Positions 1-64,000 of a stretch of 64,000 nucleotides of DNA are shown piece by piece. This DNA is from a virus (Duplodnaviria; Caudoviricetes), in IMG/VR virus record IMGVR_UViG_3300031414_000005; one strand, written 5' to 3'. The translations under genes and the position numbers were made by a program. Each line of letters begins with the position of its first letter. Position 1 is the first letter of the stretch. The notes beneath the pieces are model-generated. The model did not search any database and was not told where the DNA came from. It worked only from the letters and a program-made list of their open reading frames with translations.

Positions 1-448
1 GAATATACTGCTGGGCCTGAATAAGGTGCGAGGCATTGGAATCCGCTTCTTCTCCCACATCAATTAAGAACAGGCTGTCAGCAGTCGATAAGAATCCACT
101 GTAGGCATGTTCCGGAGGGTTGTCGGCGTACACCGGTTTTGACCCGTCGGTGGCAGTACCTAACCGACCGTCCACCGTGACACTGGGTGGGATGGTGGTG
201 AGCGCTGTGCGAGCGGGTGAGAAATGGGCAACAATCCGGTCAGTGAGATCTGTCCGGGGTGTTTTCATCATTTCAAAATCCGGCATCCTTACTGTGAGCT
301 GAGACGGATTGATTCGCGAATTCAGTTGGAGTGTCGACGATGCCTCCGCCACCGCCAGTGCTTGCGCCCCGGTCGGCACCGGCCGAGAACTGCAACTCAC
401 CGTTAAGAATACGCTCACGATAACTGCGACTTTTAGTAGTAATTTCAT
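1..448 (-). CDS. o-spanin (Rz1-like outer-membrane lipoprotein), partial; runs off the window start and is absent from the ORF track
   Basis: Manual translation from ATG at 448: MKLLLKVAVIVSVFLTVS-CSSRPVPTGAQ..., a lipoprotein signal with a lipobox-like Cys; open to base 1; starts inside the i-spanin in another frame. Confidence 0.75.
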   Translation of the reverse strand, partial: MKLLLKVAVIVSVFLTVSCSSRPVPTGAQALAVAEASSTLQLNSRINPSQLTVRMPDFEMMKTPRTDLTDRIVAHFSPARTALTTIPPSVTVDGRLGTATDGSKPVYADNPPEHAYSGFLSTADSLFLIDVGEEADSNASHLIQAQQYI

Positions 449-722
449 TTTTGCGGTCCTGCTGCTGCTTGTCGATTAATTCAGCGACCCGCTGCTGTTC
501 TTGTCCTATGTTACGGACCTTCTCATCGATGTTGCTGACTTGATTGCCCAGTGCTTTGAGTTGTGCAGACGACTGCTCGTTGAACTGCACCTGTGACTCC
601 AACGTCGCGGATGTGCGAATTGTCATGACACAGATGTAGATCAAGATGATCCCTGCGATCCCATAGAAAATGTATTTGCTGTTATTTTTTAATAACAAGC
701 CGATAATCTTCAGTAAGCCCAT
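273..722 (-). CDS. i-spanin (Rz-like inner-membrane spanin)
   Basis: N-terminal TM (YIFYGIAGIILIYICVM), Q/E-rich coiled-coil periplasmic region, overlapping lipoprotein ORF. Confidence 0.75.
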   Translation of the reverse strand: MGLLKIIGLLLKNNSKYIFYGIAGIILIYICVMTIRTSATLESQVQFNEQSSAQLKALGNQVSNIDEKVRNIGQEQQRVAELIDKQQQDRKNEITTKSRSYRERILNGELQFSAGADRGASTGGGGGIVDTPTEFANQSVSAHSKDAGF

Positions 723-730
723 ACAGTTAC

Positions 731-1960
731 CTATAAAGTGGAGAATTTCACCAGTGTACCTTTACTCTGCCGCCATTGATCGGAGTTCAGGGCGAAGTCG
801 AAAGCCGCGTCTGTTTCTTTCCAACCGGTGGTACGAACCAGGCTGGTGCGACTCTGCGCCACTCGGGTCAACAGCAAGTTTGCTTTCGTCGCGGGTTGGA
901 CGATGTATTCAGCAAACAAACCATTATCGAGCAGTAAAGGATGCGGGTGCTCATACGGCGACACAAACGTGTTCGGAATCCGGTAGGTTTCCGCCGGCTC
1001 TGTCTCCACCGTAATGTAAGGATTATCAAACACCACCCAGAACGACTGAGGGAGTTGAAGGTACGCTTTGTAAAACGCATCCGCAAGAAGGTTGGCGGTG
1101 GGGATCACATACGGGTACGCCGGGTCAATCCCTGTCGGGAGCGAGCGGGTATCGATGAATGCGCTGTCCTGGTAGTAACGGTTCACCCAATCAATGCGAC
1201 TGGTCTGAAGCTTCACCACTTGTTCCCCTACCACTTCCAGATTCACATCCTGGTAATACAGGATACCACCCACGACCAGGCCTACCGACTTACCGCTGAG
1301 CGGTACTGGGGCTTTCAGGTACACCGCGTCCTTATACGGAACGTTGTCCGGTGCCGGGAGGATATGTGCATCTTCTACGTTATACGTCTGTAGCGACGAC
1401 ACCTTTTCAAAAATGATTCCACCTAAATTGAAATCATTGGCAATGCGTGCAGATTGACACCCGTTCAGCAGGTACAGTCCGTTACTGGCCGCCGACTGAC
1501 GGTGTAGGTAGCCGTTGACGGTAAACAGCGCGTTCTTGGCAAGCTTCGGGTAATCCACATCTGCTTTGGTCAGCAACACATCGGGTGCATCACTGAAGAA
1601 CACCTCACGGTCTGGACTCTTGTTGCTGTCAGCCGGGGTGCTGTTGAACTTTTGGTACCGCATGTCAACCCAGGTGGCGTACTTGCGCACCAGGTTCGGG
1701 AGCTGGGTAGTGGTGGGTAACGCACGCGCACCCAGTTGCGCTAACCAGTCCTTCAGCGTCAGCTTGACGGATTGCAGTTCATTGAACCAGTCCTGTAAAC
1801 GAAAGACAAACTGCCCCTTGACAAAGCTGTTGGTCACGATGATGTCATTTGAAAAATAAGTTTGCAGTATCTGATTGACCGGCAGATTGGAAATGTCGTC
1901 GGTGACTTTTCCGGTGTTACTGCCGTACGGGATCGACACGCAAGCGACGTATGTGTACAT
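731..1960 (-). CDS. putative virion structural protein (phiKZ-like phage)
   Basis: Long ORF; start moved to MYTYVAC (ATG at 1960) because AGAGG precedes it; divergent from the tail genes; function from context only. Confidence 0.55.
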   Translation of the reverse strand: MYTYVACVSIPYGSNTGKVTDDISNLPVNQILQTYFSNDIIVTNSFVKGQFVFRLQDWFNELQSVKLTLKDWLAQLGARALPTTTQLPNLVRKYATWVDMRYQKFNSTPADSNKSPDREVFFSDAPDVLLTKADVDYPKLAKNALFTVNGYLHRQSAASNGLYLLNGCQSARIANDFNLGGIIFEKVSSLQTYNVEDAHILPAPDNVPYKDAVYLKAPVPLSGKSVGLVVGGILYYQDVNLEVVGEQVVKLQTSRIDWVNRYYQDSAFIDTRSLPTGIDPAYPYVIPTANLLADAFYKAYLQLPQSFWVVFDNPYITVETEPAETYRIPNTFVSPYEHPHPLLLDNGLFAEYIVQPATKANLLLTRVAQSRTSLVRTTGWKETDAAFDFALNSDQWRQSKGTLVKFSTL

Positions 1961-2024
1961 GGCGTTTCCTCTCTTTATCCTATAGGATTCAATAACGAAC
2001 CCCTTATCGATAAAGGCCATTATC

Positions 2025-2759
2025 ATGAGTGATATCAGTTATCCATTTAACCCGTGGGGAGATCTTGAGGACGCTCATGTCTCCGGCGAGGTACAAACCC
2101 TGACCCCGGCGCAGGGGAAGAACTACGTGACGATCTATCCTCGCGCTGCCCCCTTCCATTCATTGAGCATGAAAATCAAGGTGAAAGGCCAGAACAGCTA
2201 CCTGATTAAGGGGCAAGACTGGATCCCGAGTAACTTCTACAACGGTTTCACCCGTAATTTCAAAGTCGGTATTTTCGGCAGTGTCACGTTCCTGAACATC
2301 GATGCCCCGAAAGACGTGGAACTGGAATACGACACGGTGGGTGGTGAGTTTGTGTTGGACGATCAGGCGTACGCGACCCTGGTGGCTAACCTGCTGACCA
2401 ATGACCGTTATATCGACTGGTCGCAGATCGTTGATGCCCCAACTGAGTACCCACCGGCTCCGCATGCACACCCGGCTGGCGACACCTACAACTACGGTGA
2501 CTTCATCGAGGTGATGACCGGGATCTGGCAGGCGACGTCAGGCGGCACTGACGACTTGGTCAAAGCACTGCAAGACCATATCGATGCAGAGGGTACTGCT
2601 GCCCACCCTTATACCAAAGATGACGTGGGTCTGGGGAACGTCGACAACTTTGCGACGGCCACACCCGATGATCTGAAAGGGTCTGGTCAGCTGTTCATGA
2701 CGCTGGACATGGTAAAGACCTTGATGCGTCAAGTTGCCAACGGCACTATCACCCTCTGA
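2025..2759 (+). CDS. virion baseplate/tail-associated protein, paralog of the N-terminus of 2781-6227
   Basis: Shares DW..I...P..YPP.PH.H and TK..VGLG.VDN.ATAT motifs with the next gene. Confidence 0.7.
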   Translation: MSDISYPFNPWGDLEDAHVSGEVQTLTPAQGKNYVTIYPRAAPFHSLSMKIKVKGQNSYLIKGQDWIPSNFYNGFTRNFKVGIFGSVTFLNIDAPKDVELEYDTVGGEFVLDDQAYATLVANLLTNDRYIDWSQIVDAPTEYPPAPHAHPAGDTYNYGDFIEVMTGIWQATSGGTDDLVKALQDHIDAEGTAAHPYTKDDVGLGNVDNFATATPDDLKGSGQLFMTLDMVKTLMRQVANGTITL

Positions 2760-2780
2760 GTGAAGGGAGTTTAACTTACA

Positions 2781-5700
2781 ATGAGCGAACCACAAGTCAA
2801 GCTCTTTAAGTTCGACGTGACTGGGGTGGATCCTCAGAACCTGGTGGACGGGGAACCGCACACCATCGCATCGGGCAAGAAAGACAAAATGATTGTGCCG
2901 TTCCACGGTCCGTTCTACGCCCGGAGTGTGAAGATCACCCAGGCCGATGGCACGCCGCTGAAAAAAGGCACAGATTTCCAGACCACGTATCTCTACCCGG
3001 AGTTGTCAGCCCGCACCGGCAAACCGGTCACGTCCTTTATTCGTATCCTGAACCTGGAACTCAGCGGTCAGCTGCGGATCACGTACCAGGTGGTGGGTGA
3101 AGGTACGATTACTGGCTCACAAGCGTTCCTGGATATGCTGACAGCGATTCAGAACGATGAGCGTCCGGTGAACTGGGACAACATCTTTAACAAACCGGCG
3201 ACCTTCCCCCCGTCACCGCATCAGCATGACATTGCGTATGAAACCTACAACTGGGGTGGGTTGATCGATGTGTTCTCCACCTGGCAAGGGGCAATGACCC
3301 GGCGCTCCTTAGTGGACACCGGTGATCTGTATGCCCGTCTGCGAAATGTGGACGGCATCCTGCGTCAGAAAGTCGAGGATGTGCGCAGCTATATGCAGGC
3401 CCACTTCCAGAACTACAACAACCCGCACTTTGATACCAAGGAAACAGTTGGCTTGGGTCTGGTGGACAACTATGCCACGGCGACCAATGAGCAGGCGATC
3501 CAGGGTACTCGTACCGACCTGCTGTTAACCCCGGGTGCAGCAACGGCATTGATCAACAGTCGCGTGGGTGGCTCCGACAGTAACTTCGTGCACCAGGGGC
3601 ATCTGCGTATTTCACAGTACGGTACGTTGAACTACTTGCCAGCGGGCGTCAACGGCTCGTATGAAGGCGCAGGTGGGGTTATCGGGTACGACTCAGCTCG
3701 TAACGCGTTGATTGAACCTGATGGCTCTCTGGTGGGTTTACGGGCGGGGAACAACGGGGTGGATCAGGGGTTGTATTACTTCCATCTCCCCAGTGCGAAG
3801 AAAATCTCTGAAGGTACGCCGATTCGCACGAACTACAAATACCAACCGCCAGCATTAAACGGGGATACCCCGATTCTGATGTCGAGCGGGGATACCTGGT
3901 CAGCCATGATGGTGCTGGGGAAATCCGGTAAGTATTATGCGATCTCCACCAACCGCACACTGGATCAAACCCGTCATGACATGGCGCAGATCACCAACAT
4001 TGCGGATGTGGCATTGACACGGCGGTTCACCACCACCTATGTCAAAGTTATCGGAGCGACCTGGTTCCTGTTCAATATCAAAGACACCACATACAACACA
4101 CCGTTCGACATTGAGATCTGGTCGGCACCGGTAGCGTCAATCAAAGCCAATGCTACGGTTACCCTGACCAAAGTCACCGGGATCAAAACCACGGATGTGT
4201 ACAACACCCAGGTGACAGCGGACGCCATTCGCCTGGCGGGTCGTAAATCCTCAAACGCCGCCGGTGATAACCCGTTGGTGTTAGGGACTGGGGATGTGCT
4301 GTATGTAGATGGCCCGGTTACCCATCAAGAAATGACGATTGCCAGCAACCCGAATAACGCCAACCAAATTGTGTTACTGGTGACGTTTAACGTGCGCTGT
4401 GCATCAAAAGGCGGTGGGGGTGAAAACCTGCAATTCGCCGGGTATGCGATCGATTACGACTTCTCCACGAAGTTAGCCGCTATCGCCAATAACCCAGGGC
4501 GTATTGAGTTTAAAGCTGTCACCAACAAGCTTCCAACCATTGTTAATAAAGGTGGCATTTTCACCGGACAGGGGGTGGAGTTGTTTGGCGGGACTTATGG
4601 CCTGGCGGGGAACCCGTTTGCGTTCTATGCCGAAGACGGGTTTGTGGCCCTGATTCAGCAAGGGCAGCAAGTGGATGAGGGGGTGCAGTTCACTACCGGA
4701 ACGGTAACCAATTTCACCACCTTGTACGCCAGCCTGCGCAATCCGTACGCCCGACTGTTCCGGGCAAACATCCCGGTGACCACCGATCCAAATGTCTTTG
4801 GTTCCAACATCGGCAACAACCTGAGCCGTCCAGTGTTCTTCAGCAAGTCGCTGATGTATTGTATCTCCAATAACAACCGGAACAACTATTCTGCTGTCCT
4901 GGTAGAACAGACCGGTGGGTACAAGGACTACACCTACAACGTGCTGAACGTCGGGAACATCCCGGGCTTCAAACCCACCAGTGGACGGCGCAATTCTGAT
5001 TTCACTCAGGGTGTGCAGTTGATTGTGGAAAGCAATGCCGCAGGTACGGTTCGAGTGGACGGGTCGGTAATGCGCAACTACGTGTCGAACTACGGCGGGG
5101 AAACCAGCCAGTCAGCACCGGTTACCATTAACGCCGTATTGGGTGACGACGGCGTGTACCACCGTCAGGACAGCGGGTCGATTACCTGGGACAACACCGA
5201 ACTCACCACTTTCGCACGCAATGCCTTGGCAAGCCTTGGCATGGCCACCATTGCGGATGTGCGGGTTACGGTGTTTGTGCCTCAGAACCCCGACCTGCCC
5301 TTGATCGCCTTTGTGATGTCGGTGTCAGCCATTGACAGTGCCACGGGTTTATTCACCCAGGGCACGGTGGTGTGTGAGATGAACTACACAGGTGCCCGCA
5401 ACACCGGCAAGATCACCGGTTACAGTGTGGGTAAACTGTTGTGGTCGCTGAAAGACACTGATCAGCTGAATGAAGGCCGGTTTGGTAACGACAACAACTA
5501 TGCACCGCCCATGGGGATCTGGAAGACCGCAGCCGGGGATTACCTGCTTGGCTTCTCACACCAGATCTATTATCGCCTGAGCGGCACCTCAATGAACTAC
5601 CGCTTCCGTATGGCGGTACCTGCGGGGACCAAGTCGGTGGATGCGTCCACGGTGGTGCAAGAGCGTCAGTTTACCTATATCGGTGGTACCAACAAGGATG

Positions 5701-6227
5701 TGTTCCCGTTACCGGGGGTGGGTTTGTGCGCACTCAACTACGACGACAATAACGCGAGTTATTTCTCGAACCTGATTGCCGATGTCAAAGCTACCACCCT
5801 GGCCGAGTTTAAAACCTGGGCCACGAAGGAAACGGTGAACCTGGTATCCCAGCAAGTTGAACAGGGGATGATCGTGTACTTCACGGAAGAAACCCGTTGC
5901 TTCATGGCGGGGGCAGAATGGACCTTACCGGTGGGAAGCATCGACTTGCGCAATGTGGTCGCGGATCCCACCAACAAGACGTTCTACCTGTATGTCCAGC
6001 TGGATCAAACCGGTGTCTCTTATTTACTGTCACAAACCGAGATCCTGGAGTCGTTGTCGGTGATGCAGATTGGGGTCATCAAAACCAATGGCACCCAGAT
6101 CAGTTCAATCGCGGTGGAGAAACCTACCCTGATTGACGGCTACCGTATCTCTGCCACCCGTCGTGGTTCAGCCATCCCAGTGTCAACTGGTTCGGTTAAC
6201 GGCCCGGGTAATTTCGCGTGGCAATAA
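2781..6227 (+). CDS. large baseplate/tail-fibre protein (phiKZ gp131-like family)
   Basis: 1148 aa, beta-rich; NPH..TKETVGLG.VDNYATAT fibre motif; C-terminal ~125 aa homologous to the next gene. Confidence 0.7.
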   Translation: MSEPQVKLFKFDVTGVDPQNLVDGEPHTIASGKKDKMIVPFHGPFYARSVKITQADGTPLKKGTDFQTTYLYPELSARTGKPVTSFIRILNLELSGQLRITYQVVGEGTITGSQAFLDMLTAIQNDERPVNWDNIFNKPATFPPSPHQHDIAYETYNWGGLIDVFSTWQGAMTRRSLVDTGDLYARLRNVDGILRQKVEDVRSYMQAHFQNYNNPHFDTKETVGLGLVDNYATATNEQAIQGTRTDLLLTPGAATALINSRVGGSDSNFVHQGHLRISQYGTLNYLPAGVNGSYEGAGGVIGYDSARNALIEPDGSLVGLRAGNNGVDQGLYYFHLPSAKKISEGTPIRTNYKYQPPALNGDTPILMSSGDTWSAMMVLGKSGKYYAISTNRTLDQTRHDMAQITNIADVALTRRFTTTYVKVIGATWFLFNIKDTTYNTPFDIEIWSAPVASIKANATVTLTKVTGIKTTDVYNTQVTADAIRLAGRKSSNAAGDNPLVLGTGDVLYVDGPVTHQEMTIASNPNNANQIVLLVTFNVRCASKGGGGENLQFAGYAIDYDFSTKLAAIANNPGRIEFKAVTNKLPTIVNKGGIFTGQGVELFGGTYGLAGNPFAFYAEDGFVALIQQGQQVDEGVQFTTGTVTNFTTLYASLRNPYARLFRANIPVTTDPNVFGSNIGNNLSRPVFFSKSLMYCISNNNRNNYSAVLVEQTGGYKDYTYNVLNVGNIPGFKPTSGRRNSDFTQGVQLIVESNAAGTVRVDGSVMRNYVSNYGGETSQSAPVTINAVLGDDGVYHRQDSGSITWDNTELTTFARNALASLGMATIADVRVTVFVPQNPDLPLIAFVMSVSAIDSATGLFTQGTVVCEMNYTGARNTGKITGYSVGKLLWSLKDTDQLNEGRFGNDNNYAPPMGIWKTAAGDYLLGFSHQIYYRLSGTSMNYRFRMAVPAGTKSVDASTVVQERQFTYIGGTNKDVFPLPGVGLCALNYDDNNASYFSNLIADVKATTLAEFKTWATKETVNLVSQQVEQGMIVYFTEETRCFMAGAEWTLPVGSIDLRNVVADPTNKTFYLYVQLDQTGVSYLLSQTEILESLSVMQIGVIKTNGTQISSIAVEKPTLIDGYRISATRRGSAIPVSTGSVNGPGNFAWQ

Positions 6228-6240
6228 CTGTGTAAATATA

Positions 6241-6268
6241 GGTGGGGGTAACACCCCACCTTTCTTTT
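6241..6268 (+). terminator. intrinsic terminator
   Basis: GGTGGGG-GTAACA-CCCCACC then TTTCTTTT. Confidence 0.75.
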
Positions 6269-6285
6269 GATTGGAGTAGAACTTC

Positions 6286-9200
6286 ATGAGACTCGTTGAT
6301 AACGACACCATCAGCCCGATTGAAGAAGACAACGGGTCCTGGGGCGATGTGTTAGCAACTGTGGTGGGATTGACTCAAGCGGATATCCTCCTGGCAGTTG
6401 ATCGCGTTGACGGCGCTGACCGGGCACTCACCGCGTTATCCCAAAACATCACTACATTGGTTAACCAGATTAAACAGGAGTGGGATACCCACACGGCATC
6501 CACCTTCGGGACTGAACACCGCACCACCAAAGATGTCATTGGTCTGTGGCGTAAAGACGCGTTTGCTACCGCAACCGATGTCGAAGCCGCGTTAGGGCAA
6601 GCCAATGACAAGTTCATCACCGTGGCCCAGATGACCAGCCTGGTGAACGCAGCCATTGCCCGCACCAACCGCAACATCGTGAAACAGGGTATTTTACCGA
6701 TTTCCTATATTGGGGATCTCGGTTATTTATTGCTCGGGGTCTACGGCTCCTATGAAGGTGCCAGTATGATCGAAACCTGGGACCGCATGAAACTCTCGAT
6801 CGAACGCGGGGGTACTTTGATCCGTCTGCGTCCGGGGACCAACGGGGAATCCCTGGGGTTGTATTACGACTCGATTGCGGGCTTTGTCTCCAACCCGATG
6901 ACAGCTGAGTTGATCAACACCAACCAGAAATACGTCTGCCCCCAGTTCCCGGCGGATTGGGAACCTACCCGGTTGTTCGCCAGCGACGGTGAAGTGATGG
7001 GTGGGGTGATGTGTCAGAAATCGGCATACCCCAACCTGGTGTCAAAGGCGTTTGTCTGCCTAACCTACGGCACCCTGGATGGTACCAAGCACGACATGGC
7101 AGAGATCCTCAACCCATTCTTCCTCGCCAATGACGGCACCACCCAGAAGAACTTCAGCGCCAGCAGTACCTACCTCAAATTGATTGGGGATCGGGTGTAT
7201 ATTTTCCAACGACAGGTTATTCGTGACAACATGCAGATGGTTAACGGGGCTGACACCATCGCCCCGTCACCGTTTGAGATCGCTATTGCGTACCTGAACG
7301 TCGCCGACATCAAAGCCAATGCCACGGTCACCCCGACGGTGTTAACCAACTGGACCAGTACCAGTTACGGCAAAACCCGGACAGGACGCAACCTGACCCT
7401 CAATGCGCGTTTAGTGGGGCGAACCGGCACGGACTCGTTGGTCTATTACGACGGAGCACAAACCATCACCGCCACCCTGCGTCCGTTCTGTGGGGGTGCC
7501 TGGTCAATTGGGGTGTTGAATGCAGCCGGTACTCAGTTGGGGTTCAATTTCCTCGATACCTTCAACATTGATGGATTGGGGAGCTCCTCGGTATTGGGCG
7601 GCACCTGGGCCATGATCGTGGACCTGAATGCCAAAACTGCCACGGAAACATACGCACACACCCCGTACCCGGCAACCGATAAAGACCCGAGTGTCGGTAC
7701 GATCAATGTGGGTAATAGCAATGGCGGGAAAATCACCACCAACACCCTGACCGGCGACAACCTTTCTGGTGACGTGCACAACTCCAACCTGATTGCCCCG
7801 TCCGGGCATTCGATCGTGTCTAAGCGTACCCAGGCCGCCAACTTTGGGATGCAGTTTTTGGTGTACACCATCAAAGGTATGCCGGACGTTGAAACCTATA
7901 AAGCCCGCCCCTGGCTGTACGACAAAACCACTATTCGCGCACAATCAGACGCCACTGCCTACGGTACCCCCGCCCGTGGTAACATCCGCAGTCCGATCCT
8001 GTTCCCGAACAATGTGATGTCGTTTTTCACCATGCCACTCAGTGGGGTTGGTGCATCGGTGATGAGTTACACCCCGATCGACAATGACTTCACTCACACG
8101 TATAAATTGTTGGGTGTGGGTAATGTCCCGGGGTTTGAACCCAAGGCCAATCGGCAGAACAGTGCGGTGGATGCACCGTGGCGAGAGGTGATGACCGAGA
8201 TCAACGGGAGTGCGGTGATCGCCCATTGCCAGTGCTTGTCAACCCAAAACCCAACAGGCCCCACCGACATTGGGCCGAACATGGTAACCTCGGGGTCGAT
8301 GAGTGTGGCGCTGGCCGAGTTGAACACCCAGGCCCAGCGGTTGATTGCTGCGTCGGGACGCACGGTGTTGAAATACGCGGCGATGCTGTTTGTGCCACGG
8401 GACACCGGGATTCCATTGATCCTGAAACTGATTGGGTACGAGAAGGCCGATGCCAGAGGGGTGCAAAACACCTTTATTGCTGCGGCAACCTGTACTTACG
8501 GCGGGAGTCGCACTGCCGCCACTATCACCAACTGGCAGGCCCGTACGGATGACCTGGTGGTGGACTCAGTTGATTATGCGTGTACTGACCTGATCTGGCG
8601 TAATCGCCACATGGGGTTCATCTCTTACAAGATCGATGGAGGGTACCTGTTGTGTGTGACCGGGTTCCATTGTTCGGTGAACATTGGCCCCTCGAACTCC
8701 GCCTGGCCGAGTTTCTTTAAGTACACCACCGCCACGGGTAAGATTTCGGACAGCCCACACAAAACCTGGAACATGTCACCGTACGACGACCTGTTAGCAC
8801 GCACCCCCTTTGCGCTGCCTAACCGGGGTTTCTACATCACGGACGACAACGACACGGCCGGTATTCGGGACACCAATTTCCCGATGTTGTCACCCACTTT
8901 ACCTGACACCATCCTGGCACGTCCAGTGGGGACCGGGACCGACATTAACACTCTGGCTGCCTGGGACACCAATCTGGGTTCTCCGGTCGTGTTGCTGTCA
9001 CAAACGGTGGAGCAAGGGTTTGTGGTCTATTTCACCCAACGGACCAACCTGTTTATGGCCGGTAATGAATACATTATCGAACAGACCCAGATTGACCTGC
9101 GGAGTGTCACGGCAGACCCGACCAACAAGACGTTCTATGTCTGCGTCAAGTTGACGGACCTCGGGCCGAAGTACACCATCACCCTGGAGGAGCAAGCGGA

Positions 9201-9390
9201 TTCTATCTGGAACATGCAGATCGGGATCATCAAAACCAATGCCACGCAGATTGCCACGATTCAAACCGAGAAACCGGTATTGATTGGCGGGTTCTACCGT
9301 TTGTCACCTACACAACGTGGGTCGGCTGTGCCTGTTTCTACAGGCTCGGTTAACACCAGCGGGAACATGCTTTGGACCCAGCTGGATTAA
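6286..9390 (+). CDS. large baseplate/tail-fibre protein, paralog of 2781-6227
   Basis: Shared G.YEGA..., L..LRPG.NG...GLYY and C-terminal SQ.VEQG..VYFT...DPTNKTFY...RGSA.PVSTGSVN motifs. Confidence 0.7.
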   Translation: MRLVDNDTISPIEEDNGSWGDVLATVVGLTQADILLAVDRVDGADRALTALSQNITTLVNQIKQEWDTHTASTFGTEHRTTKDVIGLWRKDAFATATDVEAALGQANDKFITVAQMTSLVNAAIARTNRNIVKQGILPISYIGDLGYLLLGVYGSYEGASMIETWDRMKLSIERGGTLIRLRPGTNGESLGLYYDSIAGFVSNPMTAELINTNQKYVCPQFPADWEPTRLFASDGEVMGGVMCQKSAYPNLVSKAFVCLTYGTLDGTKHDMAEILNPFFLANDGTTQKNFSASSTYLKLIGDRVYIFQRQVIRDNMQMVNGADTIAPSPFEIAIAYLNVADIKANATVTPTVLTNWTSTSYGKTRTGRNLTLNARLVGRTGTDSLVYYDGAQTITATLRPFCGGAWSIGVLNAAGTQLGFNFLDTFNIDGLGSSSVLGGTWAMIVDLNAKTATETYAHTPYPATDKDPSVGTINVGNSNGGKITTNTLTGDNLSGDVHNSNLIAPSGHSIVSKRTQAANFGMQFLVYTIKGMPDVETYKARPWLYDKTTIRAQSDATAYGTPARGNIRSPILFPNNVMSFFTMPLSGVGASVMSYTPIDNDFTHTYKLLGVGNVPGFEPKANRQNSAVDAPWREVMTEINGSAVIAHCQCLSTQNPTGPTDIGPNMVTSGSMSVALAELNTQAQRLIAASGRTVLKYAAMLFVPRDTGIPLILKLIGYEKADARGVQNTFIAAATCTYGGSRTAATITNWQARTDDLVVDSVDYACTDLIWRNRHMGFISYKIDGGYLLCVTGFHCSVNIGPSNSAWPSFFKYTTATGKISDSPHKTWNMSPYDDLLARTPFALPNRGFYITDDNDTAGIRDTNFPMLSPTLPDTILARPVGTGTDINTLAAWDTNLGSPVVLLSQTVEQGFVVYFTQRTNLFMAGNEYIIEQTQIDLRSVTADPTNKTFYVCVKLTDLGPKYTITLEEQADSIWNMQIGIIKTNATQIATIQTEKPVLIGGFYRLSPTQRGSAVPVSTGSVNTSGNMLWTQLD

Positions 9391-9402
9391 CTCGCTTAAA
9401 GC

Positions 9403-9429
9403 GGAGAGGGCTCGCGCCCTCTCCCTTTT
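9403..9429. terminator. terminator between convergent genes, probably bidirectional
   Basis: GGAGAGGGC-TCGC-GCCCTCTCC then CTTTT; TTAAAG on the other side. Confidence 0.8.
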
Positions 9430-9436
9430 CATGCGT

Positions 9437-10378
9437 TTATACGGGGACGTCTGATTTGTCCCCACCACTTTTCACACCGGGATGGACGTGCGTGCCAAAC
9501 TCAATTCCGCCGATCAACGCCCCACCTTGGAAAACAGCGTGTCCGGTGGAGTCAATGTCTCCCTTATGACGGATGTCACCTGTGATGTCAAACCCACCCG
9601 TGGATGTCCAGTTCGAGGACTTGGCTTTGTAGACCACGTTCTCGGCTTCAATCGTCAGGTTCTTGGTGGCGATCTTGATGGCCTTCAGCGCCTGGATCAA
9701 CATGTTCTCGGTGCAACCCAGCATGATGTTCTTTTTGTCGATACGGATATACGACTTATCCCCGTTGACCATCTGCATGATGCGTTGCATGAAGTCAATG
9801 GCAAACGAGTTGTTCGCATCGTCACCAATCGCAAAGGTTCCCGCCCCAAAGTCCACTTTAGCCGTGAAGCGGATTTTCTCCCCGTTGGCTTTGGAGTTGG
9901 TGAACATCAGGTGTTTCTTGTGCGAGGACCATTCCATGAAGTACATCGAGTTGATGTCCGGGGTCACGTTCTCACCGGTTTCGGGTGACCCACTCAATCC
10001 GATGATCACCGTTTCCAACCGACGCAGTCCGTCGTCCAGGCCGGTGGTGGTCCAGTAGTATTTGTCCTGATCCCCCCAGCGGTACACCAGTACGCGTTCC
10101 CCTACCACCACGTTAGGTGGGGTGATGCGGTTGCTTCCCCCGACACCCGGGAACCAGGTGCACACGATGCTGTTGTTCTGCATGGTCTGGCTTTGGCGCC
10201 CTGACCCGTTCGCGTCCTTCCCGGTGTACTGGACAACTTTTGGGTCCGCTTTGATTTCACCTGAAGCCATCCCCGAGTACTCGCCCAGGAACACCGTGGC
10301 CTCTTTGGAGTTGTTCTGTTTAACCGCGGAAATGGTGCCCGTGGCAAAGGGCTGAAAAACACAGGCAACGTTGTTCAT
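9437..10378 (-). CDS. baseplate central spike / puncturing protein (gpV/gp138-like)
   Basis: N-terminal OB-like region, beta-helix-like middle, C-terminal HVHPGVKSGG HxH apex motif. Confidence 0.8.
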   Translation of the reverse strand: MNNVACVFQPFATGTISAVKQNNSKEATVFLGEYSGMASGEIKADPKVVQYTGKDANGSGRQSQTMQNNSIVCTWFPGVGGSNRITPPNVVVGERVLVYRWGDQDKYYWTTTGLDDGLRRLETVIIGLSGSPETGENVTPDINSMYFMEWSSHKKHLMFTNSKANGEKIRFTAKVDFGAGTFAIGDDANNSFAIDFMQRIMQMVNGDKSYIRIDKKNIMLGCTENMLIQALKAIKIATKNLTIEAENVVYKAKSSNWTSTGGFDITGDIRHKGDIDSTGHAVFQGGALIGGIEFGTHVHPGVKSGGDKSDVPV

Positions 10379-10434
10379 ATTTTTATACTCAGGGTTGGAT
10401 AGTATATGTGCACGACTAACAATGGAAAGCCAGA

Positions 10435-12942
10435 ATGCAATTACTAAGCATTGAATTAAAAGGGTATCTCCCGCTGAAATCCAAAGGGGTAGATTTCGTT
10501 AAGCTGGAGTTCACTGAGTTGGTGCAAATCTTCTTAGGGCGCAACGGTGATGGAAAATCCTCGTTACTGCGTGAATGCAGCATGTTACCCCCGGAAAACG
10601 GGTCATACGCGAAAGCTGGCTATAAAATAGCACGCGCCCGTCATAACGATGCGCTGTATGAAACCGCTTGCTATCCCGGTTCACCGATGCGGTGTAGCTT
10701 TGTTAAAGACGGGGTTGAACTCAACGAGGGTCGCACCCAGGCTGCCCAGAAAGAACTGGTGAAAGACCATTTCGGCATGACCAGTGAAATCCATGACTTT
10801 TTATTGGGTGTGGTGAACGGCACGTCCTTTACCAGCATGGCGCCGGGGAAACGCAAAGAGTGGATCATGCGCTGGTACCCTAACGACATGACCTACGTCA
10901 CCGACTTCTATGACCGGGCCCGTAAAGAGTTGCGTGACACCAGTGGTGCGGTCAAGAACATCAACAAACGTCTGGCCGATGAACTCGGGAAGCGCAAGCA
11001 GTTGGGTGACCTCAACGAAGACCAGTTACGGGAGTCCCTGAGTAAGATCGAGGGGCAACGCAATGACGTGATCATGTTACTCGGTCAAACCAAAGGGATT
11101 GATAATCCCCACAGTGATTTGCAACAAGCCCAAGCCCAATTAGCGGCAGTGGTCAAACGTATGTTGGGGAACCCGGTGTTTGATTGGCCGGTGGTACGCC
11201 CGATTACCGTGATTGACAAAGATATCCAGGCCTGTGATGAAGCCATCAACGGGTTCGAACACCTGCGTCGCAGTTACAGCACCGAACTGGAAACGCTGGG
11301 CCAGAAACTGGCGGAGCAGAACCTCAGTGATGAATCGATTGATGACTTGCGAGCATTACACAAGTCACTGGTGGAGAAACACACCGCGTGTTCTTTGCGG
11401 ATGGCGGAACTGGACAAAGCCTTAACCAGCAGCCCGATTCCCAAACTGGCTGAAATCCTGATGCAGCAGTCGGACAGTGCACATCGCACCTTTATGTCGG
11501 TCGCCGACGAGCTAATCAAAGCATTGCGGGATATGCCGGAAGTCGAGTCGGGCAGTGTGACGTTGCGGGGGTATTACGACCAACTGCAACACGCCACCAA
11601 GTTAGATGATCAGTACGCCGATGCAGAACGTCAACTGAAAAGACTGACTCACCGGTATGAACACCTGAAAGCTGCGGACAAGAACGAGTGCCCGAAATGC
11701 ATGTTCCGTTGGATACCCGGCGTGAGCGGTAACGACATCAAAGCCCTGGAGCGTCAGATCGCTGAAGCGCAAACGGTGCTGGATAACGTCGATACCGAAC
11801 GCAAAACCACCGCCGAGTTCCTGTCCCTTTACGAGAACTGGTATTACCCGGCCATGGCGTTTGTGCGCATCACCAAACACTACAGTGAGTTAGCCCCGGT
11901 GTTCGAATACCTGATGGGGGATTACGAACTGCGGTATAAAGGCGGGCGTGAGTTGTGCATTGTGATTCCGTCGTTGGTCAGTTACCTGTACGAGCATCAG
12001 CAACACGGTGCCTTTGGCAATGACATCAAAGCCCTGGAACAAAAGATTCAGTTAATTGAGAAAGGTGGGATGCGGTATGAGTTAGACCGGTATGACCAAC
12101 TGGACAAATTGATTGGGGGATTGATTCAGGACAAGCGCACCCAGATCAGTCTGCGCGACACCCTGGTGAGCGAACGGGATGCCATTGAAGAGTTTCTGGC
12201 GGAATCCGCTAAACTGACGGTGCTGCAAGAGCGTATCAATAACCAGTTCACCCAACTGTGTCATTGGAACCTCGGGCAGTTTGCGACTACCCAGCTGATG
12301 AACCTCAATGAAGAGAAACGGGTCACCAACAACTTGCTGATGGAATCCAGCGGGGTGGAACATGTGCTGCGCAACCTCAAGAGCAACCTGGCCTCCTTAA
12401 ACGAACGTCAGGACGGTTTGTCTGCACTGACCCGCTCACTCAGTCCCACTGATGGGTTTGTGGCAGAGATGCTGGGTGGCTTTGTTGAGCAGGTGGTCAA
12501 CAACGTCAATGCCATCATCCAGGGGGTGTGGTCGACCCCATTGATCGTGAAACCGTGTGCCAAAGATGACGGGGGATTGAACTTTGTGTTCCCCGCGATC
12601 GCCAACAGCACCGGGGGTGTGGTCAAGGACATTGGGATGTGTTCGGCCGGTGAGCAGGAAATCATTAACCAGGCATTTCGGTTGGTGGGGATGAAATACA
12701 TGGGGATGAGCAAGTTCCCAACGTACATGGATGAAGTCGGGGCTAACTTCGATGAGGTCCACCGCCCACGCTTCATTAACTTTGTGCGTCGGTTAGTGGA
12801 AAAAGGGGAGCACGGTCAGTTCTTCATGATCTCCCACTACATCACCCAACACGGGGCGTTCCCCCACGCTGAAATCTGTGCCTTGTCCACCGAAGGGTTG
12901 AGCATTCCAGAAGGGTACAACAAGCACGTGACCATCAAGTAG
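10435..12942 (+). CDS. sbcC: SbcC/Rad50-like SMC ATPase
   Basis: Walker A GRNGDGKSS, long coiled coil with CPKC zinc hook, signature CSAGEQ, Walker B YMDEVG, H-loop ISH. Confidence 0.9.
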   Translation: MQLLSIELKGYLPLKSKGVDFVKLEFTELVQIFLGRNGDGKSSLLRECSMLPPENGSYAKAGYKIARARHNDALYETACYPGSPMRCSFVKDGVELNEGRTQAAQKELVKDHFGMTSEIHDFLLGVVNGTSFTSMAPGKRKEWIMRWYPNDMTYVTDFYDRARKELRDTSGAVKNINKRLADELGKRKQLGDLNEDQLRESLSKIEGQRNDVIMLLGQTKGIDNPHSDLQQAQAQLAAVVKRMLGNPVFDWPVVRPITVIDKDIQACDEAINGFEHLRRSYSTELETLGQKLAEQNLSDESIDDLRALHKSLVEKHTACSLRMAELDKALTSSPIPKLAEILMQQSDSAHRTFMSVADELIKALRDMPEVESGSVTLRGYYDQLQHATKLDDQYADAERQLKRLTHRYEHLKAADKNECPKCMFRWIPGVSGNDIKALERQIAEAQTVLDNVDTERKTTAEFLSLYENWYYPAMAFVRITKHYSELAPVFEYLMGDYELRYKGGRELCIVIPSLVSYLYEHQQHGAFGNDIKALEQKIQLIEKGGMRYELDRYDQLDKLIGGLIQDKRTQISLRDTLVSERDAIEEFLAESAKLTVLQERINNQFTQLCHWNLGQFATTQLMNLNEEKRVTNNLLMESSGVEHVLRNLKSNLASLNERQDGLSALTRSLSPTDGFVAEMLGGFVEQVVNNVNAIIQGVWSTPLIVKPCAKDDGGLNFVFPAIANSTGGVVKDIGMCSAGEQEIINQAFRLVGMKYMGMSKFPTYMDEVGANFDEVHRPRFINFVRRLVEKGEHGQFFMISHYITQHGAFPHAEICALSTEGLSIPEGYNKHVTIK

Positions 12943-12955
12943 TCAAATTAAGACA

Positions 12956-12977
12956 GACCTACATTATCGATGTGCAG
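12956..12977 (+). promoter_or_regulatory. putative early (virion-RNAP) promoter
   Basis: GACC-TACATTAT-CGATGTGCAG; matches a consensus seen at four intergenic sites and resembles the phiKZ early TATATTAC motif. Confidence 0.6.
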
Positions 12978-13022
12978 GTAGTTAGGTCTGTTTTCTTTTC
13001 TCTTCTTCTATTAGGGTGTGAA

Positions 13023-13718
13023 ATGAACCTTGAATTTTTAACCGGGACGTTAGAGGGTGTGCAAAAGCTGGCGACACAACAAGTGGTGAACCTGTCAGTG
13101 GACTCTATCCGTTCTTTCACGCACGCCTTTCCAGTGATTGCTAAAACCTTTGATTATGTCTGTGTGCCTCGGACTTCCCATGAAGAGGTGTACATGCCGG
13201 ACCTCAGTGAGTTCCTGTCATCTTATCCTACTCTGACCATCCCACGGGCTTTTTCGCAACTGGAGGGTTACCCCAGCATGTCAAGTGAATACGCTAACAA
13301 CCTGGCGATCATTGTCTATGCAGAAAGCGAGGGGTCGGAGCGGGTGTTTGACATGAAGCTGCTGCGCACGTATATGCAGAAGTACAATATACTGCAAGCG
13401 AAACTGCGGGCCTCTGCATACACCAATAACCTGTTGGCTGCGGCAACCTGGCAGGCCTGTTTTACGGATGCGTTTAACGCAGCGGACTTTGACCTTTCGT
13501 TAAATCCGACACGTTTGCTCTATGTTGTGGAACAAACTTTGGTCCGTAATAAGTCCGGGATGCGGGACCTGACCGCCCACGCCGTCGTCGTGATGTGTGC
13601 CGGCAGTCTGAACCAGCGATTCTCCCAGCGGGAATATGACACGATGGTCGTGCTTGTCGCCGAGGCGCTCAGTTTGTCCCCCACGGCCTCGTTTGCCAAA
13701 CTCAACAGGATTGATTGA
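13023..13718 (+). CDS. hypothetical protein
   Basis: ORF; start set at MNLEFL downstream of the promoter motif. Confidence 0.65.
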   Translation: MNLEFLTGTLEGVQKLATQQVVNLSVDSIRSFTHAFPVIAKTFDYVCVPRTSHEEVYMPDLSEFLSSYPTLTIPRAFSQLEGYPSMSSEYANNLAIIVYAESEGSERVFDMKLLRTYMQKYNILQAKLRASAYTNNLLAAATWQACFTDAFNAADFDLSLNPTRLLYVVEQTLVRNKSGMRDLTAHAVVVMCAGSLNQRFSQREYDTMVVLVAEALSLSPTASFAKLNRID

Positions 13719-14092
13719 TGATGCCACGGACCCTCCGAGTTTTGCTGGATTGCTCGGAGATGGGCGGTTTGATTGATGATATCATCAGTGAGATCGCCAT
13801 TCTGAGTTTACCCTCCACCATGCTGTATCACCATGCTATAGACGCAATCCACCACGAAGACTGGCGCGATAACGTTACACTCGATGGCAATCTATCTATT
13901 TATACCCCCACAGGAGAACTTTTAATCAACGCCATTGAATATATCGCTAACTGCATCCACACGCGACTCAACCGGGTTATTCCGGTCGCTGCGGTAGATA
14001 ACATAAAACTACTCAGTGTATACAGTGACACCCTATATTTGCAATTGACGCTCCCTGGAGAGACTTATCATGCACACGCAATCCATTATTAA
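13715..14092 (+). CDS. hypothetical protein
   Basis: ORF coupled to both neighbours by overlapping stop/start. Confidence 0.6.
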   Translation: MMMPRTLRVLLDCSEMGGLIDDIISEIAILSLPSTMLYHHAIDAIHHEDWRDNVTLDGNLSIYTPTGELLINAIEYIANCIHTRLNRVIPVAAVDNIKLLSVYSDTLYLQLTLPGETYHAHAIHY

Positions 14093-14771
14093 CTTCCTTC
14101 TACTGCTTGTCTTATCGGTTACCATGGTCGCAGGGGTGCAAGCCGAACCCCTACACCAGAAAGGCTGGGATAAAAACAAAACGGTATTGGTCCGGGCTTC
14201 CCGTGACTCAGGTGTCCCCTTGGGACGACTTACCACTTTTGCCTCGGTTGAATCGGGGATTGGTGAGAACAACTTGAATCGCCACAGTAAAGCCTCTGGC
14301 ATGATGCAATTCACCCGCAGCACCTGGAAAACCCAGGTGAAACAACATGCCCGTAAATATGGATTGAGTCGGAATGTCTCACGCGGTAACGCCTATGCCA
14401 GTGCGGTGATTGGCGCGGAGTACATCAAGTTCAACGAACAATTTCTTGCAGACCGCCTGCATCGACCTATTAGTGACGCTGACATCTACATCGCTTATCT
14501 GCTCGGACCAGATAAAGCAGCGAAGGTGTTGAAAGCGAACCCGAGTCACCGGGTCACGCGATATGTCAATGTAAGCCGAGGGAACTATAGTCTCTTCTAC
14601 CATAAGAACCGCCCCATGACCATTGCCGAGTTCCGCCGCGGAATCGCAGCTAAACTAGCAAGACACGAGTCGTCTTACAAGAACGTGGTATTGGCCATGA
14701 AGCAGCGTCACGCTCCGCGTGACATGATGAAAGATGAAGCTGGGTTTGACCGCCTGGTTGCTAACCTATAA
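14070..14771 (+). CDS. soluble lytic transglycosylase (SLT) with N-terminal signal peptide
   Basis: Catalytic Glu in FASVESG, ASGMMQF motif, Y.AYLLGP..A; hydrophobic N-terminus ending VQA. Confidence 0.85.
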   Translation: MHTQSIINFLLLLVLSVTMVAGVQAEPLHQKGWDKNKTVLVRASRDSGVPLGRLTTFASVESGIGENNLNRHSKASGMMQFTRSTWKTQVKQHARKYGLSRNVSRGNAYASAVIGAEYIKFNEQFLADRLHRPISDADIYIAYLLGPDKAAKVLKANPSHRVTRYVNVSRGNYSLFYHKNRPMTIAEFRRGIAAKLARHESSYKNVVLAMKQRHAPRDMMKDEAGFDRLVANL

Positions 14772-14781
14772 CTACCTGAAC

Positions 14782-14809
14782 GGGGGTTGCATCAGCAGCC
14801 CTCCTTTTT
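14782..14809 (+). terminator. intrinsic terminator
   Basis: GGGGGTTGC-ATCA-GCAGCCCTC then CTTTTT. Confidence 0.7.
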
Positions 14810-14827
14810 AATGCGTTAAGGATAATT

Positions 14828-16531
14828 ATGAACTTGACACCTCATGAAATCGTCGCGGATTTAGACCAGTATGTGATTGGTCAGCAGGCTGCGAAACGGG
14901 CTATTGCGATTTCGTATCGCGAACGGAGCTTGCGGTTATCACTCGGCGAAGACCGGCATTTAATCACCCCCAACAACATCTTGATGGTCGGTCCATCCGG
15001 GGTGGGGAAAACCGAGTTGGCTCGCCGTCTGGCGGAGATGACCAATGCGCCTTTTGTGAAAGTCGAGATCACCAACTACACCGCTGCCGGTTACGTGGGT
15101 AAGTCACTCGACACGATCTTTGACGAGCTGATCGAACACGCGCAGTACCTGATTGAGAAGGGAGCGAAGGTCACCACACCGGTAGAAATACCCAAGCTTG
15201 TGATCAAACCCAAAAGTGATTTCTATACCTACTTGGCCCGGGTCGGTAAACTGTTAAGTGCACGTGAGTTATTGGATGGGGTTCTGCCGGGGGATAAAGA
15301 TTACGTCGACCGGGTAGAAGCGGTGTTACGCACCCTGGGTACCGACGTCACCAGCAAAAACGGCTTTCCAGGTGGACCCCTGAACTACCATGAGGTTTAT
15401 TTCGTGGCAGACACCGGCGTCTATGTGCGTCCAGCGATCAAAGAACAGCTTCGCAAGACGAAACGTCCAGGTGGCAATATCTTTGAGGTCGATATGGAAA
15501 ACATCCTGGATCAGGTACTTGGTGAAAATCGTGCTGGGCGTAAGTCACCGGGGAAACAAGACTTCCTTATTACCGACCGGGTTGATCTTCTGCATTACAC
15601 GGAATGGTTATTGGACTGTGCGATCGCCAATAATAATCAAACCCTGCCTGAACCCGTGATGCAAGCCTTACCCAAGCGGATGCGGGAGTTGTACAACAAC
15701 TGGCTGGAACGCAACCCCCGTAAACGCAAACGCACGTACTTCCAGGAACACAGCAACTTCAATTTTGCCAAGTATAACGCCATCAGTAAAGAACACTTGT
15801 TGGATCTGCTGGCCGTGTTAATGCCGTTGGTTACCACTGACGTCGTACGCGATTATAATGAGTATGTCAGCGCACTGAAAACCTCTCCAAAGAAAACATC
15901 AGGTGAGGACAAGGAAGACGACTTAGCCATCAAGTTGGTGGAAGAACGGGGTGTGGTCTTCATCGATGAGATCGACAAGATCTTCTTTGCGGACAACGGC
16001 GGTAACATGAACATCGGGACCACCGGGATACAGCGTGAACTCATGCCGTTCCTCGATGGTTGCGTGATCAAAACTAAGTACGGTGAATTGGATACCAGCA
16101 ACATCCTGTTTATTGCCTCGGGTGCGTTCATGATGACCTCCACCAAGGACATCCCGGCGGAGATCATGGGGCGGTTACCGATTCATATCCAATTGACACC
16201 GTTGAACAAGGATGACCTCAAAGCGGTGTTGGATAAACCCAAACGTTCACTGCTAAAACGTTATGAAATCATTTTTACAGCAGAGGGTGTGAAGAACTTC
16301 CAGATGACGGAAGAAGCCAAAGCCGCCATTGCTGCGGTCGCCCACTTCATGAACCAAACCCAGGAAGACACCGGGGCACGCCGGTTAAAAGAAGTGTTGT
16401 ATCTGGTGTTGGGGGACGTGTTGTATGACGCACACACCCTGAAGGGGAAAGAGTTAATCATCGACAACCGGTATGTCTTTGATCGGCTGAAGACCAGCAA
16501 CCTGGTGTTGCCTGAAAGTACAATTGAGTAA
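14828..16531 (+). CDS. hslU: HslU/ClpY-like AAA+ ATPase with a divergent I-domain
   Basis: MNLTPHEIV..LD.YVIGQ..AKR, GPSGVGKT, GYVG pore loop, FIDEIDKI, GRLPI, GARRL. Confidence 0.9.
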   Translation: MNLTPHEIVADLDQYVIGQQAAKRAIAISYRERSLRLSLGEDRHLITPNNILMVGPSGVGKTELARRLAEMTNAPFVKVEITNYTAAGYVGKSLDTIFDELIEHAQYLIEKGAKVTTPVEIPKLVIKPKSDFYTYLARVGKLLSARELLDGVLPGDKDYVDRVEAVLRTLGTDVTSKNGFPGGPLNYHEVYFVADTGVYVRPAIKEQLRKTKRPGGNIFEVDMENILDQVLGENRAGRKSPGKQDFLITDRVDLLHYTEWLLDCAIANNNQTLPEPVMQALPKRMRELYNNWLERNPRKRKRTYFQEHSNFNFAKYNAISKEHLLDLLAVLMPLVTTDVVRDYNEYVSALKTSPKKTSGEDKEDDLAIKLVEERGVVFIDEIDKIFFADNGGNMNIGTTGIQRELMPFLDGCVIKTKYGELDTSNILFIASGAFMMTSTKDIPAEIMGRLPIHIQLTPLNKDDLKAVLDKPKRSLLKRYEIIFTAEGVKNFQMTEEAKAAIAAVAHFMNQTQEDTGARRLKEVLYLVLGDVLYDAHTLKGKELIIDNRYVFDRLKTSNLVLPESTIE

Positions 16532-16540
16532 CATACAAAC

Positions 16541-16568
16541 GAGGGCCGCGGTAGCAGCCCTCCTTTTT
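16541..16568 (+). terminator. intrinsic terminator
   Basis: GAGGGC..GC-GGTA-GC..GCCCTC then CTTTTT. Confidence 0.7.
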
Positions 16569-16662
16569 AACGAACATAAAACAGGATGGACAATATATGG
16601 GACTACTTCTCAAACCAGGATAGCCTCTTATTAACACCCCATAGTTTACCAGGAGTATAGGC

Positions 16663-18570
16663 ATGGCAGATTTAAATGTAGCAGACCAATTGAAGCAGTT
16701 GCAAAAGATGGCGGACAGCAACGGCAAGATCTTCTGCATGGATGGCGATACCCCTGTCACGGTACCCCTTTCCGCGTTACTTGCCCAGATTGCCGTACTG
16801 GCCAAGCAGAACGGCGGCTTGTCTGCGGACGTGTTGGGACAGGTCGACTCACTCAACATGCTGGGTCAGGTGCAGTCGTTTGATGACCTGCGTAAGTTGA
16901 AACCCACGGTCGATGGTATGCGGGTATCATTGCGCGGCTGGAACGCTGGGATTCGTTCTGGCGGTGGTGAGTTCATTGGTCGACTCAATGCCAAAGCTGC
17001 GGATGATGGCGGTACGGTTGCCTCGTCGGGACAGAACTGGTATTGGACCCGTGTCATCGAAGACCCAAGCAAAATTGACGTGACTCACTTTGGTGCGATC
17101 TCGGATGGGAAAACCGATACACTCCCAGCTGTCACAGCGATGTTCAAATGGTCACAGGCGAACTACCCGCAGATTTCTGTTCGTTACCCAGCGGGTAATT
17201 TCTTCTTGTCACAGTTTAAGATTGATAAGCAAGTGAACTATTTCCGGGTGGCGGGTCAGCAAGCCAACTTCGGTTATTTCTCCACCACGAACTTGGTGTC
17301 CAACACCGACGAAAACTTTGTGTTTGATATTGTGGCACGTCGTACCGAACTGTCGGGGATCAACTTCAACGGCGGTAACAAAACCGTTGCCAACACCAAA
17401 GGGTTCTTTAACAACCGTGCGGTCGAAGGCCAGTACATCCGTATCCACTGTATGTTGTGGTCGTATGTCGGCGGGACATGTGTGCAAATGGTTGACTGTC
17501 TGGATACCCACATCGATCAGTGGTATGCCTCACAGTGTACCGGCGATGTTATTGCTGCGACTTGGTCTAACACACCAAAAGGTAACTGGGACCACGTTAC
17601 GGCCATTGAACTCAGTAACTTCAATGCGCAGTACTGTACGAAGGGTAAAGTGCTTAACCTTCCGCGTGCCACCCAGAGCTTCATCAAGAACGGCTGGATT
17701 GAACATTGTGACAACCCCGGTGACATCAGCAACGGTCAGTGGACCATCGGTGGGTTTAGTCTGGAAGATTGTAAAACGCCACTTAATGCGGCGTATTCTC
17801 GCCTTATTGAAACACAACGTAACTTGCAGTCAGGTTCTTCAATCAGTTACGCAGATGACCCCAACATCAAACGTTGGCTGTCCCTGTGGGAACGTGGGCG
17901 TGTCGATATCCAGAACCACGGCGTTTATGTCGATGGCACCCTGGACGTAATGGCATATGCCTCCCGTTGTAAGTTCAATAACAACTCGGCGGCCCCTCAG
18001 TGGTTCTGCCTGGGCACTTTCTTTTCTCCCGACACTGGCGATTCCATCGATATCAACATGGTCGGTTGCGGTAACAACCTCACGGTTGGTGACAAGCTTG
18101 ATAAATTGGATGACGTGCGTCAGGGCGGAGGGAACACCTTGATCCGTGTGCACCTGACCAAATCAGGTGCCAACCTCAGTCACACCCCATGCGGTTCATC
18201 ACCCCTGCTGGCGGTGAAGTATGTCCGGAACGGCAACAACTCCGTGAAGGTCTACATTCAGTTGAAGCCGTACACGTACAACATTATCCCGCTGGTCACC
18301 ATGAACGGCAAGACGCACTTTGAAGCGGGCGTTTCTTTATATTGGTTGCCAGACCTGTCGGCGATTGCTGATGTGGACATGGCGAAGCTTACTGACGTGG
18401 CCGATTCTAAAGAGAACTGGTCAATGGGTCAGAAAGCCGGGGTTGGTGCAAGTGACGATGGTTACCTGTTGCTGAAATCCAAACTGGCGGATGGTAACCT
18501 GCAAGTCAGAATCGAAGGTAATCTTTACAACATTGCGGTAACAAAAGTTCCTACTGTCGTTAAATCTTAA
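16663..18570 (+). CDS. AmsF-like / tailspike-type beta-helix protein, putative EPS-binding or depolymerase
   Basis: Tailspike N-terminal GGGEF...DDGG motif, VTHFGA..DG.TD pectate-lyase-like start, DH.TAIELSNFNAQ motif recalled from AmsF homologs. Confidence 0.6.
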   Translation: MADLNVADQLKQLQKMADSNGKIFCMDGDTPVTVPLSALLAQIAVLAKQNGGLSADVLGQVDSLNMLGQVQSFDDLRKLKPTVDGMRVSLRGWNAGIRSGGGEFIGRLNAKAADDGGTVASSGQNWYWTRVIEDPSKIDVTHFGAISDGKTDTLPAVTAMFKWSQANYPQISVRYPAGNFFLSQFKIDKQVNYFRVAGQQANFGYFSTTNLVSNTDENFVFDIVARRTELSGINFNGGNKTVANTKGFFNNRAVEGQYIRIHCMLWSYVGGTCVQMVDCLDTHIDQWYASQCTGDVIAATWSNTPKGNWDHVTAIELSNFNAQYCTKGKVLNLPRATQSFIKNGWIEHCDNPGDISNGQWTIGGFSLEDCKTPLNAAYSRLIETQRNLQSGSSISYADDPNIKRWLSLWERGRVDIQNHGVYVDGTLDVMAYASRCKFNNNSAAPQWFCLGTFFSPDTGDSIDINMVGCGNNLTVGDKLDKLDDVRQGGGNTLIRVHLTKSGANLSHTPCGSSPLLAVKYVRNGNNSVKVYIQLKPYTYNIIPLVTMNGKTHFEAGVSLYWLPDLSAIADVDMAKLTDVADSKENWSMGQKAGVGASDDGYLLLKSKLADGNLQVRIEGNLYNIAVTKVPTVVKS

Positions 18571-18588
18571 TTCCTTTTACAGATCACC

Positions 18589-18613
18589 AGGGGGCCTTCG
18601 GGTCCCCTTTTTT
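18589..18613 (+). terminator. intrinsic terminator
   Basis: AGGGGGCC-TTCG-GGTCCCCT then T-run; C(UUCG)G loop. Confidence 0.85.
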
Positions 18614-18645
18614 ACTGCGTTTATGAAATAAACAGGAGTACACCC

Positions 18646-19008
18646 ATGGCAGAATTACTGTGTGTAAGCACGGACGTCGCAGACAGCCTGCGTCAGGTAC
18701 AGACAAAACTGAAAGCACTGATGTCAGAGGAAGCCGTGTTGATCTCCATTGAGACACTGGCCGGGGCGGAGGGTGCCCAGATCACTCCGTTCTTCTTGAC
18801 ACGGTTGGCGGAACTTATAAAGAACGAAAAAGTGCATCTGGTGTTGGTGCGGGGTAGTGCGGATATGGTGGAACTGCTGGATGCGGCAGGCTACCCGATT
18901 ACCATGTTGACCATCGAACCAGATTCCGGGGAGTACCTGGTTTCGTTTGACCCACAGATGTACGTACCCGCAGTGACCCCACCGGTTGCGCTCGGTACCC
19001 TCCATTAA
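18646..19008 (+). CDS. hypothetical protein, possibly STAS-like
   Basis: AGGAG RBS; LVLVRGSADMVELLDAAG resembles the STAS C-terminal half. Confidence 0.55.
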   Translation: MAELLCVSTDVADSLRQVQTKLKALMSEEAVLISIETLAGAEGAQITPFFLTRLAELIKNEKVHLVLVRGSADMVELLDAAGYPITMLTIEPDSGEYLVSFDPQMYVPAVTPPVALGTLH

Positions 19009-19031
19009 TCTGCAATAAAAAGGACCGGATT

Positions 19032-19346
19032 ATGCCGACTCACACTCCAGCAAGTGTTGCTAAGATCTTGCACGAAGAGTACATGAAACCCTATAACCTG
19101 ACCGGTGCGAAACTGGCCGCGCTGTTACGGGTTGATGTGGCGGACATCGAAGAGGTGTTAAAAGATGAAGTCCTGATTGACGGTGACCTGGCATTGCGCT
19201 TGTCACGGGTGTTTACCACCTCCCCGCAATTCTGGTTGAACCTGCAAGCTGAACGGCAGTTGTTTGAGGCCAGTATTGATCTCAACACCCGTTTGTCCCT
19301 CCAACTGATTACCCCGATTGAAAAAGAGGTTGATTCTCATGACTGA
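19032..19346 (+). CDS. higA: HigA-family antitoxin-like XRE-HTH protein, orphan
   Basis: ILHEEYMKPYNL..AKLA..L.V......LALRLSRVFTTSPQFWLNLQ follows the HigA pattern. Confidence 0.8.
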   Translation: MPTHTPASVAKILHEEYMKPYNLTGAKLAALLRVDVADIEEVLKDEVLIDGDLALRLSRVFTTSPQFWLNLQAERQLFEASIDLNTRLSLQLITPIEKEVDSHD

Positions 19347-19905
19347 ACGTAACTACCGCAACTATTCCGAAGAACACTATGCGGCTGCGGCGGCATTTGC
19401 AGGCACCGACGGTAAATGCTCAATGAGTGCTGCGTTATACCACACCCAGTCCACACTGCCTGACTCGACTTATATCCCGGACGAGGTTGAACTGCTTTAC
19501 CCGTCGCGTATTCAACCGCTGAATCACGCAAAACCTCGCCCTGCACATTTCCATGGCTGCTATTATTCACCCCGCAAAGCCAGGTCGCAACGACGTAATC
19601 CCACGCTTATTCGTAAAAGCGATATTGTTCCACCTGCATTACTCTGGGACCTATCAGGTGGGCAATACCCACGCGGCAAAGCCTTTCGCAAACTGATTGA
19701 ACGTGAGACGAAAGCTTACACCGCCCGCAAACTGGAAGTAAAAGATGACGAACGTCCGATGGGCTGGAGCAAAATCACTGATGTTCCATGGCATGCCAAC
19801 ATGCCACACATCACCAAGACAGTAGCATTACCAGTAACCAGACCAGCCGAAGACACACAGGGTGCCACTTCTCTGTATAAAGGTAAAACCGATGGACACA
19901 ACTAA
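19339..19905 (+). CDS. hypothetical protein
   Basis: ORF with GAGG RBS; overlaps the higA stop. Confidence 0.6.
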   Translation: MTERNYRNYSEEHYAAAAAFAGTDGKCSMSAALYHTQSTLPDSTYIPDEVELLYPSRIQPLNHAKPRPAHFHGCYYSPRKARSQRRNPTLIRKSDIVPPALLWDLSGGQYPRGKAFRKLIERETKAYTARKLEVKDDERPMGWSKITDVPWHANMPHITKTVALPVTRPAEDTQGATSLYKGKTDGHN

Positions 19906-20518
19906 CCTGCCAACCCCACGCTGGTTTACCGGCGTGGGTGCCACCGACATCACCGAAGATGAACAACGTCTGTGCAGCAAGATCGCCTACGTGCTGTGTT
20001 CCTTTGGTGGTTATGCCTTGCGCAGTGGTAAAGCACCGGGTGCTGACCAGGCGTTCCAGCGCGGTATGGAACGCGCAGAGTCCGTGCCGGGTTATGTGCC
20101 GGCGGACCATGAGATCTACCTGCCGTGGGAACAGTTTGAGAGTCACGCCAAAGTCAGTAACAAGTATGACATCTGGGAACTCGAAGAATTGAAGGAAACC
20201 ATGCGGATTGCCTCAGAAACCCACCCGGCCTACCAGAACCTCAAACCGGGGCAGCTGGCGTTTCATCATCGCAACATTCACCAGACCCTGGGGCGTCGGT
20301 TAGACCAACCGTCTGACTTCGTGTTGTACTGCGCCAAAGATGGGAAGGATGGGCTACCGGAAGGCGGGACCCGTACTGCGGTGAAAGTGGCGGTGGACCG
20401 CGGTATCCCGGTGTTTAACATGCGGGGTAAACGTTACGAAGAAGTCATTCACTGGGTCAAAGGGGTGATTGATAAGAAGTACAACCTGAATCAGGACGAT
20501 GGCGGGGTGGTGGTATGA
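19892..20518 (+). CDS. SLOG-superfamily (DprA/Smf-like) nucleotide-binding protein
   Basis: FTGVGA..., LRSGKAPGADQAF, DFVLY, GGTRTAV.VA....IPVFN. Confidence 0.75.
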   Translation: MDTTNLPTPRWFTGVGATDITEDEQRLCSKIAYVLCSFGGYALRSGKAPGADQAFQRGMERAESVPGYVPADHEIYLPWEQFESHAKVSNKYDIWELEELKETMRIASETHPAYQNLKPGQLAFHHRNIHQTLGRRLDQPSDFVLYCAKDGKDGLPEGGTRTAVKVAVDRGIPVFNMRGKRYEEVIHWVKGVIDKKYNLNQDDGGVVV

Positions 20519-20835
20519 ACATCTATTTAGTCAGGCGGACGGACAGTTTCGGGGTTAACAGCTTTGTCGAGTTTGTGGTCATTGCGCCTGATGCCGACAC
20601 CGCGCGCAACACCTGCCCGATTGCCTACAAAGACGGTGATTATAATGTGGGTGATCTGGAGGCGGGTCAGGAACTGAATGGTCGGGTCAATGCGTTGGCC
20701 TGGTTGGACGACCCTCATGATCAGTGGGTGGGCATTGGGGACATTGACAGCAACCTTACTGTTGAACTGTTGGGTGCCGCCACCAAAGAAAAAGCTTACT
20801 GGCACATCGCCAGTTTTAACTACATCGAGCCCTAA
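20515..20835 (+). CDS. hypothetical phage protein
   Basis: ATGA-coupled ORF; MNIYLVRR...VVIA...AR pattern. Confidence 0.65.
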   Translation: MNIYLVRRTDSFGVNSFVEFVVIAPDADTARNTCPIAYKDGDYNVGDLEAGQELNGRVNALAWLDDPHDQWVGIGDIDSNLTVELLGAATKEKAYWHIASFNYIEP

Positions 20836-20862
20836 CAAGGGCTCTATCAGGATTAAATTCTA

Positions 20863-21651
20863 ATGTCAAAGATTATTGCGATTACCAAAGCACAAACCGC
20901 CACGGCTGCGATTCAGCATTTTGGCCATAACAACGTCAAGGAAGTGGATCTCTCTAACTTCCCGCAGTGCAAGCTTCCATCCATTGCAGTTAAGTACATC
21001 CAGCGCCAGGTCAAAGAAGGTATCTCGTACATCGTGGTGCCTCAGGATGTGGCGTTACTGGCGGCGTTGGACGAAGCGGAAGTCGAATACACCAAGACCA
21101 CCGAAAACGACTCCTTGTTAAAGTTAATCCATCGCATTGAAGTACCGGAGATCGATCTCGCAGGTGCAATCCCTTCCCCCGCTATTTACCCTGAACTCAC
21201 TGGCGGCATGGTGGTGTATGTGGACGACATTCGTGATCCACGGCGTTTTCTGAAACCCGAGCAATGCAAAGATGTGTGGTGGGCGAAACACTGGTTCGCT
21301 GCCAAGAACTTCTTGTTCGAACATGAAGCGGAAATCGAAGTCCTGCACCTCGATCATTACCTGGGTAATGAAGAAGGCCTGTTGGTCGAACACATCGTGG
21401 ACGGGGAGCTGGTTGACACCAGTACACATATCGAGAACACCCGTGGGCACACGCGTGACCGCCGCCACACCGGTGCCGACTTGTTCCACATGGTCGTCTC
21501 GTACCGTCAACGGGGACGGATGTTCGCTAACCTGAAGTGTATCTACCTACACTCCAACGCTCGTGAGATCACGGCTAAACTCATGAACGAATACCAGGAT
21601 GAACTGGGGAAACTGGGGATCGCGTTAATCCAAAACCCGCAGGAGTGGTGA
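20863..21651 (+). CDS. protein with a C-terminal cyclic-phosphate-processing receiver (cREC)-like domain
   Basis: YVDDIRDP, LHLDHYLG, TGADL, IYLHSN motifs. Confidence 0.7.
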   Translation: MSKIIAITKAQTATAAIQHFGHNNVKEVDLSNFPQCKLPSIAVKYIQRQVKEGISYIVVPQDVALLAALDEAEVEYTKTTENDSLLKLIHRIEVPEIDLAGAIPSPAIYPELTGGMVVYVDDIRDPRRFLKPEQCKDVWWAKHWFAAKNFLFEHEAEIEVLHLDHYLGNEEGLLVEHIVDGELVDTSTHIENTRGHTRDRRHTGADLFHMVVSYRQRGRMFANLKCIYLHSNAREITAKLMNEYQDELGKLGIALIQNPQEW

Positions 21652-21652
21652 T

Positions 21653-22243
21653 ATGGACCAACTACCAGAGTATCAAACTGACCACGTCATTAATCACATC
21701 TTTATTAATGATGATTTTGTATTGATTGCAGAACGGGCGTACACTCCAGGTCCTGATACACAGCCTGGAGATATGACCAAAATGTTGGATGCCATCTCTT
21801 TGCAACCGGCATGGATTTTCGATTGGGGTGTTAACCCGGCTGTGGCGTTTCTCCCCTTTGAGAAAGTCCTTGAAAAAGATAACGACCGGAAAATAGTCCT
21901 TTCTGCGGGGGTTTACGTCTACCGCGATGGTGGCATTGTTCAATTAGACAAAGATGCGTTGTCTGTCACTGTAGGTTCTGTTCCGAAAGGAAACACCTAC
22001 CATAACTTGTCGGCCGAACATTACAGTCACCCCGATACAATGATGTCGCTGGAAGCTTGCTTTGCGTCATTCAAAGGCCCAACCCAACGTGTGCAACAAC
22101 TTGGTTTCCTGGCGGGTAGTTTTAACGAATTTGCTTTCTTCAAACACGGGCTTTGGTTTCAGCGCTTGATGATCATCGACCGGGTGAGTAATCTCCATGA
22201 TGAACTCACCCCGAAAGGTTTTGTTAAATATAACAGGGGGTAA
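21653..22243 (+). CDS. hypothetical protein
   Basis: ORF directly after the upstream stop; GGAG RBS. Confidence 0.65.
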   Translation: MDQLPEYQTDHVINHIFINDDFVLIAERAYTPGPDTQPGDMTKMLDAISLQPAWIFDWGVNPAVAFLPFEKVLEKDNDRKIVLSAGVYVYRDGGIVQLDKDALSVTVGSVPKGNTYHNLSAEHYSHPDTMMSLEACFASFKGPTQRVQQLGFLAGSFNEFAFFKHGLWFQRLMIIDRVSNLHDELTPKGFVKYNRG

Positions 22244-22248
22244 TTCTC

Positions 22249-22587
22249 TTGGCCTACAGTACCTCTGCGGTGCTGGAATGTCGTGAAACAGCCGAGTACG
22301 TCTCAAACGAATTGTTTCGTCTCGGCTACCGCGGCTTTACCGAAGCACTGATCTTTGAAATGGCCGTCTACATGTTGGGTGGCCTGAGCCTCTACCATGT
22401 TATCCCCGAACACCTCCACGATCTACACAACCTCGAAGATTATGAACGTCTCGCCAATGACACCGCCGAAGAGATTGTCTGCTCGTTTCGGCGGATGTAC
22501 ACCAAAGGGTTTATGACCGACCTCCATCTAAAATCGTACACACATCCGGGAATCTTACATGTCACATTTAATGTGAATGGTTGCTAG
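22249..22587 (+). CDS. hypothetical protein
   Basis: TTG start after AGGGG; fills the gap. Confidence 0.55.
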   Translation: MAYSTSAVLECRETAEYVSNELFRLGYRGFTEALIFEMAVYMLGGLSLYHVIPEHLHDLHNLEDYERLANDTAEEIVCSFRRMYTKGFMTDLHLKSYTHPGILHVTFNVNGC

Positions 22588-22639
22588 TCTCCCCACTCGT
22601 ATGAGTGTGGCATAATTTTAACTAACAGAAGGAGTCATT

Positions 22640-22954
22640 GTGGTCAGTACCTTGCTCTCTAAATACGTCGGTTTGGTTGCCTGGTCAATCAACGGGTTTG
22701 CGTTGGACTTACATTTTGATACGGACATTGAAACCACGTCACCCGAACGACAACTACAGTTACACATCACCGCGATTGATGAAGAGCAAACGCAGATTAA
22801 GGTGGCAGGTCGGACACGGGATGTGCCTTTGGATCTTGGGGTGTACCGTCGGAATCCGCAAGGTCAGTGGGAGGTACAACCGGAATCAGCCTGCTTGATG
22901 GAGGAACGGGCAACCGGCTTAATTGCCGCCCGGATTGATAACTGGTTGGAGTGA
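22640..22954 (+). CDS. hypothetical protein
   Basis: GTG start with AAGGAG RBS. Confidence 0.65.
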   Translation: MVSTLLSKYVGLVAWSINGFALDLHFDTDIETTSPERQLQLHITAIDEEQTQIKVAGRTRDVPLDLGVYRRNPQGQWEVQPESACLMEERATGLIAARIDNWLE

Positions 22955-22957
22955 GTA

Positions 22958-23287
22958 ATGAAAGATGTGATCGATATCGACCACGTCTCCTGCTTCTGTG
23001 CAGCGCGTGCTGCACAGATGTTTCTCCCTGAGCAAGAGACATTAGCCATTTATATTCACCTTGGCTACAAAGATGAAGGGTTGTTACGTCGTCGGGGATA
23101 CACCCTGTACGCGGTAGGCCCGGTGTGCTGTATTCCGCTCGGCAGCTATGAGCGCAGTGAACTCGGCTGGAAATGTGTGAAGCGCCCAGCTGATCTCACT
23201 GATCCCATGGAACAGGTGATCAAAGCGAACCTCGATCATTGGCACCAGGTCGCAGACCGTGGTTATCACATGAGCGGGGTGGTGTGA
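22958..23287 (+). CDS. hypothetical protein
   Basis: ORF with GGAG RBS in an operon-like packing. Confidence 0.6.
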   Translation: MKDVIDIDHVSCFCAARAAQMFLPEQETLAIYIHLGYKDEGLLRRRGYTLYAVGPVCCIPLGSYERSELGWKCVKRPADLTDPMEQVIKANLDHWHQVADRGYHMSGVV

Positions 23288-23739
23288 TGGATCGCATACA
23301 GGCGTTGTTACGCAGTGTGGATAAAGGGGTGGATCCCAAACAGGTCCCGGTGATCGATAAAGGAGACACCTGGTTTACCCGTTGGGATTACGAACGTCTG
23401 CTGGGTAACCTTCAGATTGTGTGTCCGTTGGATGCCTTTACGGCCACGGCGATGAAACTGGATACCATTCCCGGGTTAGAAGGCGATGAAATCTGGTTGG
23501 TTGATCTGGTGTTTGCTGAACCCCAGCGCAACATCAAAGAACTGGTGTGCTTGTACGTGAAACCGCGTTATGGGGTGCACGTGGTTAAACTGATCGCCTG
23601 GTGCGCAGATGGTAAATTGAGTCAGACCGCGCCACTTGCCCGAATGGCATGGGAATCTTACGAGCGTATTCGCGCACTCGTAGACCGCCTGTGTGCAGGC
23701 AAGGAGGATGAACATGAACCCGCGAGCACCCACACATAA
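23287..23739 (+). CDS. hypothetical protein
   Basis: TGATG-coupled start MDRIQ. Confidence 0.6.
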   Translation: MDRIQALLRSVDKGVDPKQVPVIDKGDTWFTRWDYERLLGNLQIVCPLDAFTATAMKLDTIPGLEGDEIWLVDLVFAEPQRNIKELVCLYVKPRYGVHVVKLIAWCADGKLSQTAPLARMAWESYERIRALVDRLCAGKEDEHEPASTHT

Positions 23740-24061
23740 CCTGTTCATCCCCCACGAAGGTCGTCAGATCCAGGGGGTGTTGGTAACCTGGTTCAGTGTG
23801 TTGTTTACCCGTGATGTTTTAATGGCATTACGGGGTGATTGTCGCTACCCGAATAATAACACCCGTTTTCACTCGGTTGGGTTTGCGTATGGGTGTAGCT
23901 TAAGTGACTGCGCCAAACACATCCCGGATTGTGAGGTCCATCTTAACCCCACGACCCATCAGGTCCATGTGACACACCAGGGGCACTTATTGGTGTCAGT
24001 GTCGCAAGACCTGGTACTGAATTTCATTGCAGCGATGTTGTCGCTCGACAGCATGACTTAA
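23714..24061 (+). CDS. hypothetical protein
   Basis: AAGGAGG RBS before MNPRAP. Confidence 0.6.
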   Translation: MNPRAPTHNLFIPHEGRQIQGVLVTWFSVLFTRDVLMALRGDCRYPNNNTRFHSVGFAYGCSLSDCAKHIPDCEVHLNPTTHQVHVTHQGHLLVSVSQDLVLNFIAAMLSLDSMT

Positions 24062-24073
24062 AAGGATAGCAAG

Positions 24074-24361
24074 ATGGCCAAATTTGTGTGTCAGGTTAAA
24101 GCCCTGATCATGCAGGGGCGGTGGCATTTAGATTTCAGCGAACTGGGTGACGCCAAGATCTATATCGGACCGACCCCTAACCCCTATGGCGATTACCGTG
24201 CCGTAGAGGTGTTTGCTTTGATTAACGGTGCCCGGCTTGAGCTGGGTGTTTACATTGAATACGACAAACAGTGGACGGCGCTTGGGAGCGGTGAGATACC
24301 GTCTCAGATTTCACCGTCTACCCGTGAAGAAGTCTTGAAACGATTAGGGAGTTGGGCATGA
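24074..24361 (+). CDS. hypothetical protein
   Basis: AAGGA RBS. Confidence 0.6.
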   Translation: MAKFVCQVKALIMQGRWHLDFSELGDAKIYIGPTPNPYGDYRAVEVFALINGARLELGVYIEYDKQWTALGSGEIPSQISPSTREEVLKRLGSWA

Positions 24362-24729
24362 TCAATATGCAGACCACTGGCGATAAAAAGCAGGTGGGTA
24401 AAGGAACCTATCAGAACAACGATGGGTTGATTGACATCACGTTTGCCGATGACGGCGATGAAACCATCTTTGCACAACCGCTGGAAGCCGGCGGGCGTGA
24501 CATGTGGTGGTTGTGGTCCGAGTACGAAGTGGATGTGGAAGGCCCGGAAGACGAAGACGGCAAACCGACCACGGTAAAAGAAACCCGTACCCGTGAACTG
24601 GGTGCCTTTACCCGCTGGAACAATGGCGAAGACTTCCGTCCGTACACCATTCCCTACAGCAGTGGCACCGGCGTGAACCAACGCACCAACGCCCGTATCG
24701 TCGACGCGTTACCTGGCTGGATTAAGTAA
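24358..24729 (+). CDS. hypothetical protein
   Basis: ATGA-coupled start; terminator follows. Confidence 0.65.
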   Translation: MINMQTTGDKKQVGKGTYQNNDGLIDITFADDGDETIFAQPLEAGGRDMWWLWSEYEVDVEGPEDEDGKPTTVKETRTRELGAFTRWNNGEDFRPYTIPYSSGTGVNQRTNARIVDALPGWIK

Positions 24730-24736
24730 CCAAAAC

Positions 24737-24764
24737 AAAGGGATGGGTAAAACCGTCCCTTTTT
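24737..24764 (+). terminator. intrinsic terminator
   Basis: AAAGGGATGG-GTAAAA-CCGTCCCTTT then TT. Confidence 0.8.
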
Positions 24765-24822
24765 ACATGCTTCCCTGTTCTATGAACCGAGCTGTTATCT
24801 TTTTCAATTAACGAGGTGTCTC

Positions 24823-25077
24823 ATGAGTAACGCTGTTCGTATTACCGTAGAAGGCCAAGACCCGGCCGCCGTTCGCACGGTTGTCAATGCGTTGTCAATC
24901 CTGTTGAGTGACAGTAACAGTGTCACCACGATCGAAAATCAGGACGGTGACGAGTTCGATACGGTCGAATACGCCAAACTGACCGAAGAGGCCGTGATGG
25001 AAGCCGGTGGTGACGAAGGTCTTCAACTCGAAGACCTGTCAATTACCCTGGTTGAGCATATCACCTTCGAGGGCTAA
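24823..25077 (+). CDS. small acidic protein, distant member of the mini-P-loop-like family (cf. 35669, 41261)
   Basis: GAGGT RBS; VRITVEGQDPAAVRT strand-loop-helix pattern. Confidence 0.6.
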   Translation: MSNAVRITVEGQDPAAVRTVVNALSILLSDSNSVTTIENQDGDEFDTVEYAKLTEEAVMEAGGDEGLQLEDLSITLVEHITFEG

Positions 25078-25080
25078 GGA

Positions 25081-25509
25081 ATGACGTTGTCCATGAATGG
25101 GACAATCGAACGTCGTATGCCGAACGGTGACTGGGTGGCTCTTGCGCTACCCAGCGCCTTTTTTGACGAACTCGATGCCAGCAAAATTGCAGGGTGGTTA
25201 ACCGGCAACTATAACCACCATGACATCCCGTCTATTTACCCGGATGCCACACAGGACGTGATCGGGGACGTATACACCACGTACTTGATCCCCCTCGGGC
25301 AGTTGGCCCGTTTCAATTACACACAGCCTGTCGAAGACCGACTTGATTACACCGGCAAACGCACCGAACCATTACCGGTGGGACGCGGGCGCAAGACCAC
25401 ATACGAGGCTTTGTTTGGTGAGGCCTGGATGCGGCGAGTCGCCTACTTCCGTCAATGCAACCCTAATTATCGACTACGGTGTTGGTTCTACACCCCTGTC
25501 CAGGAGTGA
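25081..25509 (+). CDS. hypothetical protein
   Basis: ORF in operon. Confidence 0.6.
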   Translation: MTLSMNGTIERRMPNGDWVALALPSAFFDELDASKIAGWLTGNYNHHDIPSIYPDATQDVIGDVYTTYLIPLGQLARFNYTQPVEDRLDYTGKRTEPLPVGRGRKTTYEALFGEAWMRRVAYFRQCNPNYRLRCWFYTPVQE

Positions 25510-25511
25510 GC

Positions 25512-26042
25512 ATGTTTTCCATTAACCCCAACTGCGAAGAAATTGTTTTCAACAAAGATTTCCACTTTAGTTTGTCCCATCTTGATATTCACCTGGTCCG
25601 CACCTGGATGCTCGGCAATATTCTGCAAGGCGGGAAAGCGGTGGCCGTGTTTAACCGTCACGACCCGTTTACGGAAACCCGGGTCAGCTTTGTGTACAAA
25701 CCGGTAGAAGGTGTGCCGGAAGACGAGTTGATTGCTAAAGGGATCTTTGAAATCGTGATCGGTGAGCGGGCAGTAAAACTGGAGGTACCTTTCCATGTCA
25801 GCGGGTTTATTGACTCGCTGGGTCAGGCCATTGCCAGTGAGCGTTACCCGTTCCATCCCTACAGTGAGTTCCGTCAAGCCCGACAACGCAATGACGTGTA
25901 CTTCCTGGCGTTAGGGCATACCTTTATTGCTGGCCATGATATCTTTTGTTTTGGTGAACCGCAGGGCTGGAATGAAATCCACCTCAACGGTCAAACCCCC
26001 GAAGACACGTGGGTGCAACGTGTTGATATCACGATCGAATGA
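25512..26042 (+). CDS. hypothetical protein
   Basis: CAGGAG RBS before MFSINP. Confidence 0.6.
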   Translation: MFSINPNCEEIVFNKDFHFSLSHLDIHLVRTWMLGNILQGGKAVAVFNRHDPFTETRVSFVYKPVEGVPEDELIAKGIFEIVIGERAVKLEVPFHVSGFIDSLGQAIASERYPFHPYSEFRQARQRNDVYFLALGHTFIAGHDIFCFGEPQGWNEIHLNGQTPEDTWVQRVDITIE

Positions 26043-26101
26043 TTTACCCCCGGGTTGGTCTATACCAACCCTTCCTTTACCTTGCTACAAGGATTCTTAC
26101 A

Positions 26102-26812
26102 ATGTTTAATATCGAAACAAAACTCGAATGGTGCCTGATCACGGACAAACACATCCATCAGCCGCAGTGGGCTAAACACCAGAAGATCAGCGTTAAGCTG
26201 GAACGGGCGGATGTTTATGCCATGCAACGGGCTTTTGTGCTGTACACCCAGTGTCAGGAAGATGTGGTGGTCGGTGGGCAATACAGCGTGACGGCGTCGC
26301 CGATGCATTCGAACGGTCAAAACGCGACCGGGTATTCCCCCGAAACCTCGGCACCCAAACTGGTTTACAGCGGCGTGCGTATGTTCTTCCAGCATTCAAC
26401 CCGAACGTTTATTATGCAGGTTTGGGAAGACGGTGAATGGGGTGTGGTGGTCGCTGAATTTGCTATTAGTCAGGTTCAGTTTGAAATCGTTCAAGCCAAC
26501 CGTTATCTGTTGGGGCATTCAGCGTTACCTGATGATGCGTTTCGTGAGAGCGAATGTCCTAACCTGACCAACCCAATGAACTGTCGGGTCGTCATCAGTC
26601 AACTCTCTTTCTTGGACTCTATTCCGCTTATAACGAAAGCGGGTGACACGACCATGGTGATGCGCACACACCAAAGGTCGTTGGGTGCAACTCAGTTACC
26701 CCACTTACACATGTATGTGCGTCACGAATTTGAAGACAGCGCGATCTGGTGGCCAACCCCCGATTTAAGCGGTGGTGAGATGCGCAAGTATAACGATGTT
26801 TCCGTCTTTTAA
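26102..26812 (+). CDS. hypothetical protein
   Basis: AAGGA RBS before MFNIETK. Confidence 0.6.
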   Translation: MFNIETKLEWCLITDKHIHQPQWAKHQKISVKLERADVYAMQRAFVLYTQCQEDVVVGGQYSVTASPMHSNGQNATGYSPETSAPKLVYSGVRMFFQHSTRTFIMQVWEDGEWGVVVAEFAISQVQFEIVQANRYLLGHSALPDDAFRESECPNLTNPMNCRVVISQLSFLDSIPLITKAGDTTMVMRTHQRSLGATQLPHLHMYVRHEFEDSAIWWPTPDLSGGEMRKYNDVSVF

Positions 26813-26820
26813 TGTAATGG

Positions 26821-27489
26821 ATGTTTCTAATGAAAAAGATTAAATGGTTGTTCTTTGATGTTGACGACACCATGGTCGACACCGAAGGTGAAATCTGTCG
26901 TGTGGTGCTGGAACAGTTTGGCTTCACTTGCCCTCCGGATGTCTACCTGTGTCCCCTGACCACGGGTGGTCACCATGCACAAGTGCTGCGCGAAGCCCGG
27001 TTTATGGTGAACCCACCGTTACTGCCAGGCACTGCCGAGTTGTTCAAGTTGCTGCCGGCATTGCGTGCGAACGGGTTTAAGATCGGTATCATCACCCACC
27101 GCGGGTATCACGAAGAAGGGGAAACCCACACCAACAACATGCTGGATCAGTATGGGGTGCGGGATCAGTTCGATGATGTGATTGTGATTGACTTCAACAA
27201 ACACCCAGACAAAGTGGCCTTCCTGGAAAGCTATCTGGATGAAGGTGAGACTTTCACCCTGTTTGATGACCGTCCGCGGTTTGACCGCAATCACCCGTTG
27301 CCGGACAACGTGGTGGTGTTTGACCGGACCTGGAACCGTCACTTCACAGGTGGTCAACGCTGTTACAACCTGTTCACCTTTGTGGGTGCAATGTTGGAAG
27401 CCCGGTTAGCCCGTCGTGAAAAACTGGCGCAAATCCCACGGCCAAAGTACGGCTACAATAACGCTGGTCTGCGTCCAGACGAGAGCTGA
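26821..27489 (+). CDS. HAD-superfamily phosphatase (5'-nucleotidase-like)
   Basis: FFDVDDT motif I, IITHRG motif II, K, LFDDRP motif IV. Confidence 0.8.
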   Translation: MFLMKKIKWLFFDVDDTMVDTEGEICRVVLEQFGFTCPPDVYLCPLTTGGHHAQVLREARFMVNPPLLPGTAELFKLLPALRANGFKIGIITHRGYHEEGETHTNNMLDQYGVRDQFDDVIVIDFNKHPDKVAFLESYLDEGETFTLFDDRPRFDRNHPLPDNVVVFDRTWNRHFTGGQRCYNLFTFVGAMLEARLARREKLAQIPRPKYGYNNAGLRPDES

Positions 27490-27494
27490 CAGTG

Positions 27495-27530
27495 TAACGG
27501 TCCTGCAATTTTACGGGACCGTTATTTTTT
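27495..27530 (+). terminator. intrinsic terminator
   Basis: TAACGGTCC...GGACCGTTA then TTTTTT. Confidence 0.7.
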
Positions 27531-27544
27531 ATTGTGGGTTAGCT

Positions 27545-28108
27545 ATGGATGAAAACATCTTTTTTACTGCCGATGAACATTACGGGAGTAAGCGAACATT
27601 AGAAGTGACCCGGCGTCCGTTTACGTCGGTGGAAGAGATGGACAATGCAATGGTGGCTCGGGTGAATGATTTGCCGGAAAACGCCATTGTGTACCACGTG
27701 GGTGATTTTGGTCAGTATGAAACAGTGAAGCTGTTCCGGCCTGATATTAAGCATGTGTTGATCTTTGGTAATTACGAAGACTGGCATTTAAAAATTCACA
27801 AATCAGAGCAACATATGGGGATGGAGTTCGTCGATTATTTGTTGGACTTGGGGTTCAGTGCAATCCACTCCCTTGACCATCAAATTGAACTTTACCCTAA
27901 TGTTACGATGAATATGGTGCATAAACCCACAGAGGCTGACTTAAACAAGTTCAACCTCTTTGGTCATATTCATCGTTTGCAAATGGTGAAGCGGTTTGGT
28001 TTGAACGTGGGGGTCGACGTACACAAGTACCGTCCGGTCCCGTTGTCCACGGTACGGCATTATCATCACTTAATCGAATCGTTTTATGACGAAGATGTGT
28101 TCTGCTAA
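27545..28108 (+). CDS. calcineurin-like metallophosphoesterase
   Basis: ADEH, VGDFG, GNYE, HKP, FGHIH, NVGVD. Confidence 0.8.
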   Translation: MDENIFFTADEHYGSKRTLEVTRRPFTSVEEMDNAMVARVNDLPENAIVYHVGDFGQYETVKLFRPDIKHVLIFGNYEDWHLKIHKSEQHMGMEFVDYLLDLGFSAIHSLDHQIELYPNVTMNMVHKPTEADLNKFNLFGHIHRLQMVKRFGLNVGVDVHKYRPVPLSTVRHYHHLIESFYDEDVFC

Positions 28109-28121
28109 CTGAGGCTTTCCA

Positions 28122-28553
28122 ATGTCTGATATTGAAATTCTTGAGGTGTCTGCCCGCGACGTGGCAGCTTCGATACACGCGGTTCATCCTGGTGTACATT
28201 ACGCTGAGGATACCCATGGGTTCGATATCGACGATGAGGAGCTACGGTACTTCGTCTTTGATGATCCCGAAGTGTCTACAGTAGACTTTGTGGTGGCCGT
28301 CAGAATTGAAAGCGCCTTTGACGACTATGTCCGGGGTGTGAAATGGTGGGTGCTCCAGGGTGACCGATGGAATTACGGCGGGCTTCCTTCCGAGGTCCTG
28401 ATCTATGCCTTCGGCGAATGGGGTGCAAACCCAGGTCTGTCAGCCACCGGGTTGGCAGGTATCGATTCTGAAAGCTTTGCGGCGGATCTGAATATGCTCT
28501 TCGAACGGCTGGCTATTGTGTTCAAAGAGATAAACTGCACAGGAGTTGTTTAA
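28122..28553 (+). CDS. hypothetical protein
   Basis: GAGG RBS. Confidence 0.6.
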   Translation: MSDIEILEVSARDVAASIHAVHPGVHYAEDTHGFDIDDEELRYFVFDDPEVSTVDFVVAVRIESAFDDYVRGVKWWVLQGDRWNYGGLPSEVLIYAFGEWGANPGLSATGLAGIDSESFAADLNMLFERLAIVFKEINCTGVV

Positions 28554-29551
28554 TGGCTAACGAAAAAGAACTGGTGTTGCGTGGCAAACTGGCCCGACCG
28601 TTTACCGGGTTAGAGGGGACTGACTTCATTCAATTCGAACGTCATCTCCAGTTGCCAGAAGGTATGATCACCAACCGTTGTCGGGTCGAGTCTTACCGCA
28701 ACGAGCGGATCTACACCACTGCAACCAAGTACACCTTCAGCAAAGAAGGGAACACCAAGACGGCGTACGAGGTCCAGCAGTCGATTGACCCGGAAACGTT
28801 TGAAGTGATTGCTAACCTCTGTAATGAGCAAATCATCAAAACGCGTTACGAGCTACGCCGTCCGGAGTTCGTGCTGGAACTGGACATCTTCCGTGACATG
28901 GTGAACGGTGGTCTGTCTGACGGCTTTAAGATCGATATTGAAGGGGACTATGAACCCACTCAAGAAGAGATCGAAGCGCTGTTGGCGGAGTACAACGTGG
29001 AAGTCGAAGAGTGGTTAGACCCGGCGGCCTGGGGCGAGCGCTATAATGCAATCACCCGTATCTACAAAGACAAGCCACCGGTTGCGGCGGGGACAGAGGA
29101 TAACTCCGACACCACCGGCAACCACGACTTACCACCGGATGCGACCCCGCCGACCGACCAACCCGGTCTGGAGGGTCAGGACTCAGCGGTGCTGGATGAA
29201 GGGCTGGAGGCATTGGAAGCACTTGATCTGATCGCCCCGCTCCACAGCCAACATCTTGGTGATCCCGATCAGTCTGAACCGGCGGTAGGCGTTGAAGGTG
29301 TGGAAGACAACGGCGAGGCAACCCCTGGCCTGGAGTCTATCGAGCCAACGGATGAAGACGTCCGCACCCCAGCGGGCCGTATCCTGCGCGGTAATGAAGT
29401 CTATTCTGCGGAAGGGCTGCACATCGGGCATGTGGAGTCACCAGCGGAAGTCGAAGGTGAAGCAGTGGCCTCACTGGAAGCCTTAGCCGATGAACTCCCG
29501 GTGCCTGCGTCAACCCCTGCTGCTGAAGACGAGCACGACAACAAGGAGTAA
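28553..29551 (+). CDS. CYTH-like (triphosphate tunnel) protein with an acidic C-terminal tail
   Basis: N-terminal NEKEL (ExE), RCRV, IKTRY, LELDIF, IDIE; ~155-aa acidic Pro-rich tail. Confidence 0.65.
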   Translation: MANEKELVLRGKLARPFTGLEGTDFIQFERHLQLPEGMITNRCRVESYRNERIYTTATKYTFSKEGNTKTAYEVQQSIDPETFEVIANLCNEQIIKTRYELRRPEFVLELDIFRDMVNGGLSDGFKIDIEGDYEPTQEEIEALLAEYNVEVEEWLDPAAWGERYNAITRIYKDKPPVAAGTEDNSDTTGNHDLPPDATPPTDQPGLEGQDSAVLDEGLEALEALDLIAPLHSQHLGDPDQSEPAVGVEGVEDNGEATPGLESIEPTDEDVRTPAGRILRGNEVYSAEGLHIGHVESPAEVEGEAVASLEALADELPVPASTPAAEDEHDNKE

Positions 29552-29553
29552 CG

Positions 29554-29826
29554 ATGCTGTTACAACCGACCGAATGCATTGACCGGTTGCAGCTGTTTGC
29601 TACCCGTTCACAGCTGTATTGTGAACGGGAGTCTGCGACAGCGATCTTAGCGTATTCCCCAGACCGCCAGGCGTGGTTTGTGGTGCGTTACAGTCGCGGG
29701 CATCTTGCAACGGCGTTGTACCGCGGAATGGCACTGTTTACGGACAACCGTTATAACTATGCCCTGCTCACGGAAGAGCAGCTTGTCAAGATCTGTGAAC
29801 AGATCAGCAACATGAAAAACCTATAA
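29554..29826 (+). CDS. hypothetical protein
   Basis: AAGGAG RBS; terminator follows. Confidence 0.6.
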   Translation: MLLQPTECIDRLQLFATRSQLYCERESATAILAYSPDRQAWFVVRYSRGHLATALYRGMALFTDNRYNYALLTEEQLVKICEQISNMKNL

Positions 29827-29850
29827 GGCTCCCGCAAGGGGGTCTTTTTT
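29826..29850 (+). terminator. intrinsic terminator
   Basis: AGGCTCCC-GCAA-GGGGGTCT then TTTTT. Confidence 0.75.
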
Positions 29851-29917
29851 CAGGCAGCTTATTTTTTGTCTGACGAATCGTCGTATCTTCCGACAGCGAT
29901 TCACCAAGGAAAAATAA

Positions 29918-31924
<2,007 letters not shown>

Positions 31925-31932
31925 ACCTAGAA

Positions 31933-31961
31933 AAGGGAGAGGCGCAAGCCTCTCCCCCTTT
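31933..31961. terminator. bidirectional terminator between ligA and the inverted RCC1 gene
   Basis: AAGGGAGAGGC-GCAA-GCCTCTCCCCCTTT, A-run on the 5' side. Confidence 0.8.
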
Positions 31962-31975
31962 AAGTGATTTTTTTT

Positions 31976-33151
31976 TTATACCACGCCGGTGAGATCAAGA
32001 ACACTCATGCCGAGTGAGTTGGATTTCAGACCCGGCAACAAGTCATAGGTGGCACTGTAGTTCCCGGCTCCGTACAACAACCCCCCAAACAACATGTACA
32101 TCTGGCTATATGAGTTTGGGCTCTTGATCAGTACACCGCCACCTTCGGCTTCGGGTTTTAATGATCCTGACGGGAAACTTCCGGCTGGGAAGGCATTGAA
32201 TGTTTTCTGTGCGGTGTTCCACGGTGCTGCGCCCGTGCTGGATGACTGCGCTGGACCCTGTGACCCGGTGAAGTACATCTGCTTCTCAAACAGCATGTGG
32301 GTTTGATACGTCCCGGACCAGATCGCGCTGGGTGCGTTATAAATCCGTGGGGTGGTGATCTGTTTCAGGTCGGTACTGTAGTCGGATGCAGCGCCTGTGA
32401 TGTTGTTCCCCAGCTGACCACTAAAGGTACGGCCTCTGACGGACAGACCCGCGGTGCGCACCGCAAACACACAGTTGTACCCCAGCCAGAATTTCAGGAC
32501 ATCGGTGGCGGTTTTAACCAGGGTGGAGTTGGTGACGTTGGTATTCCCCAATTCACCGTAAGAACTGTCTCCTGCCCCGTAGAGCGCCTGGTCGTTTTTC
32601 AGGGCAAACAAGGTCTGCGCATTGGGCCCGGCCGCAATGTCCAGGTTCCCGGTGGTAAACCCGGTCAACTGGGTCAGGGTGGTAAGCGAGGTCGTGGCAC
32701 CGGTGGCAAACTGTCCGGTGTTGTTAAAGCCCATCCCCCAGACTAATCCGTCGCTGGTCAGAATCGCGATAAAGCGGGTGTGCAGGACGACCTTGGTGAT
32801 GCTCTTACCGGCGATTGCGGTAAACTTGTCGGTGACGTTAACCCAGGTGGTGCTCACTCCGTTGTTGACCCCGGTAAACGAACTGTTGCCGGTGTACCAC
32901 CAGGTGCCGTCGCGTTTCAGGATCACGGTGGCTGTTCCGGCGTTCCAGACGTCGGCAACGTTGGTGTTGACCAATGCCCACATCCCGGTAACTGCCGCGG
33001 TGCTCCCGTTACCGATTCCCTGATTCCCGTCACCGCGCATGTACAGGTTGTCAGTGACACTGAGTGCCCCCAACGTGTTGGTGCCAGCGATGACCTTCCT
33101 GACCTTGGCAGCCGCTTTTTTCTTTTTAAGTGATAACATCATTTCTAACAT
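31976..33151 (-). CDS. RCC1/BLIP-II-like beta-propeller protein, probably virion-associated
   Basis: Repeated LY..G.G..G.LG / VWGMGFN..GQ / LYGAG..SYGELG units. Confidence 0.7.
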   Translation of the reverse strand: MLEMMLSLKKKKAAAKVRKVIAGTNTLGALSVTDNLYMRGDGNQGIGNGSTAAVTGMWALVNTNVADVWNAGTATVILKRDGTWWYTGNSSFTGVNNGVSTTWVNVTDKFTAIAGKSITKVVLHTRFIAILTSDGLVWGMGFNNTGQFATGATTSLTTLTQLTGFTTGNLDIAAGPNAQTLFALKNDQALYGAGDSSYGELGNTNVTNSTLVKTATDVLKFWLGYNCVFAVRTAGLSVRGRTFSGQLGNNITGAASDYSTDLKQITTPRIYNAPSAIWSGTYQTHMLFEKQMYFTGSQGPAQSSSTGAAPWNTAQKTFNAFPAGSFPSGSLKPEAEGGGVLIKSPNSYSQMYMLFGGLLYGAGNYSATYDLLPGLKSNSLGMSVLDLTGVV

Positions 33152-33166
33152 AAGGAATTCCCGACG

Positions 33167-33865
33167 TCATTTAACGAGTGGGTAAGACGGCGTAAAGTCG
33201 GCAACGTATTTCACACCCTTATAGAACGCGAACTCAGGGATATACGCACTGCCTGCTAACCCGGTGTAACCAAAGCGCAAGGTTTTGGTGCCGCTGATAT
33301 CCTGTGCTGAAGGTTGCTCTGACACGCTGTAGTCGATGCCGGTGTTGATTGCCAGGCCTTGCTTGACCCCGTTCAGGTACACAATGACCTTTCCTTTACT
33401 GCGCTGGAAGGCGATGTGGTTCCATTTGTTTGCGAGCTGTGCCCGCGTGGCTTTTACGGAGAAATTGGAGTTACCCACCCCCGGTTGTAAACTGACCTGC
33501 AACCGGTCCCCGTACCCACTGTTGGCAAACCGGATTTCATAACCGATCCCGTTGTTGTCGCCAAAGAACATGATACTGTAACCGGACGTGGTGTTGGTCA
33601 TGTAGAACGCGAATTCCAACGTAAAATCACCGGTCCCCACATCCATGGCCGTAAGCGGGGTAATCCCGAAGTTGTTGTTGCCTTCATTCAGCGCTTTGCT
33701 GTAACCGGCCAGCGCTACGGGCGGGGCAACGACGTTACCGGCGAGGTTGGCCACCGCAATCGCCGTTTTCCCGGTTGATCGGTCGGTGTCAAAGTTATAC
33801 CCCACATCGGGCTGGCCTTTAACGCCACTCGCCTTCTTTTTGCACATCAGCATGGCTTCTAACAT
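33167..33865 (-). CDS. LamG/concanavalin-A-like lectin domain protein
   Basis: GDFTLEF, NKWNHIA.QR..G...VYLNG, IPEFAFYKGVKY..DFTP pattern. Confidence 0.75.
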   Translation of the reverse strand: MLEAMLMCKKKASGVKGQPDVGYNFDTDRSTGKTAIAVANLAGNVVAPPVALAGYSKALNEGNNNFGITPLTAMDVGTGDFTLEFAFYMTNTTSGYSIMFFGDNNGIGYEIRFANSGYGDRLQVSLQPGVGNSNFSVKATRAQLANKWNHIAFQRSKGKVIVYLNGVKQGLAINTGIDYSVSEQPSAQDISGTKTLRFGYTGLAGSAYIPEFAFYKGVKYVADFTPSYPLVK

Positions 33866-34009
33866 AAAGACGGTCCTCTAAAATCATAAACGAATAATGT
33901 TGGGCCGCCTGCTGCTGCCCTATTAAGAAGTGGTTGTGACTATACGATCGGGTTGTCAATTAATACATATGACACCAATCAATTAACCACCATGAGGTTT
34001 ATATCGACT

Positions 34010-34252
34010 ATGAATAACAGCCAAACACCTGATTCCATTGATACCACTGAACGCTTTGTATTAGTTGATCGCCCGTCTTTTAAAGAGGACGCTGCGCATT
34101 ATCTTCAAACCCATCATCAACCTATTCTAACCGCCATGCAGATCGCACGACATTATGGTTTTGTTGACACCGAATCCGGTGTTGATGACCGCAGTTATTG
34201 GGACCACGAGATCCGGGCATTACAACAGGTCCTGGAGTCCACTAAAAAATAG
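34010..34252 (+). CDS. hypothetical protein
   Basis: GAGG RBS before MNNSQ. Confidence 0.55.
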   Translation: MNNSQTPDSIDTTERFVLVDRPSFKEDAAHYLQTHHQPILTAMQIARHYGFVDTESGVDDRSYWDHEIRALQQVLESTKK

Positions 34253-34264
34253 GGTTACCTTCCA

Positions 34265-35404
34265 ATGAAAAATTATTTAGCGGTGATGCAACAAGTGTTA
34301 GATGAAGGTGTGACGTCCGACGACAGAACCGGCACGGGCACCCTCAAACTGTTCGGGACCCAAACCCGTTACGATCTGCGCAAGCAAGCGTTCCCCATGG
34401 TCACAACACGCCAGGTGTGGTCGCGGATTGCGTTCTGGGAGATGATCTGGATTGCCAAGGGTGAAACCAACATCCAGTTCCTGCTCGACAAGAACATCCA
34501 TATCTGGGATCAGTGGGCACTGAAAGAAGATGCCGCTGTTGAGGGGATGAAACCCGACGCCGAACTCAAAGAAGAAATGTGTACACTCATGGGGTGGGAC
34601 TCCAAAGAGTTCAATAAGTGCTTTAACGATTTCGGCCGCGACATGGACGGGATGCGCGAGTACATGAAACAGAAAGGGATCTGTTTATCCAAAACACACA
34701 TCCGTCACCGTAAAGGGGATCTCGGTCCGATCTACGGTAAGCAGATGGCACGCTGGGGTCGCGGCGGTATCAACCAATTACAATTGGTGATTGATGGCTT
34801 GCGCACCGATCCCAACAGCCGTCGTCAGATCATCAGTTATTGGAACCCGGAAGACATGCCGATCCCGGGGTTGTCACCGGAAGAAAACGTGTTGGCAGGA
34901 AAAGCCGCACTGGCCCCGTGCCATGCGTTTGTGCAGTTCTTTACCAATGCCCGCCCACTGGAAGACATCATCGACGATGTGATCCAAGCCCTGGGGGATG
35001 ACTATGAGCAAAATAGCTACCCAGCCGCCACCTGGAAGCTCAAAGCGATCTCCATGGGCATTCCGGTGTATGAACTCTCTGTGCAGCTCTACCAACGCAG
35101 TGTGGACGTCTGTGTGGGTGCACCGACCAACATCATGGGTTACAGCTTCCTGTTATTGATGGTAGCCCACCTGGTGAACATGACCCCACGTGAATTCATC
35201 CACAGCACGGGTGATACCCATATCTACAGCGACCATGTGGCACTGGCCAAAGAACAGCTGAAACGCACCCCGCACAAAGCCCCGCGTATCCGCATCGATA
35301 CCAAGGGTCGTAAGGTCGAACATGTCACCGACTTTGTATACGAGGATTTCGTGATTGAAGGTTACACCCACGAAGCCGCGATTAAGTACCCGGTGGCGAA
35401 GTAA
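34265..35404 (+). CDS. thyA: thymidylate synthase
   Basis: DRTGTGT, LGPIYG.Q, catalytic APCH, YQRSVD..G.PTN, H.YSDH; two insertions. Confidence 0.95.
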   Translation: MKNYLAVMQQVLDEGVTSDDRTGTGTLKLFGTQTRYDLRKQAFPMVTTRQVWSRIAFWEMIWIAKGETNIQFLLDKNIHIWDQWALKEDAAVEGMKPDAELKEEMCTLMGWDSKEFNKCFNDFGRDMDGMREYMKQKGICLSKTHIRHRKGDLGPIYGKQMARWGRGGINQLQLVIDGLRTDPNSRRQIISYWNPEDMPIPGLSPEENVLAGKAALAPCHAFVQFFTNARPLEDIIDDVIQALGDDYEQNSYPAATWKLKAISMGIPVYELSVQLYQRSVDVCVGAPTNIMGYSFLLLMVAHLVNMTPREFIHSTGDTHIYSDHVALAKEQLKRTPHKAPRIRIDTKGRKVEHVTDFVYEDFVIEGYTHEAAIKYPVAK

Positions 35405-35655
35405 TGCGACGGGTGTTGCAAAAGCTCGCCACCTTAGGCATGCGTGCGGACAAGTTTCAATTGATTGTCGGCGGTGTCTATAAAACCCGTGCTCGTGGTC
35501 GGCTCGTTGAGGTGACGAATATCACCCGCGATGGGTTTGACTGCGAGCAGCAGTATGTAACGTACCACCTGTTGACCTCGACCGATTTACCGGCAGGCAC
35601 AACCTTTACTTTACGCGAGTGTGATTTCCGCTCCCGTTTCCATGTTCATCAATAG
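35404..35655 (+). CDS. DUF1653-like small protein
   Basis: GGVYK...G.L.EV.....E...V.Y....F.LRE.DF..RF pattern. Confidence 0.55.
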   Translation: MRRVLQKLATLGMRADKFQLIVGGVYKTRARGRLVEVTNITRDGFDCEQQYVTYHLLTSTDLPAGTTFTLRECDFRSRFHVHQ

Positions 35656-35668
35656 AGAGAAGCGCCTC

Positions 35669-36016
35669 ATGTCTACCCCTGAAAACACCGACGTAGCAAA
35701 ATCGATTACCATCTCCATCCGTTCATCTCACCCGCAGATTGGCAAAACCATGGCATCAGTCCTGGTCGCACAGGCACTGAAAGAGCACCTGCCAAATGCC
35801 AACGTGGTGGTCCACACCGACACCGTGGGTGAAGTGTATAAGAAGCTGTCGGGTATGCCGTCAACCGACCTGACCCGCGCCATGCAGGAAGCCTGTACGC
35901 ATCACGACACCAAGTTCGTGATTGAAGACCTGAACGGCAGCACACACGAAGCGTTCACCAACGCCGGTGGGATTGTTGAAACCATCAGTTTCGATGATGA
36001 AACGATTGAGTTCTAA
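35669..36016 (+). CDS. mini-P-loop-like protein
   Basis: ITISIRSSHPQIGKT strand-GKT-helix; paralog of 41261-41563. Confidence 0.65.
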   Translation: MSTPENTDVAKSITISIRSSHPQIGKTMASVLVAQALKEHLPNANVVVHTDTVGEVYKKLSGMPSTDLTRAMQEACTHHDTKFVIEDLNGSTHEAFTNAGGIVETISFDDETIEF

Positions 36017-36029
36017 TCCGTGATGTTGC

Positions 36030-36055
36030 GAGAGCTGCTTCGGCGGCTCTCTTTT
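36030..36055 (+). terminator. intrinsic terminator
   Basis: GAGAGCTGC-TTCG-GCGGCTCTC then TTTT. Confidence 0.85.
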
Positions 36056-36076
36056 CTTCGCTCTTAAAAGAACACG

Positions 36077-36098
36077 GACCTATATTACCTGAGTGCAG
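36077..36098 (+). promoter_or_regulatory. putative early (virion-RNAP) promoter
   Basis: GACC-TATATTAC-CTGAGTGCAG; exact phiKZ-type TATATTAC just after a terminator. Confidence 0.75.
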
Positions 36099-36139
36099 TA
36101 ACAAACCAATTCTAAATTCTAATGCTAATGAGGTGTTGT

Positions 36140-36838
36140 ATGCATTTTACTCTTCCAATGACCAGCTTATTAAGACGTGGTCCGATTGTTTCTAAAGATC
36201 GAGTGGAGGCGCATTATCGCAGTCTGTTTGGCCAGACCAATTGGTTAGGCCTGTTCATGAGCCCCGATTCCCCGATTGACGCCAAGCTGTTTAAGATTGA
36301 AAAGGATCACCGTGTGGTGATTGGTGAGGTCGATCTGTTGGTCGAGCAAGCTAAGGACTGTATGAACCTGACCCATCCAGCCCGCTTCCCGTTTAACCTC
36401 TGTGTGATGGTGAATGACCCGGCGCTGAACTTGAACAACACCGCCGTGCGGATAGGGGTGTCCAGTCCGGCCGAATTCGCCGCGTTATTGGCAGAAGTCA
36501 AAGCCGAAAAGATCCGCAATGATCAGGAAGTTCCCCACCTTTACCGGTTCAGTTTGAACGCGGTGGAGAGCATGACGTCTGATGCGATTAAACACCATCT
36601 GCGCAGCCGGGGATGTGAAATCGTTGAGCACGATGAAAAGCATTACGTGGTGAATCGCGATAACCAGGTGGTGGGATGTGCGGATGATGAGTTCAAGCGT
36701 TGGGAGTTTTACATGTTCTCTTTGAACGATGCACTCGCCGTGACCCAGACACTTCAAGACTACAAGCATGATGTCGCAAATAACCTGATGAGCGATGGTC
36801 AGAACTTCGCCTTGTTTATGGGTGGGAGGAATAGCTGA
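36140..36838 (+). CDS. hypothetical early protein
   Basis: GAGGT RBS before MHFTLP; first gene after the promoter. Confidence 0.65.
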   Translation: MHFTLPMTSLLRRGPIVSKDRVEAHYRSLFGQTNWLGLFMSPDSPIDAKLFKIEKDHRVVIGEVDLLVEQAKDCMNLTHPARFPFNLCVMVNDPALNLNNTAVRIGVSSPAEFAALLAEVKAEKIRNDQEVPHLYRFSLNAVESMTSDAIKHHLRSRGCEIVEHDEKHYVVNRDNQVVGCADDEFKRWEFYMFSLNDALAVTQTLQDYKHDVANNLMSDGQNFALFMGGRNS

Positions 36839-37221
36839 TGGCGGGTGTGGCGCAGGTGTACACAGGGGAACAACAGGACGCAGCGGTGAAAGGCCGCATC
36901 GAGAAACTGGCGCGGCGTATTGCTGAACGCGCAAAGACTGAAATCACTTACTTACACTTGCGTGAAGAATACCACGAACTGAAACGGGTCACGGCCCGTC
37001 TTGGTATGTTTGATGTTCAGAATTTCAGTGCGTACGCGACCCCGGAGAAATCTACGGTGCGTATCAAACCGATGGTGGTCTATACCCGCGGTGCGAATGC
37101 TATGCAGCGATTAATCCCGGCGTTAAGCACCGCGTTTGTGGCGTGCTTTCGTACGGACAGGGTGGTTGTGGATGCAGACCCACACCGTATCACGATCACC
37201 ATTCATCATAAATCTCAATAG
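36838..37221 (+). CDS. hypothetical protein
   Basis: TGATG coupling; GGAGG RBS. Confidence 0.65.
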   Translation: MAGVAQVYTGEQQDAAVKGRIEKLARRIAERAKTEITYLHLREEYHELKRVTARLGMFDVQNFSAYATPEKSTVRIKPMVVYTRGANAMQRLIPALSTAFVACFRTDRVVVDADPHRITITIHHKSQ

Positions 37222-37232
37222 GGTTAATTCTA

Positions 37233-38174
37233 ATGAAATCTTTGATCAAATTCTTTAAGCATCTTCTGGGTATGAACACCCCTGCTCCAACGGTTCGTCA
37301 CGTCCACGCCCCAACCACCCCAGTGGAGTCGGAGAAACCCGGTGACAAGTTCCTGCGTAAAGCGCAAGTGGCTACACGGCGGGCACTGGAGAATGCACCT
37401 GAACAACTTGCTTTAGCGGCCGGTATCTACGGGGGCGAAGCCAGCCTGGAAGAGGTGGACGAATACCTCAGCCGGTTCACTACGCAAGAGTTCCGTCAGT
37501 TGTCTGAAGAATACCAGACCCGTGATGACGGGGTTACCATGGAACTGACGTTTGATGTGCGGGAAGGTAACCTGACGGAGAAGCAAAGCTTTATTGTGAT
37601 GCGTACCGGTGGGATGCCGATTCCTAAGACGATCTTTGATGACGTCGCACGGGAAGCAGAAGAAGCTTTCCTGAAATCGCTGCGTGTACCGAGTGAACCG
37701 GCTGCGCCAACCGTACCTGCCACCGGTGCAGTCCCGCGTGAAGGCGAACCTGTGCTGATCCCGGTGGAACCGACCAAAGTCGATGAGCTGGATGACGATG
37801 CCCCGGAGATCAGTCCGGAAGATGCGCAGGTCATCGACACCGTACAACCTGAACCCACACTCGCCATTGCTGAACAGGTAAGTTTTGCTGAGCCTGAACC
37901 GGTATTGGATCCGGCGCTCAAAGCAGAAGCCGAGCGTTACATGTCCGACAAGCGTTACACCCTGGTGAAGCACCTCGCCCAGGTCGACGATGTGTTGTAC
38001 GTGCGTCCGGCAACCAGTGACACGTTGCAGTGGATCCCGGCGGTGTACTTCCCGAAAAGTCTGGTACGTGGGTTGGAAACCCTGGAACATTACGAAGAGC
38101 GTGTGCGTGTGCGCAAAGCCGGAAAGAAACGTCTGGGTGCACGTGAACGTAAACGCTTGGCTCAGGCGAAATAA
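37233..38174 (+). CDS. hypothetical protein with an acidic Pro-rich middle and a basic C-terminus
   Basis: 313-aa ORF ending RVRVRKAGKKRLGARERKRLAQAK. Confidence 0.7.
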   Translation: MKSLIKFFKHLLGMNTPAPTVRHVHAPTTPVESEKPGDKFLRKAQVATRRALENAPEQLALAAGIYGGEASLEEVDEYLSRFTTQEFRQLSEEYQTRDDGVTMELTFDVREGNLTEKQSFIVMRTGGMPIPKTIFDDVAREAEEAFLKSLRVPSEPAAPTVPATGAVPREGEPVLIPVEPTKVDELDDDAPEISPEDAQVIDTVQPEPTLAIAEQVSFAEPEPVLDPALKAEAERYMSDKRYTLVKHLAQVDDVLYVRPATSDTLQWIPAVYFPKSLVRGLETLEHYEERVRVRKAGKKRLGARERKRLAQAK

Positions 38175-38186
38175 AGGAGGCGGGGG

Positions 38187-38456
38187 ATGATCTTCATCCT
38201 GAAGGGCCTCTTGATCCTGGGTGTGGTGAGTGTGCTTTGTGACCTCGTTGCACCCTGGATCGATCGGATCTACAAACCGTTGACCCCACCTCACCCTGAG
38301 GTCAAACCTAACCCCTTACCTACCCAAGTGTATTACTTTGGTAACATGCCTTTACGGGAGGATAAACATGCAACCCACCCTGGAACCAGAAACCCTGCTT
38401 GCGATGCAAAGCAGCTTCCAAAAGATGAAGGCGGCCTTAAGTACTTTAGTGAGTAA
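38187..38456 (+). CDS. small membrane protein
   Basis: AGGAGG RBS; hydrophobic N-terminus MIFILKGLLILGVVSVL. Confidence 0.6.
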   Translation: MIFILKGLLILGVVSVLCDLVAPWIDRIYKPLTPPHPEVKPNPLPTQVYYFGNMPLREDKHATHPGTRNPACDAKQLPKDEGGLKYFSE

Positions 38457-38622
38457 TTTCTGTCGCAAGCTGGCGACACAGTTCCCACGCATGGCACTAA
38501 AGCTGGCTGCGCCGGAACGACGTCAGTTCATGCAAGCGGTCTGTCAGAAACGCGGGGCGTCACAACGTCACCTGCGCCGTCTTAATGATCGCCAGCTGAA
38601 AAAGTTGTATCTTCTTTCTTAA
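38368..38622 (+). CDS. hypothetical protein
   Basis: GGGAGG RBS before MQPTLE; ends just before a terminator; overlaps the previous gene. Confidence 0.55.
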   Translation: MQPTLEPETLLAMQSSFQKMKAALSTLVSNFCRKLATQFPRMALKLAAPERRQFMQAVCQKRGASQRHLRRLNDRQLKKLYLLS

Positions 38623-38628
38623 CATAAT

Positions 38629-38652
38629 AGCTCCTCTTACGAGGAGCTTTTT
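38629..38652 (+). terminator. intrinsic terminator
   Basis: AGCTCCTC-TTAC-GAGGAGCT then TTTT. Confidence 0.85.
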
Positions 38653-38683
38653 CAGTGATTTCTTTTTAACGAGGTAATGCGCC

Positions 38684-39535
38684 ATGACCGAGAAAACTTA
38701 TCTTCCTTTACATGTAGAAGGTGTCGACAAATACCTGGGTGGGTTATTACCAGGCGAGTTGGTGATTGTTCACCCCACCCCATTAATCTGGAATAGCCGT
38801 GTTGCCGCGATCACCATGAAAATCGTGTTGCGCAAACTGGTGGAACTTCAACAACACTGGACACCTGCATTGCCGGTGATTTCTCTGGGTGTGGATGATA
38901 TCACCCCCTCACGTTTCCAAGAAGTTACGAATAGCATTCATAATCATCAAAAAGGCCGTGAAGTCAAAGACCATTTCTTTTTCTTTGTAGAAGTCAAACC
39001 CGATTTCTCAACCGTGGCGGCGACCCATCTGCTGCGTATGCTTCGTACGTTAGCAAAGGAAATCGGGTTGGTTGTGGTGGTTGTCTTCAAAGATGACGCC
39101 ACCCGTCTTGGTATCGAAGCCGACATTGTCATGGAAGTGAGTGGTGTCAATAACGACAACTTACCGGTATTCCAGTTTAGCAAAATTCGCCGGGTTGATT
39201 TACCGCGGTCACGGGAAGAAATCAACCAATCGCTTATTAAAGCCGAAGGGGTCGAATCACAGCAAGTTAAGGATGAAATTAAAATCCAGGATGTCATCCA
39301 TGAGCTAATCAATCAGGAAACTGTCGACCTCGGTGAAGAGGCGGAGCCCCGTCAGGGTGACGTAAGGAAAGTACTGTGCGACTACTTGCTCGATGTTTTA
39401 CCAGGTGTGGGTGTCAGTGTTGGATTAAACAATGGTCGTGTTGAGGTGTACCACCACTCCGGTCGCAGCACTCGCCATGTCACGGTGGTGACCCTCCCGG
39501 TTTGTCTGGTCAAGCATGTGTTCGGGTTAGCGTGA
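38684..39535 (+). CDS. degenerate DnaB/RecA-fold protein lacking Walker A
   Basis: VEGVDKYLGGLLPGELVIV, LRTLAKEIGLVVVVV, IEADIVM resemble the DnaB C-terminal domain; no GKT. Confidence 0.5.
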   Translation: MTEKTYLPLHVEGVDKYLGGLLPGELVIVHPTPLIWNSRVAAITMKIVLRKLVELQQHWTPALPVISLGVDDITPSRFQEVTNSIHNHQKGREVKDHFFFFVEVKPDFSTVAATHLLRMLRTLAKEIGLVVVVVFKDDATRLGIEADIVMEVSGVNNDNLPVFQFSKIRRVDLPRSREEINQSLIKAEGVESQQVKDEIKIQDVIHELINQETVDLGEEAEPRQGDVRKVLCDYLLDVLPGVGVSVGLNNGRVEVYHHSGRSTRHVTVVTLPVCLVKHVFGLA

Positions 39536-39543
39536 TTATCCCT

Positions 39544-39568
39544 GGGGTCGTTTAGTGACCCCTTTTTT
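39544..39568 (+). terminator. intrinsic terminator
   Basis: GGGGTCG-TTTAG-TGACCCC then TTTTTT. Confidence 0.75.
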
Positions 39569-39582
39569 AGGAACAACTTCCA

Positions 39583-40146
39583 ATGTCATCTATCGTTCTC
39601 TATCGTGGGGAGTCGGGTGACTCCGACGACCTCAGTTCATTGCGTGGGTCCTTGACCTTCACGACCAATCAAGCGGTTGCACTGGAATATGCTCGCTCAC
39701 CCCTGAACAACGCCACAGCATGTCGTCCTCGGTTAATCAAAGCCCGCATCACCTACCAGAAAGCCTGGGTCCCGGAAGGGTTCAGTGCCTGGCTGGAACT
39801 CGCTGACATCATCAAGCGGTTAGGTCGGGACGAAGCCGTGCGGATTGCCCTGAAGTTCGAAACCCGTATCTACGACACCAACTGCTGGGAAGAACTCTCC
39901 GTGGCGTCTGGGATTATCCGGTTGAAGGAGTTCATCGAAGCGGATGAAAGCAATTTAAGTAAGCTCTATTTTAGGGCGTTCCCGTTCTTTGACTGCCCGG
40001 AAGAAATCGGCAAGTTAAAAGCACTGGGGTATGACTGCGCCATCATGCAGTTGATGCCTGAATTCAGAGGCGGGTATGAATACCGCGTATTCGACCCTGC
40101 CATGGTTAACATCCTCTCTGTTTCACCTGTAAAGGAAAGCAAATGA
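39583..40146 (+). CDS. ADP-ribosyltransferase-like protein (ART-PolyVal-like)
   Basis: LYRG, TFTT...A..YA, L.ALGYD, EYRVFDP motifs. Confidence 0.65.
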   Translation: MSSIVLYRGESGDSDDLSSLRGSLTFTTNQAVALEYARSPLNNATACRPRLIKARITYQKAWVPEGFSAWLELADIIKRLGRDEAVRIALKFETRIYDTNCWEELSVASGIIRLKEFIEADESNLSKLYFRAFPFFDCPEEIGKLKALGYDCAIMQLMPEFRGGYEYRVFDPAMVNILSVSPVKESK

Positions 40147-40637
40147 ATCAGCAAGCGCAAATCACCAATCTGTTTGAACAATTCAAAACTGTCTATGCCC
40201 GTTTCAATGGTCTGCCAGTGCTCGGTATCGCTGACAAAATCAACCGCGGTGATTGTGGTGTGACCGCCATCGCTGTCGGTCCGGTGCTGGCTGCACAGGG
40301 TCTGGACGTGCATTACCTGCACAACACCGGCCACGTCTGGCTCCAAATCGACGGGGTGCGCTACGACACCATCCATCCGGAAGGTTACGGGGTTAACCAG
40401 GCCATCCTCCTCGGGCGCGACCCGGTGGCTGAAGTCTCCCTCGACCAACTGTGTGAAGACTGCATGCCGTGTGACACCCACGGGGCGTATCTGGTGAAAG
40501 CGTTCTGTGATACCCAGGGTCAGCCTTACCCCACTCAGATTCAGCATTGCTTTGACAATGAACTGGAATACGAGTCAGAAGAAGGCGTGGCATACCTGAA
40601 GCAGAACTATGCACGGGCAACAGAGGTGGCGGTATGA
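40143..40637 (+). CDS. papain/transglutaminase-fold protein with a putative Cys-His-Asp triad
   Basis: INRGDCG, GHVW, DGVRYD..HPEG. Confidence 0.55.
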   Translation: MNQQAQITNLFEQFKTVYARFNGLPVLGIADKINRGDCGVTAIAVGPVLAAQGLDVHYLHNTGHVWLQIDGVRYDTIHPEGYGVNQAILLGRDPVAEVSLDQLCEDCMPCDTHGAYLVKAFCDTQGQPYPTQIQHCFDNELEYESEEGVAYLKQNYARATEVAV

Positions 40638-41119
40638 CGATCGAATGGGTAACTGACTATCCTCGCATTATCGTCGGGGCGTTCTTTGTCGTGTTGTTGT
40701 CCTGGTTCCTTTATCGCCTGGCACAGCGTCACCGTGAACTGCTGACCAATCAAACGTTTCTGCGTCAGCTGGATGACCTGGTATCGACGCTTCACAAAGA
40801 CCATCAGCAGGCGGGTAAGGTGGATATCCAGCGTATCAGTCTCTTTATTGAGCGTTACCTGGAAAACATCGAACATATCTGGCGGGATAAAGGGATGCCG
40901 TTGGGGGAGTTGGAATGGCATTTCACCATTAACCCGAAAGAGGTCTTCCTCTGGGTGAGCCTTGATGACGAAGAGCAAACCTGGTGCTGGACACCGAGTA
41001 AATGCACTTTGGTGACAGAACACCCCATTCCGGTGATGGGTCAGGTGTTTTCAAAAGCTGACACCGATGTTGATAGCATTGTACATTTCCCCCTGACACC
41101 GGAGCGTCATCATGAGTGA
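40634..41119 (+). CDS. membrane-anchored hypothetical protein
   Basis: TM IIVGAFFVVLLSWFLY near the N-terminus. Confidence 0.65.
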   Translation: MTIEWVTDYPRIIVGAFFVVLLSWFLYRLAQRHRELLTNQTFLRQLDDLVSTLHKDHQQAGKVDIQRISLFIERYLENIEHIWRDKGMPLGELEWHFTINPKEVFLWVSLDDEEQTWCWTPSKCTLVTEHPIPVMGQVFSKADTDVDSIVHFPLTPERHHE

Positions 41120-41216
41120 CCAACCGTCCGGGTTGTCTGCCTATGAGCTGGCGTGTCGCCTCGGGTTCACGGGTAGCAAAGAGGAATGGGTTGCGATGCT
41201 GAAAAGCGGCAGATAA
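41112..41216 (+). CDS. 34-aa microprotein consisting of one SAYE tail-fibre repeat; absent from the ORF track
   Basis: GGAG 7 nt upstream; MSDQPSGLSAYELACRLGFTGSKEEWVAMLKSGR. Confidence 0.7.
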   Translation: MSDQPSGLSAYELACRLGFTGSKEEWVAMLKSGR

Positions 41217-41260
41217 CGTCATCCCTCAGGAACAAATTCCCGTTAAGCTGGAGAAGAAAG

Positions 41261-41563
41261 ATGAGTAAGAAAAGTACCACACCAAAAACCATCACCATTG
41301 ATATTCAGTCACCGGATGACCAAGTGGGGAAAACCCTCTTGACTGCGGCCATTGTGGAACTCATCCAGGTGGCGGTACCGGGCAAAGAAATCGTGGTGCA
41401 TAACCAAGGTCGTGATTTGGAGAAAGCCATGGCGTTTCAGAAAGAACAGCCGTTGCTGAACCACATCCGTGCTGAGCGCATTGTCATTAATGACATGAAC
41501 GCCAAGCCAAAGCGTACCAAGGTGCAATACACCGTGGAAGAAACCTTCACGTTTAAGTCATAA
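41261..41563 (+). CDS. mini-P-loop-like protein
   Basis: ITIDIQSPDDQVGKT; paralog of 35669-36016. Confidence 0.65.
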   Translation: MSKKSTTPKTITIDIQSPDDQVGKTLLTAAIVELIQVAVPGKEIVVHNQGRDLEKAMAFQKEQPLLNHIRAERIVINDMNAKPKRTKVQYTVEETFTFKS

Positions 41564-41573
41564 GGGGTGAAGT

Positions 41574-41918
41574 GTGGGACTGGATATTGATTTTTATTGG
41601 TTTGCGAAAGAAGAAGTGGTGGTTGATGAAACGGGTGTGTTGACAGAAACACCGGCCCTAAAAGTCTCTTCTCTTAGCTACCGAAAGTTCTGGCCTATTT
41701 TTCCTTTAATGCGTGAAGTGGGTGTGGAATTAGAAAACCTCACCTACCACCGACTAACCGAAAAACAACTTCGTGATTTCATTGGGTTATTAGACCGTGA
41801 AGCGGCGAAGTTTGTTGAAGGTTGGGAAATCCATGCAACAATAGCGCGTGAGATAGAGGGTTACTTGCACCAAAGTGATTTCGCCTCTGAATGCGTTGCT
41901 ATTATTGTCTCTCAGTAG
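41574..41918 (+). CDS. hypothetical protein (MGLD family)
   Basis: GTG start; tandem paralog-like to the next gene (YRK.F / FRKYF). Confidence 0.6.
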   Translation: MGLDIDFYWFAKEEVVVDETGVLTETPALKVSSLSYRKFWPIFPLMREVGVELENLTYHRLTEKQLRDFIGLLDREAAKFVEGWEIHATIAREIEGYLHQSDFASECVAIIVSQ

Positions 41919-41927
41919 GAGTGTGTC

Positions 41928-42281
41928 GTGGGAATTGATATCACGATTTATCAGGTCGATAAAAAGGAAATACCTTCGCTGTCCGAGGGTGCCCGCATTG
42001 TTCGGATTAAAAACCCGGACAGAAGCCTGTGTGAAATCGGGGAATTCCGCAAGTATTTCCATGCGGTCGCCGAGGTCATTGGTAAAACGCCAGAGCTGAG
42101 TACCAGTCAATTCGAATTTGTGCTGTTTACCCCGGAGTTATGGGGACGTATGCGAAAGGCGTTAGTGGACGGGAAATGGGGTACATTACTTATTCCCTAT
42201 GCCGATAAATTCATTTGTGATGTTGACCAGTTCTTTGCTGAATGCGACGAAGACAGCCAACTCCTTTTCTATTGGGATTGA
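41928..42281 (+). CDS. hypothetical protein (MGID family)
   Basis: GTG start with AGGAG RBS. Confidence 0.6.
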   Translation: MGIDITIYQVDKKEIPSLSEGARIVRIKNPDRSLCEIGEFRKYFHAVAEVIGKTPELSTSQFEFVLFTPELWGRMRKALVDGKWGTLLIPYADKFICDVDQFFAECDEDSQLLFYWD

Positions 42282-42283
42282 TT

Positions 42284-42508
42284 ATGTTAAATAAACCATT
42301 TGGGCGGTATCATTTCCCCGACGGTATTACGGTCGCTGAACTCAAAGCGGTATTAGCGACCGCACCGGAAACAGACCCCGAAGGACGCCCACTGAAAATC
42401 CGTATTGTTACGGACGGTTCAGGTTGGTCAAACATTCACGTGGTGTCGCAGTTCGCTGCTGAGCGCAGTGAACTAGAGATTCTTTTAGACGGCGCAGAAC
42501 CGGAGTAA
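42284..42508 (+). CDS. hypothetical protein
   Basis: ORF from MLNKPF; contains ITVAELKAVL...P. Confidence 0.55.
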   Translation: MLNKPFGRYHFPDGITVAELKAVLATAPETDPEGRPLKIRIVTDGSGWSNIHVVSQFAAERSELEILLDGAEPE

Positions 42509-42510
42509 TT

Positions 42511-42801
42511 ATGTCTACTGAACACAAGCCTATTAAAGCCGCGATCGGGATTATGTACCGTGACCAGTTGCAAATCGGTAAACGTCTGCGTGGGTCTATT
42601 CCCGCAGAAGGTAATAACGCAGGTGGTCAAATCGACACCAGCGGCCTTACCAAAATCGAAATGCACTCCACCGGCGCCTATGTGGAAACCCACACCGGTT
42701 CGCGTTATTTCGTGCATCCGGGTTCACAGACCTGGGAACCGCCAGTGTCTGAATCCCGGCGGGTGTATGAGTTGTGGGAACTGGTTGACTTTAAGGAGTA
42801 A
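42511..42801 (+). CDS. hypothetical phage protein
   Basis: GGAG RBS; IDTS....VETHTGSRY pattern. Confidence 0.6.
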   Translation: MSTEHKPIKAAIGIMYRDQLQIGKRLRGSIPAEGNNAGGQIDTSGLTKIEMHSTGAYVETHTGSRYFVHPGSQTWEPPVSESRRVYELWELVDFKE

Positions 42802-42804
42802 GCC

Positions 42805-43194
42805 ATGGGTTGCTTTGATTCTTTCAAGGTGGGTGAGAATAACAAACTTAACTTACCTGTACCCAAGGACGAATACCAAACTAAAGACTTAGGTAAAAAT
42901 CTGATTCTTTACCAAATTGGTGACGATGGAGTAATAAAACCGACAGAGTGTAATGCCTGGCAGGGTGAATTCTATTTGGATGAAGATGAAGCCCTTGAAT
43001 TCAAATCCGGACATTATAACGGGATCATCGTGCTGTACGGCGACCTCGCGGATGGAACCTGGAAAGAATACATGCTGGTTATTGAAAACAGCAAGATTGT
43101 TTATATCTGGGATCATGGCGAAACCCTGTATACGGATAGCCCGGATTCAGAACAGAGGTACCGCGATTTAGTCAACGCACATCTCGGCCTTTAA
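42805..43194 (+). CDS. hypothetical phage protein
   Basis: AAGGAG RBS; MGCFD...YQTKDL...Y.I..DG pattern. Confidence 0.65.
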   Translation: MGCFDSFKVGENNKLNLPVPKDEYQTKDLGKNLILYQIGDDGVIKPTECNAWQGEFYLDEDEALEFKSGHYNGIIVLYGDLADGTWKEYMLVIENSKIVYIWDHGETLYTDSPDSEQRYRDLVNAHLGL

Positions 43195-43198
43195 TTAC

Positions 43199-43221
43199 AG
43201 GAGGGGAAACCCTCCTCTTTT
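43199..43221 (+). terminator. intrinsic terminator
   Basis: AGGAGGG-GAAA-CCCTCCT then CTTTT. Confidence 0.7.
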
Positions 43222-43235
43222 CAGGAATATTTCTA

Positions 43236-43901
43236 ATGGCAAACCTGTATTTTCGTTACAGCACCATGAATGCGGGTAAATCCGCGCACCTGATTCAGGC
43301 GGCGTTTAATTACCTGGAACAAAACATGAGGCCGTTGATTGGTAAATCGTCGACGGACACCCGGATACTGAATAAACCAGCAGGTGTCACCGGGGTATAC
43401 GAAGCCATCGGTCAGATCGAGTCGCGGGGTGGTGGTAATATCGCGTGTGGTTTGTTTTCCCCGACACAAGACCTTTATCAGTGGGTGCTGGACCACGGTG
43501 GGAATTTCTTACCCGGTGTGAGCATGGTCAATTGCGTACTGATCGATGAAGCCCAGTTCCTGACTCCTGAGCAAGTGGACCAGTTATGTAAAGTGGTGGA
43601 CGTCCTGAATATCCCGGTGCTCTGCTACGGTTTGCGTACGGACTTCCAGGGTAAGTTGTTTCCTGGCTCTGCGGCGTTATTAGCCAATGCAGAGAAACTC
43701 TCGGAAATAAAGACCCTTTGTAACTGCGGCTCCAAAGCCACGCATGTCGTGCGGGTTGACAAAGACGGTCAAGTATTACAGGACGGTGCACAGGTGGTGA
43801 TTGGTAATGACAATTACATCAGTGTGTGTCGCCGACATTTTAACGCAGCATTGGCAGGAACGTACAAACCATGTCCACTGAAAAAGATAACACTGGATTG
43901 A
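43236..43901 (+). CDS. tdk: thymidine kinase
   Basis: YSTMNAGKS, LIDEAQF, YGLRTDF, C.CG..A, GND.Y.SVCRRH. Confidence 0.95.
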   Translation: MANLYFRYSTMNAGKSAHLIQAAFNYLEQNMRPLIGKSSTDTRILNKPAGVTGVYEAIGQIESRGGGNIACGLFSPTQDLYQWVLDHGGNFLPGVSMVNCVLIDEAQFLTPEQVDQLCKVVDVLNIPVLCYGLRTDFQGKLFPGSAALLANAEKLSEIKTLCNCGSKATHVVRVDKDGQVLQDGAQVVIGNDNYISVCRRHFNAALAGTYKPCPLKKITLD

Positions 43902-44257
43902 ACCCCTGTGTTGAAGTCGTTGACAAATCGGCGGATAACACCCTGACCCTGCTGGATGGTTGGTTGACGGTCACCAGTACCCCGCACTTACCGATGACGC
44001 TGTCCGATCAGCAGCAGGAGGTACTGGGTCTGTTAATGAACTGCACCGATCTCCACCCCAAAGTGCGGGTGAAAGAAGTGAAACCCGAGCCGGTGATCGA
44101 TGAAACAGAGCGTAAAGCCCAAGCGGCACGTTCTCTGGTGTATGAACGTTACTTACGTGGCAAACCCAAACTGACCGATGTGCAGAAAGGGTTACGGAAG
44201 AAAAAGTCGGACGTTAAAAGTAAACGCCGTAAGGCTATCTTGAAGAGGCACAAATAA
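43871..44257 (+). CDS. hypothetical protein with a basic C-terminal tag
   Basis: Ends KSKRRKAILKRHK. Confidence 0.6.
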   Translation: MSTEKDNTGLNPCVEVVDKSADNTLTLLDGWLTVTSTPHLPMTLSDQQQEVLGLLMNCTDLHPKVRVKEVKPEPVIDETERKAQAARSLVYERYLRGKPKLTDVQKGLRKKKSDVKSKRRKAILKRHK

Positions 44258-44461
44258 ATGCATGAGGATGATGAAATCATCGGTATCGACACCGGTAAAG
44301 AACTTACCATGGTGAGTAAAACCAACATAGTGACAGATTGGCATCACGCTTTCTCTTACGAGCACCGCCAGGCCTACGGTAAGTCTGCTACACCGAAAGT
44401 GCAGAACAAAACCAAGGTGAAAGCCAAGCGTCGCAAAACGGTGTTGAAAAAACACAAGTGA
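44258..44461 (+). CDS. small protein with a basic C-terminal tag
   Basis: Ends KAKRRKTVLKKHK. Confidence 0.65.
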   Translation: MHEDDEIIGIDTGKELTMVSKTNIVTDWHHAFSYEHRQAYGKSATPKVQNKTKVKAKRRKTVLKKHK

Positions 44462-44468
44462 GGTTAAC

Positions 44469-45053
44469 ATGTCAAAAGAATCGAAACCTATTTTCCTGCC
44501 TAAATTAACCACGGTGTACGACATGGACAAAGTAGCTGAAGTGGAACGTGAGATCATGCTTTCGTTAACAGAAAAACGGGGTTTTGAAAAACCCGTGATG
44601 AACATTGTTAAAGGTCGTGATCCCAGCAAGTTACACGAGTTCCACCTGATACGCCCGTTGAACGGTCCTGACTTCCATTTGCGTTGGGCTCAAGAACTGC
44701 TTCGTAACGGTGGTAAGGTGATGTGCATGGATACCGAATTGGGTTTGTCAGATGAAAGTCTTGCCCGGATCAAACGCGCTGCTGACAAACTCGAAATCGA
44801 CGTGGCCAAGCCCAAACGCATCGACCATGTTGGACCGATGACGATCCCGAAATGGGTTGACTCGTTTCTTGACATGACCCCACCGGTAGTAAAAGAACAC
44901 CCAACTGGCGAACCCGGTCCGATGGAACAGTCTGAACCAAAGGAATGGAAGCGAGTGCGGGGTCAGTGGCAGTGGGTGACCAAAAACAAAACGGGTAAAC
45001 ACACCCTGGGCAAAGCGGTCAAGCGTAAACACCGTCACCGTAAGGGGAGGTGA
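44469..45053 (+). CDS. hypothetical protein with a basic C-terminal tag
   Basis: GAGG RBS; ends GKHTLGKAVKRKHRHRKGR. Confidence 0.65.
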   Translation: MSKESKPIFLPKLTTVYDMDKVAEVEREIMLSLTEKRGFEKPVMNIVKGRDPSKLHEFHLIRPLNGPDFHLRWAQELLRNGGKVMCMDTELGLSDESLARIKRAADKLEIDVAKPKRIDHVGPMTIPKWVDSFLDMTPPVVKEHPTGEPGPMEQSEPKEWKRVRGQWQWVTKNKTGKHTLGKAVKRKHRHRKGR

Positions 45054-45054
45054 T

Positions 45055-45243
45055 ATGGAAGATACCCCACGTCTTGCAGCTTGGTACGAAGCGATGCGCG
45101 AGTTTACGACCACCCCTGCTGAAACCATCGATAAGAAACGATGGAAAGAAATCGTGCCGGATTTGTTCAGCCCCAGGAAAGGGGGGAAACATGCCAAAGG
45201 TAAGGCTACGAAACGTAAACGTCGCCACCGGAAAGGAAAGTAA
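45055..45243 (+). CDS. small protein with a basic C-terminal tag
   Basis: GGGAGG RBS; ends GKHAKGKATKRKRRHRKGK. Confidence 0.65.
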   Translation: MEDTPRLAAWYEAMREFTTTPAETIDKKRWKEIVPDLFSPRKGGKHAKGKATKRKRRHRKGK

Positions 45244-45245
45244 TT

Positions 45246-45410
45246 ATGGCAAAGCGTAAAGCCAGCGTTATTCCAATTAATGCTGTGCGACTAATCAAAC
45301 CCCCGATCTCACGATTGGGCGGTCCGTGTGATTTCGACAGGGATATTGATATTCTCGGTCGGATTGTGGTCTATACCGATGGTCAATGGTGGGGTTGGTA
45401 TCCAAAATGA
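45246..45410 (+). CDS. 54-aa hypothetical protein; absent from the ORF track
   Basis: MAKRKASVIPINAVRL...GQWWGWYPK; fills the gap; stop overlaps the next ATG. Confidence 0.55.
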   Translation: MAKRKASVIPINAVRLIKPPISRLGGPCDFDRDIDILGRIVVYTDGQWWGWYPK

Positions 45411-45628
45411 ACGAAACAATTTCGATTGCTATATTGTCACTGTTCGGTGTTATCACACTGATTGGTATGTTGTACAGCTCCGCAACACTCTGGACACATG
45501 ACATCAACCAAGAGTCAAAAGCGGTAATGAAAGTCGCCCGGCGTCACTCGTCATACTGGATGTTACTCGCACTGGTTGTCGCGTTGCTGATGGGATGCCA
45601 CATTTATTATTTTGGACAACTCAAATGA
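45407..45628 (+). CDS. small two-TM membrane protein
   Basis: Two hydrophobic segments flanking a basic loop. Confidence 0.6.
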   Translation: MNETISIAILSLFGVITLIGMLYSSATLWTHDINQESKAVMKVARRHSSYWMLLALVVALLMGCHIYYFGQLK

Positions 45629-45840
45629 ATCACCTTCAATTGTTTGGCGGAATCGGGATCGGTGTTCTTATCGTCCTGATTCTTTATACCCTGTACCTGG
45701 TGTTTTCCTATATGGCGAACCATGCTGCCGGTGATCGCTTCACCGCGCGTAAAATCAAGCGCCGTATCAACTGGACCGCCATCGCGTTGGTGGTTGTCAT
45801 GATTGCTGTACTCACCCCTACTTTTATCTGGCCGAGGTAA
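45625..45840 (+). CDS. small two-TM membrane protein
   Basis: Two hydrophobic segments flanking RKIKRR. Confidence 0.6.
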   Translation: MNHLQLFGGIGIGVLIVLILYTLYLVFSYMANHAAGDRFTARKIKRRINWTAIALVVVMIAVLTPTFIWPR

Positions 45841-45845
45841 CTTAA

Positions 45846-46253
45846 ATGCCTGAACACTTCACGTTGCGTTCGCTGAACTCGTTGGATCACTATGTTCATT
45901 TACTGCGGGGTAATCGTCGTCGCGATACGGCGGTCATCGATCAGCGTGAGCTTGGATACCTGGCGTTGCGACTGTACGAAGATCACTTAATGGACCCCAT
46001 CCTGTTTACCCAGGCTGCGGTGAACATGGGTTGGACGTGCCATGTTTACAACGGGGTGCCACAAGTGCAAGGTCCAGGGTTCATTTATCGGTTGCGTGAC
46101 GGTGACAATGATCTGGTTGCTGCACTGTGTCGCTGGTCAGTGACCATCACTGACCTCGGGCGTAAACGTCCTTGGCGTGCACGCATCATGGCCTGGCAGT
46201 TCCGTTGCCGGATTTGGGCGAACGCTCAACGTTTTCGTCGGAGCCTGAAATGA
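45846..46253 (+). CDS. hypothetical protein
   Basis: GAGGT RBS. Confidence 0.6.
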   Translation: MPEHFTLRSLNSLDHYVHLLRGNRRRDTAVIDQRELGYLALRLYEDHLMDPILFTQAAVNMGWTCHVYNGVPQVQGPGFIYRLRDGDNDLVAALCRWSVTITDLGRKRPWRARIMAWQFRCRIWANAQRFRRSLK

Positions 46254-46696
46254 TCGGTCAATGGTTACATGACCTACTACAGATAGGTACACCGGGTGAA
46301 CGGGTGATGATGATCAACCGCCTCAAAAAGGAGGACTTGGTCGGCAAGCCGGTGCGGGGTGCATACACCTACACCAAACGAGGACGCACCCGTTACTGCC
46401 GTGAACTCCAGGCCGCTGCGAATGTGTCCCGCCTGCGCAAGGTGTATCGCTATGACATCCAGGTGCAGAACGTGCTGGAGTACGGCTTCCGCATTGTACT
46501 GAAACGTGACGGTAATGAACCGATCATTATTCGGGCTTATTACTGGCAGCAGTCTGGAATCAGTGCGCTGTTCAATCACCCCTATTTACTCGGTGATGGC
46601 GATGCAGAAATAGCCAGAGTAGAGAAACGCATCCGACGTATTAACGACTCTTTGAAGGAGAAAGCCAAGTGGAAGAAGAAAAAGGCAGCATCATAG
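46250..46696 (+). CDS. basic hypothetical protein
   Basis: GGAG RBS; ATGA coupling. Confidence 0.6.
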   Translation: MIGQWLHDLLQIGTPGERVMMINRLKKEDLVGKPVRGAYTYTKRGRTRYCRELQAAANVSRLRKVYRYDIQVQNVLEYGFRIVLKRDGNEPIIIRAYYWQQSGISALFNHPYLLGDGDAEIARVEKRIRRINDSLKEKAKWKKKKAAS

Positions 46697-46986
46697 TGTC
46701 ACACGACTTCAATCATCGCGAACCTTTTAGAAAGATGTACGAGATGAAAGTCCGGGAAGACGGGTACCAGGGTACGTACGACGAGTTCACCCGGGAAACG
46801 ATGGATCGCATCAACAACTGGGGTCGGGTTGACCGCACCCATGCAGAACGTCAACTGGACATGGTGAAAGGCCGTATCAAAGGTTCAAGTGAACGTTACT
46901 GGAACGACCGAAGCCATCCCGATCGTGCTGCGGTTAAAAAGAAAAAGAAACGCCGTAAGGCAGTCATGAAACAACACCGTCGTTAA
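46669..46986 (+). CDS. hypothetical protein with a basic C-terminal tag
   Basis: GTG start; ends KKKRRKAVMKQHRR. Confidence 0.6.
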   Translation: MEEEKGSIIVSHDFNHREPFRKMYEMKVREDGYQGTYDEFTRETMDRINNWGRVDRTHAERQLDMVKGRIKGSSERYWNDRSHPDRAAVKKKKKRRKAVMKQHRR

Positions 46987-46995
46987 GGGTGATTT

Positions 46996-47328
46996 ATGTT
47001 AGAGCGAATTCGTGCGTGGTTTACACCGACATTACCGGTCAGCGACACCGCGCTGCTTTCCTTATTGGAAGAGTACGGCATCCGCGCTGACATCACCCCG
47101 TCAGCACAACGGCTACGCGATTACACCCAAACCCAGCGCGAGGCGGTGAAAGACTGCCTCCGCACTGCGCTGGCCGAGCGGTTCCCGCTGCGGACGTGGT
47201 CCATCGCGTTGTTGCATGGTTATCTGGCGGTCGTTCCTGACCGCCATTTCAAAGAAGACGAACTGTATTACATTCTGTACTGGGATGTGGAGTCCCTGGC
47301 AGAAGCAATCCTGGCGATCAAGTATTAA
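46996..47328 (+). CDS. hypothetical protein
   Basis: ORF in operon. Confidence 0.6.
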   Translation: MLERIRAWFTPTLPVSDTALLSLLEEYGIRADITPSAQRLRDYTQTQREAVKDCLRTALAERFPLRTWSIALLHGYLAVVPDRHFKEDELYYILYWDVESLAEAILAIKY

Positions 47329-47338
47329 GGACCTTCCA

Positions 47339-47656
47339 ATGTCAGACGTGTTATTCCCCGAAATGAAGAAACTGATCACCAATATCCAACGGGTGGTCAC
47401 CAGCGATGAGCTCCCCACCGCACCGATGGAGAATCTGTGCGATATCATCAACAACTACGAGTACAGCAACAGCCTACGCCGTAGCCTGAAGCGGATTCGT
47501 AATACCGCCGGGGTGCATTTAACTGACCCCGTGACGGTGATGGCATTTAACACAGCATTAAAGGAACACGGGTTGACAGACACCTGGGCGACCTATCGTC
47601 CGACGGCGAATAATAACGGGGTGCTGCGGCTACCGAACGGGATGGTAACATGGTGA
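47339..47656 (+). CDS. hypothetical protein
   Basis: AAGGA RBS before MSDVLF. Confidence 0.6.
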   Translation: MSDVLFPEMKKLITNIQRVVTSDELPTAPMENLCDIINNYEYSNSLRRSLKRIRNTAGVHLTDPVTVMAFNTALKEHGLTDTWATYRPTANNNGVLRLPNGMVTW

Positions 47657-48567
47657 TCGATGACAAAACCGCCATCGTGGCGTTTTCAGGTGGATTGGAT
47701 TCCACCTACCTGGTGTGGAAGCTGTTGCAGGAGCGCAACGTTACGGTGGTGTATTATCTGGCCGGGCAAGGCGGGGTCAAACTGATGATGGAGTTGGGTA
47801 CCATTCATCGGATGGTTGATATTTTCAACGGGATGTGGCGTCGGGGCGAGCTCAAGGGGTCTGTGAATAACGTGCTGGTTATCCGTACCCATCACTGGTC
47901 CGCTGTCAATACGGTGGCCAAAAACCGTTGTCAGGTGCAGGCGTTAAACTGGGTAACCGGGTTTATTCCTTATTTATCGCCGAACCACCATTCTTACAAC
48001 GTGGCTTACGGGGCAGACGACACCCAGAAACACCCAGCCCTCACGGAGTACACGGACGCCTTCTTCGAGCACATGCAAATCGCCTATAACTCGTTACTGG
48101 AGATCAGTGCGGAGTTTCGCTTAGTGCGGGATCAGCGTGATGAGCATGTCCCACCGCTGGCGTTTCCGTTGCGTTCCACCACTAAAGCACAGATGTTAAA
48201 AGAGTTACCGGGTGAGCTGGTACACCTGTACTGGAAATGTGAAGACCCCTTCATTCGTCGGCTGGACACGGGGGAAGTTAAACCGCGGCGTGCAGGGATG
48301 TTTATCCAAACCAACCCGATGCGACTTGGTCATCATCCTTACACAGCGGTGTCCTGCGGTAAATGCAACACTTGTCGGTCAGAGATTGCATACCTGACGG
48401 AGTTGGGTGATGTCATGGCGCCTTACACTCACCCTGTACCGGTGCAGTTTCCGGATATACAACGCTTCGACACCTTGATGAAAAGTCCCGACATGATTTT
48501 TCACAACTATGCTTTCAATGCCCTCTTCTCCGAACCCGTAACAGTCAAAGAACCCACCACCGCATAA
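47650..48567 (+). CDS. queC: QueC-like PP-loop ATPase (7-cyano-7-deazaguanine synthase family)
   Basis: VAFSGGLDST PP-loop, FPL...TKA, YWKC, CGKCNTC zinc motif. Confidence 0.7.
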   Translation: MVIDDKTAIVAFSGGLDSTYLVWKLLQERNVTVVYYLAGQGGVKLMMELGTIHRMVDIFNGMWRRGELKGSVNNVLVIRTHHWSAVNTVAKNRCQVQALNWVTGFIPYLSPNHHSYNVAYGADDTQKHPALTEYTDAFFEHMQIAYNSLLEISAEFRLVRDQRDEHVPPLAFPLRSTTKAQMLKELPGELVHLYWKCEDPFIRRLDTGEVKPRRAGMFIQTNPMRLGHHPYTAVSCGKCNTCRSEIAYLTELGDVMAPYTHPVPVQFPDIQRFDTLMKSPDMIFHNYAFNALFSEPVTVKEPTTA

Positions 48568-48571
48568 AAAC

Positions 48572-48597
48572 GAGGCCTCCTAACGGGGGCCTCTTTT
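48572..48597 (+). terminator. intrinsic terminator
   Basis: GAGGCCTCC-TAAC-GGGGGCCTC then TTTT. Confidence 0.8.
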
Positions 48598-48691
48598 ATT
48601 CGTCTCTTTTTTTTGATGTTCATTTGCACATATCTCAATATCCTTTGATGGCTCGGCTGTATTCAGTCCGGGTCGACCAATTGAGGTTTGT

Positions 48692-49213
48692 ATGCGTTAT
48701 TTCGTTGCAGATATCCACGCGGGTGATCCAAGCATTACTAAGTACCGAAAGCAGTTTGAAACGGTCGAAGAACATGATGCTATGATTTGGGAATTATTGG
48801 CATCCGCTACGAAGAATGATATCGTCACGTTTGTCGGGGATTGCTTTATTAAACCGCATACCCTGGACATCCTGCGTAAATTGCCGTTCAAAAAAGAATT
48901 AGTCGCAGGAAACCATTGTTTCGAAAAAGGGGTTCGATTCAATGATTTAGTCGGTATCATGGACCGGATCGACGGCGTGCGTAAGTGGAAGCATTTTTGG
49001 CTCAGTCATGCGCCATTACATCCCCACCACTTGCGTAACCGCCTGAACATCCACGGCCACCTTCATGAAGTCATTATCCCAGATCGTCGTTTCATTAACG
49101 TTTCTCTGGAGGCGAGCGGTTACCGGTTAGTTAGCCACGAAGAGATTCTCGATGGTTCCTACCGGACCTACAGCAAGCCTTATCAATCAAGGATCAATTC
49201 CAATGAAAGTTGA
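48692..49213 (+). CDS. calcineurin-like metallophosphoesterase
   Basis: ADIH, VGD, GNH, SHAP, NIHGHLH, NVSLE. Confidence 0.85.
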   Translation: MRYFVADIHAGDPSITKYRKQFETVEEHDAMIWELLASATKNDIVTFVGDCFIKPHTLDILRKLPFKKELVAGNHCFEKGVRFNDLVGIMDRIDGVRKWKHFWLSHAPLHPHHLRNRLNIHGHLHEVIIPDRRFINVSLEASGYRLVSHEEILDGSYRTYSKPYQSRINSNES

Positions 49214-49625
49214 AAATGTACATTTAGTGCGTGTGCCTAATACACCGCACAACCTTTCTTTACTCAAAAACGATCTCGCAGCAATGGTTGGCCATCTGGT
49301 TGGTGAAGCCCAGATCCCGACACAAGGCCGCGGCCAGTCCAGCGAAAAGTTCCGTCAGGACTTCAGCCGGGTCAATCAAGAACGTGGTTGCTTTAAGCTG
49401 CTGGCGTTCTACGCAATGATTGTGCCGGATGCGGATGGCAAAGAGTTCATTCATGTGTCAGGTGATCTTGAGGTCACTGACGGGCGTTATGGGCGGATGG
49501 TGAAAGAATTCATCGCCACCCATGCCGTCAATGCCTGGCGCATTGCCGCCCGCCTTCTATCATCAGACATTGAGAGCCAACAGGTCAATAACCTGATTGC
49601 TCTTGATTTCTCCCCGCAAGTCTAG
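49203..49625 (+). CDS. hypothetical protein, possible inactive prohead-protease fold
   Basis: Paralog of the next gene: F.RV..ERGCFKL...VSGDLEV.D..YG...RI..R. Confidence 0.6.
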   Translation: MKVENVHLVRVPNTPHNLSLLKNDLAAMVGHLVGEAQIPTQGRGQSSEKFRQDFSRVNQERGCFKLLAFYAMIVPDADGKEFIHVSGDLEVTDGRYGRMVKEFIATHAVNAWRIAARLLSSDIESQQVNNLIALDFSPQV

Positions 49626-49633
49626 GGGGTCAC

Positions 49634-50041
49634 ATGAAACTGGAAATCTGTAATGTACGGGCTATTAACGGCAACCAGCAAGTTGTCCACGATGCAATGG
49701 AAGCTTTACTGGATCGCCCGCTGGGTGAACTCAATCCTGACCGACGACGTAAACCACAAGAAACCCTGGAACAGTACAACTCGCGCTTTGCTGAGATCAG
49801 CGATGAACGACAGTGCTGGAAACTGGTTGATTGGGATATGTCACTGCGTCGTATTGGTGCGGACTCATTTTGGGTGGTGATCGGCGATGTCGAATTCCTG
49901 GACAATGCCGTCGGTCAATCCGCGCAAAAGGTTCTTCAGCAAAAGCAGTCGTGTCGCATCGTACCCCGTACCACATCTTCAGATATCTCCGGTACTCATT
50001 TGTCTGAGTTATTCGCTGTCGACATCATTGTCACACAGTAG
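49634..50041 (+). CDS. hypothetical protein, tandem paralog of 49203-49625
   Basis: F.EI..ERQCWKL...VIGDVEF.D..VG...RI..R. Confidence 0.6.
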   Translation: MKLEICNVRAINGNQQVVHDAMEALLDRPLGELNPDRRRKPQETLEQYNSRFAEISDERQCWKLVDWDMSLRRIGADSFWVVIGDVEFLDNAVGQSAQKVLQQKQSCRIVPRTTSSDISGTHLSELFAVDIIVTQ

Positions 50042-50056
50042 GATAAAACACCTGAA

Positions 50057-50084
50057 GGGGAGAGGCGTGAGTCTCTCCCCGTTT
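50057..50084 (+). terminator. intrinsic terminator
   Basis: GGGGAGAGGC-GTGA-GTCTCTCCCC then GTTT. Confidence 0.7.
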
Positions 50085-50138
50085 GAGAAAGTTTATACAA
50101 CTGTGATTGGTTGTATGTTTTGCAGGGAACCTTCTACT

Positions 50139-50771
50139 ATGTTCAGTAAACCTTTCAATGCCCGTCATTATCAAATTGATTTCACCCGAGATGACCGTGG
50201 TGCAATGGTGTACCTCGACATCTTCCGTCAAGGGCGTCATGGGGGTCGTCGTGAGCTCGTGACAGAGCTGCGCCGTATTGATGCCCGTAACCCCATGCGA
50301 CGCAACAGCGACCGCGACAAGCACTTCCTGTTCACCGATGCAAGCTCTCAACAACATCAAGTGATGGGCATTAAAAACAACAGCGGTGAGTTAGCCCATG
50401 AACAGATCTTCGATATCCTGGTGATCAACGATATCGCTAACCCTAACAAACCTTTAGGACGCCCTATGAGCAATGAAAAGCAGTACAGTCTGGCTGAGTT
50501 GCAAAAGATCTATGACAGCCTGCGCCACCGTGAACAGCAGTTAACTCATACGTTAAATTCTTTACAGATGACCGGTGTTACCGGTCCCCGTGAACACACC
50601 AAATTTCAGGATGTCAGTGCCGCTTATGAAGCCATTAAATCGGAAGCAGCAGGCGTGGAGAGACTGGTACGTCGGCTACGTGAAGTCGACCCCTCATTCG
50701 AACCCTTACCCACCACGCTGGACGCACAGCGTAGCCAACACGTGTCTAACCTCATTGCTGGGCTGATGTAA
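50139..50771 (+). CDS. hypothetical protein with a C-terminal coiled coil
   Basis: Start set at MFSKPF after the terminator. Confidence 0.6.
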   Translation: MFSKPFNARHYQIDFTRDDRGAMVYLDIFRQGRHGGRRELVTELRRIDARNPMRRNSDRDKHFLFTDASSQQHQVMGIKNNSGELAHEQIFDILVINDIANPNKPLGRPMSNEKQYSLAELQKIYDSLRHREQQLTHTLNSLQMTGVTGPREHTKFQDVSAAYEAIKSEAAGVERLVRRLREVDPSFEPLPTTLDAQRSQHVSNLIAGLM

Positions 50772-50774
50772 TCC

Positions 50775-50798
50775 AGAGGAGCCAATGGCTCCTCTTTT
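50775..50798 (+). terminator. intrinsic terminator
   Basis: AGAGGAGCC-AAT-GGCTCCTCT then TTT. Confidence 0.8.
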
Positions 50799-50821
50799 CA
50801 GGCCAAGCGTAAATATTCACA

Positions 50822-50843
50822 GACCTATATTACCTGTGTGTAA
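50822..50843 (+). promoter_or_regulatory. putative early (virion-RNAP) promoter
   Basis: GACC-TATATTAC-CTGTGTGTAA just after a terminator. Confidence 0.75.
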
Positions 50844-50879
50844 TCTCACCCATCTACTTTCTAATGAAGAGGACTTCTC

Positions 50880-51599
50880 ATGTCAACGAAAACTACCCTG
50901 TCTCTGCAACTGTCTCACACTGATCTGCTGGCGCTGGAAGCCGTAGCGGGTTATAACACTGACCGCCTGGCGGACGTTGTAACGGGTATGGTCAAAACCC
51001 AACTAACCCAGCTTCAGCACTCCGGTACCGTTTTAAGTTTCCACAGTGCTGATCACCTGGATAATATTCCTGCGGTTTCCGGCCGCGCTGTTGGCGCTGG
51101 CATGATGCTGGCGATGGGTTTTATCGATATGGCAGTGGCTGGGGCAGGCGGTCAGCTGACATCAGCGGTGATGCCGGTGCTTTTCCGACTGATCGGTAAA
51201 ATCGATAATGACTACCTCGTGGCGATGACTGAAATCCGTCCCAACGCATTCCGTCGTCATATCGTTAACGGTCGCGAAACTCTGTTTACCGAAGAACAGT
51301 TAAAAGGTTGCACGCCTGTGTTCACTGCGGTACGGGGTCAACTGGGTGAAGGTCAGCTGGCGGTATACCCTCAGGTTGGCCCGCATAACTACATGCAGCA
51401 CGATCTGTCCCAGTCTCCCGTCTACCGCGTACCCGCTACAGCAATCTACGGTGTGCCCGATGTGGTGCGTCAAGAGCTGGAAAGCTTTGGTGGGGCACAA
51501 GCCCATGCAGGCGCTCAGTACACAGGGGAGCGCCCTGGCGGTAGCCATGGTTCCTGGAACACGAACAACGGCGGGATGTTCAACGGTCGTGGGTGGTAA
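50880..51599 (+). CDS. hypothetical early protein
   Basis: GAGGA RBS; Gly-rich C-terminus. Confidence 0.7.
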   Translation: MSTKTTLSLQLSHTDLLALEAVAGYNTDRLADVVTGMVKTQLTQLQHSGTVLSFHSADHLDNIPAVSGRAVGAGMMLAMGFIDMAVAGAGGQLTSAVMPVLFRLIGKIDNDYLVAMTEIRPNAFRRHIVNGRETLFTEEQLKGCTPVFTAVRGQLGEGQLAVYPQVGPHNYMQHDLSQSPVYRVPATAIYGVPDVVRQELESFGGAQAHAGAQYTGERPGGSHGSWNTNNGGMFNGRGW

Positions 51600-51738
51600 T
51601 CTGTAATCCCGGACATCGTTAACGATGGTATAGACTGACGTCTCCCTTTCCTTATTCTTTGTTACTAAGCGAGCTAACGCTAACGTGAACAAAGCGTAGC
51701 TAGGGAGATATGATGCAATTTACAAAAGGATTATTAGT

Positions 51739-52509
51739 ATGACCAGTGAGTATAAGGTCCGGGGGTTTAACTTCCTTAAAACCGCAGAGCAAGGTGACAT
51801 CACTGAAGGTTTTGAGATGCGCAGTATCCTGGAGATCGTAGAACAGGCTGTGCTGACATCAGATGAACCTTGCGCCGTTTATCAATTGACAGACGAAAAC
51901 GATCAGGTCATCGGGATGTTGCAAGACATCTTACTACCCCCTTCACCGCATCAGGCCCTGTTATTTCGCGCCGGCCTTTCACATATTTGTTTCGAAAACA
52001 GCCTGACCGGGACCATGCAATTCGAAAACCTGGGTGGCACTTATTCAGCATACCTGCATCGTCTGGAAGACCATGACGCTGTTTTCAACTTCCTGGAAGC
52101 GTTCTTTATCGATAACAGCAAGATGAAAGGTCCGGGTGGGTTGTTTGAAGTACCGGCCCCTATTGATAACGCGGTAGCTGCCATCGACCGCAGTGACCTC
52201 ATCACCCTGATCAATCGTGTCTATGAACGTTGTGTGGAATTAGACATCAATCACTTCCCAACCCGGTCACGGGCGTTGTCTTTGCGATTGACCAAGCTTG
52301 ATGATGAGCAACTCCGCCTTGAACTCCGTTGGGTGGTGGGTCAGCTCAATGCCATTGAACAGAAGCTCGCGTTGGATAAGCAATGTGTGCCAATTGACCA
52401 AGACACACTGGACGCGGTTACAATTGCGGCTAACCTGGTCGTTGGGCGTTCAATCGCACACGGCATGTCAGTCTCCAACTTTGAATCAGCGAATATCAAA
52501 GGTAAATAA
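51739..52509 (+). CDS. hypothetical protein
   Basis: AAGGA RBS. Confidence 0.65.
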   Translation: MTSEYKVRGFNFLKTAEQGDITEGFEMRSILEIVEQAVLTSDEPCAVYQLTDENDQVIGMLQDILLPPSPHQALLFRAGLSHICFENSLTGTMQFENLGGTYSAYLHRLEDHDAVFNFLEAFFIDNSKMKGPGGLFEVPAPIDNAVAAIDRSDLITLINRVYERCVELDINHFPTRSRALSLRLTKLDDEQLRLELRWVVGQLNAIEQKLALDKQCVPIDQDTLDAVTIAANLVVGRSIAHGMSVSNFESANIKGK

Positions 52510-52511
52510 CC

Positions 52512-52796
52512 ATGGGTAAGAAGTCGTCTGAAAAGAAAGCGCGGTTGCAGGGTATTCCTGCCTCGCCGAAGAAAACCGAACTGATGGTGAAACCCAATCC
52601 CCCGGGACCAAAGTTTGTGAACCGTTTACAACGGGCAACCATCTGGCTGGGCCGTAACCATGCCGGTGTCGGTCACAGCGGCTTTCATCTGGAGTTCGAA
52701 GCGGAAGGTGACCAGGTCGATGTCATCATGCCTTCGCTGGAAGAAACCATCCGCACCCACATTAACCTGAAACGACACGGAGCTATCTCGGCATGA
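52512..52796 (+). CDS. hypothetical protein with a basic N-terminus
   Basis: ORF in operon. Confidence 0.6.
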   Translation: MGKKSSEKKARLQGIPASPKKTELMVKPNPPGPKFVNRLQRATIWLGRNHAGVGHSGFHLEFEAEGDQVDVIMPSLEETIRTHINLKRHGAISA

Positions 52797-53044
52797 TTGG
52801 TATTCCCCTTTTAAAAGCACAAGTTACTGTTATGCCAATTGTCCAGGTTGTTCCCATGGACAACGGCGAGTACGACGTCATCTGCACCAACGGGCGTCTG
52901 CGTCTGAGTCGCCCGAACCTGATCGTGGATATCCCGTCAGTCGGTAACTACGTTATTATTCCGGATCACCGTCTGGGCCTTCCAATGTTTGTGTTAACCG
53001 AAGAACGCTACCAGCTGTTCATCGATCAAAATCTGCCAACATAA
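52793..53044 (+). CDS. hypothetical protein
   Basis: GGAG RBS; ATGA coupling; terminator follows. Confidence 0.6.
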   Translation: MIGIPLLKAQVTVMPIVQVVPMDNGEYDVICTNGRLRLSRPNLIVDIPSVGNYVIIPDHRLGLPMFVLTEERYQLFIDQNLPT

Positions 53045-53054
53045 CAATCTATTA

Positions 53055-53085
53055 GGGGCCGATGGGGAAACCTGTCGGTCCCTTT
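53055..53085 (+). terminator. intrinsic terminator
   Basis: GGGCCGATGG-GGAAA-CCTGTCGGTCCC then TTT. Confidence 0.6.
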
Positions 53086-53118
53086 CCATTCATGTGTTAT
53101 TTTTTTTGGTGTCCCTCC

Positions 53119-53205
53119 ATGACCACTGTGAAGTTCTTTTGCTATTGGGCGTGCCTCATGCTGGTCATGATCGCCGCCACACACCGGTACTACGGAGACT
53201 TCTAA
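53119..53205 (+). CDS. 28-aa hydrophobic microprotein; absent from the ORF track
   Basis: MTTVKFFCYWACLMLVMIAATHRYYGDF; TAATG coupling to the next gene. Confidence 0.35.
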   Translation: MTTVKFFCYWACLMLVMIAATHRYYGDF

Positions 53206-53414
53206 TGAAAGAGATCACTGCTTATCAACACGCGGTCAGGATGGGTTTCGTGGGCAGTGAGCCAGAGTTCAATGGATTCATCAGTGAGATCTGGTTGATT
53301 GACCATTTACGTGATCAACCGGTCCGCATGAGCTTTGCTAAGGATGCCCCACCGGAGTTATTGAAATGGGTGCCAGGTCGTCCAACTTCCAATTTCATTA
53401 CCGTTCCAATGTAA
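53205..53414 (+). CDS. small protein beginning with one SAYE-type repeat
   Basis: GGAG RBS; MKEITAYQHAVRMGFVGSEPEF... Confidence 0.6.
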   Translation: MKEITAYQHAVRMGFVGSEPEFNGFISEIWLIDHLRDQPVRMSFAKDAPPELLKWVPGRPTSNFITVPM

Positions 53415-53420
53415 CCTGCC

Positions 53421-53448
53421 AGAGGCTCCCGTAATGGGAGCCTCTTTT
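53421..53448 (+). terminator. intrinsic terminator
   Basis: AGAGGCTCCC-GTAAT-GGGAGCCTCT then TTT. Confidence 0.85.
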
Positions 53449-53533
53449 AATGCGTTTATTTTTTTTTGCTGAAATCGTATGTAGTATTTTACATAGGCTA
53501 CAAACATCACTACCAACCTCTGAGGAATGGACC

Positions 53534-54355
53534 ATGCCTTTACTAACTAAATCTCCATTTGCTGAGATCTTGGCGGAAATCAATACCAAGAACAACACCA
53601 CTTTGACCGCAGCCGATGTGAAGTTAACCATGTCGAACCCGGGCAGTGCGGTGAACACCGATCTTGTGGTTTCCCCGGCGACCGGCTCGCGTTACACCAA
53701 CCAGAAAAAAGTGCAGTATCACCGTCGTGATATCGCCAAATGGTTTACCGGAATCACGGTGCGTGTGGATGCAGCAGAAGCCAGTACTTTCGGCGATGTG
53801 ATTACCCTCCTGAACACCCGCTACGGTTTGCAGTTCACCGACAACGATTTCTCGGCCAGTGTCCGTAACCAGAAAGTGACTTACGGATCACAGAGCCAGC
53901 TGAACCTCAGCATCCAGATTGACGAAGCCAACTCCATGGGGTGGGTCGGGGCATTGACCGTGTTGTCTGTGGACCCAGGCTCGCAGCTCGACATGATCAT
54001 CACCACGACCCAGATGGACGGCCTGAAGTACGCCGACGGGGGCGACGGTACCTTGCCGTCTGCGGCGGTCCGCACTTACCCGAACAACTACTCCCCGCAA
54101 ACCACCGCGTTGAAAACCGTGGCCACGGGTGCTGGCACTATCAGTGCGACCCTGGCGGATGCGTTACTGGCACTCACCCCGATGCAAAGTGGGGACGCCC
54201 CGTTTGTGCAGGCTGACATCACTTCAGCCAACGTGCAGTACAACGGACCAACCAGCGGGTATGCCAACGCAAATACCGCGTACAGCAACGTGGTGGTCGC
54301 CCGCTGCACCAACGGCAAGTTCTACGGTAATTTCATGTTCCACTACAACGTGTGA
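53534..54355 (+). CDS. virion structural protein (paralog family with 54423, 55677, 60358)
   Basis: GAGGA RBS; Y.RRDI..F, L..LN.RYGL, W.G.L.V, MDGL.Y motifs. Confidence 0.7.
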   Translation: MPLLTKSPFAEILAEINTKNNTTLTAADVKLTMSNPGSAVNTDLVVSPATGSRYTNQKKVQYHRRDIAKWFTGITVRVDAAEASTFGDVITLLNTRYGLQFTDNDFSASVRNQKVTYGSQSQLNLSIQIDEANSMGWVGALTVLSVDPGSQLDMIITTTQMDGLKYADGGDGTLPSAAVRTYPNNYSPQTTALKTVATGAGTISATLADALLALTPMQSGDAPFVQADITSANVQYNGPTSGYANANTAYSNVVVARCTNGKFYGNFMFHYNV

Positions 54356-54374
54356 TTATCGGGCCTTAACTGAC

Positions 54375-54398
54375 AGCGGTGGCGACACCGCTTTCTTT
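54375..54398 (+). terminator. intrinsic terminator
   Basis: AGCGGTG-GCGA-CACCGCT then TTCTTT. Confidence 0.7.
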
Positions 54399-54422
54399 AC
54401 CTTCGGCTAAGAGGATGTCAGT

Positions 54423-55580
54423 ATGAGCCTGATGATCATGACACCGGTGCAGGAGTTGGTGGATTTGATCAATCGCGTGAACATGAGTAAGATCAAACCT
54501 GAAGGGGTGCAATTCACAAGCCCCGACAATACCACCTTGCAGGATATGACCCGCATCACCATCCAACCGATGAGCAACGTGAACGAATACGGTGGCACTA
54601 AACTGATTCGTTATCGTCGACGTGACATTGCCAAGTTTTTTCTCGGGGTGCAGCAAACGTACACCGCGACCTCCCGAGCAAACACCACCATGACCGAAAT
54701 CTTGCAGGCGACCCTGGCGAAGTACCGCATTGCAATGGACGGGATGGTGGTAGGGGGTGGGAGCACCACCGTGAATTTTCGTTACGGTGACACCGTCATG
54801 GTGAACGTAGAACTGGATAACACCAACTCCATGACCTGGAAGGGGACGTTGCCGGTGAAGGTCACTCTGTACGAACCGGTCCCTTACCCAACCGATGTGA
54901 ATGCCTTCTGGAACGGGGTCATGGAAACCACCACCCCTGCGGTGCTGAACCTTCCTTACCCTAATAAAGGTAACCTGACCAGCCTGGCGTATTACATCAA
55001 CGGGGTGAAAGTGACCCCGGTTATTAACACCACCACCAAGACGGTCACCACCACGGCCAGTTACCCGGCCGGGCGGTACACCGTGTCCGTTCGGGCAACA
55101 GCCGGCGGACCTTATGACATGCTCTGCACCACCACCAAACTGGTGGAGTTGTTGTCACCCTGGAAAATTCCGATCACCACGTCGGTGTTGGGATTGGTCG
55201 GGGGAACCAACACCGTGAGTAAACTGGCAGGGTGCACCCTGTTGCGCAAGATCCCCTCGGACATGTTTCAGTATTGTGGTCCCCTGACCGGGACCGATGG
55301 GTGGTTTGAGGGGTGCACGATGTTACAGGGGTTACCAGCCGGGTTGTTTGCCCCACTGGTGAACCTGAAGTCCGCCACGTCGATGTTCAGGAATTGCCCG
55401 ACCATCACGGTGGTTCAGCCCCGCTTCGTGGCCAACTCCCCACTGCTGTTAAACGTGGATGCCATGTTCCGGGGTTGCAGTGCGTTGACCAAAGACAACG
55501 TCCCGGCGAACCCGTGGGAAGGAACATTGATTCCCGGGTTAGGCAACGGGGTGATGACCGGCGTCTTTGACTGGCAGTAG
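54423..55580 (+). CDS. virion structural protein with C-terminal BspA/DUF285-type leucine-rich repeats
   Basis: N-terminal YRRRDIAKFF domain; C-terminal F..C..L..IP..LF / MF..C..L repeats. Confidence 0.7.
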   Translation: MSLMIMTPVQELVDLINRVNMSKIKPEGVQFTSPDNTTLQDMTRITIQPMSNVNEYGGTKLIRYRRRDIAKFFLGVQQTYTATSRANTTMTEILQATLAKYRIAMDGMVVGGGSTTVNFRYGDTVMVNVELDNTNSMTWKGTLPVKVTLYEPVPYPTDVNAFWNGVMETTTPAVLNLPYPNKGNLTSLAYYINGVKVTPVINTTTKTVTTTASYPAGRYTVSVRATAGGPYDMLCTTTKLVELLSPWKIPITTSVLGLVGGTNTVSKLAGCTLLRKIPSDMFQYCGPLTGTDGWFEGCTMLQGLPAGLFAPLVNLKSATSMFRNCPTITVVQPRFVANSPLLLNVDAMFRGCSALTKDNVPANPWEGTLIPGLGNGVMTGVFDWQ

Positions 55581-55629
55581 CATGTATTTTTGAACATCGT
55601 ATGTGTTTCGACACTCGTGCAAGTCTGAT

Positions 55630-55657
55630 GGCGGTAGCGAGAGTTACCGCCTTCTTT
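55630..55657 (+). terminator. intrinsic terminator
   Basis: GGCGGTAGC-GAGA-GTTACCGCC then TTCTTT. Confidence 0.7.
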
Positions 55658-55676
55658 ATTTGTTATAGGAACCATT

Positions 55677-56225
55677 ATGGTCAATCTCAACAAACCGGCC
55701 AAGGATCTCATCATTGATCTCCTCAACGAGAGCAACCGTGAGTATCTGGACGCCTTAAAGCTGAAAGATTTGACCGAAGGAAACATTTCACTTGGCACCC
55801 CTTCGGCCAATGAGGAACCTGCTAAGCATAACACGAAGATCGTGGTGAATTCGGTCGTGGGTGGTGGGTTTTATAACTCGGTGCCTGTGAGCTATGATCG
55901 ACTTTCATTGTCAGTGCTTTTCAGTAAATTAAACCAGGTGCGGTTAGATGTCCGTCATCCAACCTCGACATCCGATTTGCTCCCCCGACTGAACAAGAAG
56001 TTTGGCCTGCAATTGTCACCCGATGACATTGTGGTGCAAACCATTACCGGTGCCCGTGGTGACACAGTGACGCTCACTGCTCAACCTGAAGCGCTGTGCT
56101 ATATCGGTTCGGTCGATATTGTTCTTGGGTTCGAATTCTTGCGTGGGGTAATGCTCATGGAAGACGGCCAGCCTATGTTCGAAGAGAACACCGGCAACCC
56201 CATGTTTGAAGAAATCATTGTTTAA
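55677..56225 (+). CDS. virion structural protein (same paralog family)
   Basis: Y.RLSL..LF, DLLP.LN..FGL.L..DDI, L.YIGS. Confidence 0.7.
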   Translation: MVNLNKPAKDLIIDLLNESNREYLDALKLKDLTEGNISLGTPSANEEPAKHNTKIVVNSVVGGGFYNSVPVSYDRLSLSVLFSKLNQVRLDVRHPTSTSDLLPRLNKKFGLQLSPDDIVVQTITGARGDTVTLTAQPEALCYIGSVDIVLGFEFLRGVMLMEDGQPMFEENTGNPMFEEIIV

Positions 56226-56239
56226 CGGAGTGACGACAC

Positions 56240-59200
56240 ATGTCCGAAACATCTAAGTACCCTTTAGCTACGGTGCTCAATCCCGACGACACCGTCCAGG
56301 GTTTGCAGAAAGACCCGGCCACCGGGAAATGGATCAACACCAATTTCAAACTCGATCTGTTAAAAGGATTGAACGGCAAATCGGCGTATGAGCTGGCAGT
56401 GGATAACGGCTTTGTGGGTACCGAACAGGAATGGCTTGATTCCATTCTGGGTGCCAACGCCTATGAGGTGGCCAAACTTAATGGCTATAAAGGTACCGCG
56501 CAAGAATGGCTGGCATCTTTAAAAGGGAAAAGCTCATACGAGATCGCGGTCGAGCAGGGCTTCCAAGGCACCGAAGCGGACTTCCTGACCAGCCTGAAAG
56601 GTGATGTGGGTGATCCCGGTGAAAGTGCTTACCAGGTGGCTGTAAAAGAAGGCTTCGTGGGTACTGAAGCCGACTGGCTGAAATCCCTGGTGGGGAAAGC
56701 CGGTGTTCGTATCCTCGGCCCGCTGAACAAAGTCTCCGATTTACCTGACCCAACCAAACAGGTTGAGGGTGACACCTACGTTATCCAGGGTCACTTCTGG
56801 TCGATTGTGAAGAACAACCAAAACCAGCTCGCCTGGCAGGACATCGGTAACTTCCTGGGACCAGTGGGTGCATCTGCTTACCAGGTTGCCGTGGACAACG
56901 GTTTCCAGGGCACCGAACTGGAATGGCTTGACAGCATCCGTGGTCAGGACGGTATTGGTCTGCGTATCCTGGGGTCTTTCCAGGACGTGAGCAACCTGCC
57001 ACAGCCGGGCACCAACAACGGTGACACGTACATCATCAAAGAGAAGATGTATGTCTGGGACGGCACCCAGTGGTCGACAGTGGGTCAGGTCGGTCCGCAA
57101 GGTAAGTCTGCTTACCAGTCTGCGGTGTCCGCAGGTTTCCAGGGGACTGAGGCTCAGTGGCTGAAAACCCTGATCGGTAAATCCGCCTACCAGACGGCCC
57201 TCGATAACGGCTTCACCGGCAGTGAATCAGATTGGTTAACCGCCATGAAGATCAAGGGTGACAAGGGTGATGACGGTGACAGCGCCTATGAGGTCGCTGT
57301 GAAAGAAGGTTTCGTCGGTGATGAAGCTGCTTGGCTCCAGTCATTGAAAGTCAAAGGTGACCAGGGCGAACCGTCGTACGCCATCCGGACCCTCGGGAAG
57401 AAAGCCGATGAGTCTGAACTGCCGCGTGACGGTAGCCAGGCACTGGGCGATGCGTACTGGATCGGCACCGACCTGCATGTCTGGGACGGTACGGACTGGG
57501 AAAACCTCGGCAGCATCAAAGGTGAAAACGGTCTGAGTGCCTTTGAAGTAGCTGTTGCGGAAGGTTACAAAGGCACCACCGCTGAATGGCTGGCCTCCCT
57601 TAAGGGTGGTAAAGGTGATGACGGTGACGACGGTGCTTCGGCTTACCAGTTGGCTGTCAAAAACGGGTTTGTCGGCACGGAAGCGCAGTGGTTAGCCTCA
57701 CTCAAAGTGAAAGGCGACCAAGGTGACTCTGCCTACCAAGTCGCAGTGGCGAATGGATTCACAGGGGATGAGGCTGCGTGGTTGTTGTCTCTGAAAGGTA
57801 ACCCGGGCGACCCTGCTCCGGCGGTGAACCTGATTGACCGCATCACCGACAAGAACGATCTGCCAGCGACCGGCAATAATACTAACGATGCGTACTTCGT
57901 CAATAAAGAGTTGTATGTCTGGCGTAATGGTGCGTGGGTGAGTTTCGGTGACCTGTCGGGTCCTGCCGGTGAGTCAGCTTATGAGCTGGCGGTGGCTGCC
58001 GGGTTCGTGGGTGATCAGCAAGCCTGGTTTGACTCCCTGAAGGTGAAAGGGGATAAAGGCGATGACGGTGACAGTGCGTATGAAGTTGCCGTTAAGAACG
58101 GCTTCCAGGGTGATGTTACAGCCTGGTTAGCCAGCCTGAAAGTCAAAGGCGATCCAGGTCCGTCTGCGTATGACGCAGCAGTAGCCGAAGGTTTCCAAGG
58201 TACACGTGCACAGTGGTTGGCGTCACTGAATGGCAAGACGGCGTACCAGACCGCGCTTGACAATGGCTTCCAGGGAACCGAAGCGCAGTGGCTGGCGTCG
58301 TTGGTCGGTGCTACCGGTAAATCGGCCTACCAGAGTGCGGTGGACAACGGTTATACTGGTACTGAAGCGGATTGGCTGAAGACCCTGGTTGGTAAACAGG
58401 GTGAAGATGCGTATCAGGTTGCGCTGAAGGAAGGCTTTACCGGTGACCGTGCAGCGTGGTTGGATAGCCTGAAAGTCAAAGGCGACAAAGGTGATGATGG
58501 TGAGCCGAGTCCGGGCATCTACATCGACGGGGAAGTGGCACAGGAAAGTGATCTGCCGGCAGGCGGGGCTGACCTCGGTCATGGTTACCTGATCAATGGG
58601 GATTACTGGTACTACCGTCGTTCGGATTCCACCTGGCAGAACGCAGGGCCTATCCGCGGTGAGAAGGGTGGTAAAGGTGATCCGGGTGATGACGGCAAGT
58701 CCGCGTATGAAGTGGCGCAGGCTAACGGCTTCACCGGCAGCGAAGCCGACTGGTTGGTGTCGCTGAAAGGTAACCCGGGGGATAAAGGTGAGCAAGGTAC
58801 TATCTGGATCGTACTGAGCCGTGATCCACAGGCAACCGACGGTCGTAAGGGTGACTACTACTTCAACATGGTCGATCAACAGGTGTACGTTAAGACTTCG
58901 GCTACGGCCTGGTCAAGCCTGGGTCACATTGGGGGTGGTAACCTGTACGATGCGGCGCACGATGATGTGAAGCGTGTGTTGCAGAACGGTGCCTGGGTAG
59001 CGGTGGCGATCGACAGCGATGCAGTGAAAGATGGCACACCGTACGTCCGTCAGGATAATGGTTGGGTCAAACTGGCACTGTCACAAACGCTGATCGCGGG
59101 CACGTTGCCAGCGAATGCGGATGCCGCGGGTCAGTACCTGCTCACCAAGAACGGTTGGGTGCGTTTGGATCACTACGATCTGAAGGTCATTGCCTCCACC

Positions 59201-59461
59201 GGTGAACTCGATATGTCTCTGGGTAACTCTTTTGAGATTGATGCGAGTGCTAACCGTTCCATCACCTTTAAGAATGCCCCAGCGGGTCGTTCACAAATGT
59301 TGGTGGTAACCTTCAAAGGCAACGCCGGCACAATCGGCTGGCCGACCAGTGTGGCTTGGTCCGATGGCACGACCCCGACGTACGCAGCAACGCGTACTGT
59401 CATTGTTGTGTACTGGGATGGCACCAACTACACCGCGACGGATTCCATGCACGTCGGTTAA
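56240..59461 (+). CDS. long tail-fibre-like protein with SAYE repeats, collagen-like G-X-Y and beta modules
   Basis: 1073 aa; 18 G.SAY..A...GF.G....WL.SL repeats interleaved with 5-6 LP..G...GD.Y....VW.G..W modules. Confidence 0.8.
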   Translation: MSETSKYPLATVLNPDDTVQGLQKDPATGKWINTNFKLDLLKGLNGKSAYELAVDNGFVGTEQEWLDSILGANAYEVAKLNGYKGTAQEWLASLKGKSSYEIAVEQGFQGTEADFLTSLKGDVGDPGESAYQVAVKEGFVGTEADWLKSLVGKAGVRILGPLNKVSDLPDPTKQVEGDTYVIQGHFWSIVKNNQNQLAWQDIGNFLGPVGASAYQVAVDNGFQGTELEWLDSIRGQDGIGLRILGSFQDVSNLPQPGTNNGDTYIIKEKMYVWDGTQWSTVGQVGPQGKSAYQSAVSAGFQGTEAQWLKTLIGKSAYQTALDNGFTGSESDWLTAMKIKGDKGDDGDSAYEVAVKEGFVGDEAAWLQSLKVKGDQGEPSYAIRTLGKKADESELPRDGSQALGDAYWIGTDLHVWDGTDWENLGSIKGENGLSAFEVAVAEGYKGTTAEWLASLKGGKGDDGDDGASAYQLAVKNGFVGTEAQWLASLKVKGDQGDSAYQVAVANGFTGDEAAWLLSLKGNPGDPAPAVNLIDRITDKNDLPATGNNTNDAYFVNKELYVWRNGAWVSFGDLSGPAGESAYELAVAAGFVGDQQAWFDSLKVKGDKGDDGDSAYEVAVKNGFQGDVTAWLASLKVKGDPGPSAYDAAVAEGFQGTRAQWLASLNGKTAYQTALDNGFQGTEAQWLASLVGATGKSAYQSAVDNGYTGTEADWLKTLVGKQGEDAYQVALKEGFTGDRAAWLDSLKVKGDKGDDGEPSPGIYIDGEVAQESDLPAGGADLGHGYLINGDYWYYRRSDSTWQNAGPIRGEKGGKGDPGDDGKSAYEVAQANGFTGSEADWLVSLKGNPGDKGEQGTIWIVLSRDPQATDGRKGDYYFNMVDQQVYVKTSATAWSSLGHIGGGNLYDAAHDDVKRVLQNGAWVAVAIDSDAVKDGTPYVRQDNGWVKLALSQTLIAGTLPANADAAGQYLLTKNGWVRLDHYDLKVIASTGELDMSLGNSFEIDASANRSITFKNAPAGRSQMLVVTFKGNAGTIGWPTSVAWSDGTTPTYAATRTVIVVYWDGTNYTATDSMHVG
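56378..58770 (+). repeat. intragenic degenerate coding repeats (SAYE units plus KGDKGD collagen-like linkers)
   Basis: 18 units of about 24 aa, synonymously diverged at the DNA level. Confidence 0.85.
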
Positions 59462-59468
59462 CCGTAAT

Positions 59469-59500
59469 GAGGTGGGGTCTGTACGACCCACTCTCTTTTT
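59469..59500 (+). terminator. intrinsic terminator
   Basis: GAGGTGGGGTC-TGTAC-GACCCACTCTC (imperfect) then TTTTT. Confidence 0.6.
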
Positions 59501-59511
59501 AAGGAGCCATT

Positions 59512-60252
59512 ATGGCTGATACAATTGATCCATCCAAACAACCGTTGGTTTACGGCAACACCCCGTTGATCAAAGTTGAAGCAGCCAGTGACATGTTCAC
59601 CCCTGCTTATGAAGTTCCGCTGCACACCTACCCGAAATATTTCAGCGATGTTTTTGGGACAGACCGTGAGTTCAGCAACGTCATGCCACCACAACAAGTG
59701 TCGGCGAAAAACCTGCTGGATTTTGGTTATGCCCCGGTCTACGAAACCGACCGACCTTCTGAAGAGCAACAAGTCGTAACAGAAGGTCAGCCGGTGCTCG
59801 GTGACGACGGTCTGTGGTACCGCACCTGGGAAACCCGCCCGTTCAATGACGAAGAGATCGCGTCGCGGTTGCAAATCGCCAAGGACAATGCCAACAACAA
59901 CCTGACCCGTGCTCAAGTCGACACCTTTGCTCAAGGTATCAAGCACGACTTCACGGACGGTGAGTCCACCACCACCCTGCACATCGCGGTGGATAACGGT
60001 GAACGGGGCAATGTCGTGGCGTTGGGCTTCCAGGCCAAATACCGCATGGAAAAGTCCATTGACGACAAATTGTCTATCCGCACCATCGAGGGCAATGTCT
60101 TTGATCTGGAACCCAGTGCGATGTACGACCTGGTCTACGATGTGACCACCAAGTACCAGGCGGTGCTGGACCATGTCTGGACCCTGCGTAATGAGATCAC
60201 GGCGGCGGCGGATATCGCCAGCATGCCAACGATCCCTGAGATCCTTGAGTAA
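59512..60252 (+). CDS. tail-fibre assembly chaperone (DUF4376-like C-terminus)
   Basis: Follows the fibre gene; GYAPV..T.RP, EG.P....DG.W...W; ends W.LR..I.AA.DIA. Confidence 0.7.
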   Translation: MADTIDPSKQPLVYGNTPLIKVEAASDMFTPAYEVPLHTYPKYFSDVFGTDREFSNVMPPQQVSAKNLLDFGYAPVYETDRPSEEQQVVTEGQPVLGDDGLWYRTWETRPFNDEEIASRLQIAKDNANNNLTRAQVDTFAQGIKHDFTDGESTTTLHIAVDNGERGNVVALGFQAKYRMEKSIDDKLSIRTIEGNVFDLEPSAMYDLVYDVTTKYQAVLDHVWTLRNEITAAADIASMPTIPEILE

Positions 60253-60263
60253 TCAGTAAACCC

Positions 60264-60289
60264 GAGGAGAGGCAGTGCCTCTCCTCTTT
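60264..60289 (+). terminator. intrinsic terminator
   Basis: GAGGAGAGGC-AGT-GCCTCTCCTC then TTT. Confidence 0.8.
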
Positions 60290-60357
60290 AATGCGAACGC
60301 CATTGCTAATTCTATGTTCGCACACCCCCTTTTAATAATGACCGATTAGGATTACCC

Positions 60358-61173
60358 ATGGCCGATTTAACCCCTCGTGATTCATTTGATTTGGTGTTAA
60401 ACCTGATCAAACGTGAGAGCCGCATTAACGGTGACGTGGCTCACAATGAAAACGTGGACTTGCTCAGCAAACAAACGATCGACCTGGTTGATCTGAGCTC
60501 GTCTTATGACCCGGTGACCGGCTTGGTCCACCGCCCCTCCCAGTGTTATATCGAACCGATCCCCGGCAAAGGTTTCAAGTACCGTCGTCGGGTTAACTAC
60601 CGCCGCCTGGACATGACTGAAATCTGGGGTGACACCATCAAAGCACTGGACGTTCCCAATGCGGTGATGTTGTCCGACCTGCTGCCGAAGTTTGAAGCCT
60701 TAACCGGCATCACCATTAAACCGTATGAGATCTACGACGAAGAGATCGAGTACCCGGTGGACGGTTCTGTCCCTACCGTGGTGATCCGTATCCGTACCGA
60801 TGTGTCCCTGGCGTGGATTGGTGAACTGGTTGTGTTGGTCGGTCCGTCACAAGACCTCGGGATTGATCTGGCCGATGTCATCAAGAACGTCGAGCTCGAT
60901 GGCCTGAAAATGATCCAGCCGGAAGACAACGGTAAAACCTCTGCGGAGATTTTCTCGTTTGATACAGACAGCTCCGTGATCAAACCGTACCTCATCACCC
61001 TGAACGTCGGCGATATCCTTGACGAAGAAGAACTGCGGGACGAAGTCCTGAAAGCTTTCCCGGATTACGCCTGGGTGGTCAGCGAGCAATTGGTGGACTT
61101 CAACCTGAACGGGGCTACCGTTGAGTATGCGGGGATCAACGACGAATCTGTACCCAACAATAACCTGGCGTAA
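60358..61173 (+). CDS. virion structural protein (same paralog family)
   Basis: Y.RRLDM, DLLP, SLAWIG.L, L.DVI....LDGL. Confidence 0.7.
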   Translation: MADLTPRDSFDLVLNLIKRESRINGDVAHNENVDLLSKQTIDLVDLSSSYDPVTGLVHRPSQCYIEPIPGKGFKYRRRVNYRRLDMTEIWGDTIKALDVPNAVMLSDLLPKFEALTGITIKPYEIYDEEIEYPVDGSVPTVVIRIRTDVSLAWIGELVVLVGPSQDLGIDLADVIKNVELDGLKMIQPEDNGKTSAEIFSFDTDSSVIKPYLITLNVGDILDEEELRDEVLKAFPDYAWVVSEQLVDFNLNGATVEYAGINDESVPNNNLA

Positions 61174-61257
61174 AAAAAACGTTGTCAGCATCCGTTTAAG
61201 CGACGATTACAGCAAGAACCTCACAGGTTGTCTGAACCTGTATTACAACTGATAACC

Positions 61258-61282
61258 GGGACTCACTGCGGTGGGTCCCTTT
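61258..61282 (+). terminator. intrinsic terminator
   Basis: GGGACTCAC-TGCG-GTGGGTCCC then TTT. Confidence 0.75.
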
Positions 61283-61309
61283 CAGGCAATTGAGTTAGAG
61301 ATATTTGAA

Positions 61310-61331
61310 CATCTACATTATCCCTGTGTAA
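61310..61331 (+). promoter_or_regulatory. putative early (virion-RNAP) promoter
   Basis: CATC-TACATTAT-CCCTGTGTAA after a terminator, upstream of dut. Confidence 0.65.
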
Positions 61332-61381
61332 TCACATACATCTTTCAATGATAGTACGTAAATTCACACAGGACGAAAACC

Positions 61382-62320
61382 ATGTCACAGTTAGAAATCG
61401 ATGTAGAGATCCTCGACCCCCGTTACAAAACCGGCGAGTTCCAGATGCCGTGCTACAAGACCGAAGGGTCTGCGGGCATGGACTTAATCGCGGCCATCGA
61501 CAAACCTATCACGCTCAGTCCGGGTGAAACGACGCTGATTCCAACGGGTCTGAAACTCGCCATTCGTAATCCGCAGTTTGTCGGTCTGGTGTTCCCGCGT
61601 TCTGGTCTGGGTCACAAGAAAGGTCTGGTGCTGGGTAACCTTACTGGTGTCATTGATTCGGACTATGAAGGCCAATTGATGGTGTCGCTGTGGAACCGGA
61701 CTCCAACCGGTTCTGTTCCTGCACCGCCGGATTCTCCGGATTACCCGAACTGGCTGCCGATTGGCAACGATGTGGTGATCAACCCGGGTGACAGCATTGC
61801 CCAGTACGTGGTGGTGCCCGTTATCCAGGCCTCGTTGAATGTGGTGGATTCGCTGGAGTCGGCGGGTCAACGCGGTGAAGGTGGTTTTGGTTCTACCGAC
61901 TTATTAAAGGTCATCAACACGGTACAGCTTAATGGGACCACTACGTTAGTCGTACTGAGTGACAATTCCAGTCACCATGTACCTCTTGACTTTAGCTGGC
62001 GGTTGGGGGAGCGCGTTGAGGTAGTCGCCCCTAACAATCTCAAACGTATCCACCCTTCCATGTATCAGACGCCGACCATTGCTGGCGTCTACTCGGTGGC
62101 TGTCGTCCAACATGACGGGAGTGGCAGAGAATTCAGCACCCTGACCCTCTCTCCGGCCGGTGCTTGCCAAATCTATGCACCGGGTGTGCAGCTCGGTGAT
62201 CGGATCTACCAAACCACGGAAGGGTTTTGTCTCACTCTTGACCAGGTGTTGGCGTCAGCCAAAGCGGGCAGTCTAAACGTCGCCGGCGACCTGGATGTTC
62301 CTGAACTTTTCGATCGCTAA
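61382..62320 (+). CDS. dut: trimeric dUTPase with an insertion and a ~140-aa C-terminal extension
   Basis: Motifs AGMDL, RSGLG, GVIDSDYEG, IAQ, RGEGGFGSTD. Confidence 0.95.
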   Translation: MSQLEIDVEILDPRYKTGEFQMPCYKTEGSAGMDLIAAIDKPITLSPGETTLIPTGLKLAIRNPQFVGLVFPRSGLGHKKGLVLGNLTGVIDSDYEGQLMVSLWNRTPTGSVPAPPDSPDYPNWLPIGNDVVINPGDSIAQYVVVPVIQASLNVVDSLESAGQRGEGGFGSTDLLKVINTVQLNGTTTLVVLSDNSSHHVPLDFSWRLGERVEVVAPNNLKRIHPSMYQTPTIAGVYSVAVVQHDGSGREFSTLTLSPAGACQIYAPGVQLGDRIYQTTEGFCLTLDQVLASAKAGSLNVAGDLDVPELFDR

Positions 62321-62329
62321 GGAGCGACC

Positions 62330-62578
62330 ATGCGTAATTATCAATGTCACAAGCAAGTTGAAGCCGGTAAAATCGTCAAGATCATCAATCCACAAAGCGG
62401 CCCGTTTGCGGCGGTGATTACGGATACCGATGGTAGTGAAGTGAAAGTCGAGCAGCTTTTTCTCGACCAGCACAAACCGGCAATCGGCGGTTACCTGGTG
62501 CGTTATCCCAACGGTTATCTGTCGTATTCACCGGCTGAGCCATTTGAAAGCGGCTACAGCGAAATCGTTGAAGAGTAA
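62330..62578 (+). CDS. small conserved phage protein with a GY.V.Y..GY.S.SP..FE.GY domain
   Basis: AAGGAG RBS; YQCHKQVEA...GGYLVRYPNGYLSYSPAEPFESGY. Confidence 0.7.
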   Translation: MRNYQCHKQVEAGKIVKIINPQSGPFAAVITDTDGSEVKVEQLFLDQHKPAIGGYLVRYPNGYLSYSPAEPFESGYSEIVEE

Positions 62579-62587
62579 TATCTCCTC

Positions 62588-62617
62588 AGGCTTCCTGCTT
62601 CGGTGGGAAGCCTTTTT
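62588..62617 (+). terminator. intrinsic terminator
   Basis: AGGCTTCCTGC-TTCG-GTGGGAAGCCT then TTTT. Confidence 0.8.
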
Positions 62618-62648
62618 AATGGTTGACTGTAATAAGAAGGACTTTCCA

Positions 62649-63002
62649 ATGCTAATCAAGAATGCGTTTGCAGTGCGTTTCTTTAAGAAAGACATTATCG
62701 ATGAACGCACCCCCACGGTGTTCAATTGCCAGGACAGTGGACATATCGACTTGGTGATTAACACTGATGACCGGGTGCGTTTAGAAGAGTTTGCTGAGCG
62801 GCCTGATCTACCCGTGGTGCTTACCCCGGCGTACATTAAAGCCGAACATCAAACACCCATGTTTGCCCGTATCTCACTGAGTTATTCGCAACCGCTGGAC
62901 ATGGTGCATTTCAGTCTGACTGATCCCAGCAAAACACACCCAAGCATCATGAGCACTTCCATTGACACGTTTCGCCGTCTGGTAAGACGCCTGAACGACT
63001 AA
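62649..63002 (+). CDS. hypothetical protein
   Basis: AAGGA RBS before MLIKN. Confidence 0.6.
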   Translation: MLIKNAFAVRFFKKDIIDERTPTVFNCQDSGHIDLVINTDDRVRLEEFAERPDLPVVLTPAYIKAEHQTPMFARISLSYSQPLDMVHFSLTDPSKTHPSIMSTSIDTFRRLVRRLND

Positions 63003-63030
63003 CCCCATCCTTCCAACAGAGAGGTTTACC

Positions 63031-63444
63031 ATGAAAGAAACATTGTTTGTTTCCCAGTCCAAGCCTGTGGTTGCCGCGCTCTCTCTTGTTGTTGAGCAAT
63101 TGCGCGGTGACCAGGTGTTCTTTCCCGTTGTCCAACGCAACCAGACGGAACACGAGGACGGACTGACACGTATCTGCAACCCGGGTCAAATCCTGGGTGG
63201 TGTGAACGTGACGGACATCTACGTCCAACAAGACGGGTCAGTGGCATCGCTGACTTTCCGGTCGTTTAACCCTTTCTTTGTAAACGTCACTGACGCGGAC
63301 TACGTGTTCCATGTGAAAGAGCATGGCCACACCGTGGAATACCGTAACGAAGAAATCGGCAAAGTGCTTGCCGAACAAGGTAACCCGACCTTCACCCTCT
63401 ACTGCATCATTATTAAAGAACGAGGCAGCTTCCATGACGAGTGA
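63031..63444 (+). CDS. hypothetical protein
   Basis: GAGGT RBS. Confidence 0.6.
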   Translation: MKETLFVSQSKPVVAALSLVVEQLRGDQVFFPVVQRNQTEHEDGLTRICNPGQILGGVNVTDIYVQQDGSVASLTFRSFNPFFVNVTDADYVFHVKEHGHTVEYRNEEIGKVLAEQGNPTFTLYCIIIKERGSFHDE

Positions 63445-63946
63445 ACCCAAACCCGCTGTACTGGCGCTTGATTACTTTGTCGATGAACTGGCAAAAAGTG
63501 TGCGTGATCAGGTGGCAACACGCCTTAACCCCGGTCAGTACCCGGATTGCATGATGCAGCCAGAGAACTACCCTTACATCGGGGCGTATTACAGTCACCG
63601 ACTCGGCACGGAATTCATCTTTGAAGTGCACTCCGCAACCAGTTTAAAACTGGACATTTCGTCGTATGGTACATGGGTTAATTGCAATGGCGGTGGTTTT
63701 GTCCATCAGTTCCAAAGCGCATTACTCCATTACCTGCCGAATTGCGAGGCACGTCTGGGTGACACCGTTTGGTTGCCAGCCAAAGTGGCGCACTCCCCGT
63801 CCCTCACCTGTACCTTAACCCTAACCCTAAAGAAGGACACCCGACCCGTTGAAAGCAGAACCCGCAAAAGTCTACGTTCTGTACAAGAACCAGACCCCGG
63901 TGACTTTGCCAACGCTTTCCTTGGCAACAGCGCTGCGTTCATTTGA
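63434..63946 (+). CDS. hypothetical protein
   Basis: GAGG RBS before MTSEPK; terminator follows. Confidence 0.6.
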   Translation: MTSEPKPAVLALDYFVDELAKSVRDQVATRLNPGQYPDCMMQPENYPYIGAYYSHRLGTEFIFEVHSATSLKLDISSYGTWVNCNGGGFVHQFQSALLHYLPNCEARLGDTVWLPAKVAHSPSLTCTLTLTLKKDTRPVESRTRKSLRSVQEPDPGDFANAFLGNSAAFI

Positions 63947-63967
63947 GAAAGCTGTACACCATAACCG

Positions 63968-63988
63968 CGCAGGGTTCACCCTGCGTTT
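63968..63988 (+). terminator. intrinsic terminator
   Basis: CGCAGGG-TTCA-CCCTGCG then TTT. Confidence 0.6.
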
Positions 63989-64000
63989 GGTTGTGAAATC

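Follow-up and report, generated by a model that had tools for sequence, protein, structure and literature searches.

Why should three small phage proteins whose bodies show no visible resemblance end in almost the same string of basic residues, and what might such an end be for? The question is raised by a gene cluster in a 64,000-nucleotide stretch of viral DNA (hereafter the window). It comes from an uncultured giant phage of the phiKZ type. The phage is chimallivirus-like, as its 431-aa virion protein matches RAY, AH06 and phiKZ-type phages and scores to phrog_3337. A preliminary description of this DNA proposed that the common end is a portable tag on unrelated bodies.

A common C-terminal end and its distribution

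The thymidine kinase gene (TK, 43236..43901, + strand) is a conserved anchor upstream of the first two tagged genes. Gene A (43871..44257, + strand, 128 aa) overlaps its 3' end and carries the tail core KSKRRKAILKRHK at 44216-44254. It is followed by gene B (44258..44461, + strand, 67 aa), with the core KAKRRKTVLKKHK at 44420-44458, and, further downstream, by gene C (46669..46986, + strand, 105 aa), with the core KKKRRKAVMKQHRR at 46942-46983. The three reading frames and their C-terminal ends are exactly as first reported. All three finish in the 13-residue motif K-x-K-R-R-K-[AT]-[IV]-[LM]-K-x-H-[KR], and a looser Lys-rich run precedes this core. Genes D (44469..45053, + strand, 194 aa, ending ..GKHTLGKAVKRKHRHRKGR) and E (45055..45243, + strand, 62 aa, ending ..GGKHAKGKATKRKRRHRKGK) carry a second tail type, GKH-x-x-GK-[AT]-x-KRK-x-RHRKG-[KR]; the final codons of D double as the Shine-Dalgarno sequence of the next gene. 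Two small membrane-protein genes (45386-45840) lie inside the cluster. On the 3' side, C is adjoined by gene X (46996..47328, + strand, 110 aa), and gene Y (47339..47656, + strand, 105 aa) begins with the eight residues MSDVLFPE. A strong terminator-like hairpin (48572..48593, + strand, 9 pairs, 7 of them G-C) closes the packed + strand gene run that contains the tagged genes.

Ends as similar as those of A, B and C have a chance expectation of about 2e-11 for about 100 genes. When all six-frame ORFs of the window are ranked by the Lys/Arg content of their last 20 residues, A, B and C take three of the top four places, and a loosened motif has no further occurrence in any frame of the window. 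The 14-nt string that had also been put forward is indeed identical at its two sites but is insignificant alone, as 64 kb should contain about 7.6 pairs of identical 14-mers by chance.

The tail is extremely rare, and its profile matched seven clusters when searched against 1.84 billion representative proteins. All seven matches end within one residue of the last residue of the protein, and the clusters include three body types in addition to A, B and C. A pattern scan of IMG/VR gave two matches, both at ORF ends, in contigs of 278 and 342 kb, and clean family members in a metagenome scan end one to two residues short of the stop. The tail is found on a 122-141-aa protein family in a second chimallivirus lineage, on a 61-aa protein in a 342-kb AT-rich element (G002) and on a 54-aa protein of a short contig. 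In G001, a tagged chimallivirus-like genome, genes for chimallin and for the nvRNAP beta subunit are present. Searches of G002 for phiKZ chimallin, the phiKZ nvRNAP beta subunit and the virion protein of the window found no match, although distant homologues could escape them. None of the cultured chimalliviruses checked carries the tag. The idea of a portable tag is thus borne out by other large elements, where the same module ends other body types. Judged by sequence comparison, the tail is a real, homologous and transferable peptide module of about 16-25 residues that is always placed at the extreme C-terminus.

Selection keeps the peptide, and the bodies evolve fast

In L003 and L002, two metagenomic relatives with conserved synteny, the orthologues retain the tail, which answers the earlier concern that the motif might be lost in orthologues. 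Between the window and L002, pN is 0.038, 0.038 and 0.096 in the tails and 0.32, 0.34 and 0.18 in the bodies. The bodies of A and B have a pN/pS of about 0.5. Synonymous sites of the tails vary freely (pS of 0.37-0.50). Between A and a 59%-identical orthologue, the final 38 amino acids are almost invariant, with an exchange of adjacent K-R for R-K as the sole change, and a divergent orthologue of C (P0012, 54% identity) also retains the tail. Among the variants listed for four further strains, the tail of A changed synonymously only and that of B shows a Thr-to-Ala change at a position where the motif permits it, and at least 21 variants fall in the body of A. Across families, the codons of identical residues agree at 98%, 100% and 56% of first, second and third positions, and A and B have unlike third bases in every KRRK codon. 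The tail hardly changes between elements of 33% and 52% G+C. Selection therefore keeps the peptide and not the DNA, and the bodies evolve fast.

These patterns bear directly on the idea that the tail is a by-product of reused gene-junction DNA that is read in frame, be it a ribosome-binding site, a promoter or a recombination site. The tails do sit just upstream of the next start codon, and the K-R codons AAG AGG of A and the last three codons of D and E can act as the next Shine-Dalgarno sequence. However, this overlap is limited to the last two or three codons of A, D and E, and 15-40 nt separate the core from the start codon that follows it. First and second codon positions are fixed while the third is free, down to the unlike KRRK codons of A and B, and the tail is kept at both base compositions in front of differing downstream genes. 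The by-product reading is largely refuted and scarcely credible.

With their tails cut off, the six body types gave hhalign P > 0.09 in all 15 pairs; the alignments are shallow, and distant homology could escape such a comparison. With the tails left on, hhalign aligns just the last 13-18 columns of A, B and C. The bodies are thus not detectable paralogues; paralogy had been named as a threat to the tag idea. As far as similarity searches can tell, at least six small proteins without detectable mutual similarity have come to carry the tail. In the related contig L055, a 63-aa variant of B (P0014) lies directly after TK and gene A is missing, indicating that A is a lineage-specific addition.

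A different origin is conceivable, in which the six bodies are one fast-evolving family that has diverged past recognition, so that the tail was inherited and not grafted. At the pN/pS measured for the bodies of A and B, similarity would fade fast. C and the G001-type genes share a gene order (the tagged gene, a gene of 110-134 aa and a gene starting M[ST]DVLFP), and the two AlphaFold2 models described below are both mostly helical. Arg is encoded by CGY throughout the core, in the 33%-GC element too, a hint that the tail DNA has a common origin. Against a single family stand the failure of the bodies in all 15 hhalign pairs, the spread of tagged body lengths from 54 to 141 aa, the lack of anything in common beyond the tail between the neighbours A and B, and the presence of B without A in the related contig. 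We consider a single family unlikely; it concerns origin and not function, and could hold in part alongside the explanation that we favour below.

Candidate roles of the tail

The last 22 residues carry a net charge of +9 to +11. Their helical hydrophobic moment is 0.10-0.32 and their mean hydrophobicity -0.8 to -1.0, and the tail is not amphipathic. AlphaFold2 models of two families place predicted helices at residues 86-104 (in C, pLDDT about 84) and 119-136 (pLDDT about 84-86 over the two), in models with overall pLDDT of only 65 and 57. At E <= 10, the tail profile hit neither a Pfam or NCBIfam family nor a PDB chain, and a scan of the E. coli K-12 genome with it found nothing. Because the tail combines this charge with a predicted helix that is non-amphipathic and near-invariant at differing G+C, docking on a polyanion is suggested. 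Most likely, the tail would dock stereospecifically on a conserved host polyanion. The best reading, held tentatively and at somewhat less than even odds, is a portable helix that docks on nucleic acid, with RNA or the ribosome as its probable target; docking on nucleic acid of any kind, taken together, would come nearer to an even chance. The RNA or ribosome share of this is, by itself, doubtful, and we judge a structured RNA (ribosome or tRNA) to be a more likely target than DNA. Such a tail would tether differing small effector bodies to one site, much as the unrelated ribosome-rescue factors SmpB, ArfA and ArfB are each seated in the 30S mRNA channel by a basic C-terminal helix. Against this reading, tails that dock on nucleic acid by charge alone usually drift in sequence, and the near-invariance could equally point to a protein partner.

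The tails of SmpB, ArfB (YaeJ) and ArfA are rich in Lys/Arg and about 20-30 residues long; they are disordered until they bind in the 30S mRNA channel, where they become helical (PMC4151336). Like them, the tail described here is polybasic, predicted to be helical and placed at the extreme C-terminus of unrelated bodies. Unlike them, it sits on tiny bodies, and no homology is detectable in Pfam, the PDB or E. coli K-12; the SmpB tail, moreover, has many acidic residues and a key Trp. When E. coli K-12 is scanned for [IV]-[LMI]-K-x(1-2)-H-[KR]-stop, a pattern slightly loosened by its IUPAC letters, the sole long ORF that ends in this way is SmpB (..ARIMKNAHR), a likeness that spans about seven residues and was found post hoc. 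The ribosomal protein bS21 was also considered; when the tail and the C family were compared with E. coli bS21 in hhalign, the probability stayed below 1%. Lambdoid N proteins (lambda N, P22 N) recognise structured RNA through a short, basic, Arg-rich helix, and the P22 N segment ..RRRKLAIER.. resembles KRRKAILKR, but that helix is N-terminal and Arg-rich whereas the present one is C-terminal and Lys-rich. Short, portable terminal addresses on unrelated proteins are also known from the capsid-targeting sequence of T4 internal proteins, which is N-terminal, not basic and cleaved off, and from encapsulin cargo-loading peptides, which are hydrophobic or Gly-rich. The tail described here also occurs in another kind of element, so an address for a virion or compartment is not indicated.

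A protein target is the core of another reading, in which the tail would be a signal for a host AAA+ machine, especially ClpX, giving the effectors a short life or keeping ClpX occupied. The MuA degron in current use, CILEQNRRKKAI, is transferable to other proteins (PMC12723719). The ClpX tag of MuA (C-motif 2, ..NRRKKAI) resembles the tail core, which contains RRKA[IV][LM], in having a basic run and then A-I close to the free C-terminus; the resemblance is short and was found post hoc. Strict C-terminal placement is typical of degrons, and one degron common to several phage effectors would make biological sense. In the tail, however, the hydrophobic triplet is not terminal, being followed by K-x-H-[KR] (4-5 more basic residues and an invariant His), and the conserved stretch is longer than in MuA; 13 nearly invariant residues with a Lys-rich run exceed what known degrons need. 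The tail profile matched no solved chain, those of SmpB and MuA included. A degron-like role of the MuA kind would be improbable, slightly more so than the specific analogy with SmpB, ArfA and ArfB that is taken up below.

Addresses for a phage-built compartment or for the membrane had been named among the possible destinations of the tag, and both now appear very unlikely. The compartment could be the chimallin nucleus or an early infection vesicle. The window phage and G001 are chimallivirus-like, and the core of the tail resembles a classical eukaryotic monopartite nuclear localisation signal. However, G002 has the tail and gave no match in the three marker searches, the cultured chimalliviruses checked lack the tag, and chimalliviruses recognise imported cargo by surface residues through PicA and not by a terminal signal (review, PMC12908238). 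If the tail were nevertheless a nuclear-import signal, a linear C-terminal tag would represent a new recognition mode. Anchoring to anionic lipids by a polybasic or amphipathic helix has an even smaller chance. The high positive charge and the two membrane-protein genes in the cluster would suit it. Against it, the hydrophobic moment of 0.10-0.32 and the hydrophobicity (about -0.9 on average) compare with 0.45 and 0.04 for a MinD-like control peptide, and the only three small hydrophobic residues are consecutive and so form no single helix face.

Association with cRec genes and meaning of the tag

The nucleic-acid docking helix remains our preferred explanation, and the neighbourhood of the tagged genes bears on it in both directions. 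Outside the lineage of the window, a tagged gene adjoins a cRec gene in G001, L067, L068 and G002. cRec was not found in AH06 or phiKZ, the two tag-less chimalliviruses checked. According to the passages on cRec in Iyer et al. 2021 (PMC7824862), these proteins of RNA-repair and NAD conflict systems are predicted to be phosphoesterases that act on 2',3'-cyclic phosphates or cADPR; the same passages, in a paper that covers the cRec neighbourhoods of jumbo phages, name no partner with a polybasic tail. The repeated adjacency fits an RNA-centred role. Against this, the cRec-domain protein of the window itself (20863..21651, + strand; PF20274, 32.8 bits, above the cut-off) lies 23 kb from the tagged genes. 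Gene X occupies the position that a 128-134-aa gene has behind the tagged gene in the G001 lineage, with homology between them unsupported (hhalign P = 0.08). The MSDVLFPE start of Y is identical to that of the cRec gene after the tagged gene in L068, and the remainder is unrelated.

In its most specific form, the docking reading would make the tail a ribosome-docking helix like those of SmpB, ArfA and ArfB, occupying an empty 30S mRNA channel or some other fixed site on rRNA. This form of the reading is unlikely. Giant phages and other large mobile elements would then use the tail to station several small effectors on the ribosomes of the host, perhaps in concert with RNA-end processing of the cRec type, and might in this way cope with or exploit ribosomes stalled by RNA-cleaving defences.

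Genes that lack an annotated function rarely offer a handle such as a short, transferable peptide that brings unrelated proteins to a common place, and a single peptide-binding result would place at least six dark phage protein families at once. The tail is carried by small, fast-evolving proteins, as would be expected of effectors engaged in host-virus conflict. Should it bind the ribosome or a defined RNA, it would be a new viral way to address the translation apparatus, and work on Gram-negative bacteria would also gain a compact targeting peptide that is ready to use.

Basic C-terminal tails in the window

Translation of the window confirmed genes A (43871-44257), B (44258-44461) and C (46669-46986) and their shared basic ends exactly as first described; the encoded small proteins terminate in KSKRRKAILKRHK, KAKRRKTVLKKHK and KKKRRKAVMKQHRR, respectively, with the consensus K-x-K-R-R-K-[AT]-[IV]-[LM]-K-x-H-[KR]. 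Of the four six-frame ORFs in the window whose last 20 residues are richest in lysine and arginine, they are three, and the chance expectation for such ends, given the amino-acid composition of the window, is about 2e-11 among 100 genes. A scan of the 64-kb window in every frame with a loosened regular expression detected no further copies. The 14 nt reported as identical in A and C are indeed identical, but this match alone is not significant, since chance would give about 7.6 identical 14-mer pairs in 64 kb.

A second type of tail, which differs from that of A, B and C, ends the two adjacent genes at 44469-45243 (GKH-x-x-GK-[AT]-x-KRK-x-RHRKG-[KR]). These genes, D (44469-45053) and E (45055-45243), are within the top eight six-frame ORFs of the window for lysine and arginine richness of the last 20 residues. 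Their tail is conserved in the syntenic metagenomic relatives L002 and L003, its pattern has no match in IMG/VR, and the final codons also serve as the Shine-Dalgarno sequence of the next gene.

Other features of the region were also recorded. A 313-aa protein (37233-38174), without a family match, has another basic end (..KKRLGARERKRLAQAK) that is conserved in L002 and L003. The first 28 nt of C (46669-46696) also belong to the preceding gene: one frame encodes the lysine-rich end of that gene, KWKKKKAAS, and the other the acidic start of C, MEEEKGS. Within the 148-aa gene at 46250-46696, the body (46316-46655) forms a local hypervariable cassette: three of four related strains have a strongly diverged replacement of the same length there, between flanks that remain 97-98% identical. 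Finally, a 54-aa protein with the basic N-terminus MAKRKAS.. (45246-45410) matches, with 50% identity, inside a longer ORF of the chimallivirus G001 (L009, 3421-3900), a contig of a second lineage; its gene is among the few of the tagged-gene cluster that are common to that lineage.

Selection on the peptide and relationship of the bodies

The KRRK codons of A and B differ at every third base, and across eleven tails from six body families the codons of identical residues agree at 98%, 100% and 56% for positions 1, 2 and 3, respectively. Conservation in orthologues was checked in the relatives reached via protein A (L003, 89% identical, and L002, 57-59% identical), both of which keep all of the tails. 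Between the window and L002, pN in the tail (last 22 codons) is 0.038 for A, 0.038 for B and 0.096 for C, versus 0.32, 0.34 and 0.18 in the respective bodies, and pS is nearly as high in the tails (0.37-0.50) as in the bodies (0.59-0.67). The last 38 residues of A are almost invariant, the sole difference being an adjacent K-R swapped to R-K, whereas about a third of its N-terminal half is identical. Contigs from four further strains, taken from four studies and aligned to the region, show among the variants listed a single change in the tail of A, which is synonymous (GCT to GCA at 44236), one Thr-to-Ala change in the tail of B, at a position where the motif permits either residue, and at least 21 variants in the body of A.

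A Shine-Dalgarno role was considered and rejected, as it can account for no more than the final two or three codons in A, D and E and leaves the core unexplained. The freedom of third bases, the low pN of the tails and the position of the core outside the Shine-Dalgarno sequence indicate, at the level of sequence comparison, that selection acts on the peptide; that the tail is a by-product of constraints on the DNA is extremely improbable. Separately, the codons for the two arginines of the core are CGY, never AGR, in all families, including that of a 33%-GC element (for example, window 44222-44227 and L005 6337-6522), a hint that the tail DNA descends from one source and has perhaps moved between elements.

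The profiles of the A, B and C families align over their last 13-18 columns only in profile-profile comparison. When the last 16 residues are removed, none of the 15 pairs among the six body families has P below 0.09, in agreement with the preliminary description of bodies without visible similarity; the body alignments are shallow (1-6 sequences each), and very distant homology may have escaped this comparison. The bodies could be members of one diverged family, given their fast evolution (pN/pS of about 0.5 in A and B), but with no tail-less pair reaching that threshold we consider this, judged independently of function, rather unlikely.

Carriers of the tag and their gene neighbourhoods

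Searched in IMG/VR, a degenerate DNA pattern encoding K-x-KRRK-[AT]-[IV]-[LMI]-K-x-H gave two matches, both at the extreme ends of small ORFs on contigs of jumbo size: G001 (278.5 kb, direct terminal repeats) and G002 (IMGVR_UViG_3300011202_000010; 341.6 kb, 33% G+C, classed as a provirus). The same pattern gave 40 matches in 241 million metagenome records, 19 of which are attributable to chance because of a stop codon within the pattern. Four others that end 0-4 residues past the His (L015, L021, L039 and L041) were also judged to be chance because their stop-to-stop frames are very short or their contigs lack phage-like neighbours. All clean family members end one or two residues past the His. 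These contribute a further 54-aa protein (L027, L034) as well as variants of the types seen in G001 and G002. An exhaustive search of 1.84 billion representative proteins with a 30-column tail profile retrieved only seven at E <= 1e-3, every match ending at most one residue from the last residue of the protein. From 5.8 billion clusters, a word-based search retrieved further G001-type proteins and an orthologue of C (P0012, 54% identity), all of which carry the tail.

One of the proteins retrieved, the 63-aa tagged protein P0014, resembles B and is encoded directly 3' of a thymidine kinase (L055, 850-1041) on a contig without gene A, which argues that A is a lineage-specific addition. Its first nine residues are those of gene A in L002, because both overlap the end of the thymidine kinase gene. 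A looser pattern identified one tagged gene in G001 and one in G002; by these searches, three tagged genes per element is peculiar to the lineage of the window. No homologues were found in 50,697 GenBank phage records, by megablast and blastn of the region or tblastn of A, C and the G002 protein; matches were confined to thymidine kinase and SSB. Queries with A and the thymidine kinase retrieved no useful relative from IMG/VR. The window comes from a phyllosphere metagenome; soil, fermentation and viral metagenomes contain related strains.

The 431-aa virion protein of the window is about 40% identical to those of Erwinia phages AH06, RAY and Deimos-Minion, and also matches phiKZ-type phages generally. 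G001 encodes a chimallin homologue (6e-16) and, adjacent to it, an nvRNAP beta subunit (1e-76). Around the tag of G002 are a bacterial-type SSB, a PilV/shufflon-like protein with a tail-collar domain and an HNH endonuclease; Terminase_6N was not found, and this element may be a huge phage, a phage-plasmid or other.

The gene order in the G001 lineage (G001, L067 and L068) is PhoH, the tagged gene, a 129-aa gene in two of three contigs, and cRec_REC (PF20274). In G002, two cRec genes directly precede the tagged gene; this element has five cRec_REC genes. cRec was found in neither of the tag-less chimalliviruses checked, AH06 and phiKZ. It is predicted to be a phosphoesterase for 2',3'-cyclic RNA ends or cADPR, with predicted links to RNA ligases and NAD-centred conflict systems (Iyer et al., PMC7824862). 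Downstream of C in the window come, in this order, a 110-aa gene and gene Y (47339-47656). The first eight residues of Y, MSDVLFPE, are the start of the cRec of L068 (6381-6770) and its remainder is unrelated, as if the gene body had been replaced just after a conserved start; the real cRec of the window is at 20863-21651. A complex prediction for the cRec of G001 and the tagged protein of the G001 type scored 0.00, which speaks neither for nor against binding.

Physical character and candidate targets of the tail

The last 22 residues carry a charge of +9 to +11, compared with -4 to +3 for the bodies. The AlphaFold2 models for C and for the G001-type family are of low overall confidence (pLDDT 65 and 57); each has a helix at the tail (pLDDT about 84-86), and the tail is probably helical. 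The model of C has no fold match below E = 3.9 in the PDB (Foldseek), and C has no usable match in the ESM Atlas. One tail and the tail profile gave no PDB sequence match at E <= 10, and neither whole proteins nor tails gave anything significant in PHROGs, Pfam or NCBIfam. The motif of A, B and C has no description in the family libraries, solved structures or literature searched. Portable terminal peptides are a known kind, including the T4 capsid-targeting sequence, encapsulin cargo peptides and rescue-factor tails; the tail described here is unrelated to them in sequence.

The preliminary description proposed an address to one target, such as a membrane or the phage nucleus. In helical form, the hydrophobic moment of the tail is 0.10-0.32 and its mean hydrophobicity lies between -0.8 and -1.0; such values do not suit a membrane anchor and make this role highly improbable. 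The phage compartment is also a very unlikely destination: G002 is tagged, yet shows no match to the phiKZ chimallin, the phiKZ nvRNAP beta subunit or the virion protein of the window; occurrence of the tag is thus independent of the phage nucleus. Furthermore, chimallivirus import operates without a terminal signal, according to a review (PMC12908238). The likeness of the tail core to the MuA tag ..NRRKKAI (PMC12723719) is a lead to a ClpX-type signal, which we regard as unlikely.

The closest known functional analogues are the C-terminal tails of SmpB, ArfB and ArfA (PMC4151336). Only one long ORF of E. coli K-12, that of SmpB, ends in [IV]-[LMI]-K-x(1-2)-H-[KR]-stop, a pattern designed after the end of SmpB had been seen. 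This likeness is a lead only, and homology to rescue-factor tails is unsupported by any profile method. Mimicry of bS21, one candidate, was supported neither by hhalign nor by a tail-profile scan of the E. coli genome; for bL35, another candidate, generic Pfam, NCBIfam and PDB searches gave nothing significant for the tail.

As judged from the sequences, the tail is a polybasic, transferable peptide confined to the C-terminus and maintained by strong purifying selection, and the small proteins that carry it, in two or more kinds of large mobile element, evolve fast and are mutually dissimilar. It hardly varies between elements of 33% and 52% G+C, which points to a conserved, host-supplied target; its charge points to a polyanion, and the fixed His and small hydrophobic triplet to a defined site and not to bulk electrostatics. 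The tail would thus dock at a defined site on a conserved host polyanion. That this is a nucleic acid is somewhat short of an even chance, and docking on RNA or the ribosome, by itself less likely than not, would be the larger share of that reading.
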